DNA of 21,976 nt from IMG/VR virus record IMGVR_UViG_3300022401_000130; one strand, given 5' to 3'. The stretch is from a virus. Each line of letters opens with the position of its first letter. Position 1 is the first letter of the stretch. Below are positions 1 through 21,976 of the stretch, in pieces. The notes under the pieces are model-generated. The model saw nothing but the letters and a program-made list of their open reading frames with translations. It had not been told where the DNA came from and ran no database searches. The translations under genes were made by a program, and so were the position numbers.

Positions 1-3
1 TAA

Positions 4-597
4 TTGCAATTTTTAATTATTAGTTTGTTCAATATTTTATTAAAAAAGTTAATGATAACTGAACAAGTGTAATTTTAAGAATGTTAAATTTAACGTCAAT
101 GAGAAATTGCAATTTAGTTGCAATTTTTCCCCTAAGAATTGCAATTTTATTGCAATTAATTGCAATTCCAAAAATCGAAAAACCCCGCATATCCGTTTTT
201 GACCCTATTTTAATGCAAGTTGCAATTCAGTATTTAAAAGTTGCAATAGTTGCAATTGTGAATGTTTACACGAATGTATATAAATTATTGTAGTATATTA
301 CGAAAGTGCCGAACAGCTACTGGGACAGATGTATCGCCCAGGTCACCCCTCTGGGGGTGGTTTTCTGGCATACCAAGGAAATGTATATATTACGATATAT
401 GTATTACAATCCTTGCACCTTCCTGCAAGCAAACATCATACCCCCAAAAACTGCAATTGTCGTTTCTATTTTTCCGAATAGGGGCCAAATTAAACAGTAT
501 TCAACATTGTTCAAAAGTTGCAATTTTCAAAATGGAGTTGCAATTCCAGTTGCAACTGTTGCAATTTTTGTTGCAATAAAATTGCAATTAATTGCAA
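4..597. repeat. Bipartite array of palindromic TTGCAA hexamers, mostly spaced 9-12 or 20-21 bp within clusters
   Basis: 16 exact TTGCAA copies starting at 4,107,118,139,150,160,220,241,250 and 518,538,550,559,571,582,592; the 256-517 gap has no exact copy and contains a CACCCC-tctg-GGGGTG hairpin. Confidence 0.9.
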
Positions 598-616
598 TAG
601 CTATAAAATATAGTTG

Positions 617-650
617 TTATAAAGATATGTATGTTAAGGATTTGGAGTGA
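617..650 (+). promoter_or_regulatory. Putative TATA box and RBS for the coiled-coil gene
   Basis: TTATAAA at about 618-624 and GGAGTGA at 644-650 just upstream of ATG 657. Confidence 0.5.
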
Positions 651-656
651 AAATGG

Positions 657-1817
657 ATGGATGAAAAAACTCTTGAAAAAAGTGATAAAGGAATCGGCCT
701 GGAATTTGAAGTAAAGAAAAATACTGCAAATGCAAACAGGATAGGATTCAGCAATACTATTTTTGATGTTGGCGAAAAAGTCTATGTTTTATCAGAAGAG
801 CAACGCTTTGATGTAATGAAAGAATTAGACAATGTAGATGAATACAAAGCCAGAATAAAAGAACTTGAAGGCATAATAGCTAAAGGAACAACTGACACTG
901 ACGCTGAAGATTTAAAAGCACAGCTTCAGGAAAAGGATAAAACCATTACTGAATTAACCAATGAGAATTCAGAAAAGGACAATACAATTAAAGAACTTGT
1001 AACAAGAGTTGATTCACTAGCTAAAGAACTTGAATCCTCCAAGGATGTTAAAGTTGAATCCGTAGATGATATTGAAACTTTAAAAGAAGAATTGAAAACC
1101 AAGGAGAGCGAAGTTGAATATTGGAAGAATGCATTTGAAAATCTTATGGAATCTTCAGATGATCTTGCAAACAGAAATGAAGAATTGATCAAAGACAACG
1201 AACAGCTGAAGACCGCAAATATTCACATTAACGAAACCAATAAATTACTGAATCAAAATATTATTGGCATTAACGATAACTATAAGGAAACTAAGGACGA
1301 ACTCCAGTCCAGTTTTGTTAATAAAGAAAAAGAGTTAAAAGAAACCATCCAAAAGCAACAAACACATATAGATGAATTAACTGAAAAAGTTGAATCTCTA
1401 TCAATGTTAAAAGATTACATTCCTCCAAAAGAACATTACGAAGAAATCGATAGCTTGAAAGATAAAGTTAAAGATGCTAAACTTGAATTAGATAAATTAA
1501 GTGCTGAAGTTGACATGAAACTTTCCAAACAAAAATCTGAAATGGAAGTTAAGCATACTGAAGAAAAAGCACAAATGCTAATAGCTTATACTCAGGAAGT
1601 AAATGCTAATAAATTGAAATACAATGAATTAGCTAAAGATTATAATCACTTACTTGGAGATACAAAGTCATTAACCCGTGTAAACACTTTAATAAGTGGT
1701 AGGCACAATGCTATTGTTAAAGATAAAGAACCTGTTGAACTTGAAGAGATAGAGGTGGAAAAAGAACCTACCGAAACAATAGAATATGTTCCGAAGGATA
1801 AGGTTACTTTAATTTAA
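657..1817 (+). CDS. Long coiled-coil protein with a small N-terminal beta-rich (possibly AbrB-like DNA-binding) domain
   Basis: 386 aa; residues ~50-350 are K/E/L-rich heptad-like; N-terminal ~45 aa (EFEVKKNTANANRIGFSNTIFDVGEKVYVLSE) are beta-strand-like; good RBS. Function is inferred. Confidence 0.75.
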   Translation: MDEKTLEKSDKGIGLEFEVKKNTANANRIGFSNTIFDVGEKVYVLSEEQRFDVMKELDNVDEYKARIKELEGIIAKGTTDTDAEDLKAQLQEKDKTITELTNENSEKDNTIKELVTRVDSLAKELESSKDVKVESVDDIETLKEELKTKESEVEYWKNAFENLMESSDDLANRNEELIKDNEQLKTANIHINETNKLLNQNIIGINDNYKETKDELQSSFVNKEKELKETIQKQQTHIDELTEKVESLSMLKDYIPPKEHYEEIDSLKDKVKDAKLELDKLSAEVDMKLSKQKSEMEVKHTEEKAQMLIAYTQEVNANKLKYNELAKDYNHLLGDTKSLTRVNTLISGRHNAIVKDKEPVELEEIEVEKEPTETIEYVPKDKVTLI

Positions 1818-1848
1818 TCTCCAAGTCCAACACTAACATTAACGTTAG

Positions 1849-2406
1849 CTATTCTTTATCTTTAATTGATTCTAGTATTTCATCCATTAATTTGGATGTG
1901 TCAATATGAGTTTTCTCTCCAACTTCATATTCAATGATGGAGCAGACAATCTTATCAAGTGATCTGTCTTGAATAGCTGAGACTATCCTTAATTTTCTGT
2001 GAGTTTCTAAATCAACTTTAACATTGATTCTTTTTCGTGGATTGCCTTTATTCAATAACTTATCGTTTAAATCATAAGCTGAATTGTCAATGTCTTCTCT
2101 ATGTAACCAATCAAAGCCATCTTCAAATGCTTCAGTGTTTTCAACTGCTTCTCTTACATATTCAACAATATCTAAGTCTTTTGTTTTAGCTTCGATAATG
2201 GATGTTGCAATCTTTTCTAAACTGGTGTCTTTGGCAGTTGCTATTAATTTTAAAGCTTTGTGAGTATTAGGGAATATTTTAACTGTTATCTGTTTTCGTG
2301 GTGTCTGTTCTTCTTGAATGTAATCTTCTTTAGCTTCTTTTAGGTTCATTTGACGTTGAGCATGTTTTTCAATTAACGCTTCATAATTGTCCTGGTCGTC
2401 AGCCAT
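1849..2406 (-). CDS. Tandem ribbon-helix-helix (CopG/Arc/ParG-like) DNA-binding protein
   Basis: Two internal repeats, QITVKIFPNTHKALKLIATAKDTSLEKIATSII and RINVKVDLETHRKLRIVSAIQDRSLDKIVCSII, each with an alternating beta-strand followed by two helices; GGAGG RBS upstream. Confidence 0.75.
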   Translation of the reverse strand: MADDQDNYEALIEKHAQRQMNLKEAKEDYIQEEQTPRKQITVKIFPNTHKALKLIATAKDTSLEKIATSIIEAKTKDLDIVEYVREAVENTEAFEDGFDWLHREDIDNSAYDLNDKLLNKGNPRKRINVKVDLETHRKLRIVSAIQDRSLDKIVCSIIEYEVGEKTHIDTSKLMDEILESIKDKE

Positions 2407-2525
2407 GTTAAATTCCTCCTTGATATTAATTAATGTAGTTACTTAATAAATGTAATTACATTATTAATGTATATACTTAATATGTAATTCGATGTATATA
2501 AACATTTTGATATTTAAAAAATAAG

Positions 2526-2572
2526 CTGTCCATCTCTGATGGACAGGTTGCGACGAGCAAAGCGAGTCGCAA
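2526..2572. other. Twin GC-rich hairpins; the second is capped by the GAGC-AAA-GCGA motif
   Basis: CTGTCCATC-tct-GATGGACAG (2526-2546) and TTGCGAC-gagcaaagcga-GTCGCAA (2548-2572); same cap family as hairpins at 18683-18949. Confidence 0.75.
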
Positions 2573-2613
2573 TAGGTATATAGAGAAATATTGAGTAATG
2601 GTTGGATGATTAT

Positions 2614-2850
2614 GACATTAACATTAACGTTTGATATTTCATTACTGGAAAAATATATTTCTTACTAGAATGAATATTTGAAGTTCCGGATGAGATAATC
2701 TATAGGTGCAATCAATAGCTATTAATTTATTGATTCAACATTAACGTTAACGGAAGGGTTTTTGCAATTCAATTCTGAATTTAAACCGTGATATATATGA
2801 AAGGGTTTCAAAAAATAAGTTTTCAATAGCTAATGGCCGATGTTAATGTG
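2614..2850. repeat. Dispersed copy of the ~200-bp AACATT-iteron unit found at 17.7-18.4 kb
   Basis: ACATTAACATTAACG-TTTGATATTT (2615-2639), TTAACGTTAACG (~2741) and GATATATATGAAAGGGTT (2790-2807) occur in the same order as in 17895-18012. Confidence 0.75.
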
Positions 2851-2852
2851 GA

Positions 2853-3251
2853 TTAAAATTTGTCAATGTCCCTGTTATGGATCCACTCACGATGTTTGCC
2901 AATGGCCACATTAACAATAATGTCTATGAGATCAAGTTCGTCAGCTTGTTTGAAATAGTACCTGCCAGGACCTTCCATAATTTGTCTTAAATCATAGAAT
3001 GGCTTTGGTTTAATTGCATTTGGATTCATTAGGCCGTAGCTTTTCAATAGCTTAACGTTGGTGGTTTCGTATTTCTCCAGTTTGGATTTCTGGACTTTGG
3101 CTGCAACTGTTCTTTCTTTTCTGTCGAAGAGTGTTGCGATTTGGGAGCTGTCTATTAATATGCTTGATTCTATTAATAGCAATTTGATTTCTTTACCTTT
3201 GACTGTTATTGTTGTTGCATACGAATTTTTATTATCTAAAAATAATTTCAT
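2853..3251 (-). CDS. Small putative DNA-binding protein (Rha/antirepressor N-terminal-like)
   Basis: 132 aa; IDSSQIATLFDRKERTV resembles the S.QIA..F.K.H..V helix-turn-helix pattern of phage Rha/ORF6N-type domains. ORF is solid, family call is weak. Confidence 0.5.
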   Translation of the reverse strand: MKLFLDNKNSYATTITVKGKEIKLLLIESSILIDSSQIATLFDRKERTVAAKVQKSKLEKYETTNVKLLKSYGLMNPNAIKPKPFYDLRQIMEGPGRYYFKQADELDLIDIIVNVAIGKHREWIHNRDIDKF

Positions 3252-3311
3252 CTTATATCCTCTGGTATATATTATAGCTATTAATATTACATATATTTTT
3301 TTTAGAAATAG

Positions 3312-3344
3312 ATAAGCTGGGAGAGGGTCTGATTCCCAGCTTAT
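3312..3344. terminator. 11-bp perfect inverted repeat downstream of the capsid operon (terminator/stabiliser-like)
   Basis: ATAAGCTGGGA-11 nt-TCCCAGCTTAT; on the minus strand it is followed by a T-rich stretch (TCTATTTCT) and lies 150 bp after the MCP-B stop. Confidence 0.5.
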
Positions 3345-3498
3345 TGAAGATTCGGAGTTAAATACTCTTAGCAGAAGATGTCAGTGAAGAAAAACAATTA
3401 AAACTCCACGAACATAATCTTTATTGAGATTTAATATTCTTTTGTTCCTACACGCTCTCAAACGAAAGGAATATATTTAGGAGATTTTTACTATGGCT

Positions 3499-4431
3499 CT
3501 ATGCTCTGAATTGTCCTTTGATTATTCTATTAGGTGCGTTCATTAACACACCGACGGAGGAAAGTATGAATAGTTTTGTATACATAGGCAATTCGTCACG
3601 TATGTCTTTGCGCATGAATTCGATTAATGGATAGAAATCGTACATTTCACCGTCAGGTCCTAAAGGTGCAACGGTTGTTCCTGTAGTCCTGGAGTATAAC
3701 AATTTCATTCCTGGGTTAATGTAGTCCATACCAATATATGTTTTGTCACCCATCTCAGAACCACCATCACAAACTGCAGTTCCAAGGATATCTATATTAT
3801 CAACGCCGTAATAGCTTTTGATTAATTCTACCGGTTCAACTTGTCTGTTACTTGAGAATATGTCAGATTTTAATGTAGTAAGAGATTTGTAACTAACAGC
3901 CATACTGTTTAAGTTAGCATAACTTCCGGCACCTTCTTTGAATTTTTCCTGTGCTTTAAGGATGGTCATACCGGTATCGTCACCAGATTCAAAGTCATAG
4001 GTGGTTACTTTGGATGAATTCATTATCATATCAATAGCTGCCTTTTCAATACTTCTACCAATAAGGATACCTACATCCTGTAACATGTCATTAACACTTA
4101 TTAAATTGGAATCAAGCATTTGAGCAGAAACGTTTAATACTCCACCGATAGTGTCAATGGAGACGGTTTCGCTGATTGGTTTTCTGACGTTTAATTCCTG
4201 TAATGTTGCGCCAGGTGCAATGTCTTTTGCCTCTCCAAGCACGCCTGCCTGAATAGCTTCCTCGATATTGACTCTTTGTGACATGTAGGTATAGTATTGA
4301 GAATTCTCTTGTATTTCTTGCTTTGGAAGTAATCTGGTGAATTTCATCCATTTGGCTGAAGTGTCAGCTACAATCTGTGCCATTACTTCATTTTGTACTT
4401 TAGCATCATTTCCTTTTGTTAACATTAACAT
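3499..4431 (-). CDS. Major capsid protein paralogue B (HK97 fold); likely start at ATG 4425 (MLTKGN)
   Basis: 310 aa; E-loop/spine-helix pattern (DIAPGATLQELNVRKPISETVSIDTIGGVLNVS...DMLQDVGILIGRSIE) typical of HK97-fold shells; roughly half identical by eye to 4442-5380; GGTGA RBS. Confidence 0.8.
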   Translation of the reverse strand: MLMLTKGNDAKVQNEVMAQIVADTSAKWMKFTRLLPKQEIQENSQYYTYMSQRVNIEEAIQAGVLGEAKDIAPGATLQELNVRKPISETVSIDTIGGVLNVSAQMLDSNLISVNDMLQDVGILIGRSIEKAAIDMIMNSSKVTTYDFESGDDTGMTILKAQEKFKEGAGSYANLNSMAVSYKSLTTLKSDIFSSNRQVEPVELIKSYYGVDNIDILGTAVCDGGSEMGDKTYIGMDYINPGMKLLYSRTTGTTVAPLGPDGEMYDFYPLIEFMRKDIRDELPMYTKLFILSSVGVLMNAPNRIIKGQFRA

Positions 4432-4441
4432 TCACCTCTAA

Positions 4442-5380
4442 TTATGGTCTGCAGGTACCTCTTAAAGCAAGTCCTGGTTTATTTAATAATATTCCTACTT
4501 TTGATTGTATAAATAATTTGGTATATTGAGGTAACTCATCGTAAATGTCTTTACGCATGATTTCAATGATAGGATAGAAGTCTGCAATGTTTTCATCACT
4601 TGTAATTGGTGCAACAGTAGTTCCGGATGATTTGGAGTACAATACTGTTAACGGTGCATTACGAAGATCAAAACCGATATAGTCCTTATCGCCTATTAAT
4701 GATCCACCGTCAGCTTGAGTTGTTCCGAGAAGGTCAATGTTGTCAATGCCGTAGTATTCTTTAATGTCTTCTACTGGCTGTACCATTTTGTTGGATGCGT
4801 AAGCTAATTGTTTAACATAGCTTAATGTCTTGTATGATTCGGCCATTATTGTTAGGTCTGCACCTGCACCGGCGTTGCCTTTGAATGCTTCCTGTGCTTT
4901 GATGACAAATTTACCGAAGGCATCCATGGTATCGTCAGTTTCACTGGTATTGTAAACAGGAACGTTTGGAGAGCTTGTTATAGTATCGTAAATGTTGTAT
5001 TCAATACGATTAGCAATAACGGTAGCTACATCACCTAATAAATCCTCAAATGAAACAATATCTGAGTCAAATACATCCTTATTAACATTTAAGACTCCAC
5101 CAACAGTATCAATACTAATAGTGTCTGTTACTGGTTTGCGGATGTTAAGTTCCTGAAGTGATGCGCCTGGTGCAATGTCTTTGGCCTCACCAAGGAGACC
5201 TTTTTTAATAGCTTCGTCAAGATTAATGTTCTGTCTGAAATAAGTATAGTAATCTGAGTTCTCTTTAATTTCTTGTTTAGGAAACAATCTAGCTAACTTT
5301 AATCTCTTTGCGGTTTCATCAGTAATAGTTTGAGCTATTACCTCGTTTTGAACTTTAGTATTATTTCCTTTTGTAATCAT
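4442..5380 (-). CDS. Major capsid protein paralogue A (HK97 fold)
   Basis: 312 aa; same HK97-like pattern (DIAPGASLQELNIRKPVTDTISIDTVGGVLNVN...DLLGDVATVIANRIE); directly follows a decoration-like gene; GGTGA RBS. Confidence 0.8.
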   Translation of the reverse strand: MITKGNNTKVQNEVIAQTITDETAKRLKLARLFPKQEIKENSDYYTYFRQNINLDEAIKKGLLGEAKDIAPGASLQELNIRKPVTDTISIDTVGGVLNVNKDVFDSDIVSFEDLLGDVATVIANRIEYNIYDTITSSPNVPVYNTSETDDTMDAFGKFVIKAQEAFKGNAGAGADLTIMAESYKTLSYVKQLAYASNKMVQPVEDIKEYYGIDNIDLLGTTQADGGSLIGDKDYIGFDLRNAPLTVLYSKSSGTTVAPITSDENIADFYPIIEIMRKDIYDELPQYTKLFIQSKVGILLNKPGLALRGTCRP

Positions 5381-5390
5381 TCATTATCAC

Positions 5391-5873
5391 CTATTCTGTT
5401 ATGTCATAAGGTCTGAATACTTCAACGTAATTGTAATCATCAGAACTATCAACTGGATGCATTGCAATATACTCACCGTCATTAGATTTAATAGCTCCAG
5501 TGCTTGATAAAGCTATACGGTCATTAACGGCAATGTTTGATAATCCACTAGCTAATTTTAATCTGAATAAATGTCCTAATACAAGAATAGCTGTTTTCCT
5601 TTTACCGCCAGTCATAGTGACCGGATCGTTAACAGCAATACCTAAAATGATTTCACCTTCAGCTGCAGTGTATTTTTTAACTGTTGGTTTTCCAATATCT
5701 GAGTTTGCAGATAAAGTTACAGCATCATCCACTTTGATTTTATCTCCTGCGTATTCATATCCAGGAGTTTCTCCAGTTGGAGTAGTAACAGTGGTAGGTG
5801 TAATCTCACCTTCATCTAATAAGAAAGTTGTGACTTCTTTTCTTTCTTCAAGTAAAATAATAGAATCTGCCAT
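5391..5873 (-). CDS. Capsid decoration/cement protein (beta-tulip/DUF2190-like), paralogue 1
   Basis: 160 aa, immediately upstream of the MCP (canonical position); IGIAVND..., VLG.LFRLKL beta-rich pattern; GGAGG RBS. Confidence 0.7.
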   Translation of the reverse strand: MADSIILLEERKEVTTFLLDEGEITPTTVTTPTGETPGYEYAGDKIKVDDAVTLSANSDIGKPTVKKYTAAEGEIILGIAVNDPVTMTGGKRKTAILVLGHLFRLKLASGLSNIAVNDRIALSSTGAIKSNDGEYIAMHPVDSSDDYNYVEVFRPYDITE

Positions 5874-5897
5874 TATTAATGTCCTCCAATAATTGCT

Positions 5898-5928
5898 ATT
5901 ACTTAATTTATTATTTATATTATATAAA
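5898..5928 (-). promoter_or_regulatory. Conserved structural-gene promoter copy 1: TTTATATAA-N5-RTAATAAA
   Basis: Minus strand TTTATATAA TATAA ATAATAAA TTAAGTAAT; same motif and spacing at 15693-15723, 17685-17714 and 20311-20342. Confidence 0.75.
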
Positions 5929-5970
5929 CATCTCTATATAATGGCTACTTTTTGAAATGATATCTGAAGA

Positions 5971-6000
5971 TTGACATTAACATTAACGATTGACATTAAC
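5971..6000. repeat. AACATT-iteron site upstream of the capsid promoter
   Basis: TTGACATTAACATTAACGATTG (5971-5992) is identical to 17737-17758 and is followed by a further ACATTAAC. Confidence 0.75.
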
Positions 6001-6058
6001 GGTTGAAAAATAGAATGGCTATTTAATATTGCTTTGTTAATATAAACTAAAGGATAGA

Positions 6059-6126
6059 ATAGAAATAAGTCAAGAATAAGAATTGTTAAGGATGAATTCG
6101 TGAAATATAAGATGACTTATTTCTAT
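6059..6126. repeat. 14-bp perfect inverted repeat with a 40-nt spacer
   Basis: ATAGAAATAAGTCA (6059-6072) and TGACTTATTTCTAT (6113-6126). Confidence 0.7.
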
Positions 6127-6202
6127 GGAAAACAACATAGGAGTTAAATTGTCTTCAATATAATATTAGTTAGTTATGTTATATAATTGAAGGGTTCTGG
6201 AA

Positions 6203-6916
6203 TCATTTATCCAAATCTTCTTTTAATATCTCATACATTACTTTCTTTATGTCTTTAGTGGAACGTAAAACAAATTGAGGGTTTGCAATTTTAATAACTC
6301 TTCCTTTATCATTATAAACAAAATTATTTCTATCTTGTCTATTACAAGAATCACACTGCGGAATTATATTTCCTAATTCTAATGATTTATTAGGATCCTT
6401 ATGGCCTTTTTGTAATTGTGTTGTAATATTTGGATAATGAATGTTTGGTTCACCTTCAATAGAACCACAAGTAGCACATCTATAATTATATTGCTTTTTA
6501 ATTGATTCCCATTCATCTCCAGTTAAGTTATCTAATCTTCTTAAATTAGTAAAGTTAGGATAATATTTTTCGACACTGATTAATGCATACTCTCCAGGTT
6601 TCACATTGTATTCAGCACATTCCCTATCATGTCTTTGACCACTTATGATATACCAGCCTTTCTGTTGTCCTAAATGTCTTGCTTGTTGGACATCATTAGG
6701 TCTTTCACCATATTGGCCTAAGAAATTAGTTAAATCTTCTTTTGACACAGGTTTTTGAAAGTTAAGATATAAATAAATTAATACTAATGCATCTTTTGTA
6801 TAGTTGTCTCCTGTTTTTAGTCTAGGAAATTTAACTCCATATTTTTCTAAATATTTCGCATGTTTTTCTTTTAATTCTGTATAACACTCCATTAATTTTG
6901 AATCACTCACATACAT
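6203..6916 (-). CDS. HNH (His-Me finger) endonuclease, probable restriction endonuclease
   Basis: 237 aa; RCATCG...QKGHKDP...QCDSCN zinc-binding HNH motif preceded by a helical N-terminal domain; adjacent to a C5 methyltransferase. Confidence 0.8.
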   Translation of the reverse strand: MYVSDSKLMECYTELKEKHAKYLEKYGVKFPRLKTGDNYTKDALVLIYLYLNFQKPVSKEDLTNFLGQYGERPNDVQQARHLGQQKGWYIISGQRHDRECAEYNVKPGEYALISVEKYYPNFTNLRRLDNLTGDEWESIKKQYNYRCATCGSIEGEPNIHYPNITTQLQKGHKDPNKSLELGNIIPQCDSCNRQDRNNFVYNDKGRVIKIANPQFVLRSTKDIKKVMYEILKEDLDK

Positions 6917-6950
6917 AATTATATTTATAAATAAAACAATTTTTTATATA

Positions 6951-6972
6951 TAGTTACAATAATATGTAACTA
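6951..6972. promoter_or_regulatory. Operator-like inverted repeat between divergent HNH and wHTH genes
   Basis: TAGTTACA-ataata-TGTAACTA within the 74-bp divergent intergenic region, next to TATA-like stretches. Confidence 0.55.
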
Positions 6973-6990
6973 AAATATGAGCTGAAAGTA

Positions 6991-7251
6991 ATGATAAAAA
7001 AAGAATTAATGTATATATTGAAAAGTGAAATTAGATTGCATATAATTCTATCATTAAATGATTATCCAAAATCCCCTAAAGAATTAACAAGTAAAAAATT
7101 TTATATTTCACATATATCCTATAATTTAAAAGATTTAATAGAAAAAGATTATATAATATGTATTACTCCAAATTTAAGGAAAAATAAAAAGTTTGCTCTA
7201 ACAGATAAAACTAAAAAATTAATAGAAGATTTAAAAGAATTAATTGAGTAA
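6991..7251 (+). CDS. Winged-helix (ArsR/MarR-like) transcriptional regulator
   Basis: 86 aa; SEIRLHIILSL...SPKEL...SHISYNLKDL...ICITPNLRKNKKFALTDK wHTH pattern; same family as 9011-9298. Confidence 0.75.
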   Translation: MIKKELMYILKSEIRLHIILSLNDYPKSPKELTSKKFYISHISYNLKDLIEKDYIICITPNLRKNKKFALTDKTKKLIEDLKELIE

Positions 7252-8415
7252 TTAATTCAAATTATCTAATGATCTTCTAAATTCTGAAGCAATAGCTTTT
7301 GCTAGTAATGGAGGTACTGCATTACCTACTTGTTTATATTGTTGACTACTTGACCCTTTAAATTCCACATAATCTGGTATGGATTGTAATCTGCAAGCTT
7401 CTCTTACACTCATGACTCTATTGCTTGTTGGATGTAAAAATCTGCCTGGAGCACTAGCACAACCACAATTACCAGTAATTGTATCGGCAGGTTTATTTTC
7501 ATCTAATTTACCATATATATTTGGATAACCTCTTTTAAGTTTTAAATCATCAGGTAAGTCTCCATGATTACCTCCTTGAGGAATATTTTTAATTCTTTCA
7601 ATAACTAATTCAGAATGATTAGGTGCTTTATGATTAAATAATTTATCAGAATTTTTTCTACAATATTCTTGATATTCATTTTGAGGAGGAAGAGTATATT
7701 TTGTGGCTGATTGTTTACATTCAATTATTGGTAAATCAGATAAAGCATCTTTAACAGTTAAATAATGTTTTGCATCACCTGAATGAGCTAATAATGAATT
7801 TTTGTCATGATGAGTAGGAGTAGGGAATTTAAAATTATAATCATATTCTTTTCTAATACCTACAAAGAATATCCTTTTTCTTAATTGTGGAACACCATAA
7901 TCTGCAGCTAACAATACTTTTGATTGAACATTATAACCAATGTCATTAAAGATATCAATAAGCTCATCTTTAATTAATTCATCTTTACCGTTTTTCATAG
8001 ATGCTAATCCTGAAACATTTTCCATCAAAAACATTTTAGGTTTAATTGAATCAACAATATCTGCATAAATTCTAACAAGATTGTTTCTTGGATCATCAAT
8101 CATTCGATTTCCAACAGTACTAAATCCTTGACATGGTGGCCCACCTATGACAACATCAATTTCATTTGGATTAATGTTATTCTCTTTTAAAAGTGTGATA
8201 ACATCAGTTTCATTTAAATCTTCATTAAATCCAATTGCATTGGGATGTGAATTAGTATATGTCTCTAAAAATTTAGGTTCAATTTCAAATCCTGCTAAAA
8301 TATTGAAATCTTCCATCTCAAAACCTAAACTTAATCCACCAGCCCCACAAAACAAATCTATACAGTTATATTTATTTTCATTAGCACACATTTCAAAATC
8401 ATCCTTATTAACCAT
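7252..8415 (-). CDS. dcm: DNA (cytosine-5)-methyltransferase
   Basis: Motif I DLFCGAGG, catalytic GGPPCQGFS, ENV, QLRKRIFFVG, and C-terminal SVREACRLQS and QVGNAVPP motifs all present. Confidence 0.95.
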   Translation of the reverse strand: MVNKDDFEMCANENKYNCIDLFCGAGGLSLGFEMEDFNILAGFEIEPKFLETYTNSHPNAIGFNEDLNETDVITLLKENNINPNEIDVVIGGPPCQGFSTVGNRMIDDPRNNLVRIYADIVDSIKPKMFLMENVSGLASMKNGKDELIKDELIDIFNDIGYNVQSKVLLAADYGVPQLRKRIFFVGIRKEYDYNFKFPTPTHHDKNSLLAHSGDAKHYLTVKDALSDLPIIECKQSATKYTLPPQNEYQEYCRKNSDKLFNHKAPNHSELVIERIKNIPQGGNHGDLPDDLKLKRGYPNIYGKLDENKPADTITGNCGCASAPGRFLHPTSNRVMSVREACRLQSIPDYVEFKGSSSQQYKQVGNAVPPLLAKAIASEFRRSLDNLN

Positions 8416-8660
8416 AATATCCCATTATCATTCATTTAATTAATACTAAATGAAAAAATAGAGTTGTATTTATTTTTATATATATTATAATATATAATTT
8501 TAAGAATATTTTTTTGAATACTCAATTTTTTTCATCAATTAATATTTTATTTCTTATCTATTTAAATGTTACTATGTAAATGATATGTATTTACAATGTA
8601 TAATGTAACAGATATAAATAAAATATTTAACAAAATTAAAAAATAAATGAGTGGAAAGAA

Positions 8661-8825
8661 ATGAAAGATTATATAAGCAAGACTAAAGTTAACTCAAGAT
8701 TAGCAACAAGCATACCATCAGCTATTAGAACAAAGTTTGATATTAAAGCTGGTGATGAATTGTTTTGGGATATTGAAGATAATAAAATTATTATTAAAAC
8801 AAAAGATTCTGTAAAAGAGCTATAA
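8661..8825 (+). CDS. AbrB/MazE/SpoVT-family small DNA-binding protein (absent from the ORF track, 54 aa)
   Basis: MKDYISKTKVNSRLATSIPSAIRTKFDIKAGDELFWDIEDNKIIIKTKDSVKEL has the IP..IR..F.IK.GD.L.W...D.KIII signature. Confidence 0.85.
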   Translation: MKDYISKTKVNSRLATSIPSAIRTKFDIKAGDELFWDIEDNKIIIKTKDSVKEL

Positions 8826-8861
8826 ACTATTAGTATCTTGTTTTAATTAATTCTTATTTAA

Positions 8862-8983
8862 TTACATATTTTCATAATCAATAATAGCTTGCTCAGACTC
8901 ACCACTTCAATCATAGCAATACTGGCATCAAGTTCACCTTCAATACGATCTTCAGATAGTGCTTCTTCATATATTGATGGAAT
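8862..8983 (-). pseudogene. Possible degraded coding remnant
   Basis: Reads IPSIYEEALSEDRIEGELDASIAMIE, then after a frame change SGESEQAIIDYENM*; no start codon or RBS; composition is coding-like relative to the AT-rich flanks. Confidence 0.3.
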
Positions 8984-9010
8984 AAATTAAAAATATATAA
9001 AAAAAAGAAA

Positions 9011-9298
9011 TTATTTAATGTTATCAATGTTTTTAACTATATCATCACCTTTATCTGTTAATCTATATAATCTACCTTTTCTAACTTCAGGATTAATACA
9101 TTCTACTAGTTCATGTGCTTTTAATTCAGCCAGAACTTTTGAAATGTGATTTGGTCTTATATCTGAGTTTCTTGCAATCTGTGTAGGTATCAATACCTCA
9201 TCATCTAAAGACTTCATTACTTTTGTTCTATATGTTGATATTTTTACATAGCTAATTTCTTTTAGCATTTCATCAGATAATTCCATATTACCACTCAT
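9011..9298 (-). CDS. Winged-helix (ArsR/MarR-like) transcriptional regulator
   Basis: 95 aa; STYRTKVMKSL...PTQIA...HISKVLAELKAHELVECINPEVRKGRLYRLTDKG, a wHTH type common in Methanobacteriales. Confidence 0.85.
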   Translation of the reverse strand: MSGNMELSDEMLKEISYVKISTYRTKVMKSLDDEVLIPTQIARNSDIRPNHISKVLAELKAHELVECINPEVRKGRLYRLTDKGDDIVKNIDNIK

Positions 9299-9553
9299 TT
9301 ATTCAATTAGTGCATTAACCAGTTTCTTTCTAAAGAAATCTGATAATTCCTCTTCTAAATTTAGAATGTAATTAACATCTTTTGCTTCTTTAACTTCGTC
9401 ATATAATCCATATTTTTTTCCAAGATCTAAAATAAAATTACAATAATCTTCTGAAAAGAAATCTCCAGTATCAAAATTCCTTTTACTCAATTCATTAGAT
9501 GCACCAAATCTTTCAAAGAAATTTATAATATCGTCAACTATGTTATTATCCAT
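9299..9553 (-). CDS. Hypothetical protein
   Basis: 84-aa ORF abutting the wHTH start codon; no recognised motif. Confidence 0.6.
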   Translation of the reverse strand: MDNNIVDDIINFFERFGASNELSKRNFDTGDFFSEDYCNFILDLGKKYGLYDEVKEAKDVNYILNLEEELSDFFRKKLVNALIE

Positions 9554-9587
9554 AATTTCAATTCCTTAAAAACTGCTTGTTAATATT

Positions 9588-10769
<1,182 letters not shown>

Positions 10770-10773
10770 TATT

Positions 10774-11796
10774 TTATTCCTCCTCATGTGTCCATGGTTC
10801 AATACTTATTCTTTCCCATTGAATGTGGCCTCCTGCTTCATAAATCATTATTGCAGGATAGAATGTATCAAATGTTATCTTATCTGAAATATCAGCTTCA
10901 TATGTGAAATCATCTGTAGCTCCATGTGTTATTGTAGCTTTAACATAACCGTTATCATAATACAAATCAAAATAATACTTCTGCGAATCCAATGCCAGCT
11001 GTCCTGATGAAACATTAACATCCCGTACTACATGGTCAGATGTGGAATATTTCAGTCCTTTCTTAGCAGGATAAGCACCCAGTTCCAGAATTTTTGTATC
11101 TCTGTAATGGCTTAATGATTTGGAATTGACTAAAGCTATTGCATCGCCCCATCCCTGGTTACTGTCCTTTTTCTGATAGATAGCCACTTCCATATGAATT
11201 CCGCTTGTCCCGTCAATACCGTTAGAGTATACCCCAGGTATTGCCATTACTACAGAAGCTGCTACAGTATCTTTTGCCAAATCATAAACCTCACTATCAT
11301 CTACCATATCAATATCAAATGTGGGTGATATGCTTGTTGGATACTTAACAATTTCATAAGCCCCTAAATTTCCATCCCATGCATAATCATCGAAATTTAA
11401 AAATGGAACGCATGTATAATTAATGTTAAAGGCTTCTTTTCTTCCAACTTTGCAGATGACAGTTCCTGTAGCATCTTTAACATATGGTACTGTAACGGCT
11501 GACTTTCCGTTAGAATCTGTTCTGACAACACTGTGAACTCCATCAACCCACCAGTCAATTGGAACTCCTGAATCTTCAAGTGTTACGCTGTATTCAAATC
11601 CTTCCGGAGGAACTGTATCTGATTTTACAATACGCAATACGGGGATTCCAAACATCATCATTAACCGTTCTGCAAGTTCAAATATTGTGAGAGTATTGTC
11701 CCACCAGATGTTATATTCAGTCAGCTTATTTCTAAGCTTTGTTCTTGTATTTCCAAGCCTTGTGTTTTCCAAAATAACATTACTAGCTATGCTCAT
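10774..11796 (-). CDS. Putative adhesin/receptor-binding protein (N-terminal helical anchor, Ig-like domain, beta-sandwich); likely start ATG 11796
   Basis: GTGAGG RBS before MSIASN; N-terminus aligns with that of 11807-12667; VRTDSNGKSAVTV is a Big_1/invasin-like Ig motif; aromatic beta-rich C-terminus. Confidence 0.6.
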   Translation of the reverse strand: MSIASNVILENTRLGNTRTKLRNKLTEYNIWWDNTLTIFELAERLMMMFGIPVLRIVKSDTVPPEGFEYSVTLEDSGVPIDWWVDGVHSVVRTDSNGKSAVTVPYVKDATGTVICKVGRKEAFNINYTCVPFLNFDDYAWDGNLGAYEIVKYPTSISPTFDIDMVDDSEVYDLAKDTVAASVVMAIPGVYSNGIDGTSGIHMEVAIYQKKDSNQGWGDAIALVNSKSLSHYRDTKILELGAYPAKKGLKYSTSDHVVRDVNVSSGQLALDSQKYYFDLYYDNGYVKATITHGATDDFTYEADISDKITFDTFYPAIMIYEAGGHIQWERISIEPWTHEEE

Positions 11797-11806
11797 CTTT
11801 AACGCC

Positions 11807-12667
11807 TCACAGTTCCGGTTCATAATATATTTTTGTATCTTTTGTATTGCATATGGTGTGGGAGTCTGATTTGTAGCCATCACTGCCATATGCTCCAAAT
11901 ACTATCTCATCGGAATTCCATACATCTCCCGGATCAAAAGTTCCTGAAATTAAGACATTATCGTTTGAATCCTTGAATATGTATTGCAGATAATAGTCAT
12001 CTGTTTTTTTAAGAATTATTGTTCCTTCAGCAAATGGATGATTGTTATCACGTACTGAGTCATTTGCAACCCCCCATCCATTGTCCAGTGAAAAGACTCC
12101 AGGATATCCACCGACAGAACCTATGAATACTCCAGTATAACCGTCGGGATTATAATCTCTAATCAGTCCAGAACTTTCATGGTTTTCATCTACAAGGAAT
12201 CCAATTCCCATTAATCCGTTCCATCCTCCGGATATGTTAAATTGTGATTCAATTCTCCATCCGTCATTATCTCCATAATAGTATGTTCCGGGAGTAGTGA
12301 CAAATTTACCGAAAGTTGCAGTGTAATACCAGCCGTCCTCTTCAAACTGATCTTGAGTATCATCATTTGTATATGATACACAATAGTTTCCATTGTTGGC
12401 ACTTGACCATGATGCAGCACTGATATTAGCCATCTTATACAAGGTTGATAGTTTTCCTGCGGTCTGGGGATTAACATTAACGTCCGTTTGAAATATCGGA
12501 AGAATTTCATACCTGTCTATTAATTGATTAATGCTATCTGTCTGACTATAACTGATTCCGGCATTTGTCAGCCCTGTTCTCAGATTAGTTCTTAAGGTTG
12601 TTAATCTGGAATTCATTAGCTGTTCATTAGCCAGAACTTGTGAAAGGTCAGGAGGGGTGAAACTCAT
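11807..12667 (-). CDS. Putative adhesin/lectin-like (ConA-like beta-sandwich) virion protein
   Basis: 286 aa; N-terminal RL..LRT.LR..LT...I helix shared with the downstream gene; G/D/N/W/Y-rich beta C-terminal domain. Confidence 0.55.
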   Translation of the reverse strand: MSFTPPDLSQVLANEQLMNSRLTTLRTNLRTGLTNAGISYSQTDSINQLIDRYEILPIFQTDVNVNPQTAGKLSTLYKMANISAASWSSANNGNYCVSYTNDDTQDQFEEDGWYYTATFGKFVTTPGTYYYGDNDGWRIESQFNISGGWNGLMGIGFLVDENHESSGLIRDYNPDGYTGVFIGSVGGYPGVFSLDNGWGVANDSVRDNNHPFAEGTIILKKTDDYYLQYIFKDSNDNVLISGTFDPGDVWNSDEIVFGAYGSDGYKSDSHTICNTKDTKIYYEPEL

Positions 12668-12672
12668 CTTAA

Positions 12673-13545
12673 TCAGCTCCCGAGCAAATTCAAGTTTGCT
12701 GTTTGTGTGGATGTTATTGTTCCAATAGCTGTTTGGACATTTTCAATAGCTATAGCTACCGGTGCGTTTTTAATAGCGTTGGTTGTATCGGTTGTATCTA
12801 AAGTGCTTGCAAGATTAACAGGGCCGGTATCACCAGTATCTCCTTTATCACCTTTAGGTCCGGCAGGGCCAATATCACCAGTATCTCCTTTATCACCTTT
12901 AGGTCCGGCAGGGCCAGTATCACCAGTATCTCCTTTCAGACCACTCACCCCAGTATCTCCTTTTTCACCGGATGCACCAGTATCTCCTTTAGGTCCTTTC
13001 AAATTAAAATATTGGTCAACTAATGCTTTACCATCACTTATACATGCAATATGACATATATTATTATCAGTTCTTGTGAGTACCCAGTCTCCAAGATTTA
13101 CTTCTGTTGCCCATGCATTATTTTCCAATAAATCACTGACATAAAATCCTCCATATAATGAAGGTTGAGCCGGACAGCCTGTTGAAGATAAACTGCTGTT
13201 TCTGCCACTGATGGACAGTAATATTTGTGCTCCGGCTTTACCTGCAGGACCAGTTTCACCAGTGTCTCCGTGAATACCTGTTGCTCCGGACATGTCTGTT
13301 ATGAATGTGAATTCGGATGTTCCTCTGAGATATAATTTAGCGTTATCGGGATCTTCAACATTAGATTGGATTGCAACAAAACTTCCATCAGGAACATTAT
13401 TGAAATCAGCTTCCATTAATGCTATTGTTGAATATGTTTTAAAAATTGTGAATGGTGCGCCTGCAGGACCTGTTTCACCAGTAGCTCCTTGAGGTCCTGT
13501 TGCTCCTATATCACCTCTTAAGTTTCCAACATTTCTCCAGGTCAT
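12673..13545 (-). CDS. Collagen-like fibre protein
   Basis: Three Gly-X-Y tracts separated by non-collagen domains (PFTIFKTYSTIALMEADF...DPDNAKLYLRG...ITDMSG, a known phage collagen-associated type); C-terminal coiled neck-like segment. Confidence 0.9.
   Translation of the reverse strand: MTWRNVGNLRGDIGATGPQGATGETGPAGAPFTIFKTYSTIALMEADFNNVPDGSFVAIQSNVEDPDNAKLYLRGTSEFTFITDMSGATGIHGDTGETGPAGKAGAQILLSISGRNSSLSSTGCPAQPSLYGGFYVSDLLENNAWATEVNLGDWVLTRTDNNICHIACISDGKALVDQYFNLKGPKGDTGASGEKGDTGVSGLKGDTGDTGPAGPKGDKGDTGDIGPAGPKGDKGDTGDTGPVNLASTLDTTDTTNAIKNAPVAIAIENVQTAIGTITSTQTANLNLLGS
12828..12936. repeat. 45-bp tandem repeat (2.4 copies) in the collagen tract
   Basis: TATCACCAGTATCTCCTTTATCACCTTTAGGTCCGGCAGGGCCA at 12828 and 12873, partial copy at 12918; 12905-12936 is identical to 13670-13701. 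Confidence 0.85.
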
Positions 13546-13548
13546 TTA

Positions 13549-14187
13549 TTATTCCTCCCATACATAAAGTTCGCCGTTAATTAAGTAAGCATCTCCCACT
13601 TGAGGATTTGGAACGTTCTCTTCCAATTCTTCCAGACTATCATATGAGCCTTTTATTATTGTTGATATTCCGGCAGGGCCAGTATCACCAGTATCTCCTT
13701 TCTCTCCTTTAGCACCGCCACCTGCTAATTTAAAACAGTTAATGTAATTGTATTCATCAGAATCTTCCACAGGATGTAATGCCAAGTATTCACCTGATGA
13801 ATCTTTAACGGCTCCGTTTTCACCTAGCTTGATTTTATCGGCCGGTGCAATATCTTTAACACCACTGGCCAGTTTAAGTCTGAATAGCTGGCCTAACACT
13901 AACACACTGGCTTTTCTTTGGCCGTTATCCATTACTGTCGGGTCATTAACGATTATGCCTATTGGTATTTCATCATTATCTCCAGTGTATTTTTTAACCA
14001 TTTCTTTTCCGATTTCGGATTTGTCTGAAATGGTTACTGTATCTTCAGGATATAATTTGTCAGTGTAATCATAACCGATGCTTTGGCCTGTTTGTGTAAC
14101 TACGTCTTTTGAGGTTACATCTCCATCATCGAGTAAAAATGTTGTGACTTCTTTTCTTTGTTCAAGTAAAACTATTTGGTCTTGCAT
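13549..14187 (-). CDS. Capsid decoration paralogue 2 fused to a short collagen tract and half of a collagen-associated repeat
   Basis: First ~155 aa align closely with 5391-5873 (LLE.RKEVTTFLLD.G, VLG.LFRLKLASG, YLALHPVEDSDEYNY); then [16 protein letters not shown] and IIKGSYDSLEEL...GDAYLINGELYVWEE. Confidence 0.85.
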   Translation of the reverse strand: MQDQIVLLEQRKEVTTFLLDDGDVTSKDVVTQTGQSIGYDYTDKLYPEDTVTISDKSEIGKEMVKKYTGDNDEIPIGIIVNDPTVMDNGQRKASVLVLGQLFRLKLASGVKDIAPADKIKLGENGAVKDSSGEYLALHPVEDSDEYNYINCFKLAGGGAKGEKGDTGDTGPAGISTIIKGSYDSLEELEENVPNPQVGDAYLINGELYVWEE

Positions 14188-14786
14188 TAAACACTCACCT
14201 CATATATGTGATTGCCTTTTACATCTGGATTGCATTTGATTTCCATTCCGTGCTTTCTGGCTTCTGTGCAGAAATATAAGTCTTCTGATAGTATTGTGTC
14301 ATTATCATAGATTACGTATTTGAAATATGGGTATGGCATTTTCTTAAAGACATTAACATTAACGAGGCTGATTCCAAGTCCTCCTCCTTTAACGTCAATG
14401 GGATTGTTAAGGTTCCATAATGTTTTTCCATAGATCATGTTTTTGTCAGTGTAATCTTTTCCAAAATCATAGATGACGGTTTGATCTGTTTTTGTTCTTT
14501 TCTTGTAATACCAGCCTAAAGCAATATCTGTTTCACACTTTAACAGATTGTTTATAGTTTGTCTAGGCACACTAACGTCTGAATCTACCATTAACACATA
14601 GTCAAAGTCGTATTTGATTGCTAGCTTTGCTATTTCGTTTCGTGCACGTGCGCAGTCATAGCCTTTAACATAATCAAAATATAGTAGATAATCGTTAGGA
14701 TTTTTCATGCCGTAAATACTTTTAAAGCATTCCGGTTTGATGTTTTCGAATGTTGGAACGGCAATTAGGATTTTACCTTTCATCAT
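14187..14786 (-). CDS. GT-A fold (GT2-like) glycosyltransferase; likely start ATG 14786/14783
   Basis: KILIAVPT N-terminus, ARARNE, DxD motif VDSD, GGGLG and SEDLYFC motifs; GGAGG RBS; stop overlaps the next start (TAATG). Confidence 0.85.
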   Translation of the reverse strand: MMKGKILIAVPTFENIKPECFKSIYGMKNPNDYLLYFDYVKGYDCARARNEIAKLAIKYDFDYVLMVDSDVSVPRQTINNLLKCETDIALGWYYKKRTKTDQTVIYDFGKDYTDKNMIYGKTLWNLNNPIDVKGGGLGISLVNVNVFKKMPYPYFKYVIYDNDTILSEDLYFCTEARKHGMEIKCNPDVKGNHIYEVSV

Positions 14787-15054
14787 TGCCCTCCAGCTTT
14801 TCGATTCTCTCTTCCAGTTCATCCAAGTTTATCTTGTCTTGTTTTTCACATGTATATTCATAAATGTCAATTACTGCTACAATAACAATAGCTACTGTTA
14901 ATGGTAACAGTCCTTCGATTAAAGCATACTTTGTTGCGTTGGTCATTATGATGTTGATAGCTATTGCTGTTAAAACTGCACTGGAGATTGTTTTGGTAAA
15001 GTTACAAATGACTATTTTATTTTTTAGTTTGTTCATGATAACAATATCCTCCAA
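14773..15054 (-). CDS. Small two-TM membrane protein with C-terminal coiled coil (holin-like?); likely start ATG 15036
   Basis: Two hydrophobic segments (TISSAVLTAIAINIIM; ALIEGLLPLTVAIVIVAVI) and a charged LDELEERIEKLE tail. Confidence 0.6.
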   Translation of the reverse strand: MEDIVIMNKLKNKIVICNFTKTISSAVLTAIAINIIMTNATKYALIEGLLPLTVAIVIVAVIDIYEYTCEKQDKINLDELEERIEKLEGNDER

Positions 15055-15060
15055 AGAAGT

Positions 15061-15312
15061 TTATTTTTCTTCAGGATATCCCAAAACTTTTTTAGTTTTT
15101 TGTTTAGCGTCTTCAACATCTCCCTCGCCTCTTATTCTACTTGCATAATGACTAGCTACACCTAACACTATCATAAGAATGCAATAAGGAAGAGTATTTT
15201 CAGTAATACCCAATGCCTCTGAATATAACATTACTATTGGAATAACGGTAACTAAAAATGATGTTAAAATATCAATGTCCTTTCTGTTTCGCTCCAACCA
15301 TTCATAAATCAT
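15061..15312 (-). CDS. Small two-TM membrane protein, holin-like
   Basis: 83 aa; hydrophobic ILTSFLVTVIPIVMLY and LPYCILMIVLGVA; charged C-terminus. Confidence 0.6.
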   Translation of the reverse strand: MIYEWLERNRKDIDILTSFLVTVIPIVMLYSEALGITENTLPYCILMIVLGVASHYASRIRGEGDVEDAKQKTKKVLGYPEEK

Positions 15313-15472
15313 TGCTTATCACCTCATCTTCAAAATCCTTATATGTATGGCTTAGGATTATACCATCAACACAAATCTTTTCTTCACTTTCGTATACTTC
15401 TTCAGCATTTTCTTTTATGCTCATCCAGGATTCGTATTCTTCTAAAGTTTCAAAGTATTTTATGTATTTCAT
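15302..15472 (-). CDS. Small acidic hypothetical protein (MKYIKYFETLEEY...)
   Basis: ATGA overlap with the upstream stop and GGGAGG RBS support a start at 15472. Confidence 0.6.
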   Translation of the reverse strand: MKYIKYFETLEEYESWMSIKENAEEVYESEEKICVDGIILSHTYKDFEDEVISNDL

Positions 15473-15660
15473 TGTGCCTCCCATGTAATGGAATAGTATA
15501 GTATACCATCTTCGATTTTAAATTCAATTACGGGTTTAACTGCATAAGGATAACCACTATCAACGTATTTGGTTCCGTTCCAGTAGAACCAGTGCCCTGT
15601 TGATTGGTCTATGTATGGTCCTTTGTTTTCTAAAGTTCCGACAAGTTTCCTTATAGTCAT
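15469..15660 (-). CDS. Small protein carrying a collagen-fibre-associated motif
   Basis: GPYIDQSTGHWFYWNGTKYVDSG resembles the PYI...GNW..W....YVDTG linker of phage collagen-like proteins; GAGAGG RBS; own promoter. Confidence 0.65.
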   Translation of the reverse strand: MTIRKLVGTLENKGPYIDQSTGHWFYWNGTKYVDSGYPYAVKPVIEFKIEDGILYYSITWEAQ

Positions 15661-15692
15661 GTTAACAACCTCTCTATAATATTATATGTTTT

Positions 15693-15723
15693 ATTACTTA
15701 TTTTATTATTTTGTTTATATAAA
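15693..15723 (-). promoter_or_regulatory. Conserved structural-gene promoter copy 2
   Basis: TTTATATAA ACAAA ATAATAAA ATAAGTAAT; its TATA box overlaps the TAA stop of 15715-16491. Confidence 0.7.
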
Positions 15724-16491
15724 GTATACATTTTCGCCATCATCACAACCGTCCCATTCCATGTATAACTTATTGTCTTCCCAAACAAACCGTACATTAT
15801 TAACAATAGCTACATCCGGAAGCTCACAATAAGTAACACCGTCTGCATCTTTAACATAATTGGCCTGCGCCATAATATTGGATTCCGTTGGTACGATCAT
15901 ATTAACAACATGAGTTATTTCATCCTGTTCAAAAGAACAGTCAGCAAGATCAATACAGTTCTGAGATTCTGGATACATTTCAATTTCAGACATCTGCCTG
16001 TATACTCTAATGTATTCAGTGTCTTCATTTTCCGTTAGATTAACAATGGAAAGTAATCTTAAATCATGGCCTTCAACCGGATTGCACTCACCGTCACTGT
16101 CAATGTAGATTCTGGTATTCGGCAATATATCTGCAGGAGCAGGTCTTTTGAGTTTTAATCTGAAAACATCACCCAGTACCGCAACAGTAACAAGAGTATG
16201 GCCGGATGATTTAACCTGCACCTTACCTAACAGATAACCGAAGGCCAGTTCACCAGCCTGTGCTTTTCTAACAATTGTATGCTGCATTGTGGATGATTCA
16301 TCAAGTGTTACCATCTCACCTACTGCACATTGGTTTTCACATATCCACGCCGTATGCTCATCATTAACGTAGAACCTTTCGCCCTCATCAAGTAAACAGG
16401 CAATAACGTCCATCTTTTCTTCATGTTCAAGTCCTGTTGGATATCCACGGCCATGTCCTATAGTACTGCCGTCATCATAGTCACTTATCAT
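15715..16491 (-). CDS. Divergent capsid decoration paralogue 3 with acidic C-terminal extension
   Basis: Conserved ACLLDEGE, VTVAVLGDVFRLKL and EYIRVYR segments match 5391-5873; about 90 extra C-terminal aa. Confidence 0.65.
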   Translation of the reverse strand: MISDYDDGSTIGHGRGYPTGLEHEEKMDVIACLLDEGERFYVNDEHTAWICENQCAVGEMVTLDESSTMQHTIVRKAQAGELAFGYLLGKVQVKSSGHTLVTVAVLGDVFRLKLKRPAPADILPNTRIYIDSDGECNPVEGHDLRLLSIVNLTENEDTEYIRVYRQMSEIEMYPESQNCIDLADCSFEQDEITHVVNMIVPTESNIMAQANYVKDADGVTYCELPDVAIVNNVRFVWEDNKLYMEWDGCDDGENVYFI

Positions 16492-16492
16492 T

Positions 16493-17683
16493 TTAAAACA
16501 CCCAATCCCAATTATGGTTAATTATTTTATCTGGAATGTGAAGTCCAGTATCAGTCATGTCCTCATCGTCTGCATCCCACAATAACCTACTGCCTTTGTA
16601 AGCTTTAGGATATTCATGACTTCCTTTATACAATCTAATACCTGTTTTAGAATCCCTTTGCGTTACTGTTATTGCGGGAATAGAATTAGCTGCAAGTAAT
16701 GGTGACGGGAATATTAACATCCATTTCAGGTCAATGTAGTTGTATTCTTCAAAAGCGGTTGTTAAAAACCATCCTGGAGCAACTTCAATTTCATGGTAAT
16801 TGTTGTCATAAATTTTAGTTGGATTGTTTCTGTCGAATCCCTCCAGGTAATCTGAGTCACTGCTGAACCCGTTTGAGACTCTCCCATGGAAATGGTATTG
16901 TTTATAATTTCCCTCCTCATCACTGCCTGAAGCATATGCATCATTGGAATTAACCTGCACTAATGTTTTAGTTCCGTTAAACATTAAGTAAGATTTTTCA
17001 CCGTCCCAATTCAAGGATGTGACTTTTATATCTTCCTGATATGTTGTGAGATTATAGTCAGTCTGCATCATGTATGTTCCAGTTGTTGTTCCATGATATG
17101 TTGCATTATCATTAACATCCACACAACCGGAAATCCGTTTAAATCTTGCAACAGTAACACGATTGTTTGATAGACTTCCACCAGAGGCGAATGTTGTAAA
17201 TAATGATGTTGGTGAACTTCCATCCATACTTGGAACAAATCTAGCTCTTAAAAATCTGCCCCCATCCGTTGAATCATTGTTGATACTTAAACCTGAGTAT
17301 GTCATAAAAAACTGGGAGTATGTGTCAGAATTTGCATCGAACATTAACACCTCACCACCAGTGGATAAAGTGCTGCTGAAGATGGTTGAGGTATCATAAA
17401 CATCAAGAAATAGCTTTGTTGTTTGGGAGATCTTACCGACCGGAACCCTGACCAGGATAGCTGCCGGTTGAGATCCATAACTTGGAATGTATAATACTGG
17501 ACAGTTGCTTCCATCTTTGGTTTTGATCTTTAAGTTTTTCAAATCACTTCTGAAAAGATTGGAATAAGAACTGTTGGCCAGATTATCCAAGAAGATGTAA
17601 TCATAGTTGGATGAATAGCTACCGCTTCTTTGCGTGTAATTGTTTATTACAATATTGATTTGTAATTCCGCTTGCAATGTCAT
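16493..17683 (-). CDS. DUF2341-like domain protein with beta-rich C-terminus (putative virion adhesin)
   Basis: FRSDLKNLKIKTKDG..CPVLYI......AAILVRVP.....TTKLFLDV resembles the DUF2341 pattern; S/T/N/D/Y-rich remainder. Confidence 0.55.
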   Translation of the reverse strand: MTLQAELQINIVINNYTQRSGSYSSNYDYIFLDNLANSSYSNLFRSDLKNLKIKTKDGSNCPVLYIPSYGSQPAAILVRVPVGKISQTTKLFLDVYDTSTIFSSTLSTGGEVLMFDANSDTYSQFFMTYSGLSINNDSTDGGRFLRARFVPSMDGSSPTSLFTTFASGGSLSNNRVTVARFKRISGCVDVNDNATYHGTTTGTYMMQTDYNLTTYQEDIKVTSLNWDGEKSYLMFNGTKTLVQVNSNDAYASGSDEEGNYKQYHFHGRVSNGFSSDSDYLEGFDRNNPTKIYDNNYHEIEVAPGWFLTTAFEEYNYIDLKWMLIFPSPLLAANSIPAITVTQRDSKTGIRLYKGSHEYPKAYKGSRLLWDADDEDMTDTGLHIPDKIINHNWDWVF

Positions 17684-17684
17684 G

Positions 17685-17714
17685 ATTAATAATTTATTAT
17701 GTATTTTATATAAA
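17685..17714 (-). promoter_or_regulatory. Conserved structural-gene promoter copy 3 (probably leaderless mRNA)
   Basis: TTTATATAA AATAC ATAATAAA TTATTAAT then CATG; ATG about 23 nt from the TATA box, no RBS. Confidence 0.7.
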
Positions 17715-17736
17715 TCATATAATAATTATAGTAATA

Positions 17737-18410
17737 TTGACATTAACATTAACGATTGCATACTCAGATGTTGAACCCCTCCGCACTTTGATATATATGC
17801 AAGGGTTGAGATTAAATCAACATTAACAACAGTGCCCGTTAATGTCAATAACAATTATGGAAAACCTAATGTTAACAATAACTATTGATTTAAATTAACA
17901 TTAACATTAACGATTTGATATTTGAATTTTGGATGTGAATTAACGTTAACGACTGCGATTTAGGATTTAAAAGTTATTTCCCCCTGCACTGCGATATATA
18001 TGCAAGGGTTGAAAAAGAAACAACATTAACGATAGCGAATGTTAATGTGAAAACCATTGCCAGAAATTAAAGCTTTGAGATATTCATTGCTTTAAATTAA
18101 CATTAACATTAACGATTACAATAGCTGAAGTTGAAACCGGATTAACATTAACAGTGACCATTTGTTAATTGAAACTTGCTTTTGAAAAGAAGTTGATGTA
18201 TATGCATAGTTGAAATAGATATTGATTAGTAATACCCTTGCCGTTAATGTAATACTTACTTCATTAAAATTATACTTGTTGATTTACATTTGTTTTAATT
18301 AACGATAACATAAAGAATTATGATAGTAATATCTTGTTCGACATGTCATTATCACAATAACATTACAATCAGCCTTTTGAAATTTGAATTTTGTTTTACA
18401 TTAACATTAC
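17737..18410. repeat. Degenerate ~200-bp tandem repeat built from AACATT iterons and a GATATATATGCAAGGGTTGA box
   Basis: TTTAAATTAACATTAACATTAACGATT identical at 17889 and 18091 (202 bp apart); GATATATATGCAAGGGTTGA identical at 17790 and 17993 (203 bp apart); further ACATTAAC/GTTAATGT copies in both orientations. Confidence 0.9.
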
Positions 18411-18464
18411 TGTTAAGGATTTGCCCAGACCAGAACAACCTGACGGCACCCACGTTTTAAGCGA

Positions 18465-18558
18465 GCCAATTCGCCCCACCATAACCACGCCGACCCGAGG
18501 CCGACCAACGGGAGGCCGAAGTGGGAGGCGTGGTATAGGTGGGGTGAATAGAATTGGC
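18465..18558 (+). ncRNA. Candidate structured RNA/ssDNA: long GC-rich interrupted hairpin
   Basis: TTCGCCCCACC/GGTGGGGTGAA (11 bp, one G-T) and ACCACGCC/GGCGTGGT (8 bp) nested, GCCAATT/AATTGGC outside, internal GAGGCCGA direct repeat. No known family recognised. Confidence 0.4.
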
Positions 18559-18576
18559 GAGCATATACTATAGGGA

Positions 18577-19160
18577 GGAACCGACCCTTGCCGGTCGGTT
18601 CCGTATGGTTACTTATGAATAAAAAGAGTTTACATTGAAATACAACCATTATATGCAGTCCGGCCTTTAGGTCGGACTGGATGCCTTGAGCGTAAGCGAA
18701 AGGCCAATACTATAGGTCTAGCAATAATAGTTTTGTCAAGGTGCAGGAACAGGGGCTTGTCCCCTGTTCCGTAGTTATGGATTTGGAATAGCTTATTTTG
18801 TCAAAGTTAAAGGAACCGACCCTCGCCGGTCGGTTCCGCTGAGGTAAAACATGGACAAGCATGATCAAATTTTTTTAGTAGCAAACATTAGCATTATGTT
18901 CCGTCCGAGCGTAAGCGAGGACTGGACGCCTTGAGCGATAGCGAAAGGCCATACTATAGACAGAGCAATAATAGCTTTATAGGAGTCGAGGAATAGGGGC
19001 TTGCCCCTATTCCGAGTTTATGGATTTGGAATTATTGATTATATCAAATTTAAGAACCGACCCTTGCCGGTCGGTTCGAGGTTTATGAAATTTGCAGTTT
19101 AACTTACATCGGGCATTGGCAGTTGTGGGTAATTAAAGGGGGGCTTGTCCCCCCTTAATT
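18577..19160. repeat. ~240-bp tandem repeat of GC-rich hairpin cassettes
   Basis: GAACCGACC-CT(T/C)GCC-GGTCGGTTC at 18578, 18813, 19054; GCCTT-GAGCG(TA/AT)AGCGA-AAGGC at 18683, 18928; GGAA(C/T)AGGGG-CTTG(T)-CCCCT(G/A)TTCC at 18746, 18990 with a compensatory pair; related GGGGGG-CTTGT-CCCCCC at 19138. Confidence 0.9.
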
Positions 19161-19329
19161 AGGCATTAAGGGTTTCAATGCACGCCCGAACCCCACAAGA
19201 CGAAATATAAAATTTTTTAGAGGAAGTGAAAACATGTTCAAAAACACTTCCCCCGACACCTAATCAAAGAGTGATTCAATGAAAAGTCGTAGCTCAGGTG
19301 GAAAAGTAACAAAAAATACACCGTCATAG

Positions 19330-20307
19330 CTAAATTCTAGTTCTATTGAATCCCATATCCTTTAATATCTTATTATATTCCTCACGAGTTGTAAAAGAAG
19401 GTGAATCTTCATCTCCAGTACTTCCAGTGTCGCCAGTGTCTCCAACATCACCAGAGTTTCCGGGATTCCTACCACCCGGTGTGGAACCGTCTTTACTAGC
19501 TTCAATTTTAATTCTTCTCTCAGCCAGTTTCTCCATTAGCTCCATATCAACGTCACCGGACAATAGCTTATCAATTATTTCTTTATCCTGAGCATTCTCA
19601 TTATAGTTAAAGTTGTACTTGGCCTCGTACTCTTTAATCTTCCTTTCATTCTCAGCTTTTCTAAGTTCAGATAATTCCTTTAAGATATCATCTTTACTTT
19701 CAATGAAGTCCTTATTTTCTTCAATATCTTTTTTAATTTCTTCATATCTTTCAGATTCTTCTTTTAGAGTTTTAATCTCTTCCTGAAGTTTTCCGATTTC
19801 CGCATCCTTGCCTTGCAGTTTCTCCAATAGTAAGGTAGTAGCTACATTAGCTTCTTTACTTGGAGGTTGAGGTTGTGGCTGCGGTTGAGGTGCCGGATTA
19901 CCTGGTTCGCCAGTGGCACCGGTATCTCCAGTAATATCAGAATTCAACAGGGTAATTTTTCTAGGGCTTTTGGTTACGCCAACATCTATTAGGCTCATAG
20001 TATCAATTCCAAATGAATCTCCGTTATCTTTTAATAAGACATCTATTTTAGGGGATAAACCTTTTCCTTCCATATCCAGTTCATCAGGAACTTCAAGGAA
20101 TAGTTTTCCTTCCTCGTATTCTATATTGTTTCCGATGCCAACGTAGATATTGTCATGTTCTGAAGTTAAAGGAATTCCTCCACGATAGTTTTCAGCTATT
20201 AGTTTTAGATCATCTTCAGTCCATTCAACAGGTTTATCAAGTTTTTCGTCCAGGTCAGAATAGTCGTATGATCCAACTTCAAAAAGTTCATGCCTCATTA
20301 TTATCAC
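19330..20307 (-). CDS. Capsid maturation protease-scaffold fusion (Mu gpI-like); likely start ATG 20298
   Basis: N-terminal WTEDDL....Y....PLTSEH...G....L...GLSP...L.DVGVTKSP pattern like Mu-type prohead proteases, then a PQ-rich linker and acidic coiled coil; directly after the portal. Confidence 0.7.
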   Translation of the reverse strand: MIIMRHELFEVGSYDYSDLDEKLDKPVEWTEDDLKLIAENYRGGIPLTSEHDNIYVGIGNNIEYEEGKLFLEVPDELDMEGKGLSPKIDVLLKDNGDSFGIDTMSLIDVGVTKSPRKITLLNSDITGDTGATGEPGNPAPQPQPQPQPPSKEANVATTLLLEKLQGKDAEIGKLQEEIKTLKEESERYEEIKKDIEENKDFIESKDDILKELSELRKAENERKIKEYEAKYNFNYNENAQDKEIIDKLLSGDVDMELMEKLAERRIKIEASKDGSTPGGRNPGNSGDVGDTGDTGSTGDEDSPSFTTREEYNKILKDMGFNRTRI

Positions 20308-20310
20308 ATC

Positions 20311-20342
20311 TATTATTTACTTTATTACTTTATTTATATAAA
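20311..20342 (-). promoter_or_regulatory. Conserved structural-gene promoter copy 4
   Basis: TTTATATAA ATAAA GTAATAAA GTAAATAAT between portal and scaffold genes. Confidence 0.7.
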
Positions 20343-20348
20343 TATATA

Positions 20349-21665
20349 TTATATTTCAACTCCACTGTCAGTTAAAATCCTTTCACCGACCGGTTGCTCC
20401 TCTTCAAAGTTACTTAAATAGTTCTTATAGATTTCATCACCCTCAGAGGACAATTCCATAATATATCTTAATACATCATCACGAGAATAACTGAAGTAAA
20501 CATCTAAAGTTTCTTTAACACCCATTAACTCCAATTGCCTCTTTAATAATTCATTGCAATACTTTAACACCCACTTCTGGTCATTAGCAACATTAACAAT
20601 AAACCCAGTAATAGCTGAATCGTTAATGTACTCAGCAACATTCTGATTGGATTTCTCATTACCTGCCTGTGACTGCGGTGTCACGAAAGTCCTTAAAATA
20701 TTATTCCTGAAGATTTCCGTTTGCCTTGTATAGTCAGATTGATAATTGTTACCCCCAAGTATTTTAGATTCGATTCCTGGAGGTACAATAGCTACATTAC
20801 TTCCGGCCGTGGTTCCGTAATCAGCATATAGGTTTTCCTTTGCAGTGGATGAAAGTTCTGTAATTATAGGCTGACCGTTACTGTCCAGTGAAGGTTTAAC
20901 CTCAATAATATTATCCTTATTAATACGCTCCACCTGATTCCTTTCAAGATTGCACTTATGATAAATATCATCCAAGCAGTTCAGGATAATGCTTTGGGCT
21001 TCTGAGTAGATTTCATTGTACATGAAGTTAATAACCTCATCCGGTTCATACTTGACCGTTAATGTGCCTTCCTCAATACTAACGAAATTATTGAAGTCTT
21101 CAGGTGAACCGTTAACAATATCCTTTGGCATTTCATGAAGGTATAGCTGCACTTCATTATCATCATTAAACTCTTTCTTTAATCCGTAACCGTGAGCGCC
21201 GATTTCAAGAAATATAGGTTTAATATATTTACCAATACTTTTATCCCATCTCTCTACAGGTTTAATTAATCCCTCACCGTCTACCATTCCGCCCTGAAGG
21301 ATGTTCTTTGCAACTTGCGAAATATCAATCATCCTGGCCCAAAGTATTAAAGTCAATTTCTGTTCAGCAGATAACTTCTCTTCCTTATCAACCAGTACTA
21401 TATTAACATTAGCTTTATCAATTCTATTTTTCAATACTCCTGCAGTGTAACCGTCAAGTTTAACAGCATACCTTGCGTTAGCTATAGTTTTATTTATTAC
21501 AGGGGGAAGTGCATCAGGAAGGTCAAGACCGGTATTGATCCCGTCAGTACGTGGTTGTCTTTCATCCTCACCCCAATAGCTGCGCTTAGTATTGTACTGT
21601 TCCACACGGTTATTCAGCAATCTGGTTTTTATAAAATCAGTAACGCCCATATTATCCATTTCCAA
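20349..21665 (-). CDS. Portal protein; likely start ATG 21650 (MGVTDF)
   Basis: About 435 aa; portal-like succession (GGMVDGEGLI, YEPDEVINF, AIVPPGIESKIL, ILRTFVTPQSQAG..SN, NELLKRQLEL..K...VYF); upstream of the protease/scaffold. Confidence 0.75.
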   Translation of the reverse strand: MEMDNMGVTDFIKTRLLNNRVEQYNTKRSYWGEDERQPRTDGINTGLDLPDALPPVINKTIANARYAVKLDGYTAGVLKNRIDKANVNIVLVDKEEKLSAEQKLTLILWARMIDISQVAKNILQGGMVDGEGLIKPVERWDKSIGKYIKPIFLEIGAHGYGLKKEFNDDNEVQLYLHEMPKDIVNGSPEDFNNFVSIEEGTLTVKYEPDEVINFMYNEIYSEAQSIILNCLDDIYHKCNLERNQVERINKDNIIEVKPSLDSNGQPIITELSSTAKENLYADYGTTAGSNVAIVPPGIESKILGGNNYQSDYTRQTEIFRNNILRTFVTPQSQAGNEKSNQNVAEYINDSAITGFIVNVANDQKWVLKYCNELLKRQLELMGVKETLDVYFSYSRDDVLRYIMELSSEGDEIYKNYLSNFEEEQPVGERILTDSGVEI

Positions 21666-21816
21666 TTGTTACTGTGAATAAGTTTTCAGTATCGACACTG
21701 TTGAATCTTCTGAGTTTAAAATCAGTAAGGTCCAGAAGGTTTTCAAGTTCGTGGCATGCGCTTAAATCAGAATCGTGTCCTTCATAGTCCAGTTCAATAA
21801 TTATTCTTCTCATCAT
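21652..21816 (-). CDS. Small hypothetical protein, 54 aa (absent from the ORF track)
   Basis: MMRRIIIELDYEGHDSDLSACHELENLLDLTDFKLRRFNSVDTENLFTVTIGNG; GGTGA RBS; stop 1 nt before the proposed portal ATG. Confidence 0.65.
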   Translation of the reverse strand: MMRRIIIELDYEGHDSDLSACHELENLLDLTDFKLRRFNSVDTENLFTVTIGNG

Positions 21817-21818
21817 TA

Positions 21819-21959
21819 TCACCTTTCAAATACTTCTCTTATATCGTATTCATCTTTTTTAATTAAGCAATAACACCTGTATAATAGGTCAATCATTAAC
21901 AAACTAACTATTGCATTAATTAAAACCAATCCGACAAGTATGCCTATCATTTCATACAT
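21819..21959 (-). CDS. Small single-TM protein, 46 aa (absent from the ORF track)
   Basis: MYEMIGILVGLVLINAIVSLLMIDLLYRCYCLIKKDEYDIREVFER; AGGTGA RBS. Confidence 0.65.
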   Translation of the reverse strand: MYEMIGILVGLVLINAIVSLLMIDLLYRCYCLIKKDEYDIREVFER

Positions 21960-21976
21960 TAACAATCACCTAAGGA

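Follow-up and report, generated by a model that had tools for sequence, protein, structure and literature searches.

Almost all HK97-type viruses build both the hexamers and the pentamers of their capsids from one conformation-switching protein. In phage T4 the genes for gp23 and gp24 are neighbours and the downstream copy encodes the vertex protein. These paralogous HK97-fold shell proteins divide the labour by position, gp23 forming the hexamers and gp24 the vertex pentamers of the prolate T=13 head of a ~145-kbp myovirus (PMC13185644). In the view of the same review, having a single coat gene is how small genomes economise (PMC13185644), and by this argument two capsid genes in a virus of about 34 kb are atypical. 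The other precedent is the mycobacteriophage Jabs, a siphovirus in which cryo-EM assigns MCPh (ORF72) to the hexons and MCPp (ORF73) to the pentons, a strategy that its authors describe as unprecedented among icosahedral phages (bioRxiv 10.64898/2026.07.24.740622). In Methanobrevibacter smithii tailed virus 1 (MSTV1, 'Usuviridae') there is one major capsid protein (MCP), and a -1 frameshift adds an Ig-like domain to give a second capsid species (PMC11375127). In the literature that we searched, tailed viruses used a second HK97 shell protein in no role other than that of a dedicated penton paralogue, and none was found with heteromeric HK97 hexamers. Reports of 'two major capsid proteins' mostly concerned two subunits of one protein, Jabs being the only real precedent found among them.

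Here we describe two adjacent capsid paralogues, MCP-A and MCP-B (hereafter A and B), in a 21,976-nucleotide stretch of viral DNA (IMG/VR record IMGVR_UViG_3300022401_000130; 'the window' denotes this whole stretch). The locus resembles that of T4 in having paralogous HK97-fold shell proteins encoded by adjacent genes, but T4 is a large myovirus with a prolate head and the virus carrying A and B is about 34 kb. Jabs, a siphovirus, likewise has two adjacent HK97-fold capsid genes, the upstream product being the hexon and the downstream one the penton protein, and the two differ in the spine helix, axial domain and C-terminus, where A and B have also diverged most. However, MCPh and MCPp are 18% identical and have 594 and 257 aa, the hexon protein having a cleaved N-terminal domain and the penton protein being much smaller and more reduced, whereas A and B are of the same size, 55% identical and equally diverged from their ancestor. 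The T=9 capsid of Jabs is disulfide-linked and without cement protein, whereas cement-like genes lie alongside A and B; the archaeal host and an independent origin also set our pair apart. MSTV1, too, is temperate and tailed, infects Methanobrevibacter and has an HK97-like MCP, but its programmed frameshift in one MCP gene is another route to a two-component shell, and it did not come up when the phage collection was searched for MCP homologues.

The virus and its nearest record

The window and Caudoviricetes sp. vir323 (BK063679.1 / NC_133304.1; host Methanobacteriales), a circular genome of 34,179 bp with third-party annotation, are collinear with a coverage of 61% and a nucleotide identity of 81.5%. 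A shares 93% identity with vir323_00024 and B 96% with vir323_00025, and both genes are already labelled 'major head protein, HK97-like fold' in BK063679.1; the genes themselves are not new. The two viruses belong to the same group and in both the 160-aa gene precedes the MCP pair, but vir323 is a separate species-level genome and has, after the pair, a homing endonuclease for which the window holds no counterpart. Portal, prohead protease and TerL are annotated in vir323, so that by way of this collinear genome and the relatives described below the portal, maturation protease and large terminase of a tailed-virus genome are all accounted for. The element belongs to the tailed viruses or proviruses of the archaeon Methanobrevibacter, in agreement with the archaeal virus proposed in a first-pass annotation of the window made from the letters alone. 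That annotation had also treated second shell proteins as exceptions, naming T4 and the two-component Family 2B encapsulins; it was right that most HK97-type viruses use one shell protein, but the list needs Jabs, and this pair already stood in GenBank.

Organisation of the gene pair

A and B align end to end by BLASTP, with 172 of 311 residues identical (55%), 4 gap positions and an E value of 1e-126. The window thus holds adjacent paralogous shell genes of predicted HK97 fold in one genome, the arrangement of the known hexamer/pentamer pairs. The first-pass annotation had described collinear genes of 312 and ~308 aa, about half identical and each preceded by a GGTGA-type motif, and the alignment and the Shine-Dalgarno (SD)-like motifs given in Table 1 bear this description out. 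B likely starts at its second ATG, as GAGGTGA abuts the first ATG but lies 6 nt before the second, and in several related loci the match starts at residue 3. The SD-like motif before B is kept in 33 of 33 related loci and the GGTGA core before A in 32, and the spacing between the A stop and the B start across these loci is 9-17 nt. Pairing with a generic anti-SD gave means of -11.35 kcal/mol for B and -9.2 kcal/mol for A, with B the stronger in 30 of 32 loci.

From intergenic gaps of only 10-16 nt we infer that the 160-aa gene, A and B are co-transcribed. An inverted repeat followed by a T-rich run may mark the end of this putative operon; the consensus scan, in which loops were limited to 3-8 nt, left this repeat out.

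Table 1. Features of the window that bear on the capsid gene pair.
Feature	Position	Strand	Description	Basis
MCP-A	4442..5380	minus	312 aa; upstream major capsid paralogue, predicted HK97 fold	ORF and translation
MCP-B	3499..4425	minus	308 aa from the second ATG (likely start); ORF to 4431 gives 310 aa; downstream paralogue	
SD-like GAGGTGA	4432..4438	minus	6 nt before the B ATG (4425), 3 nt past the A TAA stop (4444-4442)	
SD-like AGGTGAT	5386..5392	minus	5 nt before the A ATG; shares bases with the stop codon of the 160-aa gene upstream	
Inverted repeat AGCTGGGA / TCCCAGCT	3315..3341	minus	11-nt loop, then T-rich run; ~160 nt past the MCP-B stop	
160-aa cement/decoration-like protein	5391..5873	minus	first gene of the small putative capsid operon	
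212-aa cement-like paralogue	13549..14187	minus	C-terminal collagen/tail-fibre-like tail	
258-aa protein	15715..16491	minus	distant cement-like segment; counterpart of the gene after the MCP in L047	
325-aa counterpart of vir323 prohead protease	19330..20307	minus	~14 kb from the capsid operon	GenBank annotation and synteny
438-aa counterpart of vir323 portal	20349..21665	minus		BK063679.1 annotation

Predicted fold of A and B

Searches of PDB sequences with phmmer, using B and the family profile, gave no match, so the fold assignment needed AF2 models and Foldseek. The models had a pLDDT of 83.6 and pTM of 0.82 for A, and a pLDDT of 84.2 and pTM of 0.79 for B. At E<=0.001 the A model gave 399 PDB matches, all of them capsid or encapsulin shells (PhiTE, NF5, HK97, HFTV1; best E 6.5e-12), and the B model gave 405, the best being HK97 gp5 (1ohg_A, E 6.9e-13); the Foldseek probability was 1.00 for the listed matches of both models. 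The N-arm, E-loop, spine helix, P-domain and A-domain are present in each, residues having been assigned to domains by the order of secondary-structure elements and not by superposition. By their predicted structures both proteins are HK97-fold, as the first-pass annotation had held, with about 400 PDB matches each. B also matches Pfam PF25209 (Phage_capsid_4) with 31.6 bits (cut-off 27), which places it in a curated capsid family. A alone has no Pfam match, yet is 55% identical to B, and 6 of 21 members of the MCP family match PF25209.

A and B were the only HK97-type genes found in the window, and neither a recognisable scaffolding protein nor a delta domain in either MCP was found. An encapsulin or satellite reading was rejected on genome context, which includes portal, protease, TerL and tail-fibre genes and has no adjacent cargo-type gene, unlike encapsulins (two-component Family 2B included), which lie in cargo operons without portal, terminase and tail genes. 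The encapsulin matches of the A and B models are explained by the common fold.

Single-capsid relatives and the origin of the pair

One MCP gene was found in all five more distant relatives, at identities of 45%, 34%, 33%, 31% and 33%; the single-MCP relatives (metagenomic contigs L047, L049, L053, L054 and those that encode P0145) have the MCP family at 31-47% identity. The head-gene order in relatives is TerL (Pfam Terminase_6N/3), portal-position gene, protease-position gene, cement gene and MCP, and four of the five distant relatives have this canonical order. They share with the window the MCP family, a cement-like gene directly upstream of the MCP and the portal-protease-cement-MCP module, but their lone MCP is in the canonical place beside the protease, whereas in the window lineage the MCP is duplicated within a cement-MCP block ~14 kb from portal and protease. 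No other capsid gene or decayed original beside the protease was found by a profile search of the six frames of 17600-19400 or by tblastn over the whole window. Atlas features liken the 396-aa product of the gene after the protease to DUF2341/LamG, at the level of a lead. Scans of IMG/VR with P0124 and B returned one contig.

The single MCP in all five relatives and the canonical order in four of them argue that the duplication is lineage-specific and old, and the sequence comparisons between the copies are consistent with this. In the tree A and B form sister clades whose stems (0.31 and 0.37) compare with crown branches of at most about 0.07. Synonymous divergence between A and B is saturated along the whole length (pS 0.73-0.83) and the longest identical nucleotide run is 14. 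Gene conversion as a source of the high N-terminal identity was rejected, as pS does not fall below 0.53 in any 50-codon window. Polarised differences are symmetric, with the ancestral state kept by A at 26, by B at 22 and by neither at 28, and on this ground we also rejected the idea that one copy is ancestral and the other fast-evolving.

Retention of both copies

The pair is present in 44 of 103 species genomes of Methanobrevibacter, which often hold it in more than one provirus; among the carriers, G169 and G173 are closed chromosomes on a single contig. All 33 complete pairs have both genes undamaged, at a constant 939 nt for A and 927 nt for B, and B without an adjacent A occurs only at contig ends. 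The first-pass annotation had taken the divergence of the copies as a sign of long retention, to be checked by dN/dS across relatives and to be doubted if one copy were lost or decaying in close relatives. Across relatives dN/dS was about 0.03-0.05 (0.04 for A, 0.03 for B) at dS >1, neither copy was missing and damage was rare; together with the saturated synonymous divergence and the intact pairs, these results substantiate the long retention. Both copies are held by selection across the lineage, which is a feature of the hexamer/pentamer pair type.

Lesions in more than one gene were seen in three loci, affecting A and B in L042 and the cement or fibre gene too in L041 and L040, a pattern that suggests that these proviruses are decaying or the contigs poor. 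A was broken with B intact only in L022/G179 and G171:C59, numbers too small to interpret.

Regions in which A and B differ

Identity between A and B is highest in the E-loop (77%) and the strands of the P-domain (75%), and the N-arm is also among the best-conserved parts. The lowest values are found in the spine helix (31%), the C-terminus (33%) and the early axial domain (41%, with an indel). Where the axial domain begins, A has a lineage-specific insertion of four residues (MDAF, 152-155) that is missing from B and from near outgroups. In total, 77 differences between A and B are fixed.

Cement-like and other head genes

The assignment of the 160-aa protein as cement- or decoration-like is at the level of a lead. 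Its distant homologue in L053 matches PF23982 (XM1_gp53_minor_capsid) with 27.2 bits (cut-off 27) and PF22758 with 25.7 bits, its Atlas feature neighbours carry Phage_cement families (again a lead only), and homologues lie directly upstream of the single MCP in relatives. The vir323 orthologue is named 'preneck appendage protein' in GenBank. Residues 1-153 of the 212-aa protein are 56% identical to the 160-aa protein (86/154, E 4e-62, BLASTP), and its residues 136-211 give PHROG tail-fibre matches. An outgroup cement protein is 40-43% identical to both cement copies, which suggests that this duplication is about as deep as that of the MCP. The 258-aa protein is more distant, with E values of 2e-8 against the 160-aa protein and 2e-5 against L047:3344-4102 (tblastn/BLASTP).

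The window portal and protease gave no identifying match to Pfam or to PDB sequences and hence their identity rests on GenBank annotation and synteny. In L049 the gene that lies between portal and cement shares 27-28% identity with the 325-aa gene, and the gene in portal position shares 28% with the 438-aa gene; a portal position next to the terminase occurs in other relatives. A weak Pfam match marks a C-terminal coiled-coil-like segment in the protease gene that could be a source of scaffold.

Architecture of the shell

Collectively the sequence and model comparisons suggest that the capsid is probably built from two subunits. Our preferred reading, to which we give a probability of roughly 45%, is a T4- or Jabs-like split between A and B into hexamers and vertex pentamers. 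A single ancestral HK97-fold capsid gene would have undergone an old, lineage-specific tandem duplication, after which the copies would have specialised by position, one for the hexamers and the other for the eleven vertex pentamers. A and B would then both go into a single icosahedral capsid in this temperate tailed virus, with capsomers that are presumably homomeric, and from the gene order of T4 and Jabs one would expect the vertex protein to be B, the downstream copy. In favour of this split we count the fold, the lack of another capsid gene, the retention of both copies, their old and independent divergence, the single-copy ancestry, the Jabs-like pattern of divergence and the precedent itself. 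Against it we count the equal size and divergence of A and B and the lone damage in A, seen in few cases. Furthermore, with a motif before B that is no weaker than the one before A, and with so little space between the genes, nothing suggests the output of ~1:6.5 that would be expected for pentamers versus hexamers at T=7.

Such symmetry in size, in divergence from the ancestor and in constraint would fit obligate mixed capsomers, with A and B at defined alternating or paired hexamer positions (for example A3B3) and pentamers of one of them. This arrangement, which we consider rather unlikely, would make each capsomer heteromeric, as in two-component encapsulins, and needs similar amounts of the two proteins. 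The strong conserved SD-like motifs on both genes and their tight coupling fit a similar output; protein output, however, is poorly predicted by SD strength. The spine helix and axial domain, the most diverged regions, include intra-capsomer contact surfaces in Jabs and could co-evolve as an A-B interface, but homomeric capsomers predict the same divergence pattern, and heteromeric hexamers have no counterpart among the tailed viruses in the literature searched. In an elaboration of this idea that we regard as doubtful, A and B would occur in comparable amounts within heteromeric hexamers, and the 160-aa and the fibre-bearing 212-aa cement paralogues would each recognise a separate A/B-defined site, thereby placing head fibres. 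Separate homomeric capsids, one of A and one of B, appear very unlikely. They might provide two sizes, two surfaces or a back-up against capsid-sensing defence; such defences are known in bacteria, both proteins are full-length and complete HK97 folds with no element missing, and with several related proviruses in many genomes a competition of co-resident elements is plausible. Redundant copies should often be lost, yet every complete pair is intact and dN/dS is very low even at dS >1. The E-loop, P-domain and N-arm, which make the inter-capsomer contacts in Jabs, are the best conserved between A and B, as would be expected if both fit one lattice, and the two share one operon, cement gene, portal and protease. 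This retention of all HK97 elements at full length, with conserved lattice-contact regions, also speaks against one copy being a non-shell or minor derivative, such as a portal-vertex protein, a part of an inner shell or an assembly chaperone that departs, its fold being kept for templating only. An HK97-fold assembly partner is conceivable where no scaffold or delta domain is recognisable, but the coiled-coil-like segment of the protease could be the scaffold and no precedent was found, so we hold such a role to be very unlikely.

Significance

The new content of this work is evolutionary evidence for the joint retention of the two genes, not their discovery. Until now only T4-type phages and Jabs (a 2026 preprint) have been shown to use dedicated second shell proteins. 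If the split between hexamers and vertex pentamers is true, the pair would be an independent two-subunit case, from a virus of archaea whose genome is small (~34 kb). At 55% identity, with equal sizes and single-copy outgroups, the duplication is young enough that the specialising substitutions could be traced, and the pair would be a good system for studying how a quasi-equivalent capsid protein turns position-specific. The virus group is common in this rumen methanogen genus, which bears on the ecology of methane producers.

Results

Two adjacent genes for HK97-fold shell proteins

The first-pass annotation had described two adjacent, collinear genes for proteins of 312 and about 308 residues, roughly half identical and each preceded by a GGTGA ribosome-binding site. 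This is borne out by the reading frames of the upstream gene (MCP-A) and the downstream copy (MCP-B) of the major capsid protein (MCP), whose products align end to end in BLASTP (E 1e-126) with 172 of 311 residues identical (55%) and a single 4-residue gap, and by the GGTGA-containing Shine-Dalgarno-like (SD) motif ahead of each gene. A 160-aa gene, MCP-A and MCP-B follow one another with gaps of 10-16 nt and are probably co-transcribed. For MCP-B the second ATG is the most likely start, given the spacing of its SD-like motif and the protein matches of several relatives, which begin at residue 3. Mean pairing energies are -11.35 kcal/mol for MCP-B and -9.2 kcal/mol for MCP-A, with MCP-B the stronger in 30 of 32 loci, as scored against a generic anti-SD sequence rather than one read from host 16S rRNA.

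Features of the capsid operon and of other regions in the window
Feature	Position	Strand	Remarks
MCP-A	4442..5380	-	ORF, 312 aa
MCP-B	3499..4431	-	ORF, 310 aa; 308 aa from second ATG at 4425
160-aa gene	5391-5873	-	upstream of MCP-A; stop codon overlaps SD-like motif of MCP-A
SD-like AGGTGAT	5392-5386	-	precedes MCP-A
SD-like GAGGTGA	4438-4432	-	MCP-B; abuts first ATG, 6 nt ahead of second
8-bp inverted repeat, then T-rich run	3341-3315	-	about 160 nt past MCP-B
212-aa cement paralogue	13549-14187	-	56% identical to 160-aa protein over residues 1-153; collagen/tail-fibre-like C-terminal segment; in tail-fibre region
258-aa distant cement-like protein	15715-16491	-	third paralogue
HNH endonuclease-like and C5 cytosine methyltransferase genes	6203-6916, 7252-8415		directly upstream of capsid operon
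211-aa protein	14187-14822		in structural/fibre region
396-aa protein	16493-17683		follows repeat region
1.6-kb stretch	17684-19329		no ORF above 78 aa; between protease gene and 396-aa gene
Portal/protease	19330-21665

MCP-B scores 31.6 on PF25209 (Phage_capsid_4; gathering threshold 27), a family matched by 6 of 21 family members; MCP-A has no Pfam match of its own, and sequence searches of the PDB gave no match. AlphaFold2 models built from family alignments were confident for both proteins (pLDDT 83.6 and pTM 0.82 for A; 84.2 and 0.79 for B). Foldseek at E<=0.001 returned 399 PDB matches for A, led by PhiTE, NF5 and HK97, and 405 for B, led by HK97 gp5 (1ohg, E 6.9e-13); those listed are capsid or encapsulin shells, among them that of the archaeal virus HFTV1. 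Both proteins lack an N-terminal delta domain. The modelled fold, Pfam family and viral context place both in the HK97-fold MCP class, in agreement with the first-pass annotation, with a predicted role in the virion. An encapsulin identity was rejected because the genome context expected of an encapsulin was not found.

The element and its hosts

Over 61% of its length, at 81.5% nucleotide identity, the window is collinear with Caudoviricetes sp. vir323 (GenBank BK063679.1), a 34,179-bp circular genome with a Methanobacteriales host. The annotation of vir323 names portal, prohead protease, tail and tail-fibre proteins, DNA methyltransferase, TerL and pseudomurein endopeptidase; it also has two consecutive genes labelled "major head protein, HK97-like fold", with a "preneck appendage protein" ahead of them, and hence the gene pair was already in public annotation. 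Pfam or PHROGs confirmed the C5 methyltransferase, HNH protein and collagen-like tail fibres of the window. Its portal and protease match no family themselves, and their putative identity rests on the GenBank annotation and synteny with relatives.

Nearly all of the 45 loci that a scan of species-representative genomes found lie in Methanobrevibacter MAGs from rumen or gut, which together with the host of vir323 supports the earlier attribution to an archaeal virus. Six-frame searches of 314 genomes of the family gave matches in 47, 44 of them among 103 genomes of one genus. Multiple copies per genome are common, with four in G001 (contigs C4, C8, C22 and C37) and two, at 0.416 Mb and 1.79 Mb, in the closed chromosome G173:C1. 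Related proviruses from both subclades (B about 97% and 85% identical) also reside together in closed chromosomes.

Age of the duplication and retention of both copies

Relatives with a single MCP of the same family include P0124, at 45-47% identity, and P0129, P0142, P0145 and P0148, at about 31-36%. Maximum likelihood places A and B as sister clades (each 100/100, their union 92/69) with P0124 as nearest outgroup; their stems measure 0.31 and 0.37 substitutions per site, and no crown branch exceeds about 0.07. Between A and B the proportion of synonymous differences (pS) is saturated throughout, at 0.73-0.83 overall and at least 0.53 in every 50-codon window, and their longest identical nucleotide run is 14. 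The higher identity of the N-terminal third thus stems from constraint on the protein rather than from gene conversion.

B directly follows A wherever the contig continues (45 loci). Across the 47 genomes with six-frame matches, identity to B was 80-100% for B-type copies and about 50-57% for the A-type copies next to them; short end fragments, few in number, lay at 61-68%, and full-length intermediates were absent. Both genes are intact in all 33 complete pairs, each exactly 939 and 927 nt long. Pairwise Nei-Gojobori dN/dS across relatives, a check proposed in the first-pass annotation, is about 0.04 for A and 0.03-0.036 for B at a median dS >1; between-subclade dN is 0.10 for each gene. Taken with the saturated pS, these values uphold its claim that both copies have long been retained, and missing or decaying copies are not the pattern in relatives.

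Lesions are rare. One locus (L042) is damaged in A and B and two (L040, L041) in more than one gene, including a fibre or cement gene; such multi-gene damage points to decaying proviruses or poor contigs. Stop codons confined to A occur twice: at L022 8001-8936 (G179:C22) A has two Tyr-to-stop codons beside intact MCP-B and cement genes, and at G171:C59:99665-100673 A has a TAG and is fragmented beside an intact MCP-B. No locus shows B broken and A intact, numbers that are too small to interpret in MAG consensus sequences.

Regions of divergence between A and B

We compared 33 orthologues of each protein, delimiting regions by how secondary-structure elements follow one another in the models. 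There are 146 columns fixed and identical, and 77 fixed within each copy and different between copies. Identity between A and B is 77% in the E-loop, 75% in the C-terminal P-domain strands, 65% in the N-arm, 41% in the early axial domain (residues 137-175), 33% in the C-terminal 12 residues and 31% in the spine helix. A has a 4-residue insertion (152-155) absent from B and the near outgroups. When fixed differences are polarised with outgroups, the P0124 state is kept by A at 26 positions, by B at 22 and by neither at 28. The result is symmetric: both copies have changed, and neither is simply the conserved original.

Cement-like paralogues and the displaced head module

The 160-aa protein is a candidate member of the phage cement/decoration clan: its homologue at L053 scores 27.2 bits on PF23982 (cut-off 27) and 25.7 on PF22758, and Atlas feature neighbours carry Phage_cement families. 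The 160-aa and 212-aa copies each show 40-43% identity to the outgroup cement protein and 56% to each other over residues 1-153, a depth of duplication matching that of the MCPs (55% between copies, 45-47% to the outgroup).

In the fullest relative contigs the order is canonical and contiguous, namely TerL, a portal-sized gene, a gene of about 260 aa, a protease-sized gene, a cement-like gene and MCP. The head module of the window is scrambled, its cement-MCP-MCP operon (3499-5873) lying about 14 kb from portal/protease with fibre genes, C5 methyltransferase and HNH protein between. The rearranged block has mobile nucleases on its flanks; immediately downstream of the MCP pair, vir323 carries a further homing endonuclease (L046 20764-21702) that the window lacks.

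Cement and MCP of single-MCP relatives occupy the position of the 1.6-kb stretch. In this stretch an iteron-like motif, ATTAACATTAACATTAACGATT, recurs at least seven times (17.7-18.4 kb), and three units of about 243 nt stand in tandem, with a GC-rich palindrome GGAACCGACCCTYGCCGGTCGGTTCC in every one (18.57-19.08 kb). The stretch matches nothing in Rfam and contains no remnant of capsid or cement genes; a replication origin or structured-RNA array is a possible identity. The 211-aa protein matches phrog_1574 (E 3e-21) and, weakly, glycosyltransferase families (Anp1, phrog_34859), a hint that virion or host surface components may be glycosylated. The 396-aa protein, with no Pfam or PHROG match, resembles DUF2341/Laminin-G (concanavalin-like lectin) by language-model features only, and may be a carbohydrate-binding structural protein.

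Discussion

Strong constraint on two copies that were both kept through long divergence is an argument that each is needed, and it makes redundancy or a decaying duplicate less likely. In T4, gp24 forms pentamers and gp23 hexamers (PMC13185644); in mycobacteriophage Jabs, two neighbouring genes supply MCPh to the 80 hexons and MCPp to the 11 pentons, proteins that differ in spine helix, axial domain and C-terminus and make inter-capsomer contacts through the N-arm, the E-loop and the P-domain (bioRxiv 10.64898/2026.07.24.740622). Between A and B conservation is highest in these contact regions, as expected for two proteins in one lattice, and the three parts that differ in Jabs are our three most diverged. 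With this precedent and the retention of both copies, we rank first a division of A and B between the hexamers and pentamers of one shell, at a probability of roughly 0.45.

That figure is held down by the SD-like motif of B, which is as good as or better than that of A and so gives no sign of a minor component, and by equal size and symmetric divergence. These observations fit capsomers mixed from A and B equally well, a reading we hold to be possible at about half the weight of the first. Alternative homomeric shells, or a role outside the shell for one copy, are less likely still, and we consider each improbable beside the hexamer/pentamer division.

In the literature covered, T4 and Jabs alone among tailed viruses have a second HK97 shell paralogue with an experimentally shown role, and we came across no other two-MCP case in an archaeal virus or among genomes of about 34 kb. 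The present system resembles both and is independent in origin; its cement proteins and displaced head operon are further features. That both genes encode head proteins is already known from GenBank. More speculatively, if capsid and cement genes were duplicated together, this would suit a lattice that has two classes of site, one of which bears a head fibre.

Follow-up and report, generated by a model that had tools for sequence, protein, structure and literature searches.

Organization of the fibre locus

The window analysed here is a stretch of 21,976 nt of virus DNA (IMG/VR record IMGVR_UViG_3300022401_000130), and the virus is integrated in rumen/gut methanogens. The features listed below all lie on the minus strand, and their positions are those of the whole stretch; the two parts of the divided domain are called socket and plug in the sense of the model proposed further down.

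14187..14822, minus strand: glycosyltransferase-like gene (phrog_1574, 3e-21), whose stop overlaps the start of gene A (TAATG)
13549..14187, minus strand: gene A, an open reading frame of 212 aa with 588 homologues; residues 1–154 anchor domain, about 158–175 short Gly-X-Y stretch, then the first part of a knob domain
13552..13662, minus strand: putative socket, A residues 176–212 (strand 1, helix, hairpin of strands 2–3), ending in ..LYVWEE
13554..13559, minus strand: GGGAGG ribosome-binding site of gene B, 8 nt before the ATG and within the last codons of gene A (W-E-E)
13546..13551, minus strand: tandem stop codons TAA TAA, marking the cut within the loop that connects strands 3 and 4; the same in independent assemblies
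13543-13545, minus strand: ATG start codon of gene B
13513..13545, minus strand: putative plug MTWRNVGNLRG, corresponding to knob strand 4, with Gly-X-Y repeats directly after it
12673..13545, minus strand: gene B, 290 aa; after the plug, collagen on either side of two globular inserts, then the C-terminal end ...TITSTQTANLNLLGS
10774..11796, minus strand: protein D, 340 aa from MSIASNV, with a C-terminal hairpin ..GGHIQWERISIEPWTHEEE; directly precedes F
9588..10769, minus strand: fibre F, 393 aa; its start is plug-like, and two intact knob domains, collagen and a C-terminal tip follow
10521..10712, minus strand: intact knob domain 1 of F, from alignments
10167..10358, minus strand: intact knob domain 2 of F with its collagen flanks, the segment modelled with AF2
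5391..5873, minus strand: 160-aa stand-alone paralogue of the A anchor domain; two HK97-type capsid genes lie immediately downstream

Gene A ends in ...GDAYLINGELYVWEE-TAA-TAA, giving protein A the C-terminus ...IKGSYDSLEELEENVPNPQVGDAYLINGELYVWEE, and protein B begins with MTWRNVGNLRGDIGATGPQG, in which MTWRNVGNLRG leads into Gly-X-Y repeats. A and B share one frame and are 6 nt apart, with no spacer after the last stop; read on the minus strand, the junction runs from GAT GCT TAC through GTA TGG GAG GAA TAA TAA ATG ACC TGG to TTA AGA GGT. An earlier, sequence-only reading of this DNA had described one repeat domain divided between two in-frame genes by TAA-TAA, with a GGGAGG ribosome-binding site at the break, the same domain intact twice in fibre F, and F itself starting with the second half only. 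Letters and translations confirm the division and the two intact copies, the ribosome-binding site is present, and the N-terminus of F is plug-like. The distance between the two flanking Trp residues is four residues in the split (EE+MT) and in the intact domain (NGTQ) alike.

The junction is not a sequencing error, as independent assemblies agree over positions 13546–13551. Contigs from two independent DNA studies cover it without difference: contig X1 (369 nt, depth 150) shows 0 differences, and contig X6 (2752 nt) has 4, none of them listed at the junction. Contigs from RNA libraries cover portions of both genes, and none spans the junction with at least 31 letters on each side.

Pfam Collagen (PF01391) matches B with 54.1 bits and F with 90.6 bits at a cut-off of 27.2; A alone, with only about six triplets, gives no match. 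Residues 367–391 of F match PF24243 (Phage_tail_C; 42.5 bits, cut-off 23.7), a family found in F only and not in A or B. The ATG of F at 10769 agrees with the start codons of relatives, which also keep the glycosyltransferase-like gene upstream of A.

Residues 1–154 of A are 56% identical (E 4e-62) to the stand-alone protein at 5391–5873, and Pfam Phage_capsid_4 matches 3499–4431. Since such a close paralogue lies just upstream of capsid genes, the N-terminal domain of A would fit a virion anchor. The sequence-only reading had called A a decoration anchor; its anchor part agrees with this position, while a decoration fold was not obtained (AF2 of full-length A, pLDDT 42). A Pfam scan of 20 members of the anchor-domain family found no cement family (PF09956, PF22758, PF23968) even at E 5. 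ESM Atlas feature neighbours have these phage cement families in 13–71% of their members, which is a lead only. With 59 representatives in a set of 1.84 billion proteins, the anchor family is small, and the GenBank record of vir323 names the A orthologue 'preneck appendage protein'.

The cut lies within a small knob domain

The intact knob comprises about 45 aa in the order strand, helix, beta-hairpin, strand, and usually sits between two collagen stretches of a single chain. Its motif is [KL]G.[YF]..-helix-..GD.Y[LIV]..G.LY.W....W..VG.IKG with Gly-X-Y flanks; F has it twice, whole; its first part is found in A and its last strand in B. PHROG profiles match residues 136–211 of A down to E 4e-11 (PHROG 3904/35286).

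AF2 predicts the intact F knob with pLDDT 93–96 over residues 11–50 and with all four strands (9–14, 31–35, 38–42, 47–52) and the helix (17–23). The cut maps to the loop at residues 43–46 of this model, ahead of the last strand, and the plug of B aligns with W47–G55. In the model of A, pLDDT reaches 65–81 in the socket only, with a strand at 178–182, a helix at 185–191 and a hairpin at 200–209. The conserved residues of the intact knob are all retained across the two halves despite 34–60% identity, and 19 plugs all have M1, W3, V6, G7 and G11.

PDB sequence searches with A, F and a knob profile returned collagen only and no match to the knob. At the structural level, the best match to the modelled knob is the N-terminal domain of Geobacillus virus E2 ORF18 (7chu_A, residues 3–68), for which Foldseek gives E 0.014, a probability of 1.00, a query TM-score of 0.63 and an rmsd of 1.3 Å across 51 columns. 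With VIA-align this domain reaches Z 6.6, and multiplexin trimerization domains reach Z 4.5–4.9 over 51–55 aligned residues (9bnb 4.9, 3n3f 4.5), in a range below 8 where a shared arrangement may be all that is detected.

Conservation of the cut in related proviruses

A survey of 103 Methanobrevibacter species genomes yielded 46 loci. All 26 that combine anchor domain, collagen and the first half of the knob stop at the same loop, with open frames of 210–245 aa. In the other 20, a one-piece gene leads from the A domain through collagen to the ..LLGS C-terminal end of B and contains no knob; an uninterrupted A-knob-B gene was found in 0 of the 46. In answer to the question whether relatives are split or fused, the knob-bearing loci of this survey are split and the fused ones lack the knob. 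In one clade the fibre is divided into three pieces by two cuts (A|B1|B2), and B1 carries a plug as well as a socket. More than 50 protein clusters have the C-terminus ..LY[VI]WEE. In the tree, one-piece forms nest among split forms and split forms are basal. No co-variation was obvious by eye among the listed socket/plug pairs.

A cut at one and the same loop in every one of the 26 loci, with the conserved residues kept in both halves, goes far beyond chance. Judged from these comparisons, the split is old and conserved, and it lies inside one folded domain, at the loop before the last strand. This bears out the proposal of a gene fission within a single domain: the cut is conserved, and the downstream protein keeps exactly the last strand. 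It was also right to exclude decay, given that all 26 loci are cut alike, both halves keep their conserved residues and independent assemblies agree.

Socket–plug junctions in other viruses and phages

Among IMG/VR loci, 44 distinct gene starts encode a plug followed by Gly-X-Y, and in 22 of them an open frame ending in the socket motif lies within −40 to +30 nt; as background, 2.3% of all open frames in these loci have such endings. Besides these unrelated viral contigs, two cultured phages carry the same chain, Nocardia phage NBR1 (gp16|gp17|gp18) and Corynebacterium phage EmiRose (gp24|gp25|gp26). Uninterrupted copies of the knob occur in 76 phage records (among them Gordonia, Escherichia/Cronobacter/Enterobacter, crAss-like, Pseudomonas, Bifidobacterium and Bacteroides phages) and in 13 IMG/VR loci with GC contents of 0.32–0.68. 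No Pfam or NCBIfam model exists for the knob of PHROGs 3904, 35286, 819 and 15437, and a literature search found no description of the split joint.

A proposed joint between A and B

The one-piece relatives connect the N-terminal domain of A via collagen to the C-terminal end of B, which argues that A and B belong to one fibre. We consider it likely that the two proteins are segments of one trimeric collagen-like virion fibre, joined non-covalently by the split knob. The end of A (strand 1, helix and hairpin) would form the socket, and the start of B, W..VG..[KR]G after probable removal of the Met, would supply the missing strand as a plug that continues into the triple helix of B. Each of the three sockets in an A trimer would take up one plug from a B trimer, restoring the fold and continuing the fibre. 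The N-terminal domain of A would attach this fibre to the virion, with the capsid as the probable site, and B would form the distal end.

A complex of three A(150–212) and three B(1–32) chains was modelled with ipSAE values of 0.50, 0.45 and 0.50, compared to 0.05 for the best control; partner pLDDT was 74–75, and at least 96% of contacts were common to the runs. Of 80 solved complexes, 58 attain the mark used for such models, as do 2 of 110 mismatched pairs; scores of 0.60 or below comprise only 7 of the 80 solved complexes together with both passing mismatches. The modelling thus lends weak support to a physical complementation of the A and B halves. Of the earlier proposal that the downstream protein completes the upstream domain in trans, the cut at the last strand and the membership of A and B in one fibre have held; their binding is weakly suggested by this model.

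Alternative explanations

It could be that the halves never touch, the helix and hairpin of A forming a self-sufficient cap and W..VG..KG of B a nucleation cap for its own triple helix, so that A and B would belong to two fibres. Taken by itself, the first half looks like the helix-plus-strand ending of many fibre proteins (e.g., PF24243 at the C-terminus of F), and because of this likeness the C-terminal half of A might stand alone. The weakness of the A+B interaction model and the plug-like start of F in genomes without an A-type socket point in the same direction. Nevertheless, we regard two separate fibres as unlikely: the one-piece relatives connect the anchor domain of A with the C-terminal end of B, B has no recognisable anchor domain if there is no joint, the cut runs through the sheet of the modelled intact fold, and a socket end is followed by a plug start far above chance (22/44 versus 2.3%).

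The plug-like start of F raises the related possibility of branching or alternative tips, in which F or another plug protein also docks in the socket of A; this would add to the one-fibre model of A and B. The numbers would allow for it: the window has a single canonical socket, that of A, for two N-termini of the plug type, those of B and F, and the three-piece clade has two sockets for three plugs. At one locus (L043), moreover, the F plug is present and the D-type ..EPW ending is absent. However, in proviruses with a one-piece A-B fibre, which have no A socket, F still starts with ETEWI.IGRV.GDTG directly after D, and the C-terminus of D is always its own conserved hairpin ..GGHIQ[WF]E...IEPWTHEEE. 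The presence of the F plug in such genomes indicates that a plug-like N-terminus does not always need an A-type socket. The end of D and the start of F are conserved together in 7 loci, and the F plug differs consistently from that of B (TWRNVGNLRG). We therefore judge docking of F in the A socket improbable, and the earlier suggestion that two different fibres compete for this socket is not upheld. The conserved D hairpin, directly ahead of F, is possibly a second socket of another type. An ESM Atlas search with D gave weak Ig-like and laminin-G leads only.

In the window, A and B are in frame and 6 nt apart, as would suit a single polypeptide made by stop-codon readthrough, ribosome hopping or RNA splicing across TAA TAA. 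The relatives speak strongly against this. Their spacers between the halves range from 3 to 94 nt, occur in all three frames and contain several stops, and the downstream gene has its own ribosome-binding site and ATG. After the last stop, from 0 (in the window) to 36 nt remain, with a ribosome-binding site where room allows; in relatives the spacers hold GAGGTG. The B1–B2 spacer of 81–94 nt holds a terminator-like hairpin followed by U7–9 (dG −20 to −24 kcal/mol, z −3.1 to −4.9), and in other phages the gap between socket and plug reaches 110–400 nt. The varying length and frame of the spacers, together with the terminator-like hairpin at one joint, rule out readthrough; the sequence-only reading had already thought it less likely on the ground that TAA is an ordinary stop here, and TAA indeed ends 14 of the 21 genes in the window. 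A one-polypeptide product in any of the three forms is thus highly improbable.

Finally, the appearance of a domain broken by stop codons is all that speaks for a recent nonsense mutation, pseudogene or assembly error, which has a negligible probability in view of the same junction in independent assemblies from different studies, the identical cut in 26/26 related loci, the visible constraint on both halves and the basal position of the split forms.

Implications of a possible split connector

Tentatively, and as a proposal that we rate just short of even, the split knob might be a standard interchangeable connector that chains separately made collagen-fibre segments in viruses of archaea and bacteria. 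Its junction might also serve as a recombination point for distal swaps. Segments with both plug and socket (B1, NBR1 gp17, EmiRose gp25) might be inserted, repeated or removed, thereby changing fibre length, and small consistent differences between first and second joints might enforce the order of assembly.

If the halves bind, the assembly of many phage and archaeal-virus fibres from several small genes would be readable from sequence by a simple rule: a physical joint would lie wherever a gene end ..GD.Y....G.LY.. is followed by a gene start M[ATS]W..[VT]G..[KR]G. A large number of short proteins now called 'hypothetical' or 'minor tail' would then be re-annotated as segments of one fibre, and the cassette exchange of receptor-binding tips would be explained. 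The joint would also offer a small natural connector for end-to-end joining of trimeric proteins. Methanogen viruses, which are almost without experimental structural data, would gain a directly testable fibre model.

Comparison with known systems

The closest likeness is to single-chain phage fibre and minor tail proteins (PHROGs 3904, 35286, 819, 15437), which share the knob sequence and its context. In these proteins the knob is one piece in one chain, whereas here it is cut between strands 3 and 4 and encoded by two genes. The Geobacillus virus E2 ORF18 domain (7chu_A), at 19–20% identity, is likewise an intact single domain, located at the start of a 517-aa protein on which a literature search found no paper. 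The trimerization domains of the multiplexin collagens XV and XVIII (3n3f, 9bnb, 3hsh) also place four strands and one helix beside a triple helix, but they are unsplit, and their 6–13% identity to the knob amounts to no sequence similarity.

Chaperone-usher pili (Fim, Pap) are non-covalent head-to-tail chains in which a subunit with an incomplete fold receives the missing strand from the N-terminus of the next one. The split knob would have the principle of donor-strand complementation in common with them, as an analogy of mechanism and not as membership in the family. Fim and Pap pilins are Ig-like monomers, in contrast to the small alpha/beta knob on trimeric collagen fibres, and Pfam and PHROG scans of the neighbouring genes found no chaperone or usher families.

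The T4 long tail fibre gp34-gp35-gp36-gp37 (PMC5537660) consists of separately encoded trimeric segments joined end to end, with the receptor-binding part distal. In contrast to the A-B fibre, it has no collagen and no split of a domain known intact elsewhere, and it is held together by specific protein-protein interfaces, with the monomeric gp35 as a hinge. The head fibres SPP1 gp12 and phi29 gp8.5 are trimeric, anchored to the capsid and thought to aid cell adhesion (PMC7602432). These are single proteins, whereas the A-B fibre would consist of two; its likeness to capsid decorations, and with it the probable location of A on the capsid, comes from the anchor paralogue that adjoins the capsid genes.

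A knob domain divided between adjacent fibre genes

At the junction of two minus-strand genes, A and B, a double stop interrupts a knob, the ~45-aa domain (strand, helix, hairpin, strand) that normally stands unbroken between collagen stretches.

14187-14822, minus: glycosyltransferase-like gene (phrog_1574; weak Anp1 and GT21 matches)
13549-14187, minus: gene A, 212 aa, C-terminus ...IKGSYDSLEELEENVPNPQVGDAYLINGELYVWEE
13546-13551, minus: TAA TAA double stop between A and B
12673-13545, minus: gene B, 290 aa, N-terminus MTWRNVGNLRG, then Gly-X-Y repeats without a gap

A ends with the first strand, helix and hairpin (the socket), and B starts with the missing last strand (the plug). As the sequence-only reading had described, the domain is split by TAA TAA, the break carries GGGAGG, two unbroken copies of the domain are present in the collagen-like fibre F (9588-10769), F itself starts with only the second part, and TAA is an ordinary stop. 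GGGAGG is located 8 nt 5′ of B's ATG within the final codons of A, and TAA is used by 14 of the window's 21 genes. The junction is not an error: contigs of two independent DNA studies are identical at 13546-13551, and 15 or more public runs, drawn from a dozen studies, each contain at least 92% of the sampled words of 13250-13850. The stop of the glycosyltransferase-like gene overlaps the A start (TAATG), a position kept in relatives, and fibre glycosylation is plausible because the fibres are rich in Gly-X-Thr.

The closest phage record, Caudoviricetes sp. vir323 (BK063679; host Methanobacteriales; goat faeces; 34 kb circular), matches the window in gene order (portal, protease, several genes, glycosyltransferase, A, B and further fibre genes) and also in having two HK97-type capsid genes and a terminase located elsewhere. 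Database names assign A homologues to Methanobrevibacter, and the nearest compared genome (G001) has 87% of the window's sampled words in common. Genes for a C-5 cytosine DNA methylase (7252-8415; Pfam 240 bits) and an HNH/endonuclease VII-like protein (6203-6916) sit between the capsid genes and the fibre module.

Conservation of the cut

The split knob is a real and conserved feature. Among the 120 listed of 588 A homologues from a database search, more than 50 clusters, 206-227 aa long and 71-99% identical, share the ending ..GDAY[LI][IV].G.LY[VI]W[ER]E. The anchor domain, i.e. the N-terminal domain of A, is present in 45 of 103 species genomes of Methanobrevibacter, and all 26 loci in these genomes that combine it with collagen and the first knob part stop at the same loop (ORFs of 210-245 aa), none continuing into an intact knob. 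The next gene in each inspected locus starts M[TASV]W..[VA]G..[KR]G followed by Gly-X-Y, and the A-B spacers extend 0-36 nt after the last stop, in different frames, with GAGGTG if space allows. The clade that contains vir323, at 57-60% identity, has its fibre cut twice, into A, B1 and B2.

B1, 290 aa: N-terminal plug; C-terminal socket ..GDAYLVDGELYV[FY]Q
B2, 72-177 aa: N-terminal plug
B1-B2 spacer with hairpin, in relatives: L009, 3031-3114; L001, 7537-7630; L013, 565-651 (minus strand); L014, 3040-3136

A hairpin conserved in the 81-94-nt B1-B2 spacer runs into U7-9 (dG −20 to −24 kcal/mol, z −3.1 to −4.9); it resembles a terminator or attenuator and could fix how much tip protein is made relative to shaft protein. 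Within this hairpin, GGAAGU.C...G.ACUUCC, the inner stem sequence varies and pairing is retained.

The conserved, recurrent cut with its variable spacers excludes four readings. Readthrough and frameshifting across the A-B junction are incompatible with spacers of varying length and frame and with the terminator-like hairpin between B1 and B2, and decay or a recent nonsense mutation with a cut that is old and lies at one loop in every such locus. The proposal of gene fission instead of decay is thus borne out by relatives that stay split.

Fold of the knob and proposed complementation of its halves

An AF2 model of the intact F knob, built from an alignment of 21 diverse sequences, some of them from IMG/VR contigs with GC 0.32-0.68, reached pLDDT 93-96 at residues 11-50 and comprises a strand (9-14), a helix (17-23), a hairpin (31-35/38-42) and a last strand (47-52). 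The A-B gene boundary maps to loop 43-46 (NGTQ), and the split form has equal loop length, with EE after the first Trp and MT before the next. Alignments show that the two halves retain all conserved positions of the intact domain (G49, D50, A51, L53, G56, E57, L58 and V60 in sockets; W3, V6, G7 and G11 in plugs). All plug proteins have a small residue at position 2 (A, T, S, G or V). As methionine aminopeptidase generally acts before small second residues, the plug Met is expected to be removed, which would leave almost no overhang.

Neither Pfam nor NCBIfam holds a model of the knob. In structure, the modelled knob comes closest to the ORF18 N-terminal domain of Geobacillus virus E2 (7chu_A; Foldseek E 0.014, probability 1.00, rmsd 1.3 Å over 51 columns; VIA-align Z 6.6) and, less closely, to the trimerization domains of collagens XVIII (Z 4.9) and XV (Z 4.5). 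These modest scores suggest that the knob could be a trimer-registering unit for adjoining triple helices.

That the halves complete each other in trans had been proposed from sequence. A complex model of three copies of A(150-212) and three of B(1-32), with an alignment supplied for each, gave ipSAE values of 0.50, 0.45 and 0.50, compared with 0.05, 0.00 and 0.00 for three controls; partner pLDDT was 74-75, and at least 96% of contacts were common to the runs. The model thus stands above its controls, but the tool grades it as ‘weak support’, a mark that 58 of 80 solved complexes reached, as did 2 of 110 mismatched pairs, and ipSAE values of 0.60 or less comprise only 7 of the 80 solved complexes plus both passing mismatches. 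Given this grade and a job unlike the tool's calibration set, the binding is an inference. The split knob is most likely a non-covalent plug-and-socket joint in which the strand of B would complement the incomplete domain of A.

In three-piece loci (L001, L009-L016, L042, L043) the two joints differ consistently. The first reads ..DAFLVDGELFVWH[NR]D before M.W[TE]SVG.IKGPKG, the second ..DAYLV.GELYV[FY]Q before M.W[VI]NVG[NR][IV]KG[DE]TG, and the window clade pairs an acidic helix (LEELEENVPNPQV) with an Arg-rich plug (TWRNVGNLRG). These differences and this pairing may encode pairing specificity.

One-piece fibres and a candidate second socket

In 20 loci of the same genus the fibre is a one-piece protein of 266-388 aa, in which collagen links the N-terminal domain of A (residues 1-173) to the C-terminus of B (..TDTTNAIKNAPVA.AIEN.QT.IGTITS.Q..NLNLLGS); the knob is absent from all 20. 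One-, two- and three-gene versions have the same starting domain and ..LLGS tail; judged by sequence, A and B belong to the same fibre. In a maximum-likelihood tree of the N-terminal domain, midpoint-rooted between stand-alone paralogues and fibre forms, split forms are basal and one-piece forms nested among those split forms that resemble the window's; on its well-supported branches, state must have changed at least twice. We infer that one-piece forms arose via in-frame recombination between Gly-X-Y repeats, deleting the joint; this suggests that its only task is to link two segments. The tail ..IGTITS.Q..NLNLLGS closes B and all one-piece fibres, and C (11807-12667) and D (10774-11796) have a common N-terminal helix motif, ..N.RL.T.R..LR..L..; tail and motif may form a further, non-knob contact prolonging the chain.

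The suggestion that two fibres compete for A's socket is unsupported by these sequences. Proviruses with a one-piece A-B fibre contain no A-type socket, and their F still starts M.ETEWI.IGRV.GDTG directly after D; the F plug is therefore independent of A's socket. A conserved hairpin, ..GGHIQ[WF]E...IEPWTHEEE, always closes D (D end and F start: window 10774-10833 and 10728-10769; L018, L020-L023, L001), whose C-terminus is a candidate second socket, of a different type, for the F plug. Both points are complicated by L043, which has the F plug without the ..EPW ending, and by L042, where an extra gene (5365-6528; anchor domain fused to an unrelated 387-aa protein) lies between D and F. Between D and F, as at the A-B joint, codons of the acidic tail also serve as ribosome-binding site (GAGGAGGA).

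The anchor domain

Three copies of the anchor domain lie in the window, and a host genome (G001 and others), with its several proviruses, has up to 22.

5391-5873, minus: stand-alone paralogue, 160 aa
13726-14187, minus: fused to collagen (gene A)
15715-16491: divergent, more distant paralogue, 258 aa

A residues 1-154 are 56% identical to the 5391-5873 protein (E 4e-62), whose gene has two capsid genes directly downstream (3499-4431 matches Pfam Phage_capsid_4). Twenty members of the family have no Pfam match, and AF2 of A gave no usable fold for residues 1-154. The feature neighbours that ESM Atlas gives for the 160-aa protein, a lead only, include clusters with phage cement families and one labelled ‘capsid fiber protein’; the vir323 record labels the A orthologue ‘preneck appendage protein’. 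In our reading the fibre is attached to the virion, with the capsid a likelier site than the neck.

The proposed joint in other viruses, and known systems

Two IMG/VR pattern scans for gene starts M.W..VG.IKG or MAW..[TVAI]GN[LI].G detected unrelated contigs (GC 0.42-0.72) in which a plug and Gly-X-Y gene adjoins 3′ of a gene ending ..G.G.P....G..GD.Y.D..TG..Y.L.. When the motif was made stricter, a socket-type ORF end lay within −40 to +30 nt of 22 of the 44 distinct plug starts, against a background of 2.3% of open frames of at least 80 aa in the same loci. Contig L047 carries a three-piece chain as in methanogen proviruses, and the cultured Nocardia phage NBR1 has gp16 (..GDYYIDTSTGTIYRLGD), gp17 (MAWNVTGNIQGPQG ... 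GDMYLDTQTGDVYLLS) and gp18 (MAWDKVAAL..), a chain also found in cultured Corynebacterium phage EmiRose (gp24, gp25, gp26). Knobs found by similarity to the intact form were all intact (76 phage records, 13 IMG/VR loci); with the split pairs of the scans, both states are therefore common.

The joint is of interest because it is apparently widespread, undescribed and directly testable in cultured phages. We found no description of it in the full-text literature, where most subscription journals are outside coverage, so that this is no proof of absence. In chaperone-usher pili, an incomplete fold is completed by the N-terminal strand of the next subunit (donor-strand complementation). The A-B joint is alike in principle, but fold, oligomeric state and accessory proteins differ, so the likeness is one of analogy, not membership. 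T4 gp34-gp37 form a fibre of several gene products joined end to end, as proposed for A and B, and SPP1 gp12 and phi29 gp8.5 are known collagen-like or fibrous capsid decorations (PMC7602432). Multi-gene and capsid fibres are already known; what is new is a split inter-collagen knob serving as the proposed joint.
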